This document shows, one piece after another, positions 1 through 64,000 of a DNA stretch of 64,000 nucleotides. The notes below the pieces were generated by a model, which had not been told where the DNA came from, made no database searches, and saw nothing but the letters and a program-made list of their open reading frames with translations. This DNA is from an uncultured Bacteroidales bacterium (lineage in GTDB: Bacteria; Bacteroidota; Bacteroidia; Bacteroidales; PWNQ01). Within the stretch, counting starts at the first letter, position 1. Each line of letters opens with the position of its first letter. The stretch is taken from assembly GCA_964477095.1 (NCBI GenBank), contig CAYZDA010000005.1, forward strand, positions 12,703 through 76,702, in the 5' to 3' direction. The position numbers were made by a program, and so were the translations under genes.

Positions 1-345
1 ATAAGACCAGGTCGCTTCAATCTCTCCTGATTCTCCGGACTCAACAATCTTAGCCACATTGCCTTTTACGTAGGTATATATTACTTTACCCTCCAGATTT
101 CCATCAGCATAATTTTCCCAAACCTCTTGAGTCAGTATGTTATCAGTGTACACATAAGAAGCTTTTTCCAGGATCCCTTCATCATTGTCTGACCATGTTT
201 TTACAATCAGGTTTCCATTGCTATCATAGGAATAGTCATACCAATCTTTATAATCGTCAGGAAAAAATTCCTCCCTAAGCAGTCTGCCGTTATTATCATA
301 GCTGATGTGTGCAACTTGAAGATATATGATATGCCAAACCACCAT
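1..345 (-). CDS. N-terminal part of a repeat protein running off the left edge (YD/RHS-like YDxNG repeats)
   Basis: Hand translation of the minus strand from the ATG at 345-343 stays open to base 1: MVVWHIIYLQVAHISYDNNGRLLREEFFPDDYKDWYDYSYDSNGNLIVKTWSDNDEG... The Y-D-x-N-G-x-L motif recurs. It is absent from the ORF track because there is no stop inside the window. The start codon is uncertain. Confidence 0.3.
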   Translation of the reverse strand, partial: MVVWHIIYLQVAHISYDNNGRLLREEFFPDDYKDWYDYSYDSNGNLIVKTWSDNDEGILEKASYVYTDNILTQEVWENYADGNLEGKVIYTYVKGNVAKIVESGESGEIEATWSY

Positions 346-424
346 TAGCGGAAGACCGGCACCGGCTAATGGTGGTTTACGCTAAAAAAACTTTGAAGAA
401 AATTGTGCAGTGGTTATCTGATAT

Positions 425-847
425 TTACTTTACTTCCAGCAGGAACTTTCTGTCAACCATACCGCCCGGTGTTTCAGTAGGGCGCTCCACGTATTTGATC
501 TCAAACTCTTTCCCGTAGTATTCGTGATCCGTATTGCCGGGCTGCAAGCTGTTAGCGAACTCCATTCCTTTCAGATTTTCACCAGGGAAAAGCTGTAATT
601 CATCAACTTCAGGAGTTTTGAAAACATAGGAAGTACCTGCCGTATTGGCAATCATGTACTGGAACTTAGCCTTTGTTGTTATCACTTCCTGCTCTTCCTT
701 GTTTGCTTCTGCATCCCTGTCATTCACTTGTTCGGTTGTTGTTTCATTGTCTGCTTCAGCAGTAGCATTGGTATCCTGCTGGCTGGAGTTGCATCCAAAG
801 AATACAACAATCATTGCTGCAATGCTTAAAATTTTAATCGTTTTCAT
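425..847 (-). CDS. small lipoprotein, function unknown
   Basis: 140-aa ORF. The N-terminus MKTIKILSIAAMIVVFFGC resembles a lipoprotein signal peptide with a lipobox Cys. An acidic linker follows. No family recognised. Confidence 0.5.
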   Translation of the reverse strand: MKTIKILSIAAMIVVFFGCNSSQQDTNATAEADNETTTEQVNDRDAEANKEEQEVITTKAKFQYMIANTAGTSYVFKTPEVDELQLFPGENLKGMEFANSLQPGNTDHEYYGKEFEIKYVERPTETPGGMVDRKFLLEVK

Positions 848-999
848 TTGCGTGTGTTTTTATTGGTGGATATTAATCTGTGGATTTGGTGCAATCTACA
901 ATCTTAATACGACTTAGAATGCTTTTTTCTTCCCTGCAAAAATACAGTATTTATATTGCCAGTGCGTTACTTTTTTATTGCTTATCAGTTCTCTCAATA

Positions 1000-2475
1000 T
1001 TACATCCAGCTTTTTTCTGAGGTTTCCGTGTGATACAGCAGGTAATCGTAGATATGTTTAGCCAGATCCTGATCAATGAATGGAATATTAATAGAGCCGG
1101 AAGCATTCATAATTTCTAAGCTGGCAAGTGATTTGCGTTTTTGAAAAAAGGATTGTTTGAATTCCACGGCTTGAATTTTGAATAATTCCATTTGCTTCCA
1201 TTTGTGCGATATGGCGCCGGAAGAAACCTGGATTTGCTCATTGACTATTTTGAAATAGCTTTTTTTGAGTTTCAGGAAACTATACCCGGCAGTGGCTAAA
1301 AGCCACAGACCTGCTATCAGCCAGAAAATCCAGTTATTAAACAATAACGGGCTTGCCAATAATATGGGCAACCAGCCTGTAAAAGTCCATAGTCGTTGGA
1401 AGTAGTATGGATTCGAATTGATTTTTGTTGATTCAGAGAATTGGTCTTCCCCGAATAAATCCGACTTCAGAAGTACTAAATGTTCCTTTAAACAACCCGG
1501 AGCATCAACTACCTGCTCATTTTTGGATTGTTTACTTACTGCTTGTTTAAATATCACTTTATATATCCCGAATAACCTTTTCAAGGGATCATTTACCCAG
1601 TTTAATTGCTGAATTTTACTGTGTTGCAATACCACATTTCGTTTATTGATGATTCCAGCTACAACACGGTAAGCATTTTCCCTTTTTAGTAATTTGAAGT
1701 CGAAATATTTCACCAGGGTGAGTATAAGAGAAATCAGGATCACCAAAATCAGAAAAAACAGTATCATAAAAATGATTATGGATAAGCCTGAACCCGACAT
1801 ATAATTTAAAAATTCATTTGAGTAACGGTCAGCCTGTTCCTTGAAAATGTCTTGAATATTATCGAAAATCTGAAAGGCGAAACCGATAACAATCAGGGCG
1901 GTAAGCAAGTGGTTCTGACTAATTCCAATCTTTAATAAATCAAGCGGGTTTAGTCTTAAAACCAACTTTTCCAAATTTGATGTCGAGGTTTCAAGCTGCT
2001 CTTCTGACCTGTGTGCTTCTGTTTTTTTACCGGCTAATATCTCACTTAAAGCATTGGCAAATGATATATTTAGGGCATGTATTTTAAGCTCTTTGCCTGA
2101 TGAACCTGCAGTATCGATTTCGAGGGTAACAACATCCAATATCTGTTGAATAAGATGTTGTTTGGTGTTCACACTCTGAATGCGTTCAATGGGAATAGAA
2201 AGCACTTTTCTACGCAAATATCCTTTTTTTAGGATAAACTCTCCATCTTTTATGTAAAAGTAAAAGGTTGAATAATAGAGAATGGAATGAATGATTAGAA
2301 GGGTTAATATGATCAATCCCGCTATTAGGAATATCTGGCTGTTGTTAAATACATTTTTCTGAACAAACAATACTAAAATTAAAGCCCAGACCATTTGAAT
2401 AAACTTGCGAACGGATTGAAGAAAAATGAGTACCAGTCCTTTTAGTGATTGGCGCGTTGGTGTACTTATATCCAT
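1000..2475 (-). CDS. YdbT-like membrane protein with repeated bacterial PH (bPH_2) domains
   Basis: 491-aa ORF in which TM hairpins alternate with soluble modules of about 80 aa. It lies immediately downstream of a YdbS-like gene, the classic ydbS-ydbT pairing. Confidence 0.55.
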   Translation of the reverse strand: MDISTPTRQSLKGLVLIFLQSVRKFIQMVWALILVLFVQKNVFNNSQIFLIAGLIILTLLIIHSILYYSTFYFYIKDGEFILKKGYLRRKVLSIPIERIQSVNTKQHLIQQILDVVTLEIDTAGSSGKELKIHALNISFANALSEILAGKKTEAHRSEEQLETSTSNLEKLVLRLNPLDLLKIGISQNHLLTALIVIGFAFQIFDNIQDIFKEQADRYSNEFLNYMSGSGLSIIIFMILFFLILVILISLILTLVKYFDFKLLKRENAYRVVAGIINKRNVVLQHSKIQQLNWVNDPLKRLFGIYKVIFKQAVSKQSKNEQVVDAPGCLKEHLVLLKSDLFGEDQFSESTKINSNPYYFQRLWTFTGWLPILLASPLLFNNWIFWLIAGLWLLATAGYSFLKLKKSYFKIVNEQIQVSSGAISHKWKQMELFKIQAVEFKQSFFQKRKSLASLEIMNASGSINIPFIDQDLAKHIYDYLLYHTETSEKSWM

Positions 2476-2521
2476 TTTAATAATCTTCTGTAAATGCCCT
2501 GCAGGCTATGATGACCCTAAT

Positions 2522-3115
2522 TTAAGAATTACTTTTATACTCGCTTATTCTTTCAGACAAGAAAGCTTTCAGGCTTTTAGCCACCTCTTCCGGTAAGCCG
2601 GATATGAATAAGTCGCTGGAGCTTCCTCCTGCCGTGTATATTTTCACAGCAGATAGTTTAAATAGCCCGGGAAGAAATCCCTGAATTACTTCAACATGCT
2701 GAATCCGGTTAAACGGAACAGTGGTTAGTTTGTAAATAATCAGACCTCTTTGGAATGAAATATCCTTTTCACGGATCAGGTAACCCTTACGGGGAAATGC
2801 TAAAATGCTAAATGTTACTGATAAAACAACAAGGGCAGTGAGAATTGAAATGATAATAATACTCACAGTTTTAGGAATATTTTCACCTGAAATAAACAGA
2901 AAGGCAACATAAGCAGCAGTCATCACAAAATATACAATTGCTGACCGGATGTAAGTTATGTTTAATTGTTTTTTGTCAAGCGGATTGAATGTTGTCTTGT
3001 CAATTTCCGGCAGTTTTTGTGGAAGTACTATCGAATTGGAGAAATTTTCCATTAATTCACTGTTGATTTTATTGTTAGATACATTATGGATACAAAAATA
3101 TGATTTTTTATTCAT
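2522..3115 (-). CDS. YdbS-like membrane protein with one bPH_2 domain
   Basis: 197-aa ORF with two TM helices followed by a PH-like module (...FQRGLIIYKLTTVPFNRIQHVEV...). The true start may be the internal Met at 3052. Confidence 0.55.
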   Translation of the reverse strand: MNKKSYFCIHNVSNNKINSELMENFSNSIVLPQKLPEIDKTTFNPLDKKQLNITYIRSAIVYFVMTAAYVAFLFISGENIPKTVSIIIISILTALVVLSVTFSILAFPRKGYLIREKDISFQRGLIIYKLTTVPFNRIQHVEVIQGFLPGLFKLSAVKIYTAGGSSSDLFISGLPEEVAKSLKAFLSERISEYKSNS

Positions 3116-3150
3116 GTTGCCCGGTAAAGACTTCGCAAGCTGCCCACGGT

Positions 3151-4251
3151 TTAGGTACGGGCATTCCTGTTATATTTTATATCGGTTACTTCTAATTTCA
3201 ACCAGGTCCAGTCGCCTTTATCAAGTTTCCAGGTTGATTTCATTTCATAGGGGACCTTAATACCTTCAAATGATCTGTAGCCGGTAATGTCCATTCTCCA
3301 GTCGTGTCTTTTTGCGTTTGCTGCATTTCCCTTGTAGCGTAAAGCAGAAAACCTGACGACATCTCCATCGGCATTAAAATGAAATATGCCGCTTCCTGTG
3401 GTGCCTTTATAGGTCATTGTAGCTTTTGCCTTATTATTGTCTATTTGTTTCCAACTGATGTATGGACTTAGCGCCAGGGAAGGAAACCAAACCATTTCTC
3501 CCAGGTAACGCTGTAAGGTTCCTTCATCCAGTTTGTCGCCTTTTTCATTTACAACATTCATCAATGCGTTCATCTTAATCAACATACTACCTTTGCCGTT
3601 TTCAAACTTATCTCTGCCAACTGCATATAGCAGGCTATTCATTTTAACATCTACCGTCCAGATAAAAGCAGGCCTGTCAATTGTTGTATATTGTACAGCC
3701 CTGGCAGCCATCCATTCTTTCTGTTCAGGTTTCAATTTCATTTCGGCTTTCTGAGTCACTTTACCCATGCTGATAAATGCCTGTCCCATGACACCAGAGT
3801 TGCGAAGCCAGTTTTTCACAGGTTCTGGTAAGGTTTCAATGTCGTTTTCAGTGATAAGCTTGCTTGTTGCTTTCTTATTCTGAGTTAATAAATGGCTGGT
3901 TTCCTGCTGAACCATTCTCTGAAAATTAAAGTGTCCGAATGAAATCAGTACCACCACTAAGATCAGCAAATTGGGTAAAGCACCGAATTTGGCATCCTGC
4001 CAGAAAAGAATGATAAGCGTTTGGGAAATTACCACAGCCACAAGACCGGCCAACCAGGCATATTTTGAATTGAGAATGTGTAATATTCCAAACGTAATAA
4101 TAAAAACGGCTGCTGCCAGCCAGAGCGATGCCATTGGTTTTGTTATTGGCAGAGTAAGCTCCTTTACTTCTTTTATATCAAAGCCTTTTATAAATCCCAA
4201 CAGGTGGATCAGGCCATGAAACAAAACAATTATTAAAAATGCTACTCTCAT
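3151..4251 (-). CDS. membrane protein, DUF6544-like C-terminal domain
   Basis: 366-aa ORF with four N-terminal TM helices. The soluble part (LPEPVKNWLRNSG...GRDKFENGKGSMLIKM...RYLGEMVWFPSLAL) resembles DUF6544, recalled from memory only. Confidence 0.35.
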   Translation of the reverse strand: MRVAFLIIVLFHGLIHLLGFIKGFDIKEVKELTLPITKPMASLWLAAAVFIITFGILHILNSKYAWLAGLVAVVISQTLIILFWQDAKFGALPNLLILVVVLISFGHFNFQRMVQQETSHLLTQNKKATSKLITENDIETLPEPVKNWLRNSGVMGQAFISMGKVTQKAEMKLKPEQKEWMAARAVQYTTIDRPAFIWTVDVKMNSLLYAVGRDKFENGKGSMLIKMNALMNVVNEKGDKLDEGTLQRYLGEMVWFPSLALSPYISWKQIDNNKAKATMTYKGTTGSGIFHFNADGDVVRFSALRYKGNAANAKRHDWRMDITGYRSFEGIKVPYEMKSTWKLDKGDWTWLKLEVTDIKYNRNART

Positions 4252-4309
4252 GATTATTTATTGTTGGTTAAATCGTGTTTTATGTTTTGCCACTAATGTC
4301 GTAAGGAAA

Positions 4310-4789
4310 TTACTGTGCGTTTTCCTGCTTGCCGGTGGCCAATTGCAAATCCTTTTCAAGATAAATCATATCAATAAGTTGGATGTCGCCTTCAAACATG
4401 GGGTGGTCGTAATTGTCTGTAAAGAAATTTTTTACCCGCTGTGACAGTTTGAACCCACAACTTTCATAAAACGACAGTATTGCAGGTGTTTCCCCTGTGC
4501 CCACAAGCATTGTTTTGTAGTCGGTTTTGTAGAGATCAGAAATGAATTTTATCAAAGCTCTTCCATAACCCAGCCCCTGATATTTTTCAAAGGTCGCTAT
4601 GTTTTTTAACTCGCAGGTTTCATTGTTTACGGCTGCCACAACGCAAACACTTTTCAGATCACCGTCATATAAAGCAAATAAGTCTCCGTCCGGTAAATAT
4701 TTGTCGATCATATCTTCCTGCTCGTCAGCCAGCAACAATAAGTCGAGGAATCGCTTTTTATTTTCAGTAATCTTTTCAATTTTAACCAT
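4310..4789 (-). CDS. GNAT family N-acetyltransferase
   Basis: 159-aa ORF with the acetyl-CoA binding motif [11 protein letters not shown]. Confidence 0.7.
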
Positions 4790-5071
4790 TCTCTGTTTTT
4801 TTTAATGCATTGGAAAACGTGGTTTTCTGCCATATTACTTCATTATTGGCCCATAACTTGTCTTTTAAAAGGCAGGTTTACAGGTTACAGACCCGTAGGT
4901 GAAAAGACCCAATAAAAGACAGATGTGAAGAGCTATATTATTGAGGTATTTTGCTCTTCAAAATTAGGAAATAGATCATATTATACTAAAAAGAATGCTC
5001 TTAGTTGGACGATTATATTTAAGAAGATATGCAAGGGAGGATAGGCTACCGTAAGCAGCTGAAACTCCCGG

Positions 5072-6583
5072 CTATGAGAAGTCAGTCCAGGAGCTGTTAT
5101 CGTTGTAGTTTTCAACGGGAAGCGTTTGAGTGCTATGTTGATAAGCGCTTAGCAGTGTAGCAATTTCCAGTCTGATCATATCAATACTGCTGTTTGTTAA
5201 ATCCTGGCGGAAGCCTTTATGGGCCAGTGCGGCCACATAATCTGCTGCTACAATACGGCTGATTGTTTTTCCAAGTAATACTTGTTTGCGCTGGGGTATT
5301 TTCTCTTCCACATTAAAATTGATCAGGGATTTAAAATGAGTTGCAGTAAGCTGTGTTAATTCGTAATCTTTCAAATATTCAGCAAGATTTGTAAGTTTTT
5401 TGCGGCGCATTTGCTTCAGCAGCATTTCGGCAATCTGGGTGTAAAGCATTTCATTGGAACCTTCAAATACCATAAAAGGCCTGGAATCGATGATCCCGCG
5501 TGAGGCGATGCTTTCAACCTTATAGCCGTTGGCACCATAGAGCTGGGTTAGTATCTGTGCGGATTCCTGCATTAATTCAGTAACATAGGCTTTCATGGTG
5601 TTGGCTTCCACAGTTTTGCCGGATAGGTCGTGCTCTATGCCGCTGGCTTCAGTACTGCGTGAACACATGGCAGAGCTTACCGTAAAAGCAGTTTGTATGC
5701 GTGCCAGCTGCTGCTTTACCTGATCCAGGTCAATAAGGGGCCTGCCGCGTATGATTCGTTGTTGTGTATGCGCAACAGCATCATCCATCAACCTTCGGAT
5801 AAAGCCAACAGCCATACCGGGAAACTGAAAACGGCTACGGTGCAGCAGGTCCATGATCAGCTTCAGTCCTGTGCTTTCAGGTTGTAGCTTTTGCTCCTCA
5901 GGTACATGGATATCAATTCTGTTTTTGCCGTAAGGAATAGGATACAGCCCTATATTATTATACAGTTCTTCTACCTTGATGATTTGTTCAGGCTGCTGCG
6001 AGTCGGTAATGAAAAAATCAATATCACGGTTTAGCTCTCCTCCGGGCAGTTTTTCGCGGGAGGTCATCAGCCAGTAGTCGGCTATTCCGGTTAATCCCTG
6101 CCAGTGTTTTACACCTTTGATGTGATATTTGGATCCTTTTTTTTCATTGAATGTCTGCATGTTCAGCGCATCACTGCCATATCCTGGTTCGGTGATCATA
6201 AGCCCGCCCATATTCTGATGCTTCAGAAAGCGCCGGAAGACATCAGTCTTAATTGCTTCCCTGGCATATTTGTTTACCGGTCCCAGAAAAAGCCCGATAT
6301 TGATTCCAAACATTAAGGATAAGGGCAGTGATTCATAAGATGCTGCATCTAATATACCCAAAACTTCTTTTGTTTTAGCTCCACGGCCTCCATACTGTTT
6401 GGGGATAGCTACCGAAAATGGATTGGTAGCCATAATATCCCGCAATACGATAGCCGGAAAACCGCGTTGCTGGATAAATTCTTTTATATCATGCCTTTCG
6501 TGAAAGACGCTTTTTAAAGTTTGTTTGAAGTTTTGAATGAATTCTGTGAAAGAAGATATTTCTTCTGTTGCATTGTTTGTCAT
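5072..6583 (-). CDS. acyl-CoA dehydrogenase family protein
   Basis: 503-aa ORF. It carries ACAD-like blocks (MITEPGYGSDA, FEGSNEMLYTQIAE) and an extended C-terminus. Confidence 0.7.
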   Translation of the reverse strand: MTNNATEEISSFTEFIQNFKQTLKSVFHERHDIKEFIQQRGFPAIVLRDIMATNPFSVAIPKQYGGRGAKTKEVLGILDAASYESLPLSLMFGINIGLFLGPVNKYAREAIKTDVFRRFLKHQNMGGLMITEPGYGSDALNMQTFNEKKGSKYHIKGVKHWQGLTGIADYWLMTSREKLPGGELNRDIDFFITDSQQPEQIIKVEELYNNIGLYPIPYGKNRIDIHVPEEQKLQPESTGLKLIMDLLHRSRFQFPGMAVGFIRRLMDDAVAHTQQRIIRGRPLIDLDQVKQQLARIQTAFTVSSAMCSRSTEASGIEHDLSGKTVEANTMKAYVTELMQESAQILTQLYGANGYKVESIASRGIIDSRPFMVFEGSNEMLYTQIAEMLLKQMRRKKLTNLAEYLKDYELTQLTATHFKSLINFNVEEKIPQRKQVLLGKTISRIVAADYVAALAHKGFRQDLTNSSIDMIRLEIATLLSAYQHSTQTLPVENYNDNSSWTDFS

Positions 6584-7102
6584 TATATGATTTGATCCTT
6601 TTATTTGTCTGACATTACTTTATTGAAGAAAGTATTGAGCTAATCTTTATAACAATTTAAACAATATGATGTTTGATTAAGGCCTGAAATTCAATTCAGT
6701 TTTGTTTGTATTAAGCCTGAGACTAATCCGAAAAACATTTCGCATTATTTAGAAGGTTGAAGATAATTGCCGTCTCACTTTGATTGGATAGTTTCGAATT
6801 CAAACGGCTGAGAAACTGTAGAATACCTGAGCGTGCTGTCAGCTTTAAAAGCAGCATAATGTTCAGCTTTCAGCATAGTGTCGCCCGAAGTATTGTTGCG
6901 GAAATACTTTTTGGTTGCGTTCACCTTTTTACCGGAAACTCATAAGTTAATTCGGGTATTGAACGAACAAATGTGAAAGCTTAGAATGGGAAGATAAGCA
7001 AAACGTGATGTAATGGCTGAGCTGAGAATGGGGATATACAGCACAGGTGATAATTGGAACCTAACCGTACTAATGGTATCAGCCTGCAACGCCAGCGGTG
7101 AG

Positions 7103-7262
7103 TGCGGCAGGGCGGAGGCGGAAAGCCCGGCAGCAATTGAAGCGATGCTGCTGCCCCGGTGGCAGAGCGACAACAGGAGCTCCTGTCCACGGGTTGCAGC
7201 AGCACGCTGAAATGATGCCGGCTTGCAGCCGCAGACCGACCGCCGGCAGGCGGGCCGCCCTG
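7103..7262 (+). repeat. GC-rich structured repeat, copy A
   Basis: It shares ordered blocks with the reverse complement of 27232-27380: TGCGGCAGGGCG, GTGGCAGAGCG, GAGCTCCTGTCCAC, TGCAGC and a terminal GCCGCCC. It is intergenic and much more GC-rich than its flanks. Confidence 0.5.
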
Positions 7263-7365
7263 ATTAAATCATTTTTTCAGAAGGGAAGCTGCGCCGGACT
7301 GTTATCTAACTTTTCCCCGCTTAACTTGTTTGAAGATGTAAGCACACATTTAAAAAACTGAAACT

Positions 7366-7797
7366 ATGAGTAAACACAAATCATCAGCTGTATGGAAAGG
7401 CAATCTGCCAAAAGGAAGTGGAACCATGAACGTGGGAGAGGGTGCCTGGGAAGGTAAATTCTCTGCCAGGTCACGTTTTGAAGGCGGAGAGGGGAGTAGC
7501 CCGGAGGAACTGATCGCCGCGGCACATGCCGGCTGTTTTTCCATGGCTTTTTCTCATGCCCTGGCAGAATCAGGTTTTGAGCCTGAGCAGGTAAATACCA
7601 AAGCCGAAGCTACCATTGAAAAGGTGGAGGGTGGCTTTGCCATCACCAAAATCCATCTGACAACCAAAGGAAAGGTGAAAGATATTGAAGAGGACAAATT
7701 TATGGAGATCGCCAATGAGGCCAAGGAAAATTGCCCGGTGTCCAAAGCTCTCAAGCAGGGGGTGGAGATTTCCATGGATGCCAGTTTGGAAAACTGA
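7366..7797 (+). CDS. osmC: OsmC family peroxiredoxin
   Basis: 143-aa ORF. It has OsmC hallmarks: an N-terminal AVWKGNL...GSG block and the two conserved Cys contexts AHAGCFSMAF and NCPVSKAL. Confidence 0.85.
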   Translation: MSKHKSSAVWKGNLPKGSGTMNVGEGAWEGKFSARSRFEGGEGSSPEELIAAAHAGCFSMAFSHALAESGFEPEQVNTKAEATIEKVEGGFAITKIHLTTKGKVKDIEEDKFMEIANEAKENCPVSKALKQGVEISMDASLEN

Positions 7798-7848
7798 TAG
7801 TCCTCACAATAGTATTGTCTTCATCAGGGATTGTTCCCTGTGATATAA

Positions 7849-7885
7849 CCAGACGGGTTTCAATGCCTGTCTGGTTTTTGTTTTT
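7849..7885 (+). terminator. rho-independent terminator after osmC
   Basis: Hairpin CCAGACGGG-N8-CCTGTCTGG is followed by TTTTTGTTTTT. Confidence 0.6.
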
Positions 7886-7948
7886 GACAAACGGCGGGCA
7901 GGTAACGGTTGGCCCGCGGCTTATTTAAGTGCAGTGCTATTTCCTCCG

Positions 7949-8995
7949 TTAATCTTCCTTGTTTTTCTTCTGATCTTTATCCCGCTTTTCGGCTTTCTTT
8001 TTTGTGTATTCTTTGGCTTGCTTTTCGCTGTATTCGCCGGCTACATGATCAGCAAAGAATGCCCCACGCTTACCCATGGGCTTTTCGTCGCCCACAGTGG
8101 TATCCCTGCGGGTTTGATGCTCCAGTTCGGTATTGATTACTGCTCCGAGCATGATCACGAAAGATGTGAGGAAGAACCATAGCATCAATATGATGATGGC
8201 TGCAAAGCTGCCGTAGGTATTGTCAAAGTTGGTGAAGTTATTGATATAGATGGAAAATAATATGGATCCTCCCAGCCACAACAGGGTGGAGATAACGGCT
8301 CCCCAGCTCACCCAGGGAATGCGGGGGGATTTGCGTTGTGGAGCTATTTTGTAGGTAAAGCCCAGAAAAAGCATGATGCCCACAGCTATCAGCGGCCACC
8401 GCAGCCACACGACTATATCATGCAGGGTTTCTGACAAAGGCAACCAGTCAACCACAGCGGGAATACCGGCTACCAACACCAGTCCGATAATAATAGCTAT
8501 GATCCCGCCTATGGTAAACAGCAGGGTGACTCCGAATTTTTGAAAGATATTTCTTTTATTGGGTTCATTATACACGATGTTAATCCCTTCAAACAAGGCT
8601 ACTGTTCCGCGATTGGCTAAGAAAAGTGTTATAATTGATGAAAATATCAGGCTGAAACTCAGTGCTTCCTGCGATTTTCCTACAAGGTTTGTAAGGAAAT
8701 CGGATAATATCTTTTGCGCATCAGCAGGAAGAATATTGGTCAGCATGGAGATCTGTTCCTGTATTTGTGTCATATCAGTTACCAGACCGTAAATTGATAC
8801 CAGAGCAGCCATTATGGGGAACAGCGACATGAAAAAGAAGAAAGCCACACCTGCTGAAATCACCCGCACATGATTCTTACCCAAACTGTTCTTGATTCTT
8901 TTAGCAATTTGTTTCCAGCCTTTCAGGGGAATATATTTTGGCCTTGGAGCTTCTTTCCCCCGCTTATGATTATCATGCTTTTTGTTATTTGTCAT
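7949..8995 (-). CDS. YihY/BrkB family membrane protein
   Basis: 348-aa ORF. Multiple TM helices with a typical YihY N-terminal block (VISAGVAFFFFMSLFPIMAAL). Lys-rich C-terminal tail. Confidence 0.7.
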   Translation of the reverse strand: MTNNKKHDNHKRGKEAPRPKYIPLKGWKQIAKRIKNSLGKNHVRVISAGVAFFFFMSLFPIMAALVSIYGLVTDMTQIQEQISMLTNILPADAQKILSDFLTNLVGKSQEALSFSLIFSSIITLFLANRGTVALFEGINIVYNEPNKRNIFQKFGVTLLFTIGGIIAIIIGLVLVAGIPAVVDWLPLSETLHDIVVWLRWPLIAVGIMLFLGFTYKIAPQRKSPRIPWVSWGAVISTLLWLGGSILFSIYINNFTNFDNTYGSFAAIIILMLWFFLTSFVIMLGAVINTELEHQTRRDTTVGDEKPMGKRGAFFADHVAGEYSEKQAKEYTKKKAEKRDKDQKKNKED

Positions 8996-9248
8996 CGCAT
9001 TATGCTTTGATGTTTTATTACAATTCTGCCATTAGTTTGGTAAAACAGACACCGTTTTCATATATGATGTTACAGGCTTGTTTCTGCACCACCATCCGGA
9101 ATAAAGCTGTTAATCTTTTTAATGGCTTTTATCCGTGCCACGCCTTATTCCCCGCCCTTTACTGGTGGCGCCTGTTTCATGTTTGCTGCTGCTTCTTTTC
9201 TTCTTCAGAATAAAGTATTCTTAGGAATATATGTGGTGTTTTTGTTAT

Positions 9249-10349
9249 TTACTGCTGATAGATCCGGTAGATTTTTCCGGCATGATCATCGGACACCAGT
9301 AATGACCCGTCGCTCATGATCTCTACATCCACCGGGCGCCCCCAGGCTTCTTCTCCTTGCAGCCAGCCCGAAGCAAACACTTCTTTATCCCCTGCTGCAC
9401 CATTGTTAACAGGTACAAACATCACGCGGTAACCAATCTTACTGCTGCGATTCCAGGAACCGTGTTCGGCAAAGAAGATACCGTTGTGATATTTCTGCGG
9501 AAACATATCAGCAGTGTAAAATCTCATGCCCAGTGCAGCTACATGTGCCTCCAGCTTCACTTCAGGTTTCTTCCATTTAAAATCCTTTGGTCTTTTTTGC
9601 CAAAACTGTGGATCTGTAATGCTGTCGCCATGTACATACGGATAGCCGAAGTGCTGTCCGGTGGCAGTGAGCTTATTGATCTCATCCGGTGGCTTATGAT
9701 CGCCCATATGGTCTCGGCCGTTTTCAGTAAACCACAACACACCGGTTTGAGGATGCCAGTCGAATCCTACTGTATTTCTTACACCATGTGCGATAATCTC
9801 CATATTGCTGCCATCGGGATTAATCCTTGTGATGGAAGCAAAGATGCTGTCCTGGCTCAGGCAGATATTGCATGGCGCACCAACAGGAACATACAGTTTA
9901 TCATCGGGTCCGAATTTGATGAATTTCCAGCCGTGAGCAGCCTCATCGGGATACTGATCTGTTATCACTACGGGTTCAGGCGGATCATCCAGATGGTTCA
10001 GAATATCCGGGTATTTAAGTATTCTGGATACCGCTGACACATACAGATCACCCTGATAAATATCCACGCCGGCGGGTGAACTAATGTTTTCGTCCAACAC
10101 AATCACTTCCCGCTCACCGGCAGTAACGGCATATATTTTACCGGCCGACCTGGAGCCGACAAAGAGTGTTCCGTCATCGGCAAGCACCATAGCACGTGCA
10201 TTGGGAATGTCTTCCACGTAAACTTCGATATGGAAGCCGGATGGAAGTTCAATCAGATCAATATTCTGATTGCCGTTGTTATCATTATCCTGGCATGAAG
10301 TGAGCACAGGCATGATCATCAGCAAGCAGCCAATAAAGTTTATGTTCAT
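9249..10349 (-). CDS. PQQ-dependent sugar (glucose/sorbosone) dehydrogenase
   Basis: 366-aa ORF with a signal peptide. The beta-propeller sequence is typical of the sorbosone dehydrogenase family (HGWKFIKFGPDDKLYV, RNTVGFDWHP, WFTENGRD). Confidence 0.7.
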   Translation of the reverse strand: MNINFIGCLLMIMPVLTSCQDNDNNGNQNIDLIELPSGFHIEVYVEDIPNARAMVLADDGTLFVGSRSAGKIYAVTAGEREVIVLDENISSPAGVDIYQGDLYVSAVSRILKYPDILNHLDDPPEPVVITDQYPDEAAHGWKFIKFGPDDKLYVPVGAPCNICLSQDSIFASITRINPDGSNMEIIAHGVRNTVGFDWHPQTGVLWFTENGRDHMGDHKPPDEINKLTATGQHFGYPYVHGDSITDPQFWQKRPKDFKWKKPEVKLEAHVAALGMRFYTADMFPQKYHNGIFFAEHGSWNRSSKIGYRVMFVPVNNGAAGDKEVFASGWLQGEEAWGRPVDVEIMSDGSLLVSDDHAGKIYRIYQQ

Positions 10350-10408
10350 GACAGTAGTGTTTGATACAAGTGCTGATGCCGGGAATCATCCCGGCAACAG
10401 TGAGTATT

Positions 10409-10891
10409 TTACAATGTTTTGGTGGCTTCAATAGCAGCTTTGATGCGTTCATCAACTTTGTCGGGTTCGTGTTTTGTGAGCTCATTGAAGTCGCCTCTTA
10501 AAGCCTTTAGGGCATATTTTTCACGGTCGATTTCCTGCCTTGTTCTAAAGCCCATTCTTCTGAGGGCCATAGTGCAGGGCGACCAGCCCTTAACAGCACT
10601 CATACCTGAGGAAGCAGCGGCCAGTGTGGTTACAAACCACCATTTTTTTGATCCCAGCACACCAAGCAGGATACTGCCCAGCCCGATTCCGGAGTCGATG
10701 GCCTGTACCAGCTTCTGTACATCCCATTCCTTTTCCAGTGTGTTGATGCGGCCTGTGATAATGTCTTCCGCTTGCGTGGCATAATACCGAATGTTGTCTT
10801 CGATATAGCGGTCGATCCTTCGGTTGATCTCTTCGCCTGTGTTTTCCCTGATCATATCCATATAATCAGTGCCTTGATAGTTCTTGTTCAT
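10409..10891 (-). CDS. hypothetical membrane-associated protein
   Basis: 160-aa ORF with a central hydrophobic hairpin. There is a weak resemblance to DUF2892/YgaP-like proteins. Not confidently assigned. Confidence 0.3.
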   Translation of the reverse strand: MNKNYQGTDYMDMIRENTGEEINRRIDRYIEDNIRYYATQAEDIITGRINTLEKEWDVQKLVQAIDSGIGLGSILLGVLGSKKWWFVTTLAAASSGMSAVKGWSPCTMALRRMGFRTRQEIDREKYALKALRGDFNELTKHEPDKVDERIKAAIEATKTL

Positions 10892-10959
10892 AGTTAATCA
10901 AATTTTTAATTTGTTCTTAGTTTGTATGTCTTATTTCGTGCTCATTTTGGTATTGATCT

Positions 10960-11751
10960 TCAGTAACCGGGTTGTGTCTGGCAGGAAGGACATATAAAAC
11001 AACCCCTGCCGTTTACTCTGATCTTTTTAATACTACCGCCACATCGCGGACAGTCTCTGCCTTCCTCACGGTTTGGCAACAGATAGGATGCCGGTAGTTG
11101 TGAGGGTTGTGCATCCTTTTTAATTGCCATCTTCATAACCCTCTTCGTAGTATTGAACAAAGAATTAAAGCTTTTGTCAGTTAATTTTTCAATCTTTTGC
11201 TTCGGATGTATTTTTTCCTGAAACAATATTTCATCGGAATAAATATTGCCAATACCAGCCACAGCGCTCTGATCCATCAGGGCATTTTTAATGCCTCCTC
11301 GCTTGTTTTTAAAGGCCCGGCTGAATTCATCACGGCTACATTCCAATGCATCTTTTCCCAGATTATGAGTCTTACTGTATTCAGCCGGGCTGCCGGTTAT
11401 TTCCAGTGCTCCCAGCTTCCTTTTGGATATATAATTTAAGCGGTGGTTTCCAAAGTCCACACTCAATTTTGTGTATTTTGGTTTCGGTTTGTTTTTTTCA
11501 GAAGTTTCGAGGTATCCTGTCATCCCAAAGTGCATGGCCAGCCATTTATTATTGCTGATTTTCATCAATATATGCTTGCCGTTTCTCAGGGTTTGGGTAA
11601 ATACATTACCATTCAGGCTGCGGCTGATGAGCTGTTTTGAGGATTTAAGTACCTGTTGGGCATCCTCATAGTCCACAGATTCAATTTTTTTATTCAGTGC
11701 ATGTTTTTCAGCATGCTGCCGGAATATTTCCACGTCAGGTAGTTCAGGCAT
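10960..11751 (-). CDS. Fpg/Nei family DNA glycosylase / AP lyase
   Basis: 263-aa ORF. It has the catalytic N-terminus MPELPDVE and the C-terminal zinc finger CPRCGGSIKKIRVNGRGCFICPSCQ. Its start overlaps the upstream LigD-Pol stop by 8 nt (ATGCCTGA). Confidence 0.8.
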   Translation of the reverse strand: MPELPDVEIFRQHAEKHALNKKIESVDYEDAQQVLKSSKQLISRSLNGNVFTQTLRNGKHILMKISNNKWLAMHFGMTGYLETSEKNKPKPKYTKLSVDFGNHRLNYISKRKLGALEITGSPAEYSKTHNLGKDALECSRDEFSRAFKNKRGGIKNALMDQSAVAGIGNIYSDEILFQEKIHPKQKIEKLTDKSFNSLFNTTKRVMKMAIKKDAQPSQLPASYLLPNREEGRDCPRCGGSIKKIRVNGRGCFICPSCQTQPGY

Positions 11752-12673
11752 TTTCTTGTTTTTTTATGAGTTCATCCAGTTTTTTTCTTGCTTTATCCAG
11801 GTTGTTCTTTTTCTGATTAAAATCTTTCCAGGGATTTTCCTTGCGGGATATTCTCTGGAAGATATTGCTGTATTTATAGCTTTGCGCGTTGAGAGCGCTT
11901 TTGCCGGTTTCATTCCAGGAAAGAGGAGTAGCCACAGGTGCACCCTTAATGGGGCGCAACGCATAAGGTACCACGGAGGTTTGCCCGTAAGCATTTCTAA
12001 GATAGTCCAGAAACAATCTTCCTTTGCGTTTTTTCTTGAGTGTTTCCACCGTGTAATCATCAGGTTTTGTGTCAGCGAGCAGATTGGCTGCATCCCTGGC
12101 AAACTGCCGCGTTTGATCAAAGTCAGCTGTTTGATCCAGCGGAAGCACCACATGCATACCCCTGGATCCGGTAGTCATTACATAGCAGTGTAGTTCCAGC
12201 TCATCAAACAGCTTTTTGAAATCCTTTGCTGCCTGTTGCACCAGTTTGAATCCGTTTTCGGGAGGATCCAGGTCATAGATCATTTTGTCAGGATAATCCA
12301 GTTTGTTCTTTTTGCTCAGCCAGATATGCGGGGTGATGCAGGCCTGGTTGGCAATATAAATGAGAGCTGCTTCCGAGTCGCAATTAAGCATCTGCTGGCT
12401 GTCTTCGCCTGCTTTTTTTACTCTCACTTTGATTTCCTTCAGCCAGCCGGGGAAGTAATCAGCGGTTTGCTTCTGATAAAAATTATTGCCGTTAATGCCG
12501 TCAGGATAGCGATGAATCATCATGGGCCGGTCTGTCGTAAGGGGTATGATGTGTTCGGCCATTTGTGAATAATATTCCGCCAGCTCTTTTTTGCTGATGT
12601 TGTCATCCGGGAACATTTGTTTATCCGGATTGGAAATCTCAATGCTATGTCCGTTAGCCTTCATTTTTGTCAT
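11744..12673 (-). CDS. LigD polymerase/primase domain protein (stand-alone ORF)
   Basis: 309-aa ORF with AEP primase-polymerase motifs YDLDPPE and TGSRGMHVV. Confidence 0.8.
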   Translation of the reverse strand: MTKMKANGHSIEISNPDKQMFPDDNISKKELAEYYSQMAEHIIPLTTDRPMMIHRYPDGINGNNFYQKQTADYFPGWLKEIKVRVKKAGEDSQQMLNCDSEAALIYIANQACITPHIWLSKKNKLDYPDKMIYDLDPPENGFKLVQQAAKDFKKLFDELELHCYVMTTGSRGMHVVLPLDQTADFDQTRQFARDAANLLADTKPDDYTVETLKKKRKGRLFLDYLRNAYGQTSVVPYALRPIKGAPVATPLSWNETGKSALNAQSYKYSNIFQRISRKENPWKDFNQKKNNLDKARKKLDELIKKQENA

Positions 12674-13721
12674 GATGAGGTGTTTCTTTGGTTACATCTT
12701 TGGCATCCTTGTCATCCCGCAGCCCAAGATAGGAGGGATGCCTGAGTTTATTGTCACTGGTCCATTCCGTAAAACGGAACTCTCCAACCAGCCGGGGTGT
12801 GAGCCAGGTGACATCTTTGTAATCCGGTTTTTCATTATCAAAAGGTGGGGTTTTGCGTTTCAGCATTTTCATTTTATCATGCAGCATTTTCAGTGTTTCC
12901 TCATTATAGCCTGTTCCCACTTTACCAGCATGCTTTAGTTTACCATCCTGGTAAAATCCAACGATGAGCGCGCCAAAATAATCACGTTCTCCCTGCGGTG
13001 CCGTATAGCCACAGATCACCAACTCCTGGCTGTTTTCACATTTAAACTTCAACCAGCTTTTCGAGCGCTTATGGCTGTACTGGCTTTCGGCATCCTTTGC
13101 GATAAGACCTTCCCAGCCTTTTTTACAGGCTTCCTTAAGAAAATCTTCACCTTTTTCATCACGGTGTTCTGTAAAGCGCAGGTGCTTTGATGAGAAATCA
13201 ATGCTTTTTTTAAGTAATGACTTGCGGTGCTTAAGCGGAAGCTTTGAAAGCTCGTAACCGTTTAAATGTATAATGTCGAATATGTAATAGTACACCGCCA
13301 CATCCTGATCGGGAGCTTTGCTTTGCATGCGTGGCTGCAATTTGGAGAATGAACTAACATTGCCGTCGAAAGCAACCACTTCACCATCCACAATAAAGTC
13401 ATGATCCTGTTTTTCCAGAGCTTGGGCTATTTCCGGATACTGATGATTTTTCTTTTTCTTATTGCGCGACACCAGCTTCACCTCACTGTTCTTTTTGAAT
13501 GATAAACAGCGTTCACCATCCAGTTTACGTTCGAAAATCCAGCCTTTTTTGGAAAACGTGTCATGCGTGAGAGTGGCGAGCATTGGGCCAGTCCAGGAAG
13601 GTTGTTTCACCTTATTTATTTGCTTGCTGACTTTCTCAGGAATCGTGTCAAATATATTGGTCATGATTTTCGTCAGGGTTTGATTATTTTTTTTCTTCCA
13701 TGGCCTTACGGATTTCTTCAA
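12654..13721 (-). CDS. ATP-dependent DNA ligase (LigD ligase domain, stand-alone ORF)
   Basis: 355-aa ORF with adenylation motif I ERKLDGERC, then EGLIAKD and WLKFK. The start is more likely the Met at 13664. Confidence 0.85.
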   Translation of the reverse strand: MKKSVRPWKKKNNQTLTKIMTNIFDTIPEKVSKQINKVKQPSWTGPMLATLTHDTFSKKGWIFERKLDGERCLSFKKNSEVKLVSRNKKKKNHQYPEIAQALEKQDHDFIVDGEVVAFDGNVSSFSKLQPRMQSKAPDQDVAVYYYIFDIIHLNGYELSKLPLKHRKSLLKKSIDFSSKHLRFTEHRDEKGEDFLKEACKKGWEGLIAKDAESQYSHKRSKSWLKFKCENSQELVICGYTAPQGERDYFGALIVGFYQDGKLKHAGKVGTGYNEETLKMLHDKMKMLKRKTPPFDNEKPDYKDVTWLTPRLVGEFRFTEWTSDNKLRHPSYLGLRDDKDAKDVTKETPHHDKNEG

Positions 13722-14274
13722 TGGTTTTGCCTGAAAGGATGGATTTTGGTTCAGTGCTCAGCGGATTTCTGCGGGCATCAGCTTCATCATCTTTCATTTT
13801 TTTGAAAAGCCAGTTTTTGCCGGTTTTGATCAGTACATAACCGCCCCTGAGTTTTTTACCTTCCAGCCACACTTCCACCTTGCCATCATCAAATGATGCC
13901 TCCATGCTCATGGAGTCACCCTCTTTGTCAGCACGCAGGTTTTTATATGTTCCGCCGTCCCATACGATCACTGTTCCGCCTCCATATTCATCTTCTGGAA
14001 TAGTGCCTTCAAAATCGGCATATTCCAGCGGATGGTCTTCGGTATTCACAGCCATTCTTTTATCAGAAGGGTCAGTGGAAGGGCCCTTAGGGATAGCCCA
14101 TGATTTCAGTACGCCATCTATTTCCAGCCGGAAGTCGTAGTGCAGGTTGGAAGCATCGTGTTTCTGGATCACGAAGCGGGGCTTATTGGATTTCTTTTTT
14201 TTACCGCCGCTGGGTTCAGTAGTTTTTTTAAAGTCGCGTTTTTTTTCGTATTCATTGAGCTTAGTTTTATCCAT
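13684..14274 (-). CDS. LigD 3'-phosphoesterase domain protein (stand-alone ORF)
   Basis: 196-aa ORF with the signature FVIQKHDASNLHYDFRLE...WAIPKGPS. Confidence 0.8.
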   Translation of the reverse strand: MDKTKLNEYEKKRDFKKTTEPSGGKKKKSNKPRFVIQKHDASNLHYDFRLEIDGVLKSWAIPKGPSTDPSDKRMAVNTEDHPLEYADFEGTIPEDEYGGGTVIVWDGGTYKNLRADKEGDSMSMEASFDDGKVEVWLEGKKLRGGYVLIKTGKNWLFKKMKDDEADARRNPLSTEPKSILSGKTIEEIRKAMEEKK

Positions 14275-14473
14275 ATCATTAAGCTTGCGGATTTTAAAAG
14301 ATACTTTCGTAAAGTTACAATAGTTATATATTTGACGTTTAGCAGCTGGATTTGTTCATAATAAGCCATAAAAGCAGCACCCGGGGTAAGTGCTGCAGAT
14401 AATGCTGCAATGACGGATACCGGCAAACTGATTTTGAAATTCAGGCAGAAACCGGCTGACCGTGGTTTTAAGC

Positions 14474-17400
14474 TTAGAGATGTTTTTTTAGTATGTCAAG
14501 CAGGGCCTGTTTCCTGATTGGCTTTGAAATGTAGTCGTCACAGCAGGCATCCAGTGCTTTTTGCTTGATCCCTTCATGGGCATAGGCCGATTGAGCAATG
14601 ATCAGTACATCCCGGTTGAAGTGTCTGATCCTGGTTGCAAGCTCAAAGCCGTTCATGCCCGGTAATTTAATATCCAAAAGAATGATGTCGATGTCGCTTT
14701 TCGACTTTACCAGTTCAAGGGCGTGAAGTCCGTCGCAGCTATGCAGTATTTCCCTGCATTTACCGCTGAGAAGTTCAGTGAGGTACAGCTCGGAAATTTC
14801 TTCGTCTTCCACGATAAGCACAGTGGATTCCTTCAGTAGGTCTTGCAGTTGCGGTTCTTTATTCAATGGACCGCTCAGTTCTGTTTTTACTTCTGTTTGC
14901 TTCAGCGGAATACTGAACCAGAACACAGAGCCTTTTCCTTCTGAAGAAGAAAAGTCAATATTTCCTTTCAGCATTTCCACGTATGATTTGGTTATGGCCA
15001 GGCCCAGGCCAGAGCCTTCACGGACTTCCCGGTCTTCAAGGTCGGCCTGGACAAAGCGTTCGAAAATAGCATGCTTGCGTGAGTCCGGGATGCCAATGCC
15101 TGTATCGGATATAGTAACCACAAGCTCATCAGCTTTTCGTTCCCACCTTATCTTAATCCGTCCCTGATCAGTATATTTTAGGGCGTTTTTGATCAGATTG
15201 GTAATCACGGAAGATAGTTTTTTGCGGTCTGTTTCAATGATAGCTTCTTCTTCAGGGAGGCTCTTCTCTATAATCAGTTCCAGTCCTTTTTGGACGGCTT
15301 CAGGACGGAAAAAACTATAAAGTTCATACATAAGTGAATTCACATTTAGCTGCTCCCTGCTAACTGTTACTGCCCCGGATTCTATTTTTGAAATGTCTAT
15401 AAGGTCATTGATGGTATTCAGCATTCGCTCACCACTTCTTTCAATGATGCTCAGGTACTCCAGCATCCTGTCCCTTTCGAAAGCTGACTCCTGAAGCAGA
15501 TTGGTAAAGCCAAGAATACCATTCATTGGTGTGCGGATTTCATGACTCATATTGGCAAGAAAAGCAGACTTTAAGCGATCGGACTCCTCTGCTTTTTCCT
15601 TGGCTGTGATCAGTTCGTTTTTTGTTTTATTTTTTTCGGTTAGATCAATATCAATGCGATACAATTCTTCATATTTTCCCATTACGTTTACCAGTATGAA
15701 GTTGGAATAAACCGGTACGCGGGAGCCATCTTTCCGCTTCATGGTGTATTCGCCGGAAGGAATCTGCTCTTTGTTTTGAAAGGCGCTGGTGAAAATATCG
15801 CGAAGAGCTTTGTCTTCTTCAGGTGGAATCACCAGATCAAATACATTTTTACCTTCTGCTTCCCCGGGTGTGTATCCATAAACAGCCTTATTGGCCTGGT
15901 TCCAGAAGCAAACATTCCCATATCTGTCGTATCCCTGAACCGCGATATTTTTTACCCCGTCAAATATCAGCCTGAAGCGCTCTTCACTTTCCCTGAGCTT
16001 TGCCTCAGCTTCTTTAATATCTGTGATATCCTGGTGGGTTCCATACATCCACAGTGGTTTACCGTCGCTGGTGGTAACTGTCATTTTCCCCTTGCTGATT
16101 ATCCATACCCAGTGTCCTTCTTTATGCCTCATTCGAATTTCAGAGAAATAATTTTGGGTTTCACCGTTCAGGTTGGCTTGAAGTAGTTTTTTCGATTTCT
16201 TCAGGTCTTCAGGGTGAGTTAATTTTGCCCAGGTATCAAAGGTAGCAGGGGATAACTCATCAAGGGTGTAGCCGATCATTTTTGCCCATTGTTCATTACA
16301 AATGGTTTCACCGGTTTGGATATTCCATTCCCAGGTTCCGGTGCTGGTCCCTTCAATAATGGATGTCAAACGGTGCTTTTGGGAATCTATACGGGCCAGG
16401 TTTTCTTTTTGTACGGTGATGTCCCGTACTATGCAAATGAGGCTTTCGTCCTCCAGCAGGCTCAAGGATACATCCTGATAAAATGTGCTGCCGTCTTTTT
16501 TTAATCCGGTGGCCTCGCCACGCCACTTTTTTAACTGCAACAGTTCAGGCATTATGGCCTGAAATTTTTTTAAATGTTCATCCTTGTATAATTTTTTCCA
16601 TGAAGCGCCCACTAATTCCTCTGGAGTGTTATATCCATATATGTTAGCATGTGCCTGGTTCATGTAAATATATTTATGATCAGAATCCAGAATAGCTATT
16701 CCGTCCATGGCATTTTCCATGGCTTTTGACTGCCGGGTAAGCTTACAGTTTATTTCTTTTTCCCTGCTTATATCCCTTATGATTCCTGTAGCCTGATTTG
16801 TTACCGGATTATATTCCGCCATGGAATGAATGTCAATAATCTTATTATCAGTGGGGCGTCTGATCTGGAATTCGATATCATAGCTGCTGTTGTTTTTTAT
16901 CAGGTTTTCCATTTCAAGGTCCAAAGCTTCGCGGTATTTTTTGAGGGGAATTTTCTGAAGTTCTTTTATGGTGTACGTTTTCTGATGATTAAGGCCGTAA
17001 ATCTTGCATGACTGTTGCGACACCTTCACCGTTCCTTTATTGAAATCAAACACCCAGCTACCCATGTTACCTATCTTCTGCGCCCTGTCCATTTGCTGTT
17101 CACTTTCGCGTATATATTGTTGCTGGCGATACTCGTCGGTTACATCACGGAAAACCAGTACCACGCCATATATTTTTCCCTTCTCATCTTTTATGGGCGC
17201 ACCCGAATCCGCTATATGGTATTCCACTCCTGATTTTGATATAAGCTTGGTATGATTTGCCAGTCCTACGATGTTACCGGTTTTTAATACCCTGGCAATC
17301 GGATTTTCGGTTTTATCCCCCGTTATAGCATTAAAAATCCTGAATACCTGTTCCAGATCTTTTCCTATGGCTTCAGCTGAACTCCATCCGGTGAGTTTTT

Positions 17401-18031
17401 CAGCGATCTCATTCATTTCGGTTACCCTGCCGGTTTTATCTGTAGCGATTACTGCATCACCAATGGATTTTAGCATGATGCTTAAATATCGCTGATGCTT
17501 TTCTATTTCGCCTGTTAAGTGATGGCGCTCGAGAAAATGTGATAGCCTTAGTGAAATAGTATTTATGAGCTTTCGTTCTTCTTCCAGGAATGGCCCTTCA
17601 TCAAGCTCAGGCTTTTCTTCTAAAAAGAAAACCTCTATCTTTCCTACGGACTTGTCATTCTGAAAAATATCAGCAGACTGCCGCCACTCTGTTTCCCTGA
17701 AATTCTCCGAAGTAAAGCTCTTTTTGCCAGTACTGATCCTTGCACAGGTAATTTCAGGATAGTGCCATGCAGCAGCAATCAGGTTAACTGCCTGCTTAAA
17801 AACTTCATCTTTATCATTCCCGTGTATGTTGATCAGTTCACTGAGCGAATGCAGGCAGCTAAGTTCTTTTACGCGTTCATGCATATTATGCTGTACGCTG
17901 ACCAGATCATGCAAAGCATCAGTGGCAGATTCGTGTAGCCTGTTAAGAATATCCTCATCTTTATAATTGTCGCTGCTTTCGATAATTTTTCTGAATTCTT
18001 CTTTAAGATTATTTAATGAATCACTTTTCAT
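14474..18031 (-). CDS. hybrid sensor histidine kinase / response regulator with multiple PAS domains
   Basis: 1185-aa ORF. It has several PAS/PAC-like repeats, the H-box SHEIRTPMNGI, an HATPase region (DTGIGIP...GSGLGLAI) and a C-terminal receiver (ILLDIKLPGMNGFEL). Confidence 0.85.
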   Translation of the reverse strand: MKSDSLNNLKEEFRKIIESSDNYKDEDILNRLHESATDALHDLVSVQHNMHERVKELSCLHSLSELINIHGNDKDEVFKQAVNLIAAAWHYPEITCARISTGKKSFTSENFRETEWRQSADIFQNDKSVGKIEVFFLEEKPELDEGPFLEEERKLINTISLRLSHFLERHHLTGEIEKHQRYLSIMLKSIGDAVIATDKTGRVTEMNEIAEKLTGWSSAEAIGKDLEQVFRIFNAITGDKTENPIARVLKTGNIVGLANHTKLISKSGVEYHIADSGAPIKDEKGKIYGVVLVFRDVTDEYRQQQYIRESEQQMDRAQKIGNMGSWVFDFNKGTVKVSQQSCKIYGLNHQKTYTIKELQKIPLKKYREALDLEMENLIKNNSSYDIEFQIRRPTDNKIIDIHSMAEYNPVTNQATGIIRDISREKEINCKLTRQSKAMENAMDGIAILDSDHKYIYMNQAHANIYGYNTPEELVGASWKKLYKDEHLKKFQAIMPELLQLKKWRGEATGLKKDGSTFYQDVSLSLLEDESLICIVRDITVQKENLARIDSQKHRLTSIIEGTSTGTWEWNIQTGETICNEQWAKMIGYTLDELSPATFDTWAKLTHPEDLKKSKKLLQANLNGETQNYFSEIRMRHKEGHWVWIISKGKMTVTTSDGKPLWMYGTHQDITDIKEAEAKLRESEERFRLIFDGVKNIAVQGYDRYGNVCFWNQANKAVYGYTPGEAEGKNVFDLVIPPEEDKALRDIFTSAFQNKEQIPSGEYTMKRKDGSRVPVYSNFILVNVMGKYEELYRIDIDLTEKNKTKNELITAKEKAEESDRLKSAFLANMSHEIRTPMNGILGFTNLLQESAFERDRMLEYLSIIERSGERMLNTINDLIDISKIESGAVTVSREQLNVNSLMYELYSFFRPEAVQKGLELIIEKSLPEEEAIIETDRKKLSSVITNLIKNALKYTDQGRIKIRWERKADELVVTISDTGIGIPDSRKHAIFERFVQADLEDREVREGSGLGLAITKSYVEMLKGNIDFSSSEGKGSVFWFSIPLKQTEVKTELSGPLNKEPQLQDLLKESTVLIVEDEEISELYLTELLSGKCREILHSCDGLHALELVKSKSDIDIILLDIKLPGMNGFELATRIRHFNRDVLIIAQSAYAHEGIKQKALDACCDDYISKPIRKQALLDILKKHL

Positions 18032-18221
18032 CCTGAAAATCCTTTTTTACAGACGGGCCTGTACAAAATCTGATAAGGATAACTGTTGCCATGTCAGGTA
18101 CTTTGTTTCCCCGCGATGTTATTAGGCAAAACTAAGCATATAAACAGTCAAATAGCAAAGAAAATTCCGGATAATTCATCTAAATGCAGATTCGCCAAGT
18201 ATCCTTATCTTTGCGATTCAA

Positions 18222-20312
18222 TTGCAACATATGGAAAAGACAGATCTGATCCTACAATATTCACCCTGGTTTATTCCGCTTTGCCTGTTGGCAGGAGTCA
18301 TATATGCCGGAATTCTCTACTATCATGAACGGCATAATGACTTCAGCCGCCCGGTGAGGATTTTATTAATGGCAACACGTTTTCTTTTGGTAAGCTTTAC
18401 TGCTTTTTTATTATTGTCGCCACTGGTAAAAAAACAAAGCCATGTAAGTCAAAAACCTGTCATTGTTATTGCACAGGATTTCTCTTCATCAATCAGCCTT
18501 TCTGATGATTCTTCATATCTGCAAACCGGCTACCTGGAGCAGCTGGAAGGTGTTATTACAAGCCTTCAGGGTGAATACCGCACAGATGTGCTTTCTTTCG
18601 GGGAAGAAGTGAAGCAGGGCCTCTCAAAGAAATATGATGACCAATATACCGATATGGGTGCTGTATTGACCTACATCAACAACACCTATGAAAACCGGAA
18701 CCTTGGTGCAGTGTTTGTAGCTACCGATGGTATCGTAAACCAGGGAGTAGATCCTTATTACCTGGCACGGGAAATGACCTTTCCCATTCATGCGGTAGCC
18801 CTGGGTGATACCATCACCACTACTGATATACGGCTGGCTGCTGTGAGAAATAATGATATCGCCTATAAAGACAATTTATTTCCAGTGCAGGTGGATGTTG
18901 CCGCCTCCAATGCTTCAGGGCAAAATGCAAGACTTAATGTGTACCGCAATGATAAACTTGCTGAGAGCAGGCCTTTTACTATTGATTCAGATAATTACAC
19001 TCAAAGCTTTGATTTCGAGTTTGAAGCTAAAGAAAAAGGGATGCAGGAGTTCCGTATTAGCGTTTCGGGGCTGGAGGGTGAAGAAAACCTGTTTAATAAC
19101 AGCCGCAGGGTATTTATAGAGGTGCTGGAAACCAAACAGCGCATTCTGATTCTGGGGCGGCGTCCTCATCCTGACATGGCAGCAATCGGCCGTGCCATCG
19201 GTACAAATCCGAATTATGAAACGGAAACGGCAGTGCTCGATGAATTTAACCAAAAGGCACACGCTTTTAATCTTGTGATCATGCATAGCCTTCCGGAGGG
19301 AAACCGTTCACTGAAAATACTGGAACAGCTGAAATCTAACAATATACCTGTTTGGTTTATTACCGGCCATGGCAGCAGCTATAATTATCTGAATAATTAT
19401 ATCAAAGATATTAAAATACAGGCAGGAGGGAAGCCTGAAGATGTAAAAGGTGTGCTTAATGACAAATATACGCTATTCAGCATACCGGAAGATGAACAGG
19501 GATTACTCTCAACTTTTCCGCCGCTACAAAGCATGTTCGGGAAATACTCCGTACCTGATGAGTCGAAAATACTGGTTTACCGGCGCATCGGTAATGTCAC
19601 CACCTCAGCACCTTTGTGGGCATTTTCAGGGGCGGACGGCCAGAAAACTGGAATTACCCTGGGGGAGGGGCTTTGGCGGTGGAGGCTCTATAATTATGTG
19701 GAAAACAATGATCATGAATTAGTGGACGAGCTGATCAGAAAAAGTGTGAAGTATCTGGTGGCCAGTGAGGATAAAAGCCGATTCAGAGTGAAAGCTTCAT
19801 CGCGCTTTTCAGAATTTGAAGATGTAGTGATTGATGCTGAACTTTATAATCAGAGCTATGAGCCGGTGAATGAGCCTGAAGTAAACCTTCTGATCACCAA
19901 TGAAGAAGGCAGGGAGTTTCCCTATGTAATGAGCAGAAAAGGGGAGGCTTATACATTAAATGCCGGGCAACAGAAACCCGGGGTATACCGCTATAATGCC
20001 ACAACTCAGCTCGGTGCGGAAACATTTGATAAAAGTGGGAAATTCGTAGTGGAAGATGTTAATCTTGAAAGCATGAATACCACTGCTAACCATCATTTGC
20101 TATACAGGCTCGCAAATGAACATAATGGAAAGGTGCTCAATGCAAGGCAGCTGGATGAGATTCCCCAAATTGTTGAAGAGTCGCAGATGAAGCCTGTAGT
20201 TTATAATGTGAAAGAATATATGGAATGGATCAGGATACACTGGTTGCTGATCATCCTGATTAGTTTGCTTACTGTGGAATGGATCGTGAGGAAAGTTAAC
20301 GGAGCCTTGTAA
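18222..20312 (+). CDS. large membrane-anchored hypothetical protein (N- and C-terminal TM helices)
   Basis: 696-aa ORF. There are TM helices at both ends and a long soluble middle that I cannot assign to a family. A start at 18231 is possible. Confidence 0.4.
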   Translation: MQHMEKTDLILQYSPWFIPLCLLAGVIYAGILYYHERHNDFSRPVRILLMATRFLLVSFTAFLLLSPLVKKQSHVSQKPVIVIAQDFSSSISLSDDSSYLQTGYLEQLEGVITSLQGEYRTDVLSFGEEVKQGLSKKYDDQYTDMGAVLTYINNTYENRNLGAVFVATDGIVNQGVDPYYLAREMTFPIHAVALGDTITTTDIRLAAVRNNDIAYKDNLFPVQVDVAASNASGQNARLNVYRNDKLAESRPFTIDSDNYTQSFDFEFEAKEKGMQEFRISVSGLEGEENLFNNSRRVFIEVLETKQRILILGRRPHPDMAAIGRAIGTNPNYETETAVLDEFNQKAHAFNLVIMHSLPEGNRSLKILEQLKSNNIPVWFITGHGSSYNYLNNYIKDIKIQAGGKPEDVKGVLNDKYTLFSIPEDEQGLLSTFPPLQSMFGKYSVPDESKILVYRRIGNVTTSAPLWAFSGADGQKTGITLGEGLWRWRLYNYVENNDHELVDELIRKSVKYLVASEDKSRFRVKASSRFSEFEDVVIDAELYNQSYEPVNEPEVNLLITNEEGREFPYVMSRKGEAYTLNAGQQKPGVYRYNATTQLGAETFDKSGKFVVEDVNLESMNTTANHHLLYRLANEHNGKVLNARQLDEIPQIVEESQMKPVVYNVKEYMEWIRIHWLLIILISLLTVEWIVRKVNGAL

Positions 20313-20338
20313 ACCGGAATTAAATAATTTCTTTTTTA

Positions 20339-21583
20339 ATGGAACAGACTGTTTTTTATATCATCATAGCTGTTATTATAGCGGATTTTGTAGTGGAACG
20401 TATATTGGATATGCTCAATTCATCCAGGGTGGAAAGTGGAATACCAGAGCGTTTCCGCGGCTTCTATGATGAAGAAAAATACCAGAAATCACAGCGGTAC
20501 AAGCAGGCGAAAGATCGTTTTGGCATACTGCTTTCCACTTTATCCTTCGTGATTATTCTGCTGATTTTATGGCAGGAAGGTTTTGCCTGGCTGGATGCTT
20601 TCTGGAGACAATATACCTCAGATGAGATTTTACTGGCACTGCTGTTTTTTGGAAGCATAGCACTGGTTGCTGACATACTGATGACACCTTTTTCATTGTA
20701 TAGCACTTTTGTGATAGAAGAGAAATTTGGCTTCAACAAAATGACGCTGAAAACCTTTTTCCTGGATAAGCTAAAGGGCTGGTTGCTGGGTGCTGTAATC
20801 GGCGGCGGACTGCTGGCTGTTATCCTGTGGATATATCTCGCTGCCGGAGAATATTTCTGGCTGATTGCCTGGGTGGTAGTCAGCGCATTTACCATCTTTT
20901 TCACCATGTTTTATTCTACGCTTATCGTACCGCTATTCAACAAGCAAACACCATTGGAAGACGGCCCGCTGCGTGAAGAAATAGAACAATTTGCCCGGGA
21001 TCAGGGATTCAAACTGGATAATATCTTCGTTATTGACGGCTCTAAACGCTCTTCAAAGTCGAATGCTTATTTCAGCGGACTGGGCCCGAAGAAAAGAATA
21101 GTGTTGTTTGACACACTAATCGAAAACCACAGCAAGGAAGAACTGGTGGCAGTGCTGGCACATGAGATAGGCCACTATAAAAAGAAACATACATTGATTA
21201 ATGCAGGACTGGCCATTGTTCAAACAGGGATATTTCTGTACCTGCTGGGATTATTTGCCGGTAGTGAGCTGATGGCCGGTGCACTGGGAGCCGCAAAAGC
21301 AAGCTTTCATATGGGCATGGTGGCCTTTGGATTATTGTTCACCCCTGTGAATTTCCTGCTTGGATTGCTGATGAATAAACTGTCGAGAAAGTTTGAATAT
21401 CAGGCTGATGAATTTGCCGGAAAACGTTATTCAGCGGAAGCATTGCAAACGGCTCTTAAGAAATTGTCAGCAGATAATCTCTCAAACCTGCATCCTCATC
21501 CTGCATACGTTGCAGTATATTATTCACATCCACCGGTTATGCAAAGACTGCAGTTTCTGGACCAATTCAAAAAAAGTTCCTGA
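20339..21583 (+). CDS. M48 family (Ste24/HtpX-like) zinc metalloprotease
   Basis: 414-aa ORF, multi-TM, with the HExxH motif LAHEIGHYKKKH. Confidence 0.8.
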   Translation: MEQTVFYIIIAVIIADFVVERILDMLNSSRVESGIPERFRGFYDEEKYQKSQRYKQAKDRFGILLSTLSFVIILLILWQEGFAWLDAFWRQYTSDEILLALLFFGSIALVADILMTPFSLYSTFVIEEKFGFNKMTLKTFFLDKLKGWLLGAVIGGGLLAVILWIYLAAGEYFWLIAWVVVSAFTIFFTMFYSTLIVPLFNKQTPLEDGPLREEIEQFARDQGFKLDNIFVIDGSKRSSKSNAYFSGLGPKKRIVLFDTLIENHSKEELVAVLAHEIGHYKKKHTLINAGLAIVQTGIFLYLLGLFAGSELMAGALGAAKASFHMGMVAFGLLFTPVNFLLGLLMNKLSRKFEYQADEFAGKRYSAEALQTALKKLSADNLSNLHPHPAYVAVYYSHPPVMQRLQFLDQFKKSS

Positions 21584-21655
21584 TTTCTATGGCTATGTGC
21601 CTGTTATTTGTTTACTTTGGCGATTCAAAACATTATCTAACATAACATATTAATT

Positions 21656-22162
21656 ATGAGTATTGAAAAAAATAAAGTTGTAGCTATCGACTTCGAACTA
21701 AAACTGAACGATGAAAACGGACCGGTGGTTGAAAAAACAGAAGAAGAACAACCACTCACCTTCTTATTCGGACACGGAAACTTACTTGAAAAATTTGAAG
21801 ACAAACTACAGGGTAAAGAAAAGGGAGATAGCTTTGCATTTGGTTTGAAAAGTGACGAAGCATACGGACAACGCCGCGAGGATATGGTTGTGGATCTGCC
21901 CAAAGATGTCTTTAAAAATGAAAAGGGAGAAATTATGGAAGATATCCTTGTAAAGGATAACTATATCCCCATGAAGGATGAAAGTGGAAATGTATTGCAG
22001 GGAAAAGTGGTTGAAATTAAAGATGATGTGGTAAACATGGACTTTAATCATCCGTTGGCCGGGCAGGATATTCATTTCAGCGGTAAAGTAAAAGATATCC
22101 GCGAAGCAAGCAGGGAAGAAATTGATCATGGCCACGTGCATGACGAGAACACAAAGCACTAA
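21656..22162 (+). CDS. slyD: FKBP-type peptidyl-prolyl isomerase, SlyD-like
   Basis: 168-aa ORF. It has an FKBP core with an IF-domain insert and the block VNMDFNHPLAGQDIHFSGKV. Confidence 0.8.
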   Translation: MSIEKNKVVAIDFELKLNDENGPVVEKTEEEQPLTFLFGHGNLLEKFEDKLQGKEKGDSFAFGLKSDEAYGQRREDMVVDLPKDVFKNEKGEIMEDILVKDNYIPMKDESGNVLQGKVVEIKDDVVNMDFNHPLAGQDIHFSGKVKDIREASREEIDHGHVHDENTKH

Positions 22163-22186
22163 TCATTTCTGAAAGATTATAAAAGA

Positions 22187-22217
22187 AACGCAGCTATCAC
22201 GGTTGCGTTTTTTTTTG
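22187..22217 (+). terminator. rho-independent terminator after slyD
   Basis: Imperfect hairpin AACGCAGC...GGTTGCGTT is followed by a T9 run. Confidence 0.55.
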
Positions 22218-22283
22218 TTGGGCCCGGAAACGATAAGCCCGGAAAGTGGTTTTTTTAAAAAAAAGCTACCGGGAAATTCAAAC

Positions 22284-22311
22284 AAAAAAAAACCGGCAGT
22301 GGCTGCCGGCT
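22284..22311 (-). terminator. rho-independent terminator after rplS
   Basis: On the minus strand, hairpin CCGGCAG-CCA-CTGCCGG is followed by a T9 run (A-run 22284-22292 on the plus strand). Confidence 0.6.
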
Positions 22312-22332
22312 TCAAGTATCTTATAATAACAT

Positions 22333-22686
22333 CTATCGCTTTTCAGCAATCCTGGCTTTCTTACCACGCAGTTCGCGGAAGTAAAAAATCCTTTTGCGGC
22401 GAACTTTTCCTCTTTTCAGCACTTTGATCTGCTGGATGAAAGGTGAATTAACCGGGAATATTCTTTCCACACCTACTCCTGAAGAAATCTTCCTTACAGT
22501 AAAGGTCTTCTTTTCACCTGTTCCTTTTACCTGTATCACGGTTCCCTGGAACGTCTGGGTTCTTTCCTTACTTCCTTCCCTGATAGAGTAATCAATAGCA
22601 ATAGTATCTCCCGCATTAAATTCGGGGAGTTCTTTCTTTTCTACATAAGTATCTTCAACATACTTGATCAGATCCTGCTTATTCAT
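22333..22686 (-). CDS. rplS: 50S ribosomal protein L19
   Basis: 117-aa ORF with a typical L19 sequence (FNAGDTIAIDYSIREGSKERTQTFQGTVI...RRKRIFYFREL). Confidence 0.95.
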   Translation of the reverse strand: MNKQDLIKYVEDTYVEKKELPEFNAGDTIAIDYSIREGSKERTQTFQGTVIQVKGTGEKKTFTVRKISSGVGVERIFPVNSPFIQQIKVLKRGKVRRKRIFYFRELRGKKARIAEKR

Positions 22687-22723
22687 CGCTTTCGTATTTA
22701 TCCGGTTCGCTTAAAAATGAGTG

Positions 22724-22754
22724 CAAATATACGTGTATTTTTCCATTCACCAAA
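22724..22754 (-). promoter_or_regulatory. Bacteroidota sigma-A type promoter for rplS
   Basis: On the minus strand a -33 TTTG (22754-22751) is followed by a 19-nt spacer and then a -7 TATATTTG (22731-22724). This matches TTTG-N19-21-TAnnTTTG and sits about 38 nt upstream of the ATG. Confidence 0.45.
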
Positions 22755-23018
22755 CACTAATCCGGTTAATTTTTTTATTGCAGCGGCAAATGTATTGTTT
22801 TTTAAGACATGCAAAGAGAACTGCCGCTTTTTTTTAGTGTCCTTTTTTAAATTGGCTTATGGATATCCAACAAATGATTCGGCAGTTTTAATGATTTTCC
22901 CCCAAACAATGGCTGATAACAAATTGTTTCTTGCATTTACGCTCATAAATCGTTATATTTAGATGAGTTTATCTTTTTAAGTTGTATATTTGATGCTACA
23001 AAATGCAGGGGGAATGTA

Positions 23019-23399
23019 ATGAATACTAATCCTAAATACTCCAGCTGGATTGATGATGAGAAAAATATCTTTTTCAAAGAGTATTTTGGGAAAATTACTT
23101 TTGAAGATGTAGTGAAAACCTGGGATCTGCTTTTGGAAAATAATCAAATGCCGGAAAATATTAAAGGAATTGTTTTGAATTATCTTCAGGCTGAAATGGA
23201 CATGGGGCCGGAAGCAGCAGAAAAGATAGTGAAATACTACGGCAATCATCCTGAAGCGTTTATAGGGAAAAGAATTGCCATAGTTACTGAAAGACCTAAA
23301 GATATTATTGTTCCTGTTTTAATGCGCGAAGAGGTAAAGGAATTTGAGGTCAGGCCCTTTAGCACCATTGATGCAGCCTGCCAGTGGATTTCCAGATAA
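23019..23399 (+). CDS. hypothetical protein
   Basis: 126-aa ORF with plausible coding composition. No family recognised. Confidence 0.3.
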   Translation: MNTNPKYSSWIDDEKNIFFKEYFGKITFEDVVKTWDLLLENNQMPENIKGIVLNYLQAEMDMGPEAAEKIVKYYGNHPEAFIGKRIAIVTERPKDIIVPVLMREEVKEFEVRPFSTIDAACQWISR

Positions 23400-23496
23400 A
23401 AAAATTAATGTGCTTTCTAATTTATTAACTATTCATGTAACCTGTACATCCTTTTGCCGTTAGAAACGGAATGTTGATATTTTAAACTTCTGAAAA

Positions 23497-24105
23497 ATGC
23501 ATAGAGCCCTCCTTCTACTAATGACAATAGGCCTGAATACTTTGCTGATGGCGCAAAAACCACACGGAACTACTGAAAAAGTGAGAGCAGGATTTTCTTT
23601 GGGAATAAATCATTCCCTGTTGCAAAGTAATAAAGGGCTTTCCGAAAACATGATGATCCACAACGACATTGGTTTTCAAATGGACATGATGGTGGAATAT
23701 GTGCTAAATGACAGGATGCTGATCAACTCCGCCTTTGGTTTCTCGCTCAATGACAGTAAAGTGCTTTCAGGAACTCATGAACTGCCCTACGATGTTTTCG
23801 GGCTCTCTGCTGATTTTATGATCCATGGAATATACAGGTTCAGCACCTCAGCTTTCAGACCGTATATTCTTATCGGCCCCTCACTTATGTGGCCCATGGA
23901 TATAGACAGGAACTACTCCGCTCAATATCCGGCAGGTAAAAACCTGGCTGCGGATATTGGATTTGGGCTTGAAAAAGTGTTTGGTTTTTTAAGCATTTCC
24001 CCCGAATTACGTTACTCCTGGGGCCTGAGTAATGTAAATGCCAATCCGGCTTTAATTTCTCTAACCTATCACCGTGTAAGCTTTTCCTTTAAATTTAAAG
24101 GATAG
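23497..24105 (+). CDS. outer-membrane beta-barrel (porin-family/OmpW-like) protein
   Basis: 202-aa ORF. It has a signal peptide (MHRALLLLMTIGLNTLLMAQ), alternating beta-strand pattern and a C-terminal aromatic residue (FKFKG). Confidence 0.5.
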   Translation: MHRALLLLMTIGLNTLLMAQKPHGTTEKVRAGFSLGINHSLLQSNKGLSENMMIHNDIGFQMDMMVEYVLNDRMLINSAFGFSLNDSKVLSGTHELPYDVFGLSADFMIHGIYRFSTSAFRPYILIGPSLMWPMDIDRNYSAQYPAGKNLAADIGFGLEKVFGFLSISPELRYSWGLSNVNANPALISLTYHRVSFSFKFKG

Positions 24106-24214
24106 GCAGCAGCTCCGGTTTGTTTGACTGATCAGCGATTCACAGGTAGTTATATCTTTTTCCTATCTTTGGATTTTTAAACCATCCATGTGAGGGTGTT
24201 CCCTCGCACCGGCT

Positions 24215-25027
24215 TTGCTTAATCAAATAAAATCTATGATATTCTGGTCATCCGTTGAGTCATTATATCTTTTGTTGCCTCTGGCTGGTCTGATTATCGG
24301 GGCGCTGGCTACCATGACCGGAAGCGGAGGTGGTTTTCTGTTCCCCCTTGCGTTGATATTATTGTTTAAAATCCCGCCACAAATTGCCGTTGCTACTTCG
24401 CTGGTTGCCACTCTGCCGGTGTGTATCACAGGAACCATAGGGCATTACCGGCGTGGCAATATTAACTTTCGCCTCGCCCTGATCTTCGGCTCGGCAGCTA
24501 TTGCAGGGGTTATTGCAGGTGTATTTATCACCCAAAGCCTGAGTGAAGAGCAGTTAAAGATTGGTTTTGGCTTTTATACGATCATTCTTTCAGCAGTGAT
24601 ATTTTTCAACGGATATCCAAAAAAAGATAAAACTTCCGGTCATGAACCTTTACGCAGTAATCTGAAGCGCCCTGGTGGAGGAAGTATAAACGGATTTGCA
24701 GGAGGACTGTTAAGTGGCACCTTCGGCAGCAGCGGAACTATGCCGGTACTGGCCGGGCTGTTTGCCATGAGGCTTCCCCTGCAAACCATTGCAGGTACCT
24801 CCATGTTTGTGGCCCTGATCAATACCTCCATTGCGGTTGGCAGTCATGCTTTAATAGGAAAAATTGATCTTACGCTGGTAAGCTTACTTACTGCTGGTTC
24901 TCTGATAGGTGCGATTTCGGGACCTTTGCTGCTGGCCGGGTTAAATCTAAAAAAATCTAATTCTGCAATCAAAAATACATTTGCGTTTGTTATCTTCGCA
25001 ATCGGGATGGTCTTAATATTAAATTAA
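24215..25027 (+). CDS. TauE/SafE family sulfite/anion exporter
   Basis: 270-aa ORF, multi-TM, with Gly-rich repeats (TGSGGGFLFPL ... GTFGSSGTMPVL) typical of TauE/SafE. Confidence 0.7.
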   Translation: MLNQIKSMIFWSSVESLYLLLPLAGLIIGALATMTGSGGGFLFPLALILLFKIPPQIAVATSLVATLPVCITGTIGHYRRGNINFRLALIFGSAAIAGVIAGVFITQSLSEEQLKIGFGFYTIILSAVIFFNGYPKKDKTSGHEPLRSNLKRPGGGSINGFAGGLLSGTFGSSGTMPVLAGLFAMRLPLQTIAGTSMFVALINTSIAVGSHALIGKIDLTLVSLLTAGSLIGAISGPLLLAGLNLKKSNSAIKNTFAFVIFAIGMVLILN

Positions 25028-25069
25028 CCCGGATTTAATAATAGGGAAAAACAAACTCAAGGATAGTGT

Positions 25070-25795
25070 ATGCTGAAGATATATCTTTTTATTCTTGCAT
25101 ATTTCATACTGGGAGGAATTGGTTTTTATTTTATCAACAGAAAAAAAGACTGGCAACAATCGCGTGAAAACTGGTTGAAATTCATCACCTATTTTGTAAT
25201 CATCAATGTGATTTTTCTCACCTTAGCTTATTTTCCGGTGCTTTTTGCTTATCTGGGGATACTTATCGTGCTGGTGGGAGCGGGCGAGATGCTAAGGTTA
25301 TTTATTAGCTCGGGAAAACAACAGAAAGGTTTCTTTGTTCTTGCTATGATCATATATGTGCTTCTGTCCGGATTTTTTATCAGTTTTACCATGCTGGGCC
25401 AGAAAATCACGCTGTTTACTTTTTTGCTGCTTTCCATTTTTGATGCATTTAGCCAAATCAGCGGACAACTGGCCGGAAAGCACAGGCTGGCGCCTGGTAT
25501 CAGCCCCGGGAAAACCGTGGAGGGCCTTATCGGAGGAATTTTACTCACCTTAGTCAGCTCTGTTTTTCTAAGGGTTGTTATTGATCTGGATGTGAATACC
25601 ACCATATTATTGGCGCTTGCAGTGCTGATAGCTGCTTTTGGCGGTGACATGGCGGCTTCATTATATAAACGCAAATATGATGTAAAAGACTTCAGTAGTT
25701 TACTGCCCGGCCATGGCGGTTTTCTCGACCGTTTCGACAGCCTTATTGCAGGAGGAGCGTTGGTTGCTGTACTGAAAATCACCGGAGTAATATGA
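25070..25795 (+). CDS. phosphatidate cytidylyltransferase (CdsA) family protein
   Basis: 241-aa ORF with the CTP-transferase signature SPGKTVEG...GGDMAASLYKRKYDVKDFSSLLPGHGGFLDRFDS. Confidence 0.8.
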   Translation: MLKIYLFILAYFILGGIGFYFINRKKDWQQSRENWLKFITYFVIINVIFLTLAYFPVLFAYLGILIVLVGAGEMLRLFISSGKQQKGFFVLAMIIYVLLSGFFISFTMLGQKITLFTFLLLSIFDAFSQISGQLAGKHRLAPGISPGKTVEGLIGGILLTLVSSVFLRVVIDLDVNTTILLALAVLIAAFGGDMAASLYKRKYDVKDFSSLLPGHGGFLDRFDSLIAGGALVAVLKITGVI

Positions 25796-25807
25796 TGTAA
25801 TAAAAAA

Positions 25808-26491
25808 TTGTTTGATATGGGGACACAAATAGGACTTACCGTTTTTTTTCTTATTGGCTTTGGAGCCCTGTTGGCTTTCAACGAAATTGTTTACCGCCGG
25901 CTGGCCCTGAAAGGCGAAGTCACCAGAAAGTTTGCCCATTTCACAGCCACTCTTTCCACCATCACATTTCCATACCTGTTTAATGACCATTGGTATGTGT
26001 TGTTTCTGGCTGTGGTGTTTTTCCTGGTTCTATTCATCAGCAGAAATCACACCTATCTGAAATCGATCCATGATATCGACCGTAAATCTCTGGGTAGCTA
26101 TATGTTGCCTGTGGCTATTTATCTCACCTTCCTGATCTCTCAAAAACTTAATAATTCATTGTTGTTTATTCTGCCGATGCTTATTTTGGCTATCAGCGAT
26201 CCGGCTGCGGGAATCCTGGGTATCAATCTTCAAAAATACAACCACAAAATCAGGCTGCCCTGGAAAACCCTTGACAAAACCTGGCTGGGCTCTGCCGCCT
26301 TTTTCCTGTCAGGATTCCTGATCAGTATATTAGCTCTCTATTTCAGGCAGCAGCAACTAAACCTGGAGCTGTTTGCCAGTGCGCTGATCATTTCCCTGGC
26401 CGGTACCCTGTCAGAAATGCTGAGCATTAAAGGTATGGATAACCTGCTGATCCCCATGAGTGTGGTGCTTGTAATGATTATTGTACTGTAA
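25808..26491 (+). CDS. polyprenol (dolichol/phytol) kinase-like membrane protein
   Basis: 227-aa multi-TM ORF. An N-terminal E..RK..H-like block (GEVTRKFAHF) recalls CTP-dependent polyprenol kinases. Assignment is tentative. Confidence 0.35.
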   Translation: MFDMGTQIGLTVFFLIGFGALLAFNEIVYRRLALKGEVTRKFAHFTATLSTITFPYLFNDHWYVLFLAVVFFLVLFISRNHTYLKSIHDIDRKSLGSYMLPVAIYLTFLISQKLNNSLLFILPMLILAISDPAAGILGINLQKYNHKIRLPWKTLDKTWLGSAAFFLSGFLISILALYFRQQQLNLELFASALIISLAGTLSEMLSIKGMDNLLIPMSVVLVMIIVL

Positions 26492-26502
26492 ACAAATATG
26501 TT

Positions 26503-27099
26503 ATGGAGCTCTACTATAAAGATGAAAATATCCTTAATCTCCCTAATCTCATAAGCTCATACCGGCTGATCACATTCCCGGTAATTCTGCTGCTCGGCAT
26601 ATATGGCAATGAGCACTGGTTTGTAATCCTTATTAGTATAAACCTGGTAACCGATATAGTAGATGGCTTTATTGCCCGCGCATTTAACCTCGTTACCCGC
26701 TTTGGTGCTGCACTCGACAACCTGGCGGATATAGGAACATACATACTTGCACTCTTTGGGGTATTTGCTTTTAAATGGGATGTTATAAGTCCGCATGCCT
26801 GGATGCTGTACCTCTTTTTGGGCGTATTTCTGCTAAGCTATCTGGTGGCCTTCGCTCGCTTTGGGAAAATACCCGGCTTACATCTGTATTCCGCTGTGGC
26901 CGCAGGATACCTGCAGGGAGTTTTCTTTTTTGTGCTGTTTGTCTGGCAGTTCCTGCCCTGGCTTTACTTCATCGCTTTAGGCTGGGGAGTGATAGCCTAC
27001 ACCGAAAAAATACTGGTGCTGCTTACTGCCGGCGAAATCCGCCCTGGTCTTAAGGGCCTGTACTGGGTGCTGAAAAGCAAAAAGAAAGTAAATAAGTGA
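26503..27099 (+). CDS. CDP-alcohol phosphatidyltransferase family protein
   Basis: 198-aa ORF with the full signature DIVDGFIARAFNLVTRFGAALDNLADI, i.e. D(x)2DG(x)2AR(x)8G(x)3D(x)3D. Confidence 0.8.
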   Translation: MELYYKDENILNLPNLISSYRLITFPVILLLGIYGNEHWFVILISINLVTDIVDGFIARAFNLVTRFGAALDNLADIGTYILALFGVFAFKWDVISPHAWMLYLFLGVFLLSYLVAFARFGKIPGLHLYSAVAAGYLQGVFFFVLFVWQFLPWLYFIALGWGVIAYTEKILVLLTAGEIRPGLKGLYWVLKSKKKVNK

Positions 27100-27231
27100 T
27101 ATGCGATTAATACCGGGCGTTCGCTTGCAAACTGCAATACCGCAAAGGCACGTATAAGATATCATGCCGCCCGTACGGAGAAAACGGACACCCTGAAGCA
27201 CAAATCAATAATTATCCTGAAGGTTTTTATT

Positions 27232-27380
27232 TGGGCGGCTGCGGGCTACGGCCTATAGCTTTAACCCGCCGCTTTAAGCTGCAGTATGCTGTGGACAGGA
27301 GCTCGCTTACGCTCCGCTCTGCCACAGCACTGCAGCTAAAAGCCGCGTGTCAAAGGCTGCCGGCCTTCGCCCTGCCGCAG
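27232..27380 (-). repeat. GC-rich structured repeat, copy B (inverted relative to copy A)
   Basis: Its reverse complement carries the same ordered blocks as 7103-7262: CGCCCTGCCGCA at 27368-27379, CGCTCTGCCAC at 27315-27325 and GTGGACAGGAGCTC at 27291-27304. Confidence 0.5.
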
Positions 27381-27754
27381 TATTCGCCTTAAACCATCAG
27401 AGTTATTCATTTTCAGGCTTAGCGAGCAATGCCGGTAAGCAGGTAGGCCTCGGATTTACCGCTTGCTGAGCATCCATGACAACAGATCGCATACCTAAAT
27501 CAAAACCTGGACCTTAAGGGCATACTAATCTCCATGCCAACGGCATATGCCGGCAGTAAAAGATCAAATACTTCAGGAATACTCACAATATATGCCCCTG
27601 CGATAAAACCGCCTCAAAGTGAACGGATTTTGCAAACTGCCATGACTGTTAATGAAACCGGCACATCACCCGGAATTACCACTGTTGTTATTACCAATAG
27701 TAACTCACCTCTTTATCCAATTTATTTATCTTTGCCCGGAAAGAGAGAACTGAT

Positions 27755-28939
27755 ATGCTGGCAAGGCTTCTGCTAAATATTATCCTGATCACCTGCTTTA
27801 CAACAGCTGCTGCAGTGGAGTTGAATATTGCCATTTACCATCAAAGCAGTATAACAGCTGTTGATCTGGAATCAGCTTCAGGAAAATACCGGCTTAAGGG
27901 AGATTACGATCATCTGGGACATTATATGCCGGGTACAGGGCTGCACATTAAGGCTGATAACAACCGGGTGCTGGTGTTCAGAAATGATACCTTGCTGGGA
28001 GATTACCATGCCGTTGCTTTCAGAGGTGAGGGCTTTATGAACAGCTTTAGAATAAATCCCGGCAATACGCTGATGGAGGAAAGAGTATATGATGATGATA
28101 TCAGAATTACTGCCAAAGCAGGTTTTCTCAGAATGATCAACCATGTAGGGCTGGAGCATTATGTGGCCGGAGTGGTGCAATCGGAAGGAGGCGGAAGCTC
28201 CAAAGATGTTGAATTTTACCAGGTGCAGGCTATTACCTGCCGTACATATGCACTCAACAACTACCGCAAACACCTCGGTGAAGGATTCAACCTGTGTGAT
28301 GCTGTGCACTGCCAGGTTTATAAAGGAAAATGTGTGAATAGCGACATTCTGCTCGCAACCATGCGCACCTCGGGCGAGGTGGTCGTGAATGAAAACAAAC
28401 AGATGATTTCAGCTTCCTTCCACTCCAATTGTGGCGGGCAAACCATTAATTCCGAAGATGTGTGGAGCATAGCTACACCATATCTGAAATCAATAAGGGA
28501 TACCTTTTGTTGTGATATGCCACATGCACACTGGACCCATGAGTTACCCCGCGATCAGTGGCTGAATTACCTCGAACAAAGATTTAATTATAAACCGGAA
28601 AATAACGGCGAACGCGACAGCGTGCTGATGTTTAGCCAAAAAAACAGGAGGGTAAATCTGGCTGTTGATATTCCGCTGAAAACCGTCAGGAATGATCTGG
28701 GCCTGAAATCCACCTTCTTTGAGATCAGGGAAGAGGGTGATAAGGTAATTTTCACCGGCAAAGGATTTGGGCACGGAGTGGGGATGTGCCAGGAGGGTGC
28801 CATAAAGATGGCGCATCTGGGATATTCCTACCGCGATATCATCCACTTCTATTACCGAAATGTCAGAATTGTCAATTATCATGAATTACCCTACCTGCTG
28901 GAAGAATTCCGGCAGGAGCAGAAAAAGTCGAATTTCTAG
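27755..28939 (+). CDS. SpoIID/LytB domain protein
   Basis: 394-aa ORF with an N-terminal signal/anchor and SpoIID-type blocks (YVAGVVQSE, FHSNCGGQT, GFGHGVGMCQEGA). Confidence 0.75.
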   Translation: MLARLLLNIILITCFTTAAAVELNIAIYHQSSITAVDLESASGKYRLKGDYDHLGHYMPGTGLHIKADNNRVLVFRNDTLLGDYHAVAFRGEGFMNSFRINPGNTLMEERVYDDDIRITAKAGFLRMINHVGLEHYVAGVVQSEGGGSSKDVEFYQVQAITCRTYALNNYRKHLGEGFNLCDAVHCQVYKGKCVNSDILLATMRTSGEVVVNENKQMISASFHSNCGGQTINSEDVWSIATPYLKSIRDTFCCDMPHAHWTHELPRDQWLNYLEQRFNYKPENNGERDSVLMFSQKNRRVNLAVDIPLKTVRNDLGLKSTFFEIREEGDKVIFTGKGFGHGVGMCQEGAIKMAHLGYSYRDIIHFYYRNVRIVNYHELPYLLEEFRQEQKKSNF

Positions 28940-29034
28940 CTTCTCTGATTAATAAGCTCATTTCCTGCCGATTCTTATGAAAAAAAAGATAAAGTTTTTT
29001 TTGCCTGTCTTTTTATTTTTTTTAATTTTAGTTT

Positions 29035-31134
29035 ATGAAAGCCCGCAGGCGAAATACCTGGAACCAGTTTCCACTGTTCAGGCTGCTGCTACCTTTTATG
29101 GCCGGGATCATTGCCGGAATCCATGAACTACAGCGCTGGAATACCGCTTTTGGCCTTATCCTGATTGCCATGCTTCTCCTGGCCCTGGGCTTTAGTATGT
29201 TTGTGAAAACTTATAATTATCGCTGGGTTCATGGTGCTTTTGCTCTTATCCTTTCATTTTTCCTGGGCCTTACACTGGTTCAGGTGGAACTGGAAAACAT
29301 CAGGCAGTCAGATTTACACAAATTTAGACGCAAACAGAAATGGCTGGTGGAAACCCTCGAATCTCCAGTGGAGAAAGAGAATTCCTATAAGATACTGGTT
29401 AAAGTGCTGATGAGCGACAGCGCCATGATAAAGCCGGAGCGTGCTATTCTTTACCTGGAAAAAGACAGCACGCTGGCGGATAACATAACGTACGGCAACC
29501 GCCTGGTAGTGTGGGCAAAATGGCAGCGCCCGCCGAAACCCACAAACCCTGACCAATTCGATTACCGGAAGTTTCTTGAACGTAATGGAATATTGTATCA
29601 GGCTTATGTGCAAACGGATTTTGTACAACAACTTGAAGGATATCAGGTAAAAGACCTGCGTGGCCTTGTTTTTCGCCTGCGCAAAAAGCTGTTGAATAGC
29701 CTTGAGAGCCACGGGTTCGATGGAGCTGAATTCTCCATAGCAGCAGCCATACTGCTTGGGCAGGATAATACCATGGATCCGCGCCTGCGATCTGATTTTG
29801 CTGCCGTGGGTGCCATGCACATCCTCTGTGTATCCGGACTGCATGTGGGAGTAATCTTCCTGATACTGGAGCAATTGCTCAGATTTCTTAATCATCGCAA
29901 GAGAGGTCCGTATACCAGGGCAGTACTTATTATTGTTTTGATCTGGTTTTATGCAGCACTCACCGGACTGGAACCCTCTGTTTTGCGCGCTTCCGCTATG
30001 GTGTCGTTCGTAGTGATTGGCAAAACGATCCGCAGGCCCACGAGCGTATATAATTCACTGGCAGCATCTGCTTTTGTCCTGCTGATTATCGACCCGCTGA
30101 TCATTTCCCAAATAGGGTTTCAGCTTTCCTATCTTGCCGTGCTTTCCATAGTGGCCTTTCAGCCTGTATTCTACAGAATGTGGCTGCCACGCAATAAAAT
30201 CATTGACAGAATCTGGGCAATTACCACTGTTTCCATAGCTGCTCAACTGGGAACTTTTCCCCTGGCCATTCACTATTTTCACATATTCCCAGTCTATTTT
30301 CTTATCACAAACCTGATTGTGATCCCATTGTCGAGTTTTATTATCTATGCCGGAATTCTTTTTTTTATCAGCTCTTTTTTTCATCCGGCAGCCTGGTTGT
30401 TCTCCAAAGTACTTTGGGGTCTCATCTGGTTTTTGAATAATTCCGTACTGCTTATTGAAAGCCTGCCTTCTTCAGCTCTTGATTTTCTCAATCTCACCGC
30501 CTTACAAATACTACTGGTTTATCTGTCAGTAATCCTGATCTACCTTTGGCTGATCAACGCAAACCGCAACGCCCTGGTTATTTCATTTCTCAGCCTTTTT
30601 TTGCTCAGTCTCACCTTTCTTAATGCGACCAGCAGGAGGTCAGGGCAGGAAGAGTTTGTGATCTATGATGCCGGAAGAGGTATTGCTATGGAAATGATCC
30701 ACGGTTGGGATCATGTAGTGCTGTTGGATAGCGTTAGCAGAAGAAATGAAAAGTTTATAGAATACAATATGCTGGAAAACTGGATCAGCAAAGGACTTAA
30801 AATGCCTGCTCTTATTGAACTGGAGGATACGGTCAGGCAAAAGAATGATTATGTGGCCTATTATCAGAATTGTTTGATGTGGAACGGCCGCCTGTTTTAT
30901 ATACTGGATAATGCAAATACCACCCTGAAATATCCGCCTGATTACCTGCTGGTGAATCATTACCGTGCAGTTCCGGAGGTATGCCTCAGAGATAAATATC
31001 CGCATCACATTATCCTTACAGCCAGCGTTCCATCCTGGAACCTTAAAAAGTGGAAAGATTTTGCAGATACCAACGGGATAGACTTTCACCACCTTAGCGA
31101 AGGCTGCCTCGTACTGAAGGCTAAGCACGACTGA
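29035..31134 (+). CDS. ComEC/Rec2 family competence channel protein
   Basis: 699-aa ORF. It has N-terminal TM helices plus an OB-like region, and a multi-TM competence domain (GAMHILCVSGLHVG...). Confidence 0.8.
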   Translation: MKARRRNTWNQFPLFRLLLPFMAGIIAGIHELQRWNTAFGLILIAMLLLALGFSMFVKTYNYRWVHGAFALILSFFLGLTLVQVELENIRQSDLHKFRRKQKWLVETLESPVEKENSYKILVKVLMSDSAMIKPERAILYLEKDSTLADNITYGNRLVVWAKWQRPPKPTNPDQFDYRKFLERNGILYQAYVQTDFVQQLEGYQVKDLRGLVFRLRKKLLNSLESHGFDGAEFSIAAAILLGQDNTMDPRLRSDFAAVGAMHILCVSGLHVGVIFLILEQLLRFLNHRKRGPYTRAVLIIVLIWFYAALTGLEPSVLRASAMVSFVVIGKTIRRPTSVYNSLAASAFVLLIIDPLIISQIGFQLSYLAVLSIVAFQPVFYRMWLPRNKIIDRIWAITTVSIAAQLGTFPLAIHYFHIFPVYFLITNLIVIPLSSFIIYAGILFFISSFFHPAAWLFSKVLWGLIWFLNNSVLLIESLPSSALDFLNLTALQILLVYLSVILIYLWLINANRNALVISFLSLFLLSLTFLNATSRRSGQEEFVIYDAGRGIAMEMIHGWDHVVLLDSVSRRNEKFIEYNMLENWISKGLKMPALIELEDTVRQKNDYVAYYQNCLMWNGRLFYILDNANTTLKYPPDYLLVNHYRAVPEVCLRDKYPHHIILTASVPSWNLKKWKDFADTNGIDFHHLSEGCLVLKAKHD

Positions 31135-31458
31135 TGTTTGATAGCAGATTGATTTTGGTACCACTGGGCTTTTGTGTGTTCCTGCAGAAGTTTTGGCATT
31201 TTTTATCTTAGAGTTTGTGCCTGAACTCACTTCCTCTGTGATCTCTGTGTCTTGGTGGGAACCGCCAATTTCGCGGATTTATAACGCCAATCAACGCGAA
31301 TTAATTAGTGCAGTTCGTGGTGGAAAATGCTGCCGCCTTGTGCGGTATGGGAAAATCTTATGGTGTTACATTCTTATTTATAAAAAATATAAATTGCTTA
31401 TTTGTTTTAATATGAGGGAAACATTTTCTAATTTTCGGCTGTCAAAAACCCAAGCTAT

Positions 31459-31992
31459 ATGAGAGTTGAACGAATGCCTGTAAAAAACGAAGAAGTAAAG
31501 GTTGCTGAGCCGGAAATCGATTTATCCCTTCTGGATGATTTGATCAGTAAATACAAGAACCGGCGTGGTAATCTGATTCCTTTACTTCAGGGGACCCAGG
31601 AACTTTATGGCTTCCTTCCCCGGAATGCTTTTCTGAAAATATCCCGCGAAACCGGTCTGGAGCTAAATGAAATGTATGGAGTGGCAACCTTTTATGCCCA
31701 GTTTCGCCTGCAGCCCGTAGGCAGGCATATCATCAAAGTGTGCCATGGTACGGCCTGTCATGTACAGAATGCCGGCGGCATTACCGATGCATTGGCAGAA
31801 GCACTTGGTGTACCCGATGGGGGTACTACCGAAGACCGGCTGTTTACCCTGGAATCTGTAGCCTGTCTTGGCTGCTGCTCGCTGGCTCCTGTAATGATGA
31901 TAGGAGAAGAAACCTATGGTAAACTTGACGGCAATAAAGCTGTCAGGGTGATCAAAGACATCAGGCTTAAGGAGCAAAAAAACGGAGGGTAA
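31459..31992 (+). CDS. NuoE/HydC-like thioredoxin-fold [2Fe-2S] subunit
   Basis: 177-aa ORF with the Cys motifs KVCHGTACHV and ACLGCCSLAPVMMI. Confidence 0.85.
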   Translation: MRVERMPVKNEEVKVAEPEIDLSLLDDLISKYKNRRGNLIPLLQGTQELYGFLPRNAFLKISRETGLELNEMYGVATFYAQFRLQPVGRHIIKVCHGTACHVQNAGGITDALAEALGVPDGGTTEDRLFTLESVACLGCCSLAPVMMIGEETYGKLDGNKAVRVIKDIRLKEQKNGG

Positions 31993-32025
31993 ACCATTTC
32001 ATTTTGTCAATCAAAACTCCCGATT

Positions 32026-33801
32026 ATGAAAAAGAAAGTTACAGTAGGCCTTGGCAGTTGCGGAATCGCGGCTGGTGCTGACAAGGTATATAAAAAGATA
32101 CAGGCCCTGAAAGAGGCGGAAAACCTTGATATTGATCTTCGAAAAACCTCCTGCGTTGGCATGTGCTACAATGAGCCGCTGGTGGAAGTGGAAGATGAAA
32201 CAGGGTATTATATGTACGGTGGTGTAGATGAGAAAAAGGCTGTACAGATCATGGAAGAGCACATTGCCCAATCAAATCCGGTTAAGGATTATGTGGTGCT
32301 TTCCGATCTTTTCGAGACCAAAGACGCGCAATATATGGAGGGGCAGGTGAAAATTGCCCTGCGAAATTGCGGATATATGGACCCGGAATCACTGCAGGAA
32401 GCAGAAGAACGTGGAGCCTATAAAGCCGTTAAAAAACTGTTGGATAATGATACCACAGCCGAAAAAGTAGTGGAGGAAATAATTAATTCAGGTCTGAGAG
32501 GCCGCGGTGGCGGCGGTTTCCCTGCCGGGCTCAAATGGAGGTTTGCTCTTCAGAATGTCTCGGATGAGAAATTCGTGATCTGCAATGCCGATGAAGGCGA
32601 TCCCGGAGCTTTTATGGACCGTTCACTGCTGGAAGGTGATCCTCACGCTGTACTGGAAGGTATGATCATAGCCGGATATGCCATTAAAGCTTCTCAGGGC
32701 GTGATCTATTGCCGCGCTGAATATCCGCTTGCCATAAAACGGCTGAATATTGCTATTGACCAGGCACGCGAAAAAGGCTACCTGGGAGAAAATATCTTCG
32801 GAAAAGAAGGTTTTAATTTTGATATTTTTGTGAAAGAAGGCGCCGGTGCCTTTGTTTGTGGTGAAGAAACCGCCCTGATGGCCTCCATTGAAGGCAAGCG
32901 CGGTATGCCTCGAAAGCGTCCGCCTTTTCCCGCCGCTTCAGGATTGTGGAAAAAACCTTCCAATATCAACAATGTGGAAACCTTTGCCAATGTACCCTGG
33001 ATCATACTGAACGGCGCTGAAAAATTTGCTTCATACGGAACTGAAAAGAGCAAGGGAACAAAGGTTTTTGCACTCACCGGTAAGATCAATAACGGCGGCC
33101 TTGTGGAAGTGCCCATGGGCATTACAATTAAGGATATTATATTTAAACTTGGCGGTGGAATTCAGAAGAATAAGGAATTTAAAGCTGTCCAGCTCGGTGG
33201 CCCCTCCGGAGGCTGCATCCCTGCTTATCTGGCAGATACAAAAGTTGATTACGATTCTGTAAATGCCACGGGTGCCATAATGGGCTCTGGAGGTATGGTG
33301 GTAATGGATGAAACCACCTGTATGGTGGACATGGCCCGGTTCTTCCTGGATTTTACCCAGGTGGAATCCTGCGGAAAATGTACCTTCTGCCGTGTGGGTA
33401 CTAAACGAATGCTTGAAATCCTTACACGTATCACAGAAGGTGAAGGAGAGGAAGGTGACATTGAAAAGCTGGAAGAACTGGCATACCAGATTAAGGATAA
33501 TTCCCTGTGCGGACTGGGGCAAACGGCTCCCAATCCTGTACTCACAACCATAAAATATTTCCGTGACGAATACGAAGCTCACATCAATCAGAAAAAATGT
33601 CCTGCTCAAAGTTGTAAAAAGCTGCTTACCTATGAAATAGATCCGGACAATTGTACGGGTTGCAGGGTTTGCGCTATTAAATGTCCTGTGGATGCCATAA
33701 CAGGCGAGAAAAAACAGGTGCATGTCATTGATCAGGACATCTGTATCCGCTGTGGCGACTGCTACAACCGGTGCAAATTTGATGCTGTTGCAGTACATTA
33801 A
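32026..33801 (+). CDS. NuoF/HydB-like NAD(H)-binding FMN flavoprotein with extra Fe-S domains
   Basis: 591-aa ORF. It carries an N-terminal thioredoxin-like 2Fe-2S domain (GLGSCGIAAG...SCVGMCYNEP), the FMN/NADH block GLRGRGGGGFPAGLKWRF, cluster N3 (ESCGKCTFCRVG) and two C-terminal 4Fe-4S motifs (CTGCRVCAIKCP, CIRCGDCYNRC). Confidence 0.85.
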   Translation: MKKKVTVGLGSCGIAAGADKVYKKIQALKEAENLDIDLRKTSCVGMCYNEPLVEVEDETGYYMYGGVDEKKAVQIMEEHIAQSNPVKDYVVLSDLFETKDAQYMEGQVKIALRNCGYMDPESLQEAEERGAYKAVKKLLDNDTTAEKVVEEIINSGLRGRGGGGFPAGLKWRFALQNVSDEKFVICNADEGDPGAFMDRSLLEGDPHAVLEGMIIAGYAIKASQGVIYCRAEYPLAIKRLNIAIDQAREKGYLGENIFGKEGFNFDIFVKEGAGAFVCGEETALMASIEGKRGMPRKRPPFPAASGLWKKPSNINNVETFANVPWIILNGAEKFASYGTEKSKGTKVFALTGKINNGGLVEVPMGITIKDIIFKLGGGIQKNKEFKAVQLGGPSGGCIPAYLADTKVDYDSVNATGAIMGSGGMVVMDETTCMVDMARFFLDFTQVESCGKCTFCRVGTKRMLEILTRITEGEGEEGDIEKLEELAYQIKDNSLCGLGQTAPNPVLTTIKYFRDEYEAHINQKKCPAQSCKKLLTYEIDPDNCTGCRVCAIKCPVDAITGEKKQVHVIDQDICIRCGDCYNRCKFDAVAVH

Positions 33802-33831
33802 TTAAATTTATGAACTGAAAAATCAAGAACA

Positions 33832-36800
33832 ATGAGCGATACTTTGAACGTCATATTAAACGGAAAACGCGAAACGGGCTACCAGGGAGAAACCATACTG
33901 GAACTGGCCCGCCGCAAAGGAATAGAAATACCTACCTTGTGTTACGATCCGCGCCTGGAACCTTATTCCTCCTGCTATGTTTGCGTGGTGGAAGTGGAAG
34001 GCATGAAGGGCATGCAACCCAGTTGCTCCACCCGGATCAATGAAGGCATGAGGATCAATACAGATAATGAACAAGTGCATAGTGCACGAAAAGCAGCATT
34101 GGACTTGCTTGTTTCCAATCATTATGCTGATTGTATGGCACCTTGCACCCAGGAATGTCCTGCCGGAGTAGATGTGCAGGGCTATATTTCACTGGTGGAA
34201 AAAGGCCTTTATCATGATGCAGTGGCATTAATCAAGGAAACAAATCCGTTGCCTGCTGTTTGCGGACGCGTTTGTGTTCGCCCGTGTGAAGCGGTCTGCC
34301 GCCGGAATCTGCTCAATGAAGGAGCTCCCGTGGGCATAGATTATCTGAAAAGATATGCCGCTGATAAAGACCTGCTGGAATCCCACAACCACTACAAGCC
34401 CGTTAAGCAGCCATTTAATGGTAAGCGGGTGGCAATAATAGGAGCCGGACCTGGCGGGCTGTCAGCTGCCTATTTCCTGCAACCAAAAGGATACCAATGC
34501 GATATATACGAAGCCAATGACCATCCCGGCGGATGGCTGCGCTATGGAATACCCGAATACCGCCTGCCCAATGATGTGCTCGACAAGGAAGTCAGCACCA
34601 TCACCGAACTTGGTGCCAAAATTTTCTACAGAAAGAAACTGGGTGGTAACCTGAAGTATTCCGAACTGAAAGAAAATTATGATGCTCTGATCCTGACTAT
34701 TGGTTCGCAGCGCGGAACGCTGCTGGGCTGCGAAGGGGAAGATGCCGAAGGTGTTTATTCCGGTATCGATTTCCTGCGGAATATGGAGCAGACAGGCCAG
34801 AAGTATGATTTTAGTGGTAAGAAAGTAGCTGTTGTCGGTGGCGGGAATACTGCCATGGACTGTTGCCGTACGGCCAAACGCTGCAAGTCGGATGAGGTGT
34901 ATCTAATATATCGCCGTGCCGAAGAGCAGATGCCGGCTAACCCGATCGAAATCCATGAATCAAAACAGGAAGGCATCAGCTATATGCTGTTGACAAACCC
35001 GGTGAAGGTAAATAAGGATGAAAACGGAAAGGTAAAATCCATGACCCTTATCCGGATGGAACTGGGCGAACCGGATGCTTCAGGCCGCCGTCGGCCAATA
35101 CCTGTTGAAGGATCACAATTTGAACTGGAAGTGGACTACGTGCTGGCCGCAATCGGTCAGAAAACACAGGCCGATTTTATTGATGACATTAATGAGCATG
35201 CTGAAAAAGGCGAACTTAAACTAAACCGCTGGGGTGATTTAGATGCTGATCCGAAAACTCTGCAAACAGGCATACCTCATATTTTTGCAGCCGGTGACGG
35301 AGTTACTGGTCCGGCTACTGTGATTGAAGCGATTAACCAGGCCAAAATCGCCTCCCGAAGTGTGGAGCAATTCCTTAACGGAGAGGAGTTTTCTATGCCT
35401 GTGAAGGAATTTGTGAGCAGAAAAGATAATTTTAAGCCACAGGTGGCTGATGATTATGCCGGGAGATACCGGCAGCAGGTGCGTTATGAAATGCCTGTGC
35501 TGGATGCTGACAAGCGTGCTAATTTTGATGAAGTAGAACTGGGATACCAAAGTGTAGAAGAGGTAGAGCAGGAAACCTCACGCTGTCTGGAATGCGGATG
35601 TGTGGCCTTTTTTGATTGTGATCTGCAAAAATACAGTACAACATACCGGGCCGAGCAGGATAAATACAAAGGCGGGTTTAAAGAATATCAGGTGAAGTTT
35701 GATCATCCGTTTGTTGAGATTGATAATAACAAATGCGTGCTTTGCTCACGTTGCATCAGAATATGCAGCGAAGTTGTGGGTGCCAATGCACTGGGATTGA
35801 TAAACCGTGGTTTTGACACTTATGTGGCTCCGGCCATGGGCGACAGCCTCATCGATACCAATTGCGAAAGCTGCGGTATGTGTATATCTGCATGCCCTAC
35901 AGGAGCCATCACTGAGAATGTGCCTTTTAAACCCGGGCCCGTGAAAACCGAACCCATTGACCTTATTTGTAACTATTGCTCAGTGGGCTGTGAGATTACT
36001 CATCACCATAAATCGGGATTTGTAATGAAGACCACCGGCAAGGAGGAAGGACTGGTGAATAAGTATGGAAGCATCTGTCGCTTTCCCAAATTTGGCTATC
36101 ACTATCTGAATGACCGGTCAAGGATCACCAAACCTTTATTGAAAAAAGACGGTGAATTTGTGGAAATTTCTTTTGATGAAGCCTACAGCTTAATTACTGG
36201 AAAAATAAAAGATGCCGGTAGAAATGAGAATGCCTTCTTTGCCGGGGCAAGGCTGAGCAATGAAGAAATGTTTATGATCCAGAAGCTGGCACGTGCCGGT
36301 GTTAAAACCAACAATGTTGACAGTTTCCACTATCTGGGAAGGGGAAAAGGATACCACTTTGATACCTGGATGAATGTACCTTTCCAGGAGATCAGAGAAG
36401 CTGGTAAGATCTGGCTGCTGGGTGCCGAGCTTCACCATGATCATGCTGTTGCCGGCTTCATGGTCAATAAGGCCCGTAACGCCGGAACTCCTGTGAAGCT
36501 TATCACCAAACAGCAGAAAAGTGATATGGAACGCAAGGTGGATGAGCTACTGAAAGTGAAGTATTACTACCATTTTATCAGAGCCGCCAACTATTTCATA
36601 GTGGAAAATAACCTGGTGAATGAGATGTTTGTGAATGACCGCACCGTGGATTTCCACAAATACAAAGAGGAATTGATGAAGGAAGACTTTAATGAACTTC
36701 TGGAGAATTCCGGTGTAAGCCGTGAACAATTGCAGGCATTTGTTGCGGAATTCAATAAGGAACTTCAGGCTGTGATGATCACTGAAGAAAAGCACCTTCC

Positions 36801-37539
36801 GGCTAATGCCATGGCAGAGGTTCGCAACCTGATGCTGCTTACCGGCAAACTGGGCAAAACAGCCATGGGGCTGATCAGTCTGAGAGAGAAAAACAACAGC
36901 CAGGGATTACTTGATATGGGCATAGGGCAGGAGTTTGGTGTTGGCACATTGCCAGTGGGAGAGAATCAGGTGCTGAATGATAAAATGGCTTCGCTCTGGA
37001 AAGTGGATGACCTGCCGGGTGATATTGGTGAGCCGCTTGATAAACAACTGGAAGAGGGTAATATCAAAAACCTGTTTGTTTTTGGCGAAGACCCGCTGGG
37101 CTGTGCCATTGATAAAGATGAAGTGAAAGCCTGGCTGGATAATACCGGTTTCCTCATGGTTCAGGATTATTTCCTTACAGAAACTGCTGAAATGGCTGAC
37201 CTGGTCATGCCAGCGTCTCTGCCACACGAAACCGGTGGCAGCTTTACAAATGCCGGGAAAAAAATCCAGACATTTGAAAAATACGATCTTTTGACACCCG
37301 GAGTTGAACATGATAATATCAGGCAACTGGTTGAGCTTCATAAAGCCTTCGGATTAAACAGTATCGAAGAAGTACATGATGCTTTTATGGAAGCTGTCAG
37401 CCTGTTGCCAACATCAGAGGATGGCAGGAATATCCCCTTCCTGGTCAATGGGAAGGAGGATACTCTGAAAATGTTTAACTTCGGCTGTGACTACCTGATG
37501 AAGCGCTTTGAAGAAGAGTTTAACGAAAAGCTTAGTTAA
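33832..37539 (+). CDS. fusion protein: 2Fe-2S ferredoxin domain + GltD-like NAD(P)H/FAD module + NuoG-type 4Fe-4S clusters + degenerate molybdopterin-oxidoreductase domain
   Basis: 1235-aa ORF. Motifs in order: CYDPRLEPYSSCYVCVVEV...SCST; CGRVCVRPCEAVCRR; VAIIGAGPGGLSAAYF; VAVVGGGNTAMDCCRTA; CVLCSRCIRIC; CESCGMCISACPTGAI; ICNYCSVGCEI...GSICRF. A MopB-like region follows that reads TNNVDSFHYLGRG where formate dehydrogenases carry Cys/Sec-His. Confidence 0.75.
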   Translation: MSDTLNVILNGKRETGYQGETILELARRKGIEIPTLCYDPRLEPYSSCYVCVVEVEGMKGMQPSCSTRINEGMRINTDNEQVHSARKAALDLLVSNHYADCMAPCTQECPAGVDVQGYISLVEKGLYHDAVALIKETNPLPAVCGRVCVRPCEAVCRRNLLNEGAPVGIDYLKRYAADKDLLESHNHYKPVKQPFNGKRVAIIGAGPGGLSAAYFLQPKGYQCDIYEANDHPGGWLRYGIPEYRLPNDVLDKEVSTITELGAKIFYRKKLGGNLKYSELKENYDALILTIGSQRGTLLGCEGEDAEGVYSGIDFLRNMEQTGQKYDFSGKKVAVVGGGNTAMDCCRTAKRCKSDEVYLIYRRAEEQMPANPIEIHESKQEGISYMLLTNPVKVNKDENGKVKSMTLIRMELGEPDASGRRRPIPVEGSQFELEVDYVLAAIGQKTQADFIDDINEHAEKGELKLNRWGDLDADPKTLQTGIPHIFAAGDGVTGPATVIEAINQAKIASRSVEQFLNGEEFSMPVKEFVSRKDNFKPQVADDYAGRYRQQVRYEMPVLDADKRANFDEVELGYQSVEEVEQETSRCLECGCVAFFDCDLQKYSTTYRAEQDKYKGGFKEYQVKFDHPFVEIDNNKCVLCSRCIRICSEVVGANALGLINRGFDTYVAPAMGDSLIDTNCESCGMCISACPTGAITENVPFKPGPVKTEPIDLICNYCSVGCEITHHHKSGFVMKTTGKEEGLVNKYGSICRFPKFGYHYLNDRSRITKPLLKKDGEFVEISFDEAYSLITGKIKDAGRNENAFFAGARLSNEEMFMIQKLARAGVKTNNVDSFHYLGRGKGYHFDTWMNVPFQEIREAGKIWLLGAELHHDHAVAGFMVNKARNAGTPVKLITKQQKSDMERKVDELLKVKYYYHFIRAANYFIVENNLVNEMFVNDRTVDFHKYKEELMKEDFNELLENSGVSREQLQAFVAEFNKELQAVMITEEKHLPANAMAEVRNLMLLTGKLGKTAMGLISLREKNNSQGLLDMGIGQEFGVGTLPVGENQVLNDKMASLWKVDDLPGDIGEPLDKQLEEGNIKNLFVFGEDPLGCAIDKDEVKAWLDNTGFLMVQDYFLTETAEMADLVMPASLPHETGGSFTNAGKKIQTFEKYDLLTPGVEHDNIRQLVELHKAFGLNSIEEVHDAFMEAVSLLPTSEDGRNIPFLVNGKEDTLKMFNFGCDYLMKRFEEEFNEKLS

Positions 37540-37559
37540 TAATCTCAAACCATTATACT

Positions 37560-38015
37560 ATGAAAGAATTCAGAACTATAGACGACATTCTTCAGTTCGC
37601 GATGAATGAAGAACAAAAAGCGGTGGACTTTTACACCATCCTGGCAGAGAACTCTAAAAATGAAGACATGAAAAAGGTCTTTGAAAGCTTTGCACAGGAG
37701 GAGATAGGACATAAAGCCCGGCTTGCACGTATCCGCAAAGAAGGGTTATATGTGGTGGCGGAAAATAATATTACGGATCTGAAGATCGCCGATTACCAGA
37801 CGGATGTGGAGCCGCATGCTGATATGGATTATGAGCAGGCACTGATTGTAGCCATGAAGAAGGAGAAATCCGCCTTCCGCCTGTATTCCGATCTGGCTGA
37901 CAGGGCGCCCAACCAGGAGATGAAGGAGCTTTTCCAAAGCCTTGCCCTGGAGGAGTCTAAACATAAACTGCGCTTTGAACTGGAATATGATGAATATGTA
38001 TTGAGGGAAAATTAA
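37560..38015 (+). CDS. rubrerythrin/ferritin-like diiron protein (no rubredoxin domain)
   Basis: 151-aa ORF with two ExxH motifs (QEEIGHKARL, LEESKHKLRF), each preceded by a helix carrying a Glu. Confidence 0.65.
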   Translation: MKEFRTIDDILQFAMNEEQKAVDFYTILAENSKNEDMKKVFESFAQEEIGHKARLARIRKEGLYVVAENNITDLKIADYQTDVEPHADMDYEQALIVAMKKEKSAFRLYSDLADRAPNQEMKELFQSLALEESKHKLRFELEYDEYVLREN

Positions 38016-38038
38016 GCCCCCTTACTGACCCAAAAGCT

Positions 38039-38062
38039 AAAGGCCCGCGAGGGCCTTTTTTT
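38039..38062 (+). terminator. rho-independent terminator closing the 31459-38015 operon
   Basis: Hairpin AAAGGCCC-GCGA-GGGCCTTT runs into a T7 tract. Confidence 0.7.
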
Positions 38063-38284
38063 GTGAGGAAAGTCAAAAAGCCATAGTGAAATGATGGTTG
38101 GCTTCCTTTTTCTATCACCTTTAGTGATAAGTCCCTGCTATACACCATAATTTTGCTGATTTATTTTAATCATGTAGCCTGTGTTGCTGATGAAAGCAAT
38201 CCGCTTATCGGCAGTATTTATACTATGCTGTGTAAATAACTGTATTAAATCAAGAAAGAAATAGCAAAGTATGTAAAACAAACT

Positions 38285-38310
38285 TGTAAATTTGTAAAGT
38301 AAAATTTACA
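38285..38310. promoter_or_regulatory. 9-bp perfect inverted repeat (candidate XRE operator) overlapping a TAcaTTTG -7-like box
   Basis: TGTAAATTT (38285-38293), an 8-nt spacer, then AAATTTACA (38302-38310). TACATTTG lies at 38307-38314, about 20 nt upstream of the ATG at 38333. Confidence 0.4.
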
Positions 38311-38332
38311 TTTGTGACTTAAAATTATTTTT

Positions 38333-38863
38333 ATGAAAGTCCCTTTTGCCCCATTGATGTCATACAAGGTAAAACCATATGTAGTTGGATTGTCCCTGGT
38401 AAGTTTAATTTTTCTCATAACCCAACACTTTTTGAACTTTCCAAAGAATATTCTGAATTGGGGTATAGATTTGGAGTTGTTGTTGATGGTTTTTTTGCTA
38501 GTTGGCTTCACTGGGATATGGGGAAGTGAAGAAAAGATAGAAGATGAACGTGTAAAAGCCATAAGAGGACATTCCTTTTATATAGCGTTCAGCCTTTTAA
38601 GCGGCAGTATGCTGGCATTTGCATTTACAGGTATATTAAATCCTCATTCTAGCTTACTGCTGAAGCCTGTTGACATACTAATCTTTGTAACTATGGCAAA
38701 TATTATTTATCTGTTGGTATTTTACCTTAGGCTTTATTTATATCCAGGTTGGGTGGACGATAAGTCCAATTTTGGAGATTCTATCAGAAAAAATTCAGGA
38801 TTTTATATAATATACATTGCTGTTACATTCTTTATTCTTCTTTTTATTGTATTGTTATCGTGA
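38333..38863 (+). CDS. small multi-pass membrane protein, partner of the downstream XRE regulator
   Basis: 176-aa ORF with about five TM helices. Its stop overlaps the GTG start of the HTH gene (GTGA). Confidence 0.4.
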   Translation: MKVPFAPLMSYKVKPYVVGLSLVSLIFLITQHFLNFPKNILNWGIDLELLLMVFLLVGFTGIWGSEEKIEDERVKAIRGHSFYIAFSLLSGSMLAFAFTGILNPHSSLLLKPVDILIFVTMANIIYLLVFYLRLYLYPGWVDDKSNFGDSIRKNSGFYIIYIAVTFFILLFIVLLS

Positions 38864-39060
38864 AAAATAATGTGCGTGTACAAAGGGCAAGTATTGAGAT
38901 TTCTCAATCCGACCTTGCAAAAGCTGTTGGTGTTTCCCGGCAGACAATCCACAGCATAGAAAGGGGTAGGTACGTGCCATCTGCCGTGCTGGCCATGAAA
39001 ATTACACGCTATTTCAATTTATCTGTGGAAGACGTTTTTGAGCTGGAAGAGGGTGACTGA
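38860..39060 (+). CDS. XRE (Cro/CI) family helix-turn-helix regulator
   Basis: 66-aa ORF with the HTH LAKAVGVSRQTIHSIERGRYVPS. The start codon is GTG. Confidence 0.75.
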   Translation: MKNNVRVQRASIEISQSDLAKAVGVSRQTIHSIERGRYVPSAVLAMKITRYFNLSVEDVFELEEGD

Positions 39061-39130
39061 AGAACCGCCATGATCTAGCTTAAATCTATGGATATTAATT
39101 GCAGGTTAATTGGATTTTATGAAGTTTTTT

Positions 39131-39934
39131 TCATATATCCAGCTTCGTTTGTATCGCTTTTACATCGCGTTCCAGCTTTTTCACAGCATCTATAATCTGT
39201 TCTTTGGGCGTATTGGGTTCGGGCACTTCGGAACTAATATAATGCACGAACTTCCAGACTTCTCTTATATCTTTGGCATCTATGTCATATGGCTCGTATA
39301 GCGGATTTAGTGAATACAGCCTGAGTTGCTGCCGTTGTTTCAGATTATTTTCCACCACCTTAAAAACCACGCCATCCTCCATAGTGAGTATAATATACGG
39401 ATGCTGAGAGCGGATATGCTGCCAGTTTTGCACAAATTCACCTGTGATCCAGGAGCCATGGGGGATAGGGAGCATAGAATCGCCGCTTATCTGGAAGGTA
39501 CGGTATTTCCGTTCTTTCGACAAAAAGGGCATCTGGAAGGTGGGTAACACCTTCAGGTATTCCGGATCAGCATATCCTGTGCGGTAACCGGCTTTAGCCT
39601 TTTCGTTTATCAGCTCGATGTTTTCATTGTTGTGCTGATCAACCGTGGTGGCCAGTACGCGGATCTGGCTGCCGGTAATAAAGGTATCATAACCCCGCTC
39701 AATCTGTGAAAGCTGACTCTCCTGCAGCTTGCTCAGGTCAACCTTTAGCAGGGTATCTATGGCCACATTAAAATATTTCGAGAAAGAAATCAGAGTTTCC
39801 AGGCCTGGCTGTGCTACTTCATTTTCGTAGCCCGACAGGGTGGATCGCTTCATATTCAAGGCCACTGCCACATCATCCTGGGTGCGTTTCCTTCTTTTTC
39901 TCAACAACTTGATATTACGACTAAAGATGCTCAT
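39131..39934 (-). CDS. XRE HTH + S24 (LexA-like) peptidase domain repressor
   Basis: 267-aa ORF. It has an N-terminal HTH (RTQDDVAVALNMKRSTLSGYENE) and the C-terminal S24 motif ISGDSMLP. Confidence 0.75.
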   Translation of the reverse strand: MSIFSRNIKLLRKRRKRTQDDVAVALNMKRSTLSGYENEVAQPGLETLISFSKYFNVAIDTLLKVDLSKLQESQLSQIERGYDTFITGSQIRVLATTVDQHNNENIELINEKAKAGYRTGYADPEYLKVLPTFQMPFLSKERKYRTFQISGDSMLPIPHGSWITGEFVQNWQHIRSQHPYIILTMEDGVVFKVVENNLKQRQQLRLYSLNPLYEPYDIDAKDIREVWKFVHYISSEVPEPNTPKEQIIDAVKKLERDVKAIQTKLDI

Positions 39935-40039
39935 TGCTTAAATTTTAATCAGAAAAGTGATTTGTATCACGGCAAAGGTAATATATTGCTATGCAAATTG
40001 CAAGTAAAATCACATCTTTAATCAAAGAAAAAGGCAGTA

Positions 40040-40711
40040 TTACAGCAGGTCGGGTCTTCTTTCCCGGGTCCTTTTTTCCGACTGCTCCTGCCGCCATTCT
40101 TCTATTTTTTTATGATTACCGGAAAGCAATATATCCGGCACCCTATGCCCTTTATATTCCAATGGTTTAGTGTAAACAGGAGGCGCGAGCAGGCCGTCCT
40201 GAAAAGAATCGGACAGGGCGGAGGTTTCATTCCCCAGCACACCCGGAATAAGCCTTACAATGGCATCTGTGAATACTGCAGCGGCCAGCTCTCCACCTGA
40301 AAGCACATAATCACCAACTGAGATTTCCCTGCTGACGTATATATCGCGAATGCGCTGGTCAATTCCTTTATAATGCCCGCAAAGGATAACGATATTTTCA
40401 AAAGTAGAAAGCCTGTTGGCCTCCGGCTGATTAAAAGGAATGCCATCGGGTGTGGTATAAATTATTTCATCATAGTGCCGCTCTTCCAGTAAAGGATCAA
40501 GGATAGCGGCCACCGGTTCTATGCGCATTACCATACCCGCGCCCCCGCCATAAGGGTAATCATCTGTGCTGCCGTATTTATTAACAGGATGATTCCTGGG
40601 GTTGTGAAACTGAATATCAACCAATTGCTTTTCTTTGGCCCGCTTGATGATGGAATGGCTGAATGGGCCTTCAAACATTTCAGGAAATATGGTTATTATA
40701 TCAATACGCAT
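40040..40711 (-). CDS. trmD: tRNA (guanine37-N1)-methyltransferase
   Basis: 223-aa ORF with a canonical TrmD sequence ([13 protein letters not shown]...GGGAGMVM...[12 protein letters not shown]). Confidence 0.9.
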
Positions 40712-41009
40712 ACAAGCTCACTTTTATTTTTGCAAAGATACAAAAGTCATTTCCAGCTGCGCGGCTCTTATTTACCTCATGAAAAAAAACCCGCAAATAC
40801 GCAGCAAAAGTTTAACATTAATCTTTCGCTGTTGTTGATAGGATATCCATATGTCTTATATAAATAATAACCGGGTCACGATCCGCCTCAGGCATAATTT
40901 ACACGGGCATGATCATATAAAGGTATTGAGTATGCAACAGGAATCTGGAAGTGTCATGGCAAGCTCATCCACAAGTAATCGGGAACGGGAAAAATAAAAT
41001 TATAAATAG

Positions 41010-41771
41010 ATGAATGAAGAAAAAGATAACAACGGAGAGGAGCAGGAACGCAGCAAATGGCCACTGATCATCAGCGGCTTAATCATTGCCGGATTAGTAG
41101 TTTCCTATTTTACCATCCCTGCTGTGCATTCTTTTTTAAGTGATTCATACGAGATACTAACCAGCGGAAACAAGGATCGCATCTCAGGATGGGTGGGCAG
41201 CCTGCAATTCTGGGGGCCTCTTATAATAATTCTGGCCATGACACTACAGATGTTTTTAATTATTATCCCCTCGCCCTTGCTGATGCTTGTGGCTATCCTT
41301 GCCTATGGCCCCATTTGGGGAACGCTCATTGCCATCACCGCTATTTTTGTGGCTTCCAGTGTGGGCTATGCCGTAGGCCGTTTTCTCGGACAACTTACTA
41401 TTAATCGATTAATAGGCCATAAAAAAAAGAAAAAACTGGAGTTTTATGTGAACCGGTACGGGATATGGGCAGTAATAATTACGCGGCTGGCACCCATGCT
41501 TTCCAATGATGCCATTAGTTTTGTGGGTGGTATTCTTCGGATGGGATACTGGAAATTTATCGGAGCTACCCTGGCAGGAATAACACCACTGGCGGTTTTG
41601 ATGGCTTATTTCGGCGAAAACAACCAACGCCTGGAAACAGGTCTGCTGTGGACATCGGTGGTGTCACTGGCCATTTTTATAGCTTATGTAATCTACGACC
41701 GCAAACAGAATCCTGCTGCCAAACAAATGGAAAATGATAAAAAAGGAACATCCGGAAATCATTCGTCATAA
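41010..41771 (+). CDS. TVP38/TMEM64 (DedA-related, SNARE-associated) family membrane protein
   Basis: 253-aa multi-TM ORF with blocks (RLAPMLSNDAISFVGG) typical of the family. Confidence 0.65.
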   Translation: MNEEKDNNGEEQERSKWPLIISGLIIAGLVVSYFTIPAVHSFLSDSYEILTSGNKDRISGWVGSLQFWGPLIIILAMTLQMFLIIIPSPLLMLVAILAYGPIWGTLIAITAIFVASSVGYAVGRFLGQLTINRLIGHKKKKKLEFYVNRYGIWAVIITRLAPMLSNDAISFVGGILRMGYWKFIGATLAGITPLAVLMAYFGENNQRLETGLLWTSVVSLAIFIAYVIYDRKQNPAAKQMENDKKGTSGNHSS

Positions 41772-41971
41772 AGAACTCCGGATGTGGAAATATGAAACGT
41801 CCGCCTCAACGGAAGGTTACCTTCACCATTTTGCCGGCCCGGCAGCTCATGAATAATTAATCAACGGGCAAGTAAATTATCCATCCACAGACGGAAGCTA
41901 AATTCTCAGCGTTGATTTTATCAATCGGCAATCTTCTCATACCTTTGTATTATTAAAAAAGGCGGATTAAG

Positions 41972-42391
41972 ATGACATCATTAACAGACAGGGATTTTGA
42001 CCGGGAATTTGAGATAAAAGCAGTTCGCAGCAGCGGGCCCGGCGGGCAGCATGTGAATAAGACGAGCACAAAAGTGGAGCTGCGATTTAATATCGACAAT
42101 TCAGAAGTGCTGATAGAGGAGGAGAAGGAGCTGCTAAAGCAGCGGCTTCAGAACATGATCACACAAAGCGGTGATTTAATCATTACTTCACAGGAATCCC
42201 GCTCCCAACAGGCGAACCGGGCTAACGCTGTGAATAAATTCTATGAAACACTGGCCAAAGGACTTAAGCCTGTGAAAAAACGTAAGAAAACCAGGCCTCC
42301 GGCCGGATTGAATGAAAAGCGACTGGAAGAAAAGAAAAAGCAGAGCGAGAAAAAAGATCTTCGTAAACCACCGGAATTAAAGAACCGCTAA
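41972..42391 (+). CDS. arfB: alternative ribosome-rescue factor ArfB (peptidyl-tRNA hydrolase, GGQ protein)
   Basis: 139-aa ORF with the GGQ motif GPGGQHVNKTSTKVELRF and a basic C-terminal tail. Confidence 0.85.
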   Translation: MTSLTDRDFDREFEIKAVRSSGPGGQHVNKTSTKVELRFNIDNSEVLIEEEKELLKQRLQNMITQSGDLIITSQESRSQQANRANAVNKFYETLAKGLKPVKKRKKTRPPAGLNEKRLEEKKKQSEKKDLRKPPELKNR

Positions 42392-42392
42392 T

Positions 42393-42444
42393 ACCGCGAA
42401 TTAAAACGCGAATCACCGCTAAAATAATCAGCGCAATTCGCGGT
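42393..42444. terminator. long-loop hairpin between convergent arfB and DEAD-box genes
   Basis: ACCGCGAATT (42393-42402) pairs with AATTCGCGGT (42435-42444). That is a 10-bp perfect stem with a 32-nt loop and no clear U-tract. Confidence 0.25.
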
Positions 42445-42470
42445 GCATAGCGTAATGCTCTTTCTTCTTT

Positions 42471-44159
42471 TTACTTCTTACGGCGTTTTTTGCCTTTTTT
42501 ACCTTCATTTCTGCCTTCTTTTCTGGCTTCTGCAAATTCCACTGACATTTTCCTGCCATTAAATGACTGGCCGCTTAATACATTTTTAACCTGTTCAGCA
42601 TGTTGGGCATCTACTTCAAAAAAGGAAAAACTGTCTTTCAGGTCGATCTCACCGATGGCGATATCACGGTTTCTGGTGTGATCATTCACCAGCCCGATAA
42701 TCTTTTTGGCCATCAGTCCGTCTTTTTTACCCACGTTGATGAAGAAACGGGAAAAGTCGCCTGATTCACGGATCTTTCTGCGGCCTTTACCGTTTTTATC
42801 TCTGGAGTTTTTACTCATGCTACCCTCTTGAGCTGTTTTATTCAGATCAGGAGCATTCTTGTAGTATTCCAGAAACCGGTTAAACTCCATGGATACGAAA
42901 TGCTTAATAATTTCCTCCTTGCTCATCCAGGCCAGCTTTTTATTCACCGCTTCCATGAAAGGCGCGATCTTATCTTCATCCACCTCTGCCTTTTCCATCC
43001 GGTCAATCATATTAAAAAGCTGCTTGCTGCAAATCTCTTCGCCTGAAGGAACCTGTAACTGCTCACATTTCTTGCCGGTTATTTTTTCTATCTGCCGGAT
43101 CTTGTGCTTTTCCCTGAAGTTGATCAGTGAAATGGAAATCCCTGACTTTTCCGCACGTCCTGTTCGTCCGCTGCGGTGGGTATATACCTCCAGCTCATCC
43201 GGCAGGTTGTAATTGATCACATGGCTGATGTCGTTTACATCAATTCCGCGTGCAGCCACATCTGTAGCCACGAGCATTTGCAGGGAACGTTCACGGAAAC
43301 GCTTCATAACATGATCTCTCTGGGCCTGTGAAAGGTCGCCATGCAGGGCGTCGGCATTATAGCCATCCTGGATAAGCTTATCGGCCACTTCCTTGGTTTC
43401 CATCCGGGTGCGGCAAAATACGATGCCGTAAATATCAGGGTTTATATCTGCGATGCGTTTCAGTGCCAGGTAGCGATCACGAGCATGCACCTGGTAATAG
43501 ATATGCCGGATGTTATTGGCACCTGAATTTTGTTTTCCAATGGTAATCTGTTCAGGATTATTCAGGTATTTCTTCGAGATACGGGCAACTTCCGTGGACA
43601 TGGTAGCCGAAAACAACAGCGTTCGCTTTTCAGCCGGTGTGGTTTTCAGTATTTCATCAAGCTCTTCGCGAAATCCCATATTAAGCATTTCGTCGGCTTC
43701 ATCAAGCACCAGTGTGCGTATGGAGCGGATATCGGCAGCTTTTCTTTTTATGAGGTCAATCATACGGCCAGGTGTGGCTACAATAATCTGCGCACCTTTC
43801 TTCAGCGCGCGGATCTGTGTGTCCATACTTGCTCCGCCATACACCGGTACAATACTGATGCGCTCCATATAGCGGGCATATGTTTGCAGGTCTTTGGTGA
43901 TTTGTACACATAGCTCGCGGGTAGGAGCGAGTATCAAGGTCTGAACATGCTTTTCAGCTGTATCGGTGAGGTCGAGCAGTGGCAGCCCAAAGGCAGCTGT
44001 TTTGCCGGTTCCTGTTTGTGCAAGTCCTGTTAAATCTGATGTGGAGGTGAAAATGGCAGGTATAACTTTTTCCTGTATCGGTGTCGGCTTCGTAAATCCC
44101 AGCTCTTCAATTCCCTTCAGCAAATTGGGCGATAAGCCCAATGCATTAAATGTAAGCAT
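42471..44159 (-). CDS. DEAD-box ATP-dependent RNA helicase (DeaD/CsdA-like with DbpA-type C-terminal domain)
   Basis: 562-aa ORF with the Q-motif/Walker A AQTGTGKT, then VLDEADEMLN, SAT and HRSGRTGRA, and a Lys/Arg-rich tail. Confidence 0.9.
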   Translation of the reverse strand: MLTFNALGLSPNLLKGIEELGFTKPTPIQEKVIPAIFTSTSDLTGLAQTGTGKTAAFGLPLLDLTDTAEKHVQTLILAPTRELCVQITKDLQTYARYMERISIVPVYGGASMDTQIRALKKGAQIIVATPGRMIDLIKRKAADIRSIRTLVLDEADEMLNMGFREELDEILKTTPAEKRTLLFSATMSTEVARISKKYLNNPEQITIGKQNSGANNIRHIYYQVHARDRYLALKRIADINPDIYGIVFCRTRMETKEVADKLIQDGYNADALHGDLSQAQRDHVMKRFRERSLQMLVATDVAARGIDVNDISHVINYNLPDELEVYTHRSGRTGRAEKSGISISLINFREKHKIRQIEKITGKKCEQLQVPSGEEICSKQLFNMIDRMEKAEVDEDKIAPFMEAVNKKLAWMSKEEIIKHFVSMEFNRFLEYYKNAPDLNKTAQEGSMSKNSRDKNGKGRRKIRESGDFSRFFINVGKKDGLMAKKIIGLVNDHTRNRDIAIGEIDLKDSFSFFEVDAQHAEQVKNVLSGQSFNGRKMSVEFAEARKEGRNEGKKGKKRRKK

Positions 44160-44394
44160 TTGATATTATTAAAAATGAGCCGCAAAAGTAGTTAAAAATC
44201 ACATTCAAACCACAAAAGTAATTGCTTATTTTTACTTTTAATGGCTGAAAATCCTTAAAGGAGCCACAATTCATCTCTTTCAGTACTGATTTATTTGTCC
44301 GCAGAATAATTTCTTTGAATAAAATATGATGCTGTATGTTACTGAACTAATCCGGCAGTGCTGCGTTATTATGATATATCAATCAATAGGTAAT

Positions 44395-44823
44395 ATGCGT
44401 AAAATCGATCCCGATTATGTTAAATATTTGCGGCCTGTTCTTGGGGGCATCAGTCTTGCTGCCGGTGCAGTTTTTATGATGATCCCGTTTATTCCTCTGG
44501 GCTATATACTGGTGGCCGCAGGTCTGTTTTTGCTCGCTCCCTTCATTCCCGGCATGGATAAGCTGCTGGCCAAACTCAAGAAAAAGGATAATAAAGACCG
44601 TATTAAAAAAGTGGAGGATAAAATTGACGCAACAGAAGACAGGGCAAAAGATAAAATTGACAGGGCGCAAAAAAGCGATGAAGAAAAAGAAAAGGATAGA
44701 AGAAATATAGAAGTAGAGGAAGAGGAAGAGGAAGAGAATGCGCAAAAACAAGGTAGTGATGAGGATTTATCTGTGGAATCAGATAAAGGGAAAAATAAGG
44801 ATAATAAAAACAAAAACTCATGA
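44395..44823 (+). CDS. small membrane protein with highly charged K/D/E-rich tail
   Basis: The ORF is open from 44326, with Met at 44395 preferred. It has two TM helices (PGPGW-like topology) followed by a low-complexity KKDNKDRIKK...EEEEEEEN tail. Confidence 0.35.
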   Translation: MRKIDPDYVKYLRPVLGGISLAAGAVFMMIPFIPLGYILVAAGLFLLAPFIPGMDKLLAKLKKKDNKDRIKKVEDKIDATEDRAKDKIDRAQKSDEEKEKDRRNIEVEEEEEEENAQKQGSDEDLSVESDKGKNKDNKNKNS

Positions 44824-44962
44824 GTTGGCCTGAATTTCCGTGCAGCTATTGCCGGCCGTTAGTAAATTCTGTGAATATATGGGCTGTCTGGTGCAAACTC
44901 ACTAACAATGATTTTTCAGGCTGTCAGCTAAGGTCAAAAATTACCTGATGGTTATATTCGTT

Positions 44963-45547
44963 TCATATGAGCAGGTCCAACTGCCAGGATATCGATTTTT
45001 TAAAGTCCTGATAGGAGTGGGGTGTATGCCGGTTTAGGTAAAACAACAAGCACCCCGTTAACACAAATTTTAACTGCTGTTTTAGTTGAGTGTATTTTTC
45101 CTCCTTTATAGTATTTTCATTTTTAAGGCGCTCCCAGTCCTTAGAAATTGCTTCATCGAAGGAACCCACTAATATATCAAGTGTTTCTCTTTTCTGACTC
45201 AGGTCACTGAGTAACTCCAGGTAGAATAGCTCAAAAATTCCCGGGTATTGCACAAAATAGTCCACCCAGGCATGGCTGACCGTATGTAGCTGTGTGACGG
45301 CATCTTTTTCGCCATCTCTCTTGCCGGAAACAAATTCTTCTATTTCTTGCTGAAAATCTTTTACACAATAAAACAAAAGCTCTTTGATGTCTTTAAAATA
45401 ATGATACATAGTGGTGTAGGAATATCCTGCCTTTTCAGCCACACTACGTACACTAACTGCTTTCAGGCCTTCTGCTTTTATAATTTCTTTGGTCGCCTGG
45501 ATGAAATAACCTTTCATTCGTTGCTCCTGAATATCTTTGTTCTTCAT
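44963..45547 (-). CDS. TetR/AcrR family transcriptional regulator
   Basis: 194-aa ORF with the N-terminal HTH VRSVAEKAGYSYTTMYHYFKDIKEL. Confidence 0.8.
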   Translation of the reverse strand: MKNKDIQEQRMKGYFIQATKEIIKAEGLKAVSVRSVAEKAGYSYTTMYHYFKDIKELLFYCVKDFQQEIEEFVSGKRDGEKDAVTQLHTVSHAWVDYFVQYPGIFELFYLELLSDLSQKRETLDILVGSFDEAISKDWERLKNENTIKEEKYTQLKQQLKFVLTGCLLFYLNRHTPHSYQDFKKSISWQLDLLI

Positions 45548-45574
45548 ATCGCTTATTTATTATCAGTTTTACAG

Positions 45575-45638
45575 GTGTATTTGAACACTGTTATATAAAT
45601 TTAACGCTGTAAATATATATAACAATGTTCAAATACAC
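45575..45638. promoter_or_regulatory. 23-bp inverted repeat (22/23 match) upstream of the TetR gene, candidate operator
   Basis: GTGTATTTGAACACTGTTATATA (45575-45597), an 18-nt spacer, then TATATAACAATGTTCAAATACAC (45616-45638). It begins 28 nt upstream of the TetR start. Confidence 0.45.
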
Positions 45639-45716
45639 AAACACTATTATGATTTTTTTGATAGAAATTATCTGCAGAAACCTCTTTTTCCGGAGCAGAC
45701 GGGTGTTGGAGGGTAT

Positions 45717-45753
45717 AAAAAAAAGCTGTTTTTCATCGCGAAAAACAGCTTTT
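45717..45753 (-). terminator. rho-independent terminator after the alpha-oxoamine synthase gene
   Basis: On the minus strand, hairpin AAAAGCTGTTTTT-N7-AAAAACAGCTTTT is followed by a T-run. Confidence 0.6.
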
Positions 45754-45772
45754 GATATTATTATAAAACCGT

Positions 45773-47023
45773 TTATTCAGGGATAGCTGCGAATTCCTCC
45801 TGCAGGTATTCTTTGTTTTCCAGCTTGCTTTTCACTTTCGAGAAGGCATCGATGGTTATGTTGATGTCTTCTTCTGTGTGACCGGCTGTGGGGATTAGTC
45901 GCAACATGATCACACCCTTGGGCACTACAGGGTAAACCACGATAGAAGTAAAGATATTAAAGTTCTCCCTCAGATCGTAGGTGATATGCGTTGCTTCCGC
46001 CAATGTCCCTTTCAGGAATACGGGGGTAACGCATGATTCGGTAACGCCCAGGTCAAAGCCGTTCCTGCGCAATCCGTTCTGCAGTTTATGTACATTATTC
46101 CAGAGCTTTTGCTTGTGTTCCGGCTGGCTTCTGAGCATGTCCAATCGCTTGAGTGCACCTATTACCATAGGCATGGGCAGCGATTTGGCAAAAATCTGTG
46201 ATCGCATATTATACATCAGATAAGTGATAACGCGCTCATTGTTTGAAGCGACAAAGGCACCGATACCGGCCATGGCTTTGGCAAACGTACTAAAGTAAAG
46301 GTCGATTTCATCCTGCACGCCGTAATGCTCACCTACTCCGGCACCTGTTTCGCCCATGGTACCAAATCCGTGTGCATCATCCACCAGCAGGCGGAAGTTA
46401 TATTTCTTCTTCAGCGGAACGATCTTGTCAAGATGTCCAAGATCACCGGCCATTCCAAACACCCCTTCGGTGATCACCAGGATACCACCTCCGGTTTGCT
46501 CAGTGATGCGGGCTGCACGTTCAAGCTGTTTCTCCAGCTTTTCAATATTGTTGTGCGGATATACAAAGCGTTTACCTATATGCAGGCGCATACCGTCAAG
46601 AATACAGGCGTGTGATTCGGAATCATATACGATCACATCCTGACGGTCGACCAGTGAGTCGATAATGGAAACAATGCCCTGGTAACCATAATTGAGCAGG
46701 TAAGCAGCTTTTTTGTGTACAAAGGCTGCCAGTTCCTGTTCCAGTTGTTCGTGGTATTTAGTTTGACCGGACATCGCTCGTGCTCCCATCGGATAAGCCA
46801 TGCCGTATTCCTTTGCAGCGTCGGCATCTGCCTTGCGCACATCAGGATGATTGGCCAGCCCAAGGTAATTGTTGACACTCCAGACAATTTTTTCCTTTCC
46901 TTTAAACTTCATCCGGTTACCGATTGGTCCTTCCAGCTCAGGAAAAATATAATAGCCGTGAGCATCTTTCGAATACCTTCCCAAAGGTCCCATATCCCGG
47001 TTTATCTTCTCAAATATATCCAT
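45773..47023 (-). CDS. alpha-oxoamine synthase family PLP enzyme (Kbl/BioF/serine-palmitoyltransferase-like)
   Basis: The ORF is open to 47074, with Met at 47023 (MDIFEKI...) preferred. Motifs are NNYLGLANHP, VDDAHGFG and the PLP-Lys block FSTFAKAMAG. Confidence 0.8.
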   Translation of the reverse strand: MDIFEKINRDMGPLGRYSKDAHGYYIFPELEGPIGNRMKFKGKEKIVWSVNNYLGLANHPDVRKADADAAKEYGMAYPMGARAMSGQTKYHEQLEQELAAFVHKKAAYLLNYGYQGIVSIIDSLVDRQDVIVYDSESHACILDGMRLHIGKRFVYPHNNIEKLEKQLERAARITEQTGGGILVITEGVFGMAGDLGHLDKIVPLKKKYNFRLLVDDAHGFGTMGETGAGVGEHYGVQDEIDLYFSTFAKAMAGIGAFVASNNERVITYLMYNMRSQIFAKSLPMPMVIGALKRLDMLRSQPEHKQKLWNNVHKLQNGLRRNGFDLGVTESCVTPVFLKGTLAEATHITYDLRENFNIFTSIVVYPVVPKGVIMLRLIPTAGHTEEDINITIDAFSKVKSKLENKEYLQEEFAAIPE

Positions 47024-47133
47024 GGTGATAGTTTTAGATTTGCTGATTTTTGTAATATTGCGCAAATTTAGCAATTAATCCTGATTGGCAAAGCAGCTGC
47101 ATTGGGATGGCCATTATAAATAACTAACAGCAT

Positions 47134-47544
47134 ATGTTCATATCATACACTCAAATCCGGGTTCGCTATGCTGATGTTGATCAGATGGGTTTTGTCTATT
47201 ACGGCAATTATGCCACCTATTATGAAGTAGGGCGTACTGATGCCATGCGCGAACTGGGAACCAGCTACAGGATAATGGAACAAAAAGGAGTGATCATGCC
47301 GGTACACTCCATGAATTGCCGCTATTATAAACCTGCGCGTTATGATGATCTGCTTACCATCAAAACCATGGTGCGGGAAGCTCCCACAGCCAGGATGAAA
47401 TTTGAATATGAAATTTATAATCAGAATAAAGAACTATTGAATAAAGGGGAAACCACCCTGGCATTTGTATCCAAAGAAACTGACCGCCCAACCCGTATCC
47501 CTGTCTGGTTTAATGATATGATTAAAGGGTATTTTGGGGAATAG
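47134..47544 (+). CDS. YbgC/4HBT-type acyl-CoA thioesterase (hotdog fold)
   Basis: 136-aa ORF with the N-terminal block IRVRYADVDQMGFVYYGNY. Confidence 0.75.
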   Translation: MFISYTQIRVRYADVDQMGFVYYGNYATYYEVGRTDAMRELGTSYRIMEQKGVIMPVHSMNCRYYKPARYDDLLTIKTMVREAPTARMKFEYEIYNQNKELLNKGETTLAFVSKETDRPTRIPVWFNDMIKGYFGE

Positions 47545-47894
47545 TAAGCACATGTTAGCGGGCTCCGGTGAAACAACTAACAGTCTCACAAAATAAACAT
47601 ATCCGCTAATTTTGTGAATTTCCAATGCGAATGAATTAAGAGATAATTAGCATGAAAAACCTGCGCAATTAGGGGGTTTGCTGCTCCTCAGCACTGACAG
47701 ATAAGGCACCGGCCCGTGAAATATTTGGTCATGCCCCGGGCGCCAAGCCACTGCCATACCTTTCCCTGAGCCATTCCCGCCGTATACTGTCTCGTGCTTT
47801 TAAAACCGTGGTGGTTGTTATACTTTCACAGAGTTGTTTCCTTATAAAAATGCCCGGGATATAGTCAGACAATCCTGTTATTTCCTGGGCATAT

Positions 47895-47923
47895 AAAAAA
47901 AGCGCAGTTGGAATTTCTGCGCT
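47895..47923 (-). terminator. rho-independent terminator after the cNMP-AspA gene
   Basis: On the minus strand, hairpin AGCGCAG-N9-CTGCGCT is followed by a T7 run. Confidence 0.55.
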
Positions 47924-47954
47924 TTTCTTATTTGTTGTTATTCAGGCTGTGATC

Positions 47955-49808
47955 TTATCTAAGCTTTCTTGGTTTTATCATATTTTCAGGCTTAAGCACA
48001 TTATCCAGTTCTTCTCTGGAAATCAATCCCTGTTCCAGAACCAGGTCATACACACTACGGTTTTCCTTCAGTGCCTGCTTGGCTACCTTAGTGGAAAGCT
48101 CATAGCCCAGCAATGGATTGAGAGCCGTAACCAGTCCGATGGAATTGTGCACCTGCTCACGGCAATGCGCTTCGTTAGCAGTGATATCTTTAATGCAACG
48201 GTGATTAAGTGTATTCATGCCATTTTTCAGCATCTCGATAGACTCAAAGATGCTCTGAACAATGACAGGTTCCATCACATTCAGTTCCAGTTGTCCGGCC
48301 TCAGCAGCCATGGTCACGGTCAGGTCGTTACCGATCACCTTAAAAGCGATCTGGTTGACCACCTCGGGGATAACCGGATTAACCTTGCCAGGCATGATAG
48401 AAGAACCCGGCTGCATAGGAGGCAGGTTGATCTCATTAAGGCCTGTGCGTGGCCCTGAAGACAGCAGGCGAAGGTCATTGGATATCTTCGACAACTTAAC
48501 CGCCAGGCGCTTTAAGGCTGAAGAATACATAACAAAATCACCGGTGTCTGAGGTAGCTTCCACCAGATTTTCAGCATTATTTACATCCAGACCGGTAATA
48601 TCGCGCATGTTTTTAATCACCTTTTCCGCATATTCAGGATCGGAATTAATACCTGTACCGATAGCAGTAGCACCCATGTTCACCTCCAGAAACAGTTCAG
48701 CATTCTGCTTCAGCCTGTCAATTTCTTCCTGCAGCGTATCTGCAAAAGCTTCAAAGGTCTGTCCCAGTGTCATAGGTACGGCATCCTGCAGCTGTGTACG
48801 GCCCATTTTAATTATGTGGCCAAACTCCCTGCCTTTATAATGAAAGGTCTCTATGATCTTTTCCAGCACCTGAACCAGCTTTTCATTACTGTTATACAGG
48901 GCCAGCTTCACTGCCGTAGGGTAGGCATCATTGGTAGACTGGGAAAGGTTTACATGATTATTGGGATGACAGTGCTCATATTCTCCTTTTTCATATCCCA
49001 GTATCTGCAAGGCACGGTTAGCAATCACCTCGTTGGCATTCATATTGGTTGAAGTACCCGCGCCACCCTGTATCATGTCCACGGTGAAATGATTATGATA
49101 CTTTCCGTTACGCAGTTCGTTGCAGGCCCGCATAATCGCATCACGCAGGGAAGGGGTGAGCAGGCCAAGTTCGTAATTGGTCTGGGCTGCTGCCATTTTC
49201 ACCATCGCCAGTCCTTCAATCAGATCAGGGAAAAAGTTAAGGGTAACCCCGGTGATGTTAAAGTTCTCCATTGCACGCAGCGTCTGTATGCCATAGTAAT
49301 ACTCATCGGGCACCTCACGGTATCCCAGCAGGTCATGCTCGGTACGTGTACGTCCTGATTCATACTGCGCCACCACATGCATGGCCCTTTCGTTGGAATG
49401 GCGCATCCGGCGTGAGATTACCCTGGTTACATTAGAAAATATCTTAAGGGCAATTTCTCCATTTTGCTTGAAAAAATTCCGGTGGATTGTAAATATCTTA
49501 CTGTCCTGCATGGCGCGCGCCGTGGTGGAATGAGGAGCATCATCACTTAAAGACCCTTCACCCAGAAAGTCAAGCCGGCTGAACATGGTCAGGCGCTGCT
49601 CCTTTCCCTGAGAGGCCACCTTTACCAGTTCTACCTCCCCGTCATATATCAGGTAAATATATTCCCGCTGGGTGTTTTGTTCAAATAAGGTTTCTCCCTT
49701 TTTATACACCCTGTTCTGCATATGGTCAATAACCATTTGCTTTTCTGCTCTGTCCAGTCCTTTGAACAGCTCTATTCTATTTATAAATTCCTGTAATGCC
49801 TGTGTCAT
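47955..49808 (-). CDS. aspA: cyclic-nucleotide-binding domain fused to aspartate ammonia-lyase
   Basis: 617-aa ORF. Residues 1-150 resemble a CAP-type effector domain (FKGLD...GETLFEQ...IYLIYDGEVEL...FLGEGSL...TTARA). The remainder is class II fumarase/aspartase with the signature GSSIMPGKVNPVIPE and the AspA-like start DLLGYREVPDEYYYGIQTLRA. Confidence 0.8.
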   Translation of the reverse strand: MTQALQEFINRIELFKGLDRAEKQMVIDHMQNRVYKKGETLFEQNTQREYIYLIYDGEVELVKVASQGKEQRLTMFSRLDFLGEGSLSDDAPHSTTARAMQDSKIFTIHRNFFKQNGEIALKIFSNVTRVISRRMRHSNERAMHVVAQYESGRTRTEHDLLGYREVPDEYYYGIQTLRAMENFNITGVTLNFFPDLIEGLAMVKMAAAQTNYELGLLTPSLRDAIMRACNELRNGKYHNHFTVDMIQGGAGTSTNMNANEVIANRALQILGYEKGEYEHCHPNNHVNLSQSTNDAYPTAVKLALYNSNEKLVQVLEKIIETFHYKGREFGHIIKMGRTQLQDAVPMTLGQTFEAFADTLQEEIDRLKQNAELFLEVNMGATAIGTGINSDPEYAEKVIKNMRDITGLDVNNAENLVEATSDTGDFVMYSSALKRLAVKLSKISNDLRLLSSGPRTGLNEINLPPMQPGSSIMPGKVNPVIPEVVNQIAFKVIGNDLTVTMAAEAGQLELNVMEPVIVQSIFESIEMLKNGMNTLNHRCIKDITANEAHCREQVHNSIGLVTALNPLLGYELSTKVAKQALKENRSVYDLVLEQGLISREELDNVLKPENMIKPRKLR

Positions 49809-50424
49809 AATTTATATTTTTATCCCTAAGGGGAATTGTTCAAAACGGCGAATATACAAAGGTATTGCGTAATTTTCGACTGTTGTTAATTAATTAACAG
49901 TAAAGCTTTGGCTTTATTGCCCGTAAGCTGTTTATACTGGTTTATAATTGTTGAAATTGCAGGATCTCATAAATGATATCCCCAAACTTCAGGATAGCTG
50001 AACATGTAAGGGTATGGCATTGTTTAGCACTATTATTCAAATATCAGGCAGCTATGAGCAAATCCCCTGCGCGTCTTTAAAGACTGCAACGTGATCTGTA
50101 AAAGCGTGGTATTGCTTGCGGGCAGTGCTTTACCTTTCATTTTTATCTTTTTCCACACTGCCGGAGCCACTAAGCTTTCACGCTGATGTCTCTTCCGGCA
50201 GGTTTTTCGCACATGTATCTTTTGCAACATTTTTGTGTGGATGTGCATGCAGGAGCAGCCCCTGGTATTATCCCTGACAGCATCACGGTGTTGCTGTTTG
50301 AGCGCTGTCAAAACTGAAATATCATCCCAGCATGCAGCAACGCACTTACCGGTGTTTTTCTTAAGAAATGCTTCATGATACTGTTCACAGATTAATTTGT
50401 ACTTTTGACCTGTGAAATAACCGT

Positions 50425-51384
50425 ATGATGGAAAGACTGTCTATAGTCGTTATCGTCTATAATGAAAAGGAAAACATCAGGCCTTTAGTGGAAAAAATCA
50501 GGCATGATCTGAAGAGCTATGAATTTGAGATCATCTATGTGGATGATGGTTCCACGGATGGCACAGTGGCGGAGATCAATGCTGTGGCAGGACCTGATTT
50601 GAAGCTAATAGAGCTGATGAAAAATTACGGACAGAGTAGTGCCATGGCAGCAGGCATAGCCGAAGCCACCGGCGATTATATCGTTACGCTGGATGGAGAC
50701 CTGCAAAATGATCCCTCAGATATACCTGCCATGCTTGATAAATTGAAGCAGGAAGACCTGGACCTGGTGGCAGGTATCCGGCAAAACCGGCAGGATGGCG
50801 TTTTCCTGCGTAAGATACCCAGCAAAATTGCCAATATGATCATCCGTAGCAGCACCAGGGTACGCATGGAGGATTATGGCTGCACGCTGAAAGTATTCCG
50901 TAGCCGGCTGGCCAAAAATTTAGGACTTTACGGTGAGCTGCACCGCTTTATCCCTGTGCTGGCAAGCCTGGAAGGTGCGCGCCTGGGGCAAATGAAGGTG
51001 AAGCACCATGCCCGGCAGTTCGGAAAATCCAAATATGGCATCAACCGTACTTTTAAAGTGATCAGTGATCTTATCCTGATGGTGTTCTTTAAAAAGCATA
51101 TGCAGAAACCCATGCACCTGTTTGGTAGCAGTGGAATAATCCTCCTGGCTATTGGTATGGTCATTAATTTCTATCTGCTGTTTTTGAAGATACTGGGGCA
51201 TGACATCTGGGGAAAACCCCTGCTATTGCTGGGCGTCATTCTGTTGCTGGCCGGCATACAGTTGATTACAATAGGAGTGATGGCCGAACTGCTGATCAGG
51301 GTATATTACGAATCGCAGCAGAAAAAACCTTATCAGATCAGGAAGAAATATATAGATGGCAGGCAGGTGGAGCAACAGGATTAA
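50425..51384 (+). CDS. family 2 glycosyltransferase (polyprenyl-phosphate glycosyltransferase, GtrB/ArnC/DPM1-like)
   Basis: 319-aa ORF with the motifs VVIVYNEKEN, YVDDGSTDGT and DGDLQNDP, plus two C-terminal TM helices. Confidence 0.8.
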   Translation: MMERLSIVVIVYNEKENIRPLVEKIRHDLKSYEFEIIYVDDGSTDGTVAEINAVAGPDLKLIELMKNYGQSSAMAAGIAEATGDYIVTLDGDLQNDPSDIPAMLDKLKQEDLDLVAGIRQNRQDGVFLRKIPSKIANMIIRSSTRVRMEDYGCTLKVFRSRLAKNLGLYGELHRFIPVLASLEGARLGQMKVKHHARQFGKSKYGINRTFKVISDLILMVFFKKHMQKPMHLFGSSGIILLAIGMVINFYLLFLKILGHDIWGKPLLLLGVILLLAGIQLITIGVMAELLIRVYYESQQKKPYQIRKKYIDGRQVEQQD

Positions 51385-52240
51385 GCAACTGCTGAAGATC
51401 GTGATATCAGCAGCTGCATTATATGTGGTGTTTTCAAAGATATCCTTTGATGAAGTGATGGCCGTTTACCGGCAGGCCAACTGGTTGTGGCTTCCCGCGG
51501 CAGTGCTGCTGTTTGCCTTCTCAAAGCTGGTGGCGGCTGTGCGTTTGAATCTTTTTTTTGATGCCGTGGGTGTACACCTGTCTGGAAAACAAAACATCCG
51601 GCTTTACCTGCTGGGAATGTTCTATAATCTTTTTCTCCCGGGCGGTATAGGAGGGGATGGTTATAAGGTGTATTTCCTCAAGCAAAGGTTTCAATCGCAA
51701 ACAAAACATATCATCTCAGCAGTGCTACTTGACAGGATTTCGGGTCTGCTTGCTCTTTCAGCACTGGCGGCTCTCATGCTTGTATTGCCGGGCTTACCCC
51801 TGCCGGATTACTGGCAGCTGTTGCCATTGCTCATTATACCCGGCTATTTTATTGCCCGGTACACGATCCGGCGGTTCTTTTCTCTTTTTAAAAGTATTTT
51901 TAACAGGGTTTTACTGCTGTCCCTTGGCGTACAGGCCGTTCAGCTCCTGTGTGCTTTCGCCATACTGCAGTCCATGGATCAGCAGCAGATGATCCTTTCC
52001 TATCTGTTTTTGTTTTTGATATCCTCACTGGCTGCCGCCATTCCCTTCACCATAGGGGGTGCAGGAGCCAGAGAACTGACATTTCTGTATGGTTCGGGAT
52101 TATTCGGAATAGATGTGCACGCAGCTGTGGCGCTCAGCCTTAGTTTTTACCTGATTACTGTGATGGTTTCCGCCACAGGCTTATGGTATGTAGTGTCGCC
52201 AGGCAAACTCAGCAACACCGGACAGCTTGAGCAAAATTAA
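51356..52240 (+). CDS. flippase-like / lysyl-PG-synthase TM-domain (UPF0104) family membrane protein
   Basis: 294-aa multi-TM ORF with the block FLPGGIGGDGYKV typical of the family. It overlaps the GT2 gene by 29 nt. Confidence 0.6.
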   Translation: MAGRWSNRIKQLLKIVISAAALYVVFSKISFDEVMAVYRQANWLWLPAAVLLFAFSKLVAAVRLNLFFDAVGVHLSGKQNIRLYLLGMFYNLFLPGGIGGDGYKVYFLKQRFQSQTKHIISAVLLDRISGLLALSALAALMLVLPGLPLPDYWQLLPLLIIPGYFIARYTIRRFFSLFKSIFNRVLLLSLGVQAVQLLCAFAILQSMDQQQMILSYLFLFLISSLAAAIPFTIGGAGARELTFLYGSGLFGIDVHAAVALSLSFYLITVMVSATGLWYVVSPGKLSNTGQLEQN

Positions 52241-52443
52241 ACATAGCCCTGATATCAAACGGCGGCAGCTCTAATTTTGAACCCGCGGCAATAAGGCCTC
52301 CCTTTAATGATTTTCAGTCATTTTACTAATCCATGCTTTAAGTACCGGGTGAAACTTTCTATTTAATTAATTGTTTTATTATCAATATTCTTGACTGGCG
52401 GAGCAGGATATTGTATTTTAAACAACTTAAAACACTATTAACC

Positions 52444-52824
52444 ATGAACCAATTTCTCTGTCCACACTGCAAAAGCTTTCTTAATGTCTGCGACTATATT
52501 GTTACTACCTGCGAGAAGCATGACGGCAGCAGGGGGCTGATCCTTTTACATCCTGAAATAGGAAATTTTGAAATTAACCTGCATGAGGAGTTTAAGGTGG
52601 AGGAAGGAGAAAGAGTCCGCTTTTACTGTCCGGTGTGCCACAAAGACCTAACCTCACCCGCCTGTTCTGACCTGGTACATATGCAGATGACGGGTTATCG
52701 CAACACCATTTATGATGTGTACTTCTCTGCCATTCAGGGTGAAAGAAGCACTTATCTTATTCGTGAAAACAAGACTGATGTCTTTGGCGATGATGAGGAG
52801 AAGTACCGTAAATTCTTTATATAG
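52444..52824 (+). CDS. small zinc-ribbon protein, function unknown
   Basis: The ORF is open from 52411, with Met at 52444 preferred. It has two CxxC pairs (CPHCKS ... CPVCHKD). Confidence 0.35.
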   Translation: MNQFLCPHCKSFLNVCDYIVTTCEKHDGSRGLILLHPEIGNFEINLHEEFKVEEGERVRFYCPVCHKDLTSPACSDLVHMQMTGYRNTIYDVYFSAIQGERSTYLIRENKTDVFGDDEEKYRKFFI

Positions 52825-53285
52825 AGTGAGGATGTGCTATTGAATCCTGCAATTGTTATACATGATTCAGGGGTGATATTTCTCAGCACGAATTGCGCTA
52901 AATGATCCGTGTTGTTTCGCACTGAAAATTCACGGTTACAGTTAATATTCAGGACACCGCAGCCCTCTGGTTTGGCGTTTGATCATACATTCGATGGCGG
53001 AATATTTACCTGTTCACGTATCTGAAATCTTTGAAAGAATAAAAATGTCAAAAAAAAATTCATTAAGAATCACCTCAATGCCAGCCGTTTCATTGGTGTT
53101 AACGAATAATAAAGAAAAAATTATACACCTTTGGGCTTTACAAAAGGTAAAAAAATCTTTATCTTTAGCCTGAATTTGGAAAATAAGAGGATCCCGGCTC
53201 CGGCAAAATAAGCCGTGGAAAAGCCCCTATATAAAGAGATAGTACACTGGCGAAAGCCGGTGAAATTGCCTGACTAAATCCCATG

Positions 53286-53309
53286 AACCCCGCTTTGGCG
53301 GGGTTTTTT
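53286..53309 (+). terminator. strong hairpin plus T-run with no obvious plus-strand gene upstream
   Basis: AACCCCGC-TTTG-GCGGGGTT is followed by TTTTTG. On the minus strand the same hairpin sits 7 nt after the DUF6266 stop but lacks a U-tract. Confidence 0.4.
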
Positions 53310-53315
53310 GCGTTT

Positions 53316-53957
53316 TTACCCCATATTGATTGTTCCCAGATACACACTGTCGGAAGTATCCGAACGATTGGCTTTTGAAAAGGCCAGATACACATGAAGC
53401 TCATCGCCAGCAAAATGCTCAGGGATGAGTAGTTCGGTGCTGCAGCTATCACGTTTTTGGCCTTTGATGTTCCAGGCAGCTTCCTGCTTTGTGGGATTAA
53501 AAGCCAGTACCATGGCAATATCCGTCTTCTTTGCAGAGCCAATGCCTGAATTATCGTCCCAGCTAACCGTTATAAGCCCGGAATTATTGATCGTCGCATT
53601 TCCATTCTCCGCTACTGTGAGGTCACCATGACTAATTAATGCATGCTCATAATCAATACTAAGATTTGGTTTTTTGCCCTTAATACCATTTTTCATGATA
53701 CTTTTCATGAACTGGCTGTAAGCAGATTTCCCAGGCGGAATTCGCCGATAACCATATCTGGCAAAGGGCAGTATGACTTTGACAAATGCTACGGCTGTTG
53801 CCATTCGCCCGCGTTGGTTGAGTTGTGAGGGGCTTTTAGCATCATTGTAGTGTGCCGGGCGACTGCGCAGGTAGCTGATGCCATTCCAGCTGGATGCTAC
53901 CACGTTTCCGATTTTTCCTGATAAACCGCACCCAAAATCCGAGGTTACACGGGATTT
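53316..53957 (-). pseudogene. DUF6266-like gene lacking its start codon
   Basis: The reading frame extends upstream of the track's GTG (53903) as KSRVTSDFGCGLSGKIGNVVASSWNGISYLRS. This is the conserved DUF6266 N-terminal block, and it is preceded directly by an in-frame TAA (53958-53960) with no start codon. Confidence 0.45.
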
Positions 53958-54483
53958 TTATGCTACGATACAGAACAAATTTCATTTTGCCATACACGGG
54001 CAAACGGCTGCCGAACTCATTTACAAAAAAGCCGATGCCCGAAAAGAATTTATGGGACTTACTACATGGAAGTCGGCTCCCGAAGGACGCATACTTAAAT
54101 CAGACACTACCATTGCCAAAAACTATTTAAGAGAAGACGATATAAAAAAACTGGAACGTGCCGTGGGTGCTTTTTTTGACTATATCGAACGCATTATTGA
54201 AAACCGGAATACATTTACCATGGAACAATTTGCCGGCAGTGTGAATAAATTCCTGGATTTTAACGAATACAAAGTATTGGATGGAAAAGGACAAATATCG
54301 GCGAAACTGGTTGAACAGAAAGCTTTACAGGAATATGATAAATTTAATAAAACCCAAAAGATTGAAAGCGATTTCGATAAGATGGTAAAAGCACTGAAAG
54401 AAAAAAAACAAATGACAAATAATTTCCTCTTAGAAAATTTCAAACACCTCATTATCACACCCCAAAACGTGGAGCAGCTGTAA
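53950..54483 (+). pseudogene. RhuM family gene, C-terminal half only (5'-truncated), possibly fused to an hsdS N-terminal stub
   Basis: Homology-like sequence starts at DFYATIQNKFHFAIHGQTAAELI...GLTTWKSAPEGRILKSD..AKNYL, which is the middle of RhuM proteins (roughly 330 aa, recalled length). The last 23 codons (from 54412, MTNNFLLENFKHLIITPQNVEQL) resemble the N-terminus of Bacteroidota HsdS proteins. Confidence 0.55.
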
Positions 54484-54528
54484 ATACCAAAACATTTTCC
54501 ATTTGTAAAATTAGATGTGCATATGCAT

Positions 54529-54859
54529 ATGGTTATGCCTAATCATGTACATGGGCTAATTATCATTGACAAACCGGATGATGGGCGAAATGATAAAAAA
54601 AATCGGTAAATGCAATACAGGATAAAACGATGAACGAAACGTCGGTTGCAACGTGGGGCGCAATATGGAACCCACCCTGGAATGTAACGCAGGGTGCAAT
54701 TTGGGACGCCATGTAGAGACGCAAAATTTTGCGTCTCTACGGGCACGGGCACGGGTGCAGCAACGGCAACGGATTCCAAAAATACAATACCAACAAAATC
54801 CGCGGCCTGTATTTTATTTTTTTCCTGTTTCAGGAATTCCGATTGGAACATCGGGATGA
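54529..54859 (+). pseudogene. remnant of a RAYT/IS200-like (REP-associated tyrosine transposase-like) gene
   Basis: MVMPNHVHGLIIIDKPDDGRNDKKNR stops at 54607-54609. Downstream, in another frame, comes VETQNFASLRARARVQQRQR..., the typical central segment of these proteins. The N-terminal half is missing. Confidence 0.55.
54713..54740. repeat. 28-bp perfect palindrome inside the RAYT-like remnant
   Basis: GTAGAGACGCAAAATTTTGCGTCTCTAC is perfectly self-complementary. It encodes ETQNFASL or RDAKFCVST depending on frame. Confidence 0.9.
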
Positions 54860-54936
54860 ACTGTGTTAAAAAACGAGCCCCGCAGAATGCGGGGCAGAAA
54901 TCGGACATTATGGGCAGACACGGGACAAATTTACAT

Positions 54937-57315
54937 CTATTCTTTTATGATTTTCGTTTCTTGTATAGTATGATCCAAATGAATCTGAATTATATAGGCT
55001 CCTTTGGGTAAACCTGTCATATCATGAACATATTCGCGGGAATTAATTTCACCGGTTTTTGATATTAACCTTCCGGTTATAGTATATATCTCTATTTGGT
55101 TGATCTTTTCATCTTTGCTGGTTATATGTAGTTTTCCTTTTGTTGGGTTGGGATAAGTATTAATACCGGATTTATCCTCAATTGATTTGATGCTCGTCGA
55201 TATTTGATTTTCAAGCCATAGTATTTTGCTTGTGGGAAAGTTATCATATCCACGTACAATATCCGGGAGGCTGTCATTATTCAGATCGACAATATTCAGG
55301 GATAATTCGGATATGTAATTATCTGCAGATATTGGATAAACCTCCGGGAAGTTACCATTTCCATCGTTGATATAACAGTACCAGTCGGTAATAATATCGT
55401 AATCACCATCATTATCAATGTCTTCAACTGCTACAATTGGAGAATTTTTGTAATTATAGCCTAAATCCTGAAAAGTAAATGTTCCGTTTCCGTTATTTTC
55501 ATAATAGCCTGTTCCATTAACATTAGGAGTTACAATGTCCGGGTAATTGTCGCCATTGATATCCCTGGCTATAAGTTCATCTTCAATTTTATAACTAGCA
55601 GAATATCCATTGATTATGGTGCCTTCAGAAATATAATTTCCACTCCCGTCATTGCGATACCACATTATGCTATCCCATGCAGCTGCAACCACATCTTTAT
55701 GTCCGTCAGCATTTATATCAGCAATAGCAGCAGTTTCCAGGTTATAAATGCTGTCAGTAATTTCTATGGGTGGAGAAAAGTTTCCATTACCGTTATTTTC
55801 ATATAAAAACACGTGCTCACTCCACTCTGCCACTACGATTACATCCGGCAAACTATCATCGTTCATATCGGAGATTAAAACCTGTCTTGCTCCTCTTGCA
55901 GTTGAGTCAATTACATGGTAATTACCAAAGTTTCCGCTTCCGTCATTGGGATACCAAATGACTTTACCATCATTAATAGATGATACAATGATATCGGGAT
56001 GGTTATTGCCATTCATGTCGCATGTATTAACAGAATAAACTCCATCAGATTCTTTTACGGCAACGACATGCATTGTAAAATTACCATTGCCTTTGTTTTC
56101 GTGCCATGCAACTTTATTGTCTATAAGTGAACCGGATATAATATCCTGATAACCATCATTATTAAGGTCATCATAATGCAAAGACCTTAACCCCTTTATG
56201 GAGTTTTGTATCACTTTATATTGATCAAAATTACTGTTTCCCTGGTTTTGGATCCATCCTAAGCCATGCCCATTGCCATGAAGCGCATCCATGTGTCCGT
56301 CGTTATTTAGATCAGCAGGGAAAGAAAACCCGGATGGAATATTTGACAGTATTTTTTTGTTGCTAAATGTACCGGCACCTGTATTTTCATACCAATACCT
56401 GCCGGTAATGACATCAGGAAGACTGTCATTATTCATATCGGCTACAGTCATTTTTGCTGCTCTGGTGGAATCAATATATTTCTGTCCTGAAAAATTACCG
56501 TTTCCATCATTTTGATACCAGTTAATTTGATGTACATATTGGTGTCCGGAAGAAAGCAAATCTACGTGACCATCATTATTTAAATCCGCAGTGTAAATAT
56601 GTTTTGGAGAGTAATCCAATATGTCAATAACTTGTTTATTTGCAAAATTGCCGTTTCCGTCATTTTCAAACCAGACAATCCGATCCCAGTTTGCTGTAGA
56701 AACGATGTCAGGAAATCCATCCTCATTAATATCGGTTATTTTTATGCTGTAGGCATTTGCAGAATCTGAAATTATTTGCTGGCTTGCGAAATTGCCGCTA
56801 CCGTCATTTTCAAACCAGGCAATTACTCCATAACTTGTAGATCCATAAACAATATCCTGATCACCATCACCATCCAGGTCAGCAGCTTCAACTGTTTTAG
56901 CAAATTTCGCAGTGGATGTAAGAACATTTTGATTCGAAAAGTTCCCGCTGCCATCATTTTCAAACCAGGCGATTGTTTCGTCTTTATTAGAGGCGTATAT
57001 GATATCCTCATATCCGTTTCCATTTAGGTCTGCCGTGCAGATATCACGGCCCTCTTTGATATTCTTCATTACAGAATTCTTTGAACTGAAGTTCCCGTTA
57101 CCGTCATTTTCAAACCAGGCGATTTGATCATAGCTAAGGACTAATGCATCCTGATCGCCATCGTTTTCTACATCAAAAGCATAGACGTATTCTGTTTCAC
57201 AAAGCTCGTTTTTATAAACGTCTTTCGGATCTGAAAACATTCCGGGTTGCTGCCCCTGAAGTGAAGACCAACAAAAAATGGTCAAAAGCAATGGGAGATA
57301 AATTATCTTTTTCAT
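54937..57315 (-). CDS. FG-GAP/VCBS-repeat protein with T9SS C-terminal sorting domain
   Basis: 792-aa ORF with a signal peptide. More than ten repeats follow the pattern D(L/I)NGDG..D(I/V)...W(F/Y)EN.GNGNF. The C-terminus YPNPTKGKLHI...LPKGAYIIQI...KIIKE is typical of Por secretion tails. Confidence 0.8.
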   Translation of the reverse strand: MKKIIYLPLLLTIFCWSSLQGQQPGMFSDPKDVYKNELCETEYVYAFDVENDGDQDALVLSYDQIAWFENDGNGNFSSKNSVMKNIKEGRDICTADLNGNGYEDIIYASNKDETIAWFENDGSGNFSNQNVLTSTAKFAKTVEAADLDGDGDQDIVYGSTSYGVIAWFENDGSGNFASQQIISDSANAYSIKITDINEDGFPDIVSTANWDRIVWFENDGNGNFANKQVIDILDYSPKHIYTADLNNDGHVDLLSSGHQYVHQINWYQNDGNGNFSGQKYIDSTRAAKMTVADMNNDSLPDVITGRYWYENTGAGTFSNKKILSNIPSGFSFPADLNNDGHMDALHGNGHGLGWIQNQGNSNFDQYKVIQNSIKGLRSLHYDDLNNDGYQDIISGSLIDNKVAWHENKGNGNFTMHVVAVKESDGVYSVNTCDMNGNNHPDIIVSSINDGKVIWYPNDGSGNFGNYHVIDSTARGARQVLISDMNDDSLPDVIVVAEWSEHVFLYENNGNGNFSPPIEITDSIYNLETAAIADINADGHKDVVAAAWDSIMWYRNDGSGNYISEGTIINGYSASYKIEDELIARDINGDNYPDIVTPNVNGTGYYENNGNGTFTFQDLGYNYKNSPIVAVEDIDNDGDYDIITDWYCYINDGNGNFPEVYPISADNYISELSLNIVDLNNDSLPDIVRGYDNFPTSKILWLENQISTSIKSIEDKSGINTYPNPTKGKLHITSKDEKINQIEIYTITGRLISKTGEINSREYVHDMTGLPKGAYIIQIHLDHTIQETKIIKE

Positions 57316-57518
57316 ATGATTAAATTTGATTAAATAGGTGTTATGTTTACCCCGTCATTTATGCGGGGGAACTCGCATGCAATAGCTTAACTTTAATCAT
57401 TTTCTTGTGTGTTTAAGGCCATCATGCTCGTTTCATAAATAACATCTTTGACGGGTTTATTTATTTAGACACCGGAAATGCACCAGAAGTACATGTATTC
57501 TTATTGAATATGTAATTT

Positions 57519-57546
57519 GTAGCGACGCAATTTATCGTGTCTTTAC
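57519..57546. repeat. degenerate second copy of the RAYT-type palindrome
   Basis: GTAGCGACGCAATTTATCGTGTCTTTAC matches the 54713-54740 palindrome at 21 of 28 positions. Both copies are followed by GGG. Confidence 0.5.
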
Positions 57547-57757
57547 GGGAAAAACCAAAAATATGAAACAACCCCAGTCACATTATTATTTTTCCCTGTA
57601 TTGAATGTTTTTATTAATTAGTGCTTACAGTCCGGTGAGATGTTGTATATTTATGTCTCGAATGAAAGAATAAACTTTTACAAAAGGGATTTCAAAATCT
57701 TTATAAGTTGCATAATAAATTGTTTATGCTGCAATTAAAAGCCTGGAATAAACTCTG

Positions 57758-57776
57758 AGGTCACAATTTGTGACCT
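57758..57776. repeat. 19-nt palindrome AGGTCACAATTTGTGACCT, copy 1 (ORF6N-family RSQFVT segment)
   Basis: It is a perfect palindrome and is identical to 57997-58015. In frame it reads LRSQFVTS. Confidence 0.85.
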
Positions 57777-57794
57777 CAACAACAAGCAAAAGCT

Positions 57795-58040
57795 ATGGAT
57801 GAACTACAACCTACAGAATCACTCATAACGAATAAAATCTATCGCATCCGCGGAATGCAGGTGATGGTGGATTTTGACCTGGCAGAATTGTATAGTGTTG
57901 AAAACAAGGTATTGAAACAATAAGTCAGAAGAAATATAGATAGATTCCCCAAAGATTTTTTATTTGAACTAACAAAAAGATGAATGGGATTCTCTAAGGT
58001 CACAATTTGTGACCTTAACCGGAAAGCCACTTGCTGCAAT
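57795..58040 (+). pseudogene. ORF6N domain gene, disrupted
   Basis: MDELQPTESLITNKIYRIRGMQVMVDFDLAELYSVENKVLKQ is followed by an in-frame TAA (57921-57923). VRRNIDRFPKDFLFELTK is then followed by a TGA (57981-57983). A 1-nt frame change gives DEWDSLRSQFVTLTGK, and the remaining C-terminus is missing. Confidence 0.6.
57997..58015. repeat. 19-nt palindrome AGGTCACAATTTGTGACCT, copy 2
   Basis: Identical to 57758-57776 and located inside the ORF6N pseudogene. Confidence 0.85.
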
Positions 58041-58111
58041 TTTGCTTATAAGTATTGTGGGATTGTTAAGAAGTTGTATTTTTAGGCTTCAAAACTAAAA
58101 CAACCTAAACC

Positions 58112-58996
58112 ATGGCAAGAAGACCCTCCAAATCCAAAGAAGTTGCGCAAAAAACCGTCTATGCGGCAATGAAAATCCTTAAGGAAAATGGCGGTGAGAT
58201 GACAGGAAGTGAGGTGATTGATAAGGTTAGGGAAACGGTTGAATTCTCAGACTGGGAGAAGGAGCGCTATGAAAAGACAGGCTACATCAGATGGGAGTCT
58301 ATTCTGCATTTTTACACCATTGATTGTGCTAAGGCCGGTTTTTTAAGAAAAAGCAAAGGCGTTTGGTATTTGACTGATGAAGGCGAGAAGGCAATCGATT
58401 TAGGCCCTGAAAAATTACTGGAGAAGGCGCAGCAGGCTTATAAAAAATGGAAAGCCAGGCAGGATAAGGAAAAGGATGTGGAAGGTGCCGACAACCAAAG
58501 CCAGCAGGCTAACCTTGATAAATATGAAGAAGAAGCCATTGCAGGTATCAGAAATCATTTGGCTTCAAAAAATCCCTATGAATTTCAGGATATGGTGGCA
58601 GCGCTATTGCGTGCTATGGGCTATTATACTCCGCACGTAGCTTCTCGGGGAAAAGATGGAGGTATTGATATTATTGCTTATGGTGATCCGCTAGGAACCA
58701 GGGAGCCAAGAATTAAAGTGCAGGTTAAGCACAGGCCTGATGCCTCTATTGCTGTTGATGATATCCGCCAGTTGCTCGGTTTGTTAAGCCGCTCCGGTGA
58801 TGTTGGATTATTTGTTACTTCTGGTAGATATACTTCAGAAGCAGAAAAATCAGCACGTGAATCACATAAGCATATCGAACTGATAAACTTCCAGCGTTTT
58901 ATTACGCTATGGCAAGAGCATTACAACAAGTTTGATGATGAAACCAAAAACATGCTGCCACTACAAGCCATATACTTTTTGGGAACGAATGAGTGA
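58112..58996 (+). CDS. Mrr-like restriction endonuclease (winged-helix Mrr_N + PD-(D/E)xK Mrr_cat)
   Basis: 294-aa ORF. The N-terminal wHTH-like region reads IRWESILHFYTIDCAKAGFLRKSKGVWYLTDEG. The C-terminal core reads YEFQDMVAALLRAMGY...GGIDIIAYGD...IKVQVKH. Confidence 0.75.
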   Translation: MARRPSKSKEVAQKTVYAAMKILKENGGEMTGSEVIDKVRETVEFSDWEKERYEKTGYIRWESILHFYTIDCAKAGFLRKSKGVWYLTDEGEKAIDLGPEKLLEKAQQAYKKWKARQDKEKDVEGADNQSQQANLDKYEEEAIAGIRNHLASKNPYEFQDMVAALLRAMGYYTPHVASRGKDGGIDIIAYGDPLGTREPRIKVQVKHRPDASIAVDDIRQLLGLLSRSGDVGLFVTSGRYTSEAEKSARESHKHIELINFQRFITLWQEHYNKFDDETKNMLPLQAIYFLGTNE

Positions 58997-59007
58997 GGAA
59001 ATAACAA

Positions 59008-59910
59008 TTGTATTCTATGAAATTCAACGAAGATTCAAGAGTAAAAATACCAGCTTTAATTCATTTAACAAGATTAGGGTATCAATACCTTTCTCTGAAA
59101 GAGCAAAAGTGGGATAAGGAAACAAATGTATTTACTGATATTTTTCGAGAGAGTATTGAGCGAATAAATCCAGACAACGATGATTTGGATATTGATAAAA
59201 TATATCAGGAAATAAAATTGCTTTTGGAAAATGAAGACTTGGGAAAAGCCTTTTATGAAAGGATTATTAAGCGCTCTGGAATAAAGTTGATTGATTTTGA
59301 GGATTTTGAAAATAATACATTTAATGTAGTCACTGAGTTGACTTATAAAAATGAGGATGAGGGATTTAGGCCTGATATTGTACTTTTGATTAATGGAATG
59401 CCTTTAGTGTTTCTGGAGGTCAAAAAACCAAACAATAGAGAAGGTGTAATTGCAGAGCACAACAGAATTGAAAAGAGATTTAAGAATAGGAAGTTCAGGC
59501 AATTTGTGAATATCACGCAGTTGATGGTTTTTTCAAATAATATGGAATATGATAATGAAGCAGTTAGGCCATTACAAGGAGCTTTTTATTCCTCAACAGC
59601 TTATGGCAGGCCAGTTTTTAATTATTTCCGGGAGGAAAAGCCTAAAGATTTTTCGGGAATTTTAGAACATGAAAATGATCAGTTGGAAGATTACATTTTA
59701 AAAGATAATAATCTAACTATTATTAAGCATAACCCAGAGTTTCTTACAAATAAATCTCATGATACGCCAACAAACAGATTGTCAACTTCATTGTTTTCAA
59801 AAAAGCGATTAGCGTTTTTTCTGGAGTATTCCATTGCTTATGTTAAAGACATTCGAGGATATCAAAAGCATGTGATGAGATATCCACAGTTTTTTGCAAC
59901 AAAAGCCTAA
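59008..59910 (+). pseudogene. hsdR: type I restriction enzyme HsdR, N-terminal nuclease domain only (truncated before the helicase motifs)
   Basis: 300-aa ORF with KFNEDSRVKIPALIHLTRLGYQYLS and the PD-(D/E)xK block RPDIVLLINGMPLVFLEVKK. It ends at ...MRYPQFFATKA, where the Q-motif/helicase domain should begin. Full-length HsdR proteins are about 1000 aa. Confidence 0.65.
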
Positions 59911-60641
59911 TGATAAATACCATACAAAATAAAACTTGCAATAAAAAAGTCATGTTAAAAAAATACCTCGAACAACTTGACCTTATTTGGAGTAATCCGG
60001 ATTATCAAAACAACGACTTCCTGAAAACATACATCAATCGTGGTTATACTTTTCCGGAAATAGAAAAGGCTGATTTATTATTTATTGGGTTAAATCCTGC
60101 AGGGAAAACAGAGAAAGGGGGTTCTTTTTCATATAATCTGGATCAAGCTGTAATCGATTTACCTAATTTTTATGGTCGTTACAATCAGTTGGCCAAACAA
60201 GTTGGTGCAAGTTGGACATTTACTGATATGTTTTATTTTAAAGAAACAGACAGCAAAATATTGGATACGTTCTTAAAACAATCATTGGGTGTCCGTTTTT
60301 TGGTGGAACAACTAAAAATAACCCAACACATAATAGAAGAGATAAACCCAAAGATTATTGTTGTTTTTAATGCTAAAGCAAGAATGTTTTTTGGCATAGA
60401 ACAAAACCGCATAAAGAATGAAGGTATCTGGATGGGATACAAGGCTGATAATCCAGAACTAAACGAAATACATGGCACTCCAGTAATTGAGGCTGTTCAT
60501 TCAGACTTGATTGCCGGACTACACTATCAAAAGAAGAGACCATTACCTATATTTTTTGATAGTTTCATTAGTTACCAGGCTAAATCATCTCTCGATCGCC
60601 TGGCCTGGCATATAAGGTATGCACTAAAACAATTAGCCTGA
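59910..60641 (+). CDS. uracil-DNA-glycosylase-superfamily-like protein (tentative)
   Basis: 243-aa ORF. LLFIGLNPAGK resembles UDG motif 1 (compare GINPG, GMNPG, GLAPA). INPKIIVVFNAKARMFFG resembles the conserved beta-strand/helix block of UDG folds. No clear motif 2 His. The ATG overlaps the hsdR-stub stop by 1 nt. Confidence 0.35.
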   Translation: MINTIQNKTCNKKVMLKKYLEQLDLIWSNPDYQNNDFLKTYINRGYTFPEIEKADLLFIGLNPAGKTEKGGSFSYNLDQAVIDLPNFYGRYNQLAKQVGASWTFTDMFYFKETDSKILDTFLKQSLGVRFLVEQLKITQHIIEEINPKIIVVFNAKARMFFGIEQNRIKNEGIWMGYKADNPELNEIHGTPVIEAVHSDLIAGLHYQKKRPLPIFFDSFISYQAKSSLDRLAWHIRYALKQLA

Positions 60642-60783
60642 TTTTCCAGGAAATTATGTTATTTTAGTTGGTTAATACTTATGATTTTGAGTGATAAGGT
60701 GAGCATCGAAGAAGCCCGCTAAACCGGATGGTGCAATGAATGTTGCAGCAGAAAATGAGGCTGAATAAGAAAAAAGAGCTGAG

Positions 60784-61665
60784 ATGAGCAATGAAAGCCA
60801 TTTAATATTTAGTGACGAATCTGGCTATATTGGGAATAGCCGATTTGGTGCTATTGGCGTAGTCTCTGGTTCAAAAATAAATGCAAAAACACTAAATGAA
60901 AAACTAAAATCAATATTAGATAAATATTCCAAAATTGAATTAAAATTTGCAAAGGTAAAAGGTCATAGTTCAACACTAAATGCTGTTAAATCTTTTGTTT
61001 CGCTTGGCTTGAAGTTTTGCATGCAGAAAAAAATTAAAATCCATGTTATTATTTGGGACAAGCAAGATCAGAGACACAATGTGAAAAATCGTGACGATAT
61101 TGAAAATATGAAACGCATGTATTATCACATTTTGAAAAGAACCAAATCAGATTGGTATGGGATAGATAATTGGGATTTTTATCCTGATGAATTCTCAGCT
61201 ATAGATTGGAAAAATGATGTTGTAAAGTACATTGAAAGAACTAATCTTGATAAAAAATACAATACAAATCAGGAAACGTTATTTGGGGTTATATACAAAT
61301 TTCGTTTCCCCTTTATTAAAGAGCAATGTGAATTAGACTCTAGTAAATATCCCATATTGCAATTGACTGATATATTTACTGGTATTGTGCGTTTATCCTA
61401 TGAATTAGGTGAAAAATATTTTAAGTGGCTTTCTGATGAGAAAGGTCAAAATGGATTATTCGCGATGCCAAAACAGTGCCAGGCATCAAAAAACGAAATA
61501 TGCAAATTTGGCATCCTAAAGCATTTTAAAGATGAGTGTTCTAAATATAAACTTGGTGTGAATTTTAGCCAAAATAACTATTTTAAAACGTTTAACAACA
61601 AAAAGGGAATAGTGCTATGGCTTTATAAGCCACAGGGAGATTATGATAAGGCGCCTGTTAAATAA
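60784..61665 (+). CDS. DUF3800 family protein
   Basis: 293-aa ORF. The N-terminal LIFSDESGY block and overall layout are typical of DUF3800. Confidence 0.55.
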   Translation: MSNESHLIFSDESGYIGNSRFGAIGVVSGSKINAKTLNEKLKSILDKYSKIELKFAKVKGHSSTLNAVKSFVSLGLKFCMQKKIKIHVIIWDKQDQRHNVKNRDDIENMKRMYYHILKRTKSDWYGIDNWDFYPDEFSAIDWKNDVVKYIERTNLDKKYNTNQETLFGVIYKFRFPFIKEQCELDSSKYPILQLTDIFTGIVRLSYELGEKYFKWLSDEKGQNGLFAMPKQCQASKNEICKFGILKHFKDECSKYKLGVNFSQNNYFKTFNNKKGIVLWLYKPQGDYDKAPVK

Positions 61666-61711
61666 GATTTACATAGTACAATTAAGAAAAGCAAACAAAA
61701 GAAATATTTTC

Positions 61712-62398
61712 ATGAAAAACTTTAACGTTATTTACAAGCATGGTCATTTAGTTAATAAAGAAACAGGAAAACGGATATTCTTAAAACGGGGTGGTGAGTT
61801 TAATTTACTCGGTGATGATGGACAGTTTGAAGAAAAGGATGAACTTTTTTTGGATGAGCAAATACTGGACTCTGAACAAAAAATTTATTCATTGAAAAAT
61901 AGATATTCCGACAAAGATGGATTCAAGATATTCAAATTATACGATAAAGGCGAGAGATTTTATTTTAGGGTAGGCTTATCAAAGAAAACATCAGAAAATA
62001 AAGATAAAGAATTCATTTTTGATGCTGTCTTATTAGAGGATTTATACATTCGGACAAGTAAGATTAATCGAAATAAATCCGAAAAAAAAGTTCGATGGTA
62101 TTTATGCAATTGTTATTGTGAGTCTCAGAAGTGTGTTTATGGCGACCTTCAAATGATTGAGCCTATTCGAGGGAACTCCTTAAATAATTTGTTTTCAAAC
62201 TTAGTTGCATATTATTTCCCTATGCAACGATCAACAGCTGTAAATGCATTCAAGGACTTTTATTTGGCAGCACCAATAGATAAAATAAAGGAAGATGAAA
62301 GATTTGATTGGGATTATTTTGCAAGAGATTTTAGTTATCATGGAAATCATTATCGATTAGAAAGTATTAGAAATAAGATTGCAAGTAATTTATTATGA
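61712..62398 (+). CDS. hypothetical protein, no recognisable domain
   Basis: The ORF is open from 61643, with Met at 61712 (MKNFNVIYKHG...) preferred. Its stop overlaps the next start (ATGA), which suggests translational coupling to the DUF3883 gene. Confidence 0.4.
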   Translation: MKNFNVIYKHGHLVNKETGKRIFLKRGGEFNLLGDDGQFEEKDELFLDEQILDSEQKIYSLKNRYSDKDGFKIFKLYDKGERFYFRVGLSKKTSENKDKEFIFDAVLLEDLYIRTSKINRNKSEKKVRWYLCNCYCESQKCVYGDLQMIEPIRGNSLNNLFSNLVAYYFPMQRSTAVNAFKDFYLAAPIDKIKEDERFDWDYFARDFSYHGNHYRLESIRNKIASNLL

Positions 62399-63240
62399 AC
62401 CCACCCTGGACTCCATATGAACTCCAATTAATCATTGCCGACTACTTTTCTATGTTGTTGGCGGAGTTGCGCAATGAGCCTTACAATAAGGCTTTGCACA
62501 GGCGGGCCTTGATGCAGCAAATACCTCGCTCTGCGGGTTCCATTGAGCGTAAGCATATGAATATATCTGCAGTGCTTATAAAATACGGGCGGCCATTTAT
62601 TCTGGGATATAAGCCTTATAAGAATTTTCAGCGCGACATGGAGATTGCGGTGTTGGATCATCTGGACAATCATCTGGGCTTAGACCAGGAATTTGAGTCA
62701 TTTGCCAAGACAGATATTATTATTCCGGAACAATCAATTAATTTTAATACCTGGATAGATACACCTCCCACTGATTCAATAGCTGCTGAGCCAAGCGTAG
62801 CATACCAAAGAAAAATCAGAAAGGTTGATTTTCTGGCTGCAGAACAGGCCAATCAAAAAACGGGTATGGCAGGTGAGGAGCTGGTAATGAAATATGAGAA
62901 ATGGCGATTGCAAATGGCAGGCAAAGATAATCTGGCTGATTCGGTGGAATGGGTTTCCAGAGATAAAGGTGATGGTGCCGGATTTGATATTCTTTCCAGG
63001 AATATGAACGGGACTGACCGCTATATCGAAGTAAAATCTACAAAATTGGGAAAAGTAACTCCAGTGTACGTTTCCAGAAATGAACTGGAGTTTTCCAGGG
63101 AAAAAGACCAGCATTTTCATTTATATCGCGTATTCCAAATGCGTAAAAGTCCAAAACTGTTTACTACAAGCGGACGTCTTGACCATACATTGCATTTGGA
63201 AGCTGTGAATTATGTTGGTAAATTTGGCTCACATCCCTAA
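62395..63240 (+). CDS. DUF3883 (restriction-endonuclease-fold) protein with N-terminal sensor-like domain
   Basis: 281-aa ORF. The N-terminus reads WTPYELQLIIADYFSML...YNKALHRRAL...IERKHMNISAVL...GYKP. The C-terminal PD-(D/E)xK-like core reads GEELVMKYE...GFDILSRNMNGTDRYIEVKSTK. Confidence 0.6.
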   Translation: MNPPWTPYELQLIIADYFSMLLAELRNEPYNKALHRRALMQQIPRSAGSIERKHMNISAVLIKYGRPFILGYKPYKNFQRDMEIAVLDHLDNHLGLDQEFESFAKTDIIIPEQSINFNTWIDTPPTDSIAAEPSVAYQRKIRKVDFLAAEQANQKTGMAGEELVMKYEKWRLQMAGKDNLADSVEWVSRDKGDGAGFDILSRNMNGTDRYIEVKSTKLGKVTPVYVSRNELEFSREKDQHFHLYRVFQMRKSPKLFTTSGRLDHTLHLEAVNYVGKFGSHP

Positions 63241-63249
63241 TCCATTTTA

Positions 63250-64000
63250 ATGAACTCCACCATCGACCATATTCTGAATTTAAAGCTTGGTGTGACCAGA
63301 TACGGTCCGGCACCGCATAAGCCGGTATTGTTGCTGGCAGTGGCTAAGGCTTTTGAGATGGATGAAGTGCGTGGTAACAGGCTGCGCTTGTCGGAGGAGT
63401 TGCTGCTTCATTTTTATGATCAATGGAAATCATTGGTACATACACCTCATGTACCGAATATTTCGCTACCGTTTTATCATCTGAAAAATGAAAAGGGAAA
63501 GTTCTGGGAGCTGGTTACTTACCCCGGAATAAATGTGCCGGCTACTAAAAGCAAATCCATTAAGAGCTTCAAGGCTTTGAGGGAAACGGTCATGTATGCC
63601 CGGCTGTCGGATGAACTCTATGCCATCATGATGAATCCTGTGAAACGGGAGGAGCTGAAGCTAGCCATTTTAAAGAAGTATTTCGGATTGGACCGGGAGC
63701 CTCTGGCAGAATCAAGCTGGTCGAAGTCGGTAATGTCACAGATGCTCAATGAGCCGGAGGAGAACTATGCACGCCGTGTTCGTCGGGAAATTGAGGAGCA
63801 GCATACGGATGCCAGGGAAGAGTTTGTGATGGCACGCAGTGCGAGTTTCAGCAAGGCTGTTAAACACGCCTATAACAACCAGTGTGCGGTTACCGGATTA
63901 AGAATTAGCTACAAGCAGCCTTTACTCGACGCCTGTCATATCATTCCCTTTTCGGAGAGTTTCAATGATTCGGTTCGCAATGGGATAGCGCTGAGTCCAA
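63250..64000 (+). CDS. HNH (HNH_2-type) endonuclease with N-terminal DNA-recognition-like domain, runs off the right edge
   Basis: From the ATG at 63250 the frame stays open to the window end. The N-terminus reads GPAPHKPVLLLAVAKAF...PFYHLKNEKGKFWELV. The HNH core reads CAVTGLRISYKQPLLDACHIIPFSES..NGIALSP. Confidence 0.7.
   Translation, partial: MNSTIDHILNLKLGVTRYGPAPHKPVLLLAVAKAFEMDEVRGNRLRLSEELLLHFYDQWKSLVHTPHVPNISLPFYHLKNEKGKFWELVTYPGINVPATKSKSIKSFKALRETVMYARLSDELYAIMMNPVKREELKLAILKKYFGLDREPLAESSWSKSVMSQMLNEPEENYARRVRREIEEQHTDAREEFVMARSASFSKAVKHAYNNQCAVTGLRISYKQPLLDACHIIPFSESFNDSVRNGIALSP

Follow-up and report, generated by a model that had tools for sequence, protein, structure and literature searches.

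A predicted Stn/Nfn-type transhydrogenase operon with a linked diiron protein gene in an uncultured Bacteroidales bacterium

The window (the whole 64,000-nucleotide stretch of DNA analyzed here) contains a four-gene operon whose first three genes are, as judged from sequence, very probably orthologues of StnABC/NfnABC (Bfu family type 1, "Nfn-Bfu"). Enzymes of this type are NADH-dependent ferredoxin:NADP+ transhydrogenases with known cryo-EM structures (8OH5, 9BOV, and 9N5U). Their oxidation of NADPH, which depends on both ferredoxin and NAD+ (bifurcation), and their assembly as a tetramer of heterotrimers are further marks of the type. We consider it likely that the operon as a whole encodes an Nfn-Bfu transhydrogenase together with a conserved accessory protein, gene 4, which we infer to be a redox partner. 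The core enzyme is ordinary, being one more Bacteroidales example of a family with published mechanism and structures. The useful lead is the conserved, putative diiron partner of two unrelated NADPH/ferredoxin transhydrogenases, Stn/NfnABC and NfnSL.

Operon layout and the two smaller subunits

The genes follow each other with intergenic gaps of 33, 30, and 20 nt and are flanked by comEC and XRE/LexA-like genes. As stated in the preliminary description, they are co-directional (31459–38015) and closed by a strong terminator, which has an 8-bp stem (38039–38058, 5 G-C pairs) and a T run 3′ of the stem.

Table 1. Coordinates of the operon features in the window
Feature	Position	Strand	Basis or description
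stnA / nfnC, NuoE-like thioredoxin-fold [2Fe-2S] subunit, 177 aa	31459..31992	+	Pfam PF01257 (2Fe-2S_thioredx), E 2.8e-46
stnB / nfnB, NuoF-like FMN/NAD(H) subunit, 591 aa	32026..33801	+	Pfam, PDB scores, and tree
stnC / nfnA, large subunit, 1235 aa	33832..37539	+	Pfam/NCBIfam, PDB matches, and Cys motifs
Gene 4, ferritin-like/rubredoxin-less rubrerythrin-like ("erythrin") diiron four-helix-bundle protein, 151 aa	37560..38015	+	Pfam PF02915 (Rubrerythrin), E 4.2e-16
Intrinsic terminator	38039..38066	+	AAAGGCCCGCGAGGGCCTTT then TTTTGTG; closes the operon
Intergenic spacer comEC/operon	31135..31458	+	324 nt, after the ComEC gene

The 324 nt upstream of the operon had been described as a leader. 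The spacer is real, but a transcribed leader is unsupported, and no long regulatory leader was found. A riboswitch or structured leader was rejected, because neither the window nor the spacer matched an Rfam family, conservation in an alignment with four relatives is limited to the last ∼85 nt, and a σ70 scan returned no more sites than shuffled sequences. The conserved promoter-proximal block (∼31375–31458) comprises a box TATTTA..TATAAATT, then AAACATTTTCTAATTTTCGGC..CAAAAA.CCAAGCT, and then the ATG. A 96-amino acid ORF inside the spacer (31172–31462) had no Pfam match and was therefore treated as spurious.

The best solved relatives of all three subunits, over their full length, are 8OH5, 9BOV, and 9N5U (E-values 1e-48 to 1e-259). 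The preliminary description had noted a composition recalling the Sporomusa-type Nfn, which is the right family according to both the best matches and the tree described below. It was mistaken in stating that no characterized enzyme matches, as all three subunits match Stn/NfnABC enzymes that have been purified and assayed (PMC7483475, PMC9304861, and PMC11829005). The Bacteroidota location, which it took to be unusual, has already been published, because Bacteroidetes are known to have Nfn-type BfuB (PMC9304861).

The best PDB matches of the NuoE-like subunit, whose [2Fe-2S] is the predicted gating cluster of the bifurcation site, are 9bov_C (8.9e-54), 9n5u_C, and 8oh5_A (8.6e-48), with HydC and complex I NuoE ranking lower. 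In the NuoF-like subunit, Pfam recognizes a weak N-terminal 2Fe-2S_thioredx domain (residues 17–78), Complex1_51K, SLBB, NADH_4Fe-4S, and two C-terminal Fer4 domains, from which an N-terminal thioredoxin-like site and a C-terminal 2×[4Fe-4S] ferredoxin-binding domain are predicted. The Bfu-type extra domains earlier ascribed to these two subunits are thus present, and the NuoF-like subunit aligns residue by residue with 8oh5_B and 9bov_B over positions 4–590. It is 63–64% identical to StnB/NfnB and scores 865 (8oh5_B), 845 (9bov_B), and 828 bits (9n5u_B), compared with 746–600 bits for HydB. All of its 23 cysteines are 100% conserved in 67 relatives. Indeed, a reciprocal check separates the two families within this genome: the NuoF-like subunit prefers StnB (865 bits) over HydB (728), and the genome's own HydB paralogue prefers HydB (858) over StnB (747). 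In a small tree of 24 rows, the subunit falls into one clade with the three characterized BfuB subunits (SH-aLRT 100), apart from HydB and complex I. A clustering with complex I, the outcome named beforehand as speaking against the assignment, was not seen. Nfn-type BfuB corresponds to clade 53 of Schut et al., and the grouping made here rests on the 24-row tree.

Large subunit and proposed reaction

The large subunit begins with a [2Fe-2S] domain, followed by a GltD/NfnB-like module (2×[4Fe-4S] plus FAD/NADPH), NuoG-type clusters, and an FdhF-like domain. The corresponding Pfam domains are Fer2_4 (4–79), Fer4_20 (101–180), Pyr_redox_2 (199–504), Fer4_Nqo3 (626–694), Molybdop_Fe4S4 (712–760), and Molybdopterin (764–1150). 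Fer4_20 and Pyr_redox_2, together with the matches to the solved enzymes, correspond to the embedded GltD-type NAD(P)H/FAD module described earlier. Over residues 5–1185, the subunit matches 9bov_A (E 4.4e-229) and 8oh5_C (E 2.3e-222). It shares 41% identity with NfnA of Caldicellulosiruptor saccharolyticus (Csac) over residues 18–892, and 27 of its 32 cysteines before residue 900 face a cysteine there, including all motif cysteines except C144. No Fe-S cysteine motif is missing from the operon's proteins. Those of the large subunit, whose cysteines are conserved across 70 relatives, account for one [2Fe-2S] and six [4Fe-4S] clusters, the same cofactor count as reported for StnC. Loss of the C713–C749 cluster marks orphan StnC-like paralogues. 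It does not cleanly track the absence of gene 4, as one locus (L049) is without the cluster yet keeps gene 4.

Pfam finds no hydrogenase domain in the large subunit, in agreement with the earlier reading that an H-cluster is absent, and H-cluster motifs are present in the genome's true HydA paralogues. An assignment to HydABC [FeFe] hydrogenase was therefore rejected. The Molybdopterin and Molybdop_Fe4S4 domains, together with sub-threshold NCBIfam matches to Fdh-alpha and NuoG, might suggest that the large subunit is a catalytic Mo/W formate dehydrogenase or that the NuoEF pair derives from respiratory complex I, but we regard either origin as scarcely credible. The Cys/Sec-His segment of formate dehydrogenase is deleted, leaving a 13-residue gap over YCTRLCHASTVTA of the genome's own FdhA, and relatives read SFHY.G at this position. 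The gene contains no in-frame TGA, and the Molydop_binding cap (PF01568) gave no Pfam match at E ≤ 0.01. A local blastp alignment to the 907-residue FdhA ends at FdhA residue 733 (query residue 1193 of 1235). The active-site Arg of the RGQNNVQG motif is present (R1018), but 65 of 70 relatives have Lys at the equivalent position. The full alignment with a catalytic formate dehydrogenase site that the preliminary description had named as decisive against it did not occur, and its view that a catalytic Mo site with Cys/Sec is missing is borne out by the loss of the segment and the cap domain. By analogy to the solved enzymes, the FdhF-like domain is a non-catalytic scaffold. Complex I NuoEFG was likewise rejected: Nqo1/NuoF reaches 381–333 bits with the NuoF-like subunit, less than half of the 865 bits of StnB, and the flanking genes do not include membrane nuo genes.

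The predicted enzyme would reversibly couple 2 NADPH + NAD+ + 2 Fd(ox) ↔ 2 NADP+ + NADH + 2 Fd(red). If it works like its solved homologues, NADPH would reduce the FAD of the GltD-like module, and the [4Fe-4S] chain of the large subunit would carry the electrons to the [4Fe-4S]–FMN–[2Fe-2S] "flavobicluster" that the NuoF-like and NuoE-like subunits are expected to build. Bifurcation would take place there, with the high-potential electrons passing to NAD+ at the FMN and the low-potential electrons passing through the two C-terminal [4Fe-4S] clusters to ferredoxin. The genome has PFOR and several [FeFe] hydrogenases, Rnf was not found in it above the cut-off, and a search for classical NfnSL/GltD elsewhere in the genome (97.7% complete) found none, so that the operon holds the sole GltD/NfnL-like module. 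For a fermentative genome of this makeup, the enzyme most likely runs in reverse, from NADH and reduced ferredoxin to NADPH for biosynthesis. The operon is thus the probable NADPH source of a fermenter in whose genome no other ferredoxin-linked transhydrogenase or Rnf was found.

The diiron protein encoded by gene 4

The product of gene 4 is a rubrerythrin-like diiron protein, as described earlier, judging from its Pfam match and its invariant ligands. The predicted ligands E18, E48, H51, E102, E132, and H135 are invariant in 189 sequences and form the set E/ExxH/E/ExxH, which is accompanied by invariant extra Glu and Tyr residues. The AF2 model is a four-helix bundle (pLDDT 84.6) with TM1526 (1VJX) as its best fold match (TM 0.80), and in sequence the protein is only weakly related to those with solved structures (E-values 4e-8 to 1e-3, 21–25% identity). 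The protein possesses the diiron site but is not a classical rubrerythrin, as it has no Cys and hence no rubredoxin Fe(Cys)4 domain, and its match to the NCBIfam equivalog NF045767 (19.5 bits) lies below the cut-off of 200. Some relatives carry an N-terminal desulforedoxin-like Cys domain.

Gene 4 is probably tied functionally to the transhydrogenase. Within the FCB group, to which the linkage evidence applies, 100 of 129 informative loci have it immediately after the StnC-like gene, and in five further loci it follows a classical NfnS–NfnL pair; the gaps before it are short (10–130 nt in most loci). Among 201 genomes drawn evenly from the order, 60 have both genes, 7 gene 4 only, 18 the StnC-like gene only, and 116 neither. 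Whereas 60 of the 67 gene 4 carriers in this sample also possess the StnC-like gene, the 18 genomes with that gene but no gene 4 count against the link. The two genes lie on different contigs in 25 of the 60 co-occurring genomes, and several of these contigs are long, so that the separation is real there. Apart from the copy in the source genome, gene 4 was not found in an even, phylum-wide sample of 300 genomes, which indicates that it is confined to particular anaerobic lineages. A search with an alignment of 30 gene 4 sequences returned close Bacteroidota relatives only. Fusions provide a further connection: a small family of 754–757 amino acids, encoded inside extended Stn operons, joins a ferritin-like domain to 2×[4Fe-4S] and FdhF-like modules. 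The single example of an NfnL–ferritin fusion could stem from an error in sequencing or from the loss of a stop codon. The NCBIfam entry NF009413 ("NfnA-NfnB-ferritin") was examined as a possible Rosetta stone for gene 4, but holds at the superfamily level only, because another ferritin-like ORF of the genome (C9) is the better match to its ferritin part.

A looser connection is conceivable, in which gene 4 serves in oxidative stress or iron handling generally, has only its promoter in common with Stn, uses another electron donor, and has no physical or electron-transfer link to the complex. Gene 4 belongs to a broad family of stand-alone ∼150-residue proteins (1873 representatives at E ≤ 1e-3), is unlinked in a sizeable minority of genomes, where it adjoins gdhA, an H+-PPase gene, or batA (aerotolerance), and is missing from the stn locus of Sporomusa ovata, which also means that it is not needed for transhydrogenase activity. 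The strong co-occurrence, the short gaps, the position after the unrelated NfnSL transhydrogenase, and the fused family that connects its domain to the Fe-S/Fdh-like module of StnC argue against such independence, which we rate as rather unlikely.

Whether gene 4 is a direct redox partner or peroxidase is less certain than the functional tie; on sequence grounds, we put this forward tentatively, at slightly less than an even chance. Gene 4 would be reduced by the Fe-S chain of the complex and in turn reduce H2O2 or O2, and this activity might protect or relieve an enzyme that is rich in flavin and Fe-S clusters and sensitive to oxygen. Precedents are rubredoxin-less ferriperoxin, an NADPH/FNR-dependent peroxidase in which electrons from an NADPH flavoenzyme reduce peroxides (PMC3317640), and a hydrogenase–rubrerythrin chimera that reduces H2O2 (PMC11926857). 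If gene 4 acts as a redox partner, peroxide or oxygen defense in gut and sediment anaerobes would be coupled directly to flavin-based electron bifurcation, and this might account for the "dead-end" clusters seen in the solved enzymes. A more speculative and, in our judgment, unlikely version makes gene 4 a true fourth subunit or dedicated acceptor of Stn/Nfn in Bacteroidales and Ignavibacteria. It would dock on the large subunit and tap the "dead-end" [4Fe-4S] side branch in the pseudo-formate-dehydrogenase domain for electrons, so that the enzyme would reduce H2O2 or O2 with NADPH (or NADH plus ferredoxin). This arrangement would assign a role to a domain and to clusters described as non-functional in the structural papers and would amount to a self-protecting bifurcating enzyme.

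Gene 4 might instead serve as an iron donor or Fe-S repair factor, like the diiron protein RIC/YtfE or a mini-ferritin, that maintains the ∼11 Fe-S clusters of each protomer. It resembles ferritin-like, Dps-like, and bacterioferritin proteins in fold, gives partial matches to EncFtn, and accompanies two different Fe-S-rich transhydrogenases. However, the ligand set with the invariant Glu and Tyr is of the rubrerythrin/erythrin catalytic type, and the desulforedoxin-like and [4Fe-4S] fusions of relatives favor electron transfer over iron storage, making a role in iron supply improbable.

Comparison with characterized and predicted systems

The closest counterparts of genes 1–3 are StnABC of S. 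ovata, the Sporomusa-type Nfn (PDB codes 8OH5/8OH9; PMC7483475 and PMC10482914), and NfnABC of Csac (9BOV/9BP5; PMC11829005) and Thermococcus sibiricus (9N5U; PMC12018979 and PMC9304861). S. ovata StnABC has been expressed in E. coli. With StnABC, the operon shares the gene order (NuoE-like, NuoF-like, and large GltD/NuoG/FdhF-like subunit; SOV_1c07740-60), all domains, the predicted large-subunit cofactors (one [2Fe-2S], six [4Fe-4S], and FAD), 64% identity in the NuoF-like subunit, and an FdhF-like domain that is inactive in S. ovata and predicted to be so here. In contrast to the acetogen S. ovata, the host is an uncultured fermentative Bacteroidales bacterium, and the operon is not located beside Wood–Ljungdahl genes. 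In S. ovata, metVF and pabAB border the stn locus, which has no fourth, diiron-protein gene, whereas the Bacteroidales operon carries one.

The Csac and T. sibiricus enzymes rank first or close to first among the PDB matches of each of the three subunits, and the pterin site is incomplete in Csac NfnABC as it is here. The large subunit is just 41% identical to that of Csac, and the T. sibiricus large subunit is ∼270 residues shorter. The N-terminal site of the NuoF-like subunit holds [2Fe-2S] in S. ovata and Zn in Csac; the sequence found here fits either.

Gene 4 resembles ferriperoxin of Hydrogenobacter thermophilus, TM1526 (1VJX), and PF1190 (2FZF), which are rubredoxin-less, rubrerythrin-like four-helix bundles with a diiron site; the likeness to ferriperoxin follows its description rather than a sequence comparison. 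TM1526 and PF1190, the closest structures, are structural-genomics proteins without an assigned function, which counts against a role as redox partner.

The literature also predicts a type 4 Bfu complex, "Rub-Bfu", with a proposed link to peroxide detoxification (PMC9304861). The four proteins could form a similar complex in which gene 4 is the terminal acceptor and whose main activity is that of an NAD(P)H/ferredoxin:H2O2 (or O2) oxidoreductase rather than a transhydrogenase, and the ferritin–FeS–FdhF-like fusions show that a diiron domain can join this Fe-S chain. We consider this very unlikely, given the presence of a BfuA with a complete NADPH module, the 41–64% identity to proven transhydrogenases, and a genome without another ferredoxin-linked route to NADPH. 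Moreover, Rub-Bfu, which is known from prediction alone, has no BfuA and a full rubrerythrin gene directly after BfuB, whereas in this operon BfuB and the diiron gene are separated by a full Nfn-type BfuA, and the diiron protein has no rubredoxin domain. As a transhydrogenase operon, the locus nonetheless shares with predicted Rub-Bfu a Bfu BC core that is encoded together with a diiron protein of the rubrerythrin family.

Layout and upstream region of the operon

The operon comprises four co-directional genes separated by gaps of 33, 30, and 20 nt, for a NuoE-like subunit (StnA), a NuoF-like subunit (StnB), a large subunit (StnC), and a 151-residue rubrerythrin-family protein (gene 4). Both this arrangement and the terminator closing it, a G+C-rich hairpin of 8 bp followed by a T run, are as anticipated in the preliminary description. 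A ComEC-type gene ends upstream at 31134; the downstream neighbors are an unannotated ORF and, on the opposite strand, a LexA-like repressor gene.

The 324-nt spacer before the operon is genuinely present, but nothing that we found marks it as a leader RNA. Rfam yielded no match in the whole window at gathering scores and none in the spacer at E ≤ 1, and alignment to four relatives (proteins 73–87% identical) confined conservation to the last ~85 nt. Two blocks are conserved there, the second of which is 40 nt long, A-rich, and runs into the ATG, supporting 31459 as the true start. The stretches between and before the blocks are unconserved among the four relatives, the distal spacer being wholly divergent because the upstream genes differ. 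The conserved blocks, which contain no exact match to the TAnnTTTG box, are probably a promoter together with a short 5′ UTR rich in A, ~90 nt or less from the start codon.

Features of the operon, of its genome, and of extended operons in relatives (C, contigs of the window's own genome, G000, unless another genome is named; L, loci in relatives)
Feature	Location	Strand	Remarks
Conserved upstream blocks	31375–31458		TATTTA..TATAAATT box; AAACATTTTCTAATTTTCGGC..CAAAAA.CCAAGCT; four relatives
NuoE-like ORF, 177 aa	31459–31992	+	ORF call
NuoF-like ORF, 591 aa	32026–33801	+	ORF call
Large-subunit ORF, 1235 aa	33832–37539	+	ORF call
Rubrerythrin-family ORF, 151 aa	37560–38015	+	ORF call
Terminator	38039–38066		Hairpin and T run
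HydABC-type [FeFe] hydrogenase	C19:30403–34941		NuoE/NuoF-linked
Second HydA-like, hydrogenase-like/histidine-kinase fusion, response-regulator histidine kinase	C19:40958–48737		Sensory type
Third HydA	C38:11027–14546		With short NuoEF
Cys-type FdhA	C15:51335–55779		With NuoEF
Second ferritin-like diiron ORF, about 167 aa	G000:C9:38197–38646	−	
Extended Stn operon, L186	G392:C451, 952–12385	−	
Extended Stn operon, L189	1–11739		
Extended Stn operon, L190	1999–11612		

Identity of the three-subunit core enzyme

Domain searches bore out the composition described earlier for all four proteins. The 177-residue protein belongs to the NuoE-like [2Fe-2S] proteins with a thioredoxin fold. In the NuoF-like protein of 591 residues, a thioredoxin-like stretch is added at the N-terminal end, and two [4Fe-4S] motifs lie at the C-terminal end. 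The 1235-residue large subunit is organized as a [2Fe-2S] domain, a GltD-type Fer4_20 and FAD/NAD(P)H module, a NuoG-type ferredoxin domain, Molybdop_Fe4S4, and Molybdopterin; neither a cap domain nor a hydrogenase domain was found in it by domain search.

The best solved relatives of all three subunits are StnABC of Sporomusa ovata (8OH5), NfnABC of Caldicellulosiruptor saccharolyticus (9BOV), and NfnABC of Thermococcus sibiricus (9N5U). The large subunit aligned with solved proteins over residues 5–1185 (E values of 4.4e-229 and 2.3e-222) and is 41% identical to NfnA of C. saccharolyticus (residues 18–892). The NuoE-like subunit matched the Stn/Nfn counterparts with E values of 8.9e-54, 1.5e-49, and 8.6e-48, with HydC and NuoE ranking behind. 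The NuoF-like subunit, 63–64% identical to StnB/NfnB, scored 865, 845, and 828 bits against them over residues 3–590, compared with 746–600 bits for HydB, ~400 for FdsB, and ~380–330 for complex I NuoF/Nqo1, so that the NuoEF pair does not side with complex I. As a reciprocal control, a HydB paralogue from the same genome, adjoining a true HydA, scored higher against HydB (858 bits) than against StnB (747 bits). In a small maximum-likelihood tree of 24 NuoF-like sequences, built with a quick search, the window protein, its Bacteroidota and Ignavibacteriota relatives, and the three characterized Stn/Nfn subunits formed one clade (SH-aLRT 100), which included neither HydB nor any of the four paralogues from the same genome.

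The cysteine motifs of the large subunit comprise a [2Fe-2S] motif (C37/48/51/65), two GltD-type cluster motifs (C101/105/109 and C148/152/156, with C144), and four further sets (C585/588/590/596, C635/638/641/645, C678/681/684/688, and C713/716/720/749). These cysteines are 100% conserved in 70 relatives, apart from the C713/716/720/749 set (about 90%), and all except C144 face a cysteine in NfnA of C. saccharolyticus. The motifs predict one [2Fe-2S] and six [4Fe-4S] clusters, the same count as reported for StnC of S. ovata. In the NuoF-like subunit, all 23 cysteines are invariant in 67 relatives.

For the formate-dehydrogenase-like domain, the genome itself offers a comparison, as its contig C15 encodes a genuine FdhA of 907 residues that has both the CH pair of the active site and an RGQNNVQG motif. 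When the two proteins are aligned, the large subunit shows a 13-residue gap exactly over the active-site segment YCTRLCHASTVTA, and the local blastp alignment ends at FdhA residue 733 (query residue 1193 of 1235). The large-subunit gene contains no in-frame stop able to encode Sec, and Molydop_binding was not found by domain search. A catalytic formate dehydrogenase is ruled out by these three features, and the earlier view that the third subunit possesses neither an H-cluster nor a catalytic Cys/Sec holds. The Arg-equivalent position is occupied by Arg in the window protein and by Lys in 65 of 70 relatives. The papers on the solved enzymes describe this domain as lacking catalytic activity, its pterin site being incomplete and two of its clusters forming a dead end (PMC10482914, PMC11829005), and by sequence the domain studied here agrees with that description.

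With the comparisons to formate dehydrogenase and complex I both negative, the assignment to the flavin-based bifurcating (Bfu) family, Stn/Nfn type, stands, whereas the statement that no characterized enzyme matches does not. Stn purified from S. ovata is an electron-bifurcating, ferredoxin-dependent NADH:NADP+ transhydrogenase (PMC7483475), and the structures of Stn and C. saccharolyticus NfnABC define the electron path and a [4Fe-4S]-FMN-[2Fe-2S] bifurcation site (PMC10482914, PMC11829005). An enzyme of this type had already been noted in the host's phylum (PMC9304861). Judged by sequence, genes 1–3 add a member to this known kind of enzyme, for which structures exist, and their product is an ordinary one.

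Three clusters of the [FeFe] hydrogenase type and one FdhA, all NuoEF-linked, are encoded in the genome (3.04 Mb, 97.7% complete). A PFOR of the NifJ type is present, no Rnf scored above cut-off, and no GltD/NfnL-like module occurs besides that of the operon, from which we infer that the complex is the only recognizable route from ferredoxin/NADH to NADPH. The transhydrogenase would most likely run toward NADPH formation.

The 151-residue diiron protein and its linkage to transhydrogenases

The product of gene 4 contains no cysteine. The set E18, E48-x-x-H51, E102, and E132-x-x-H135 does not vary across 189 distinct homologues, and neither do E47, E131, and several tyrosines. Its AlphaFold model is a four-helix bundle (pLDDT 84.6) that best matches the uncharacterized diiron protein TM1526 (1VJX; TM 0.80), with rubrerythrin, Dps-like, and bacterioferritin folds lower; among solved proteins, sequence searches found only PF1190 (2FZF) and TM1526. 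The protein scores 19.5 bits against the NCBIfam rubrerythrin equivalog (cut-off 200). The "rubrerythrin-like" label was apt at the family level, and the missing cysteines, ligand set, fold, and failed equivalog together indicate a rubredoxin-less, "erythrin"-type predicted diiron protein. Some distant family members possess an N-terminal desulforedoxin-like domain, CxxC...CC(G), such as P0169 (210 aa) and P0173 (184 aa). On contig C9, the genome has another ferritin-like diiron ORF, unrelated and 31% identical to the window protein, which matches the ferritin domain of NCBIfam NF009413 better than gene 4 does.

Among 27 Stn operons found via the large subunit and with downstream sequence, 25 have the diiron gene in the locus, mostly no more than 100 nt away. 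Conversely, 100 of the 129 informative loci found via the 151-residue protein place it directly after an StnC-like gene, and 5 more immediately behind NfnS-NfnL of the classical type; in 3/3 examined loci, this pair itself follows an StnC-like paralogue. In an evenly drawn order sample of 201 genomes, 60 carry both genes (adjacent in 33), 7 only the small gene (two distant relatives), 18 only StnC, and 116 neither; related genomes are not independent, and these counts carry no P value. A phylum-wide draw of 300 genomes yielded a copy of gene 4 only in the window's own genome; within the FCB group, the pair is thus restricted to certain lineages of anaerobes and to Ignavibacteria. The full four-gene operon also occurs on a contig assigned to a gammaproteobacterial MAG labeled Thiohalospira sp. 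(L004, JBKHIH010000004.1); it nests in the Bacteroidota clade beside L005, which makes mis-binning of this contig probable.

In loci where it is not linked to Stn, the diiron gene often follows gdhA (L059, L103, and L071; gdhA at ~5300–6870) or an H+-pyrophosphatase gene (L047, L050), with a batA-type aerotolerance gene downstream in L047, L050, and L057; in L071, a receiver-PPDK_N protein is encoded upstream of gdhA. Orphan StnC-like paralogues, 53–57% identical to the window large subunit (L020, L021, L023, L024 at 5001–8585, L029, and L031), lack the C713/716/720/749 motif; the sequence upstream of them, up to 5 kb, contains no NuoE/NuoF-like genes, and no diiron gene directly follows them.

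In some Bacteroidales, the operon is extended to stnA-stnB-stnC, a 294-residue double-zinc-ribbon protein gene, in some cases nfnS-nfnL, a 754–757-residue fusion, and the 151-residue gene; those with nfnS-nfnL hold two unrelated transhydrogenases in one gene string. The fusion comprises an N-terminal ferritin-like domain, two [4Fe-4S], Molybdop_Fe4S4, and the Fdh-like domain, and amounts to StnC with the [2Fe-2S]/GltD part swapped for a diiron domain. Three clusters at 90% identity, drawn from different samples, contain it, so that it is no assembly artefact. A singleton NfnL-ferritin fusion of 650 residues, whose ferritin part is 50% identical to the window protein, could reflect a lost stop codon.

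Possible role of gene 4

Conserved catalytic-type ligands, the pairing with two NADPH/ferredoxin transhydrogenases that are unrelated to each other, and fusions to Fe-S or Fe(Cys)4 domains suggest that electrons would pass between the diiron center and the Fe-S chain in these transhydrogenases. Precedents are a rubredoxin-less ferriperoxin acting as NADPH/FNR-dependent peroxidase (PMC3317640), a hydrogenase-rubrerythrin chimera reducing H2O2 with H2 (PMC11926857), and a "Rub-Bfu" complex known as a prediction (PMC9304861). From these lines of analysis, our best guess is that gene 4 encodes an enzyme that reduces peroxide or oxygen and so protects or relieves the oxygen-sensitive bifurcating complex. 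Less likely, gene 4 might encode a stress protein only co-transcribed with Stn, or an iron donor or repair protein; alternatively, all four proteins, like the predicted "Rub-Bfu" complex (PMC9304861), might form a complex chiefly for peroxide reduction. Stn of S. ovata works without a fourth diiron gene, which places gene 4 outside the core mechanism as an accessory, whose conserved partnership represents a modest, testable novelty beside an ordinary core enzyme.

Follow-up and report, generated by a model that had tools for sequence, protein, structure and literature searches.

Background

An asparagine-type motif A (GLNP) is known from MUG, TDG, SMUG1 and Brig1. Defense glycosylases of the UDG fold that are encoded beside BREX or restriction-modification (R-M) systems have been described as Brig1, Brig2 and Brig3 (PMC11078745; 10.1101/2025.10.29.685425; 10.64898/2026.02.25.707755). 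DUF3800 proteins adopt an RNase H-like fold and carry DE and QxxD motifs (PMC7736814, PMC10910872), while the sulfur cavity of SBDHga comprises residues H25, K26, L75, P76 and H79 (PMC10602919). PDC-S36 is only a computational candidate, for which no paper was found in the literature.

The window analyzed here, a 64,000-nucleotide stretch of an uncultured Bacteroidales genome, ends in five co-directional genes (g3 to g7) behind an hsdR stub. We consider it most probable that this region is a mosaic defense island of independent genes gathered head to tail rather than one co-evolved system.

Gene content of the region

The five ORFs, their gaps of 142, 46, -4 (an ATGA overlap) and 9 nt, and the motifs quoted for them in the original prediction were all verified on the sequence. 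The features of the region are the following:

58112 to 58996, + strand: Mrr-type type IV restriction endonuclease, Mrr_N plus Mrr_cat (Pfam, PADLOC PDC-S02)
59008 to 59910, + strand: hsdR', a nuclease-domain stub (Pfam HSDR_N, TIGR00348)
59896 to 59907, + strand: deletion junction (microhomology, alignment to locus L010)
59908 to 59951, + strand: remnant of the hsdS 3' tail plus the hsdS-g3 spacer (alignment to L008/L010 upstream of g3)
59952 to 60641, + strand: g3, UDG-superfamily fold, 229 aa (AF2, Foldseek)
60784 to 61665, + strand: g4, DUF3800 protein, 293 aa (Pfam)
61712 to 62398, + strand: g5, unannotated family, 228 aa (homologues, AF2 model)
62395 to 63240, + strand: g6, PDC-S36 and NOV_C/DUF3883, 281 aa (PADLOC, Pfam)
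63250 to 64000, + strand: g7, SBD-HNH, cut by the window end (matches to PDB 8h0l and TagI 6ghs, HNH_2)

The Mrr-like type IV enzyme placed upstream was recovered with Mrr_cat (1.2e-23) and Mrr_N (2.8e-12) by Pfam and with PDC-S02 (2.6e-44) by PADLOC; its GC content is 43%. A HipA_2 pair lies downstream of the island. The Pfam search assigned DUF3800 to g4, NOV_C/DUF3883 to g6 and HNH_2 to g7, and structure prediction with Foldseek supported the UDG-like fold of g3, so that all four domain guesses held, as did the idea of N-terminal recognition domains on the two nucleases. The reading frame of g7 is complete in an identical contig (L001, 5220-6167), where it encodes 315 aa; in window coordinates its end would fall at about 64197. 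Given their shared strand, tight packing and the ATGA overlap between g5 and g6, the genes probably share a transcript here and may to some extent be functionally coupled at the local level.

The hsdR stub and g3

As read from the alignments, the hsdR stub together with g3 is a type I R-M operon of the order hsdR-hsdM-hsdS-g3 after an internal deletion. The stub, confirmed as 300 aa with HSDR_N only, consists of the N-terminal 300 codons, encodes nothing beyond the nuclease domain (HSDR_N 1.7e-29; TIGR00348 82.6 bits, cut-off 284) and stops where the helicase domain begins (...RYPQFFATKA). Full-length HsdR from L010 (1024 aa) and L012 (1031 aa) shares 67% and 61% identity with it, respectively, over residues 1-300, and neither hsdM, hsdS nor the rest of hsdR was found anywhere in the window. 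Window positions 59017-59907 align with L010 hsdR 363-1253 and positions 59904-60635 with L010 7987-8715, which covers the hsdS tail and g3. At the junction (59896-59907) lies a 12-nt microhomology, GCAACAAAAGCC (pattern GCAnCAnAGCC), which is common to hsdR codons ~297-300 and the hsdS 3' end (GCAGCAGAGCC or GCAGCGGAGCC in relatives). A deletion between these short homologous sequences would have taken out hsdR from codon 301 to its end, the whole of hsdM and nearly the whole of hsdS; with these parts deleted the R-M system would therefore be dead, and g3 is intact. The ATG at 59910, from which g3 had been read in the original prediction, sits in the remnant of the deleted hsdS 3' tail and spacer (59908-59951). 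All 15 homologues support the ATG at 59952 (MLKKY...), which is almost certainly the true start.

The AF2 model of g3 (pLDDT 79, pTM 0.82) returned only UDG, UdgX, TDG or SMUG1 structures among its top 50 Foldseek matches (best E 2e-4, prob 1.0), at modest TM-scores of 0.4-0.56. The GLNP motif (N48), the aromatic FYF and the VVFN asparagine are invariant in the family, and g3 has no cysteine. It has no Pfam match, no significant sequence similarity to any characterized glycosylase and a negative score with the Brig1 HMM. From fold and motif we infer that g3 is a predicted monofunctional DNA glycosylase. By base flipping it would remove a modified base from incoming phage DNA, and the abasic sites left behind would block replication. 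The family is patchily distributed and of low GC, with 16 homologue clusters among 5.8 billion proteins. Its close members are the last gene of an hsdR-hsdM-hsdS-g3 operon in 5/5 independent contexts (L010, L012, L008/9 and L122), and distant relatives likewise adjoin type I and type II R-M systems. In the intact operons g3 would add a further line of defense, directed at phages that evade type I restriction through their base modifications.

That g3 serves outside defense, be it as a UDG-like protein of housekeeping or repair or, catalytically dead, as a DNA-binding accessory to the type I R-M operon (e.g. a regulator), appears unlikely. The UDG superfamily is chiefly a repair family, motif B could not be confidently identified in g3, and both the modest TM-scores and the absent sequence-level link to Brig1 would fit such a role, but the rarity, patchiness and low GC of the family, its strict 3'-end position, the R-M neighbors of even its distant relatives and the invariance of the catalytic-type GLNP asparagine, FYF and VVFN asparagine all speak against it.

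g4 and g5

The match of g4 to DUF3800 (5.8e-6; 27.5 bits against a cut-off of 21) is accompanied by an N-terminal DE (SDESGY) and a C-terminal QxxD motif (QLTD), and by analogy g4 is predicted to be a stand-alone RNase H-like nuclease and not a type IV enzyme. Full-length homologues of 27-32% identity are encoded on the Methanothermobacter plasmids pFZ1/pFV1 and in a defense locus of the Thermomicrobium roseum megaplasmid, which are unrelated contexts where the other cluster genes are absent. No match to the PADLOC PDC-M04A models and no Rfam DUF3800 RNA motif were found at g4, and the spacer upstream of it showed no unusual structure (z = -1.75). Two different DUF3800 genes adjoin g3 homologues, namely g4, which lies downstream of g3 in the window, and a PDC-M04 pair, which lies upstream of the g3 homologue of L122. 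This recurrence could hint at a non-random link.

The g5 family comprises 212 clusters at 50% identity, and its members elsewhere lie mostly 3' of type IIG REase-MTase genes. Searches of Pfam, PADLOC, NCBIfam, PHROGs and PDB sequences gave no match for g5, nor did its confident AF2 model (pLDDT 84) yield a Foldseek match (best E 0.4 in the PDB and 0.12 in BFVD). Here g5 would have become separated from the type IIG restriction-methylase genes that it normally follows.

g6 and g7

The sequence of g6 matches PDC-S36 (1.2e-95, residues 3-277 of 281) and NOV_C/DUF3883 (Pfam 1.2e-23), consistent with a solitary full-length PDC-S36 nuclease of the PD-(D/E)xK type. Its motif GFDILS...IEVKSTK is present, an N-terminal domain precedes the core, and the core residues D198, E212 and K214 are invariant in the alignment. 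Among its 1779 homologues, 80 species-level loci were compared: a C5 DNA methyltransferase adjoins g6 in 13/80 and Vsr in 2/80, and in the window no C5 DNA methyltransferase was found within 64 kb of g6. A same-strand gene ends at most 20 nt upstream in 14/80, and these partners vary, with a Response_reg_2 protein recurring in six loci and an unrelated protein of 497 aa encoded in L093, so that the family appears to tolerate or like a variable upstream partner. In L093, the closest relative of g6 (84% identical), the gene for the 497-aa protein stands in the place of g5, and g7 is reduced to a 152-nt fragment.

The variable upstream partners and the ATGA overlap, which suggests translational coupling, would agree with a local operon of g5 and g6, perhaps including g7, in which g5 modulates the PDC-S36 nuclease, e.g. 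as inhibitor, antitoxin or specificity factor. We regard such an arrangement as improbable, since none of the 81 other g6 loci has a g5-family gene and no other g5 locus has a g6-family gene, since g5 elsewhere trails type IIG R-M genes, and since the GC3 of the two overlapping genes (25% for g5 vs 41% for g6) points to a recent juxtaposition.

The N-terminus of g7 matches SBDHga (PDB 8h0l, 6.5e-9) and its HNH part, with the motif CAVTG...DACHIIPF...NGIALSP, matches TagI (6ghs). All five sulfur-cavity residues are intact as H23, K24, L73, P74 and H77, and g7 is therefore probably a phosphorothioate-dependent type IV nuclease of the SBD-HNH kind, in which the SBD would bind the sulfur of phosphorothioated DNA and the HNH domain would cut. 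Against NCBIfam PT-DNA_restrict it scores 91 bits end to end, below the cut-off of 180. A few loci (L016, L067) have a full-length g7-like gene directly beside their g6 homologue.

Co-occurrence and composition

Across 123 related loci, no locus held two or more of g3, g4, g5 and g6, copies of the same element aside. Neither g3, g4 nor g5 was found in the 80 g6-homologue loci (+/-10 kb; tblastn and profile HMM); g3, g4, g6 and g7 were absent from six independent g5 contexts and g5, g6 and g7 from five independent g3 contexts, both small samples of six and five lineages, respectively. Only g6 and g7 recur as neighbors; they adjoin each other at about 5% of the g6 loci, with several orientations seen. 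The GC content is 30-35% for hsdR', g3, g4 and g5, 42% for g6 and 49% for g7.

That all five genes, or g4 to g7, form a lineage-specific multi-gene system of jointly acting sensors and nucleases is highly improbable: the shared strand, short gaps, ATGA overlap, DNA-acting folds in three genes and an identical arrangement in L001 and L007 speak for it, although these two, obtained in independent sequencing runs, carry one and the same element at 99.98-100% identity and are therefore not independent evidence. Against it, g3, g4, g5 and g6 never occur together in the 123 loci, g7 was lost and g5 never present in the nearest relative of g6, the GC composition is mosaic, and g3 is demonstrably part of a different operon.

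The single undescribed module of the original prediction is thus not borne out: the genes do not occur together elsewhere, g6 is assigned to PDC-S36 and g7 has the SBD-HNH phosphorothioate-dependent type IV architecture. Its other option, that single-gene type IV enzymes are stacked here and work independently, is largely supported and needs three amendments: g3 goes with the hsdR stub as what is left of a four-gene type I R-M operon, g4 is RNase H-like and g5 is an orphan family found elsewhere with type IIG R-M genes. If the predicted activities and anti-phage roles of the five genes hold, the mosaic island, including Mrr and the HipA_2 pair, would be enriched in enzymes that target foreign DNA carrying modifications, with each one working separately. 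The interest of the region is moderate and rests on the link between g3 and type I R-M and on the orphan family of g5.

Comparison with known systems

Brig1 and g3 share the UDG-superfamily fold, with family 4 UDGs as the nearest solved structures of both (PMC11078745), and motif A of the form (L/I)GLNP(G/A), which reads LGLNPG in Brig1. Like Brig1, Brig2 and Brig3, g3 is small and single-domain, and as with Brig1 its gene lies within or next to a different DNA-targeting defense system, which is BREX for Brig1 and type I R-M for g3. It differs in lacking significant sequence similarity to Brig1, in forming a separate family seen so far in Bacteroidota-like metagenome contigs only, in being the terminal gene of type I R-M operons instead of being tied to BREX or integrons, and in having a glycosylase role that is predicted from fold and motif only.

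The DUF3800 of g4 passes the family threshold and carries the DE/QxxD motifs as in the type VII retron effector, the Cas12a2-associated TPR-DUF3800 proteins and PDC-M04A, but no RT, Cas12 or PDC-M04B partner lies near it. The match of g6 to the PDC-S36 model runs end to end. Many homologues adjoin a C5 DNA methyltransferase or Vsr, but no such methyltransferase accompanies the copy in the window. With its N-terminal SBD and C-terminal HNH, g7 has the two-domain architecture of most SBD proteins (PMC10602919) and resembles the SprMcrA, ScoMcrA and EcoWI class (8H0L), from which it differs by its sub-threshold PT-DNA_restrict score and by lacking an SRA domain; its phosphorothioate dependence is predicted. 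The hsdR stub is a genuine HsdR N-terminal nuclease domain, 61-67% identical to HsdR of intact g3-bearing operons, but only 300 hsdR codons survive here and hsdM and hsdS are deleted, which would make R-M function impossible. The intact relatives carry g3 as a fourth gene that is absent from canonical type I systems.

Gene order and domain content of the locus

Between 58.1 and 64.0 kb the + strand carries an Mrr gene and an hsdR stub followed by five co-directional ORFs (g3 to g7), the consecutive members of which are spaced by 142, 46, -4 and 9 nt:

58112-58996, + strand: Mrr
59008-59910, + strand: hsdR stub of 300 codons
59952-60641, + strand: g3, UDG-like
60784-61665, + strand: g4, DUF3800
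61712-62398, + strand: g5, orphan family
62395-63240, + strand: g6, DUF3883
63250 to past the window end, + strand: g7, HNH

This set of ORFs and its spacing agreed with the original prediction, with a single correction concerning the start of g3. The ORF is real, but the ATG at 59910 assigned as its start lies within a remnant of hsdS, while the start at 59952 (MLKKY...) matches all homologues. The domain assignments for g4 (DUF3800), g6 (NOV_C/DUF3883) and g7 (HNH_2) were upheld by Pfam, PADLOC and NCBIfam. The same libraries identified Mrr_N and Mrr_cat in Mrr and HSDR_N alone in the stub, and returned zero matches for g3 and g5. A complete type I R-M system was not recognized, with HSDR_N as the only match (82.6 bits compared to a TIGR00348 cut-off of 284).

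A public contig of 8.1 kb (L001) matches window 58031-64000 at 99.98% identity and extends 2.1 kb past the window end, from which the full length of g7 (315 aa) was read. It continues 3' of g7 with a HipA_2 kinase-like gene and then a 287-aa gene. These two overlapping genes (L001 6382-8063, beyond the window end), the first encoding 273 aa and the second lacking a Pfam domain, exhibited a weak PADLOC match to the candidate pair PDC-M66A/B (2.5e-10 and 3.3e-4).

Co-occurrence and composition of the five genes

Each gene was taken as an anchor and the surroundings of its relatives were inspected. Among the homologues of g6 (n=1779), tblastn and profile HMMs detected no relative of g3, g4 or g5 within +/-10 kb in 80 species-level genome loci. 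For g5, which has ~48 close homologues and 212 clusters at 50% identity, all six independent contexts were devoid of g3, g4, g6 and g7. Similarly, g5, g6 and g7 were absent from all five independent contexts of g3, a gene with just 16 homologue clusters among 5.8 billion proteins. The detectable relatives of g4 were located on the Methanothermobacter plasmids pFZ1/pFV1 and the megaplasmid of Thermomicrobium roseum, in loci without the other window genes. In an all-against-all screen of 123 loci, more than one of g3, g4, g5 and g6 was present only in L001 and L007, which are near-identical copies of the window element.

At the locus with the closest g6 relative (L093; 84% protein identity and 80% DNA identity), the position of g5 is taken by an unrelated 497-aa gene and g7 survives only as a 152-nt fragment. 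The sole recurrent pair consisted of g6 and a g7-like HNH gene, found in 7 of 81 loci and adjacent in ~4 of these, in arrangements that were tandem upstream, tandem downstream or convergent. This pairing is what co-localization in islands would be expected to produce and not an operon. The composition of the locus is mosaic as well, with a GC content of 43% for Mrr, 30-35% for the hsdR stub, g3, g4 and g5, 42% for g6, 49% for g7 and 29-32% for the HipA_2 pair. Even g5 and g6, which overlap by ATGA, are separated by a GC3 gap of 16 points.

The original prediction had put the five genes forward as a candidate for one undescribed defence module, to be abandoned if they did not co-occur outside this genome. 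Because of the missing co-occurrence, the layout of L093, the mosaic GC content and the varied g6/g7 pairing, this interpretation fails its own refutation test. The locus is a defence island of at least four independently acquired blocks and not a single system:

Blocks of the defence island
Block 1: Mrr
Block 2: collapsed hsdRMS-g3 operon
Block 3: g4 and g5, each with different neighbours elsewhere
Block 4: g6 and g7, then the HipA_2 pair

No new multi-gene immune system emerges here; the locus illustrates clearly how genes crowded together on one strand of a defence island can pass for an operon.

A collapsed type I R-M operon upstream of g4

Close homologues of g3 (58-85% identity) were always found at the 3' end of a type I R-M operon:

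Gene order at loci with close g3 homologues
L010, L011: hsdR-(IS200-like Y1 transposase)-hsdM-hsdS, 10-nt gap, g3
L012: hsdR-hsdM-hsdS, 5-nt gap, g3
L008, L009: hsdS-derived ORF, 164-aa gene, g3
L122: hsdS, inserted PDC-M04 pair (DUF3800 + 171 aa), g3

The stub is 67% and 61% identical to the first 300 HsdR residues of L010 and L012, respectively, and g3 exhibits 67% and 58% identity to its counterparts at these loci. The similarity of these values indicates that stub and g3 were co-inherited. Window 59017-59907 aligns to positions 363-1253 of the L010 hsdR, while window 59904-60635 aligns to L010 7987-8715, corresponding to the last ~45 nt of hsdS and g3. The segment GCAnCAnAGCC is present at both parental sites (GCAACAAAAGCC in hsdR; GCAGCAGAGCC or GCAGCGGAGCC in the 'MAAEP' tail of hsdS) and occurs as a single copy in the window (59896-59907). 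Judged from these alignments, the junction bears the signature of a microhomology-mediated deletion, which took out hsdR from codon 301 onwards, hsdM, and all but the last ~13 codons of hsdS. Further hsd sequence was not found in the window by tblastn with the HsdR, HsdM and HsdS proteins of L010 and L012. As an alternative, we considered that the five genes had been inserted into hsdR. Deletion was preferred, because the junction connects codon 300 of hsdR with the tail of hsdS and then g3, as in the native operon, and nothing hsd-like is located within 2 kb downstream. Homology to L008 stops ~57 nt past the g3 stop codon and g4 therefore starts a different block.

The ORF upstream of the g3 homologue in L008 (127-1011) starts with the HsdS C-terminal region (LRDWLLPMLMNGQVSV) and continues into a domain that we take to resemble DUF4065/Panacea (LGHLKLQKLIYLCQ). 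It would be an hsdS fusion and may mark another insertion at the hsdS-g3 junction. In L122, a PADLOC PDC-M04 pair (766-2003; a DUF3800 protein of 240 aa and a 171-aa partner, matching the PDC-M04A/B profiles at 3.8e-86 and 1.5e-63) lies between hsdS and the g3 homologue. Unrelated DUF3800 genes are therefore found beside g3-family genes in two loci, which reflects either coincidence or a shared insertion hotspot.

Upstream of Mrr, two near-identical palindromic 28-nt segments (GGTCACAATTTGTGACC core) are present 239 nt apart at window 57753-57780 and 57992-58019, within stop-interrupted ORF6N/KilA-N-like fragments. They look like duplicated pieces of a pseudogene rather than operators. Flanking repeats that could serve as cassette boundaries were sought, and this 28-nt repeat in the broken ORF6N-like genes was the only one found. 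Promoter and terminator scans, using a sigma-70 consensus that is unsuited to Bacteroidota, yielded counts at chance level. The ORF at window 53878-54483, ~4 kb upstream, encodes what is presumably a RhuM-like sequence (FHFAIHGQTAAELIYKKADA). RhuM-family genes commonly reside within type I R-M loci, so this ORF may be a further trace of turnover in the defence island.

Fold, motifs and kinship of g3

Sequence searches of the PDB returned nothing for g3, and ties at the sequence level to solved structures were found for none of g3, g4, g5 and g6. An AlphaFold2 model of g3 built from a 16-sequence alignment (pLDDT 79, pTM 0.82) is alpha/beta with a central parallel sheet and can be superposed on solved UDGs. 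The top 50 Foldseek matches in the PDB all belonged to the UDG superfamily (family 4 UDG, UdgX, TDG and SMUG1), with TM-scores spanning 0.4-0.56 and a best match at E 2.2e-4 (probability 1.0, TM 0.48/0.56). The best structural matches were family 4 UDGs, represented by enzymes from Thermotoga, Thermus and Sulfolobus, yet the four Cys that bind [4Fe-4S] in this family are missing from g3, which has zero cysteines and is therefore not an Fe-S family 4 enzyme.

Motif A (G-x-[D/N/E]-P-x directly after beta-1), which carries the water-activating residue, is present in g3 as LLFIGLNPAG following strand 42-46. GLNP is the Asn-type motif A of MUG/TDG/SMUG1. Residues G46, L47, N48 and P49 are invariant in the 16 sequences and appear as G[IF]NPS in relatives of 30% identity, in which D92-x-F-Y-F and V-V-F-N140, also invariant, are kept as well. 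For motif B, sought as an H/N-P-S-type loop after beta-4, the corresponding region contains a conserved PIFFDSFIS after strand 191-202 but neither His nor Asn-Pro-Ser, in a part of the model with low confidence (pLDDT 52-75). The conserved residues of motif A, D92-x-F-Y-F and V-V-F-N140 fit a predicted active glycosylase. Brig1 carries the same motif A (LGLNPG), and its alignment with g3 was limited to 9-14 residues around GLNP. In hmmsearch comparisons with the published Brig1 sequence, the g3 profile and a wider g3-like profile scored -3.3 and -1.1 bits, values that are not significant, and g3 is therefore not a member of the Brig1 family.

A wider g3-like family with 30-35% identity was detected in metagenomes. 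Within the loci L094-L115, a g3-like gene with the motif GINPSF and a gene for a 471-596-aa protein form a two-gene cassette (e.g. L104 8506-10672 and L105 3359-5889). The C-terminal ~140 residues of this larger protein also match the g3 profile, and the two may be a paralogous pair. One of these lineages (L105) is located immediately upstream of another type I R-M operon (hsdM-hsdS-...-hsdR). On the Runella slithyformis plasmid pRUNSL03 (L123), the 256-aa hypothetical protein WP_013921734.1 (record 31394-32164) contains the GINPS motif and is hit by the g3 profile at 1.7e-18; its gene lies 700 nt downstream of a type II R-M pair consisting of Dcm and an MvaI/BcnI-family enzyme.

The DUF3800 gene g4 and the orphan gene g5

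The g4 protein passes Pfam PF12686 (27.5 bits compared to a cut-off of 21) and carries an N-terminal DE (FSDESGY) and a C-terminal QxxD (LQLTDIF), the motifs that define DUF3800 (PMC7736814). This domain has an RNase H-like fold and is found both as the effector of type VII retrons and in association with Cas12a2 (PMC7736814, PMC10910872). DUF3800 is also known to associate with many different ncRNA motifs. A structured RNA beside g4, comparable to the Weinberg DUF3800 motifs, was sought in L001 with Rfam at E <= 1 without a relevant match, the loci of two g4 homologues (L116 and L117) were devoid of motifs in an Rfam scan, and the 142-nt spacer folds no better than shuffled sequences (z = -1.75); a structured RNA was accordingly rejected. 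We also considered g4 and g5 as an analogue of PDC-M04, in which DUF3800 is combined with a small partner. Neither protein matched PADLOC at E <= 0.1, including PDC-M04A and PDC-M04B, BLAST similarity was equally lacking, and DUF3800 is absent from the six other contexts of g5, so this analogy was rejected.

For g5, no match was found in the profile libraries. Its predicted model is confident (pLDDT 84), and Foldseek gave no fold match for it, the best E being 0.4 for the PDB and 0.12 for BFVD. A phage origin was rejected, as 2.9 million viral contigs, phage/plasmid records and BFVD contained no relative, and the N-terminal extensions of four longer homologues, examined as fusion partners that might indicate function, lacked Pfam domains. 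In four of the six independent contexts g5 is located 3' of a large type IIG REase-MTase gene (PADLOC REase_MTase_IIG, 6e-258), which is usually accompanied by an HKD-Snf2 helicase upstream. These type IIG-linked loci are L002, L003/L004, L118/L119 and L121, with gaps down to 4 nt. Our guess is that g5 belongs to type IIG loci, either as an accessory or as a small defence gene in its own right, and became stranded in the window. Its family could represent an undescribed accessory of type IIG REase-MTase/HKD-Snf2 systems, a weaker novelty than g3.

The predicted nuclease genes g6 and g7

The g6 protein is a full-length match to the single-gene PADLOC candidate PDC-S36 (E 1.2e-95; residues 3-277 on profile positions 5-279 of 280), with D198, E212 and K214 invariant. 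Its neighbours vary over the 80 homologue loci (L013-L092): 19 lack an upstream ORF within 400 nt and 14 have a tightly coupled upstream gene, while a Response_reg_2 protein of 530-575 aa is encoded directly upstream in six. A C5 DNA methyltransferase (PF00145) is the immediate neighbour in 13 of the 80 loci and Vsr in two. As these are the commonest neighbours of the g6 homologues, part of the PDC-S36 family may act as the nuclease of m5C (type II) R-M pairs, and the data suggest that the family includes nucleases paired with m5C methyltransferases. No C5 methyltransferase was found in the 64-kb window, where g6 is solitary.

The N-terminus of g7 aligns to the crystallized SBDHga (8H0L; phmmer E 6.5e-9), whose hydrophobic sulfur cavity is formed by H25, K26, L75, P76 and H79 (PMC10602919). 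All five have their counterparts in g7 (H23, K24, L73, P74 and H77). The C-terminal HNH domain is complete (DACHIIPF...NGIALSPTFHRAFD), matching HNH_2 at 1.4e-6 with the truncated protein and PADLOC HNH at 1.6e-21 with the full-length protein. Against NCBIfam NF045808 (PT-DNA_restrict), g7 scored 91.2 bits, below the cut-off of 180, with an alignment that runs from end to end (15-312 on 14-280 of 284). This makes g7 a predicted distant relative, of the same architecture, within the SBD-HNH phosphorothioate-dependent type IV class. By predicted activities, enzymes directed at modified DNA are abundant in the island.

Proposed role of g3 and comparison with known systems

Brig1, Brig2 and Brig3 share the UDG fold, remove phage-specific modified pyrimidines from DNA and adjoin BREX or other defence genes (PMC11078745; 10.1101/2025.10.29.685425; 10.64898/2026.02.25.707755). 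With these precedents, the most likely role of g3 is in defence, as a glycosylase that would add a layer of modified-base excision to its type I R-M system. Because g3 has stayed intact although the R-M genes are gone, it may be able to act alone. We tentatively propose, while considering it somewhat less than an even chance, that g3 represents a new family of defence DNA glycosylases and the built-in fourth part of an hsdR-hsdM-hsdS-udg lineage. In that case it would equip the R-M system with base excision against phages that evade restriction through hypermodified bases, and it would stay useful once the R-M genes are deleted, as in the window.

Two side results are modest extensions of known themes: a rare UDG-fold family occupies a conserved fourth position in one lineage of type I R-M operons, and an orphan-fold family (g5) is tied to type IIG systems. 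With g3, the newly recognized antiviral DNA glycosylases gain a candidate from a setting so far unreported, the end of type I R-M operons in Bacteroidota-like genomes. Should g3 be active, it would provide a new modified-base-specific glycosylase for epigenetic tools and would imply that classical R-M recruits base-excision enzymes as a second layer, like BREX does with Brig1.
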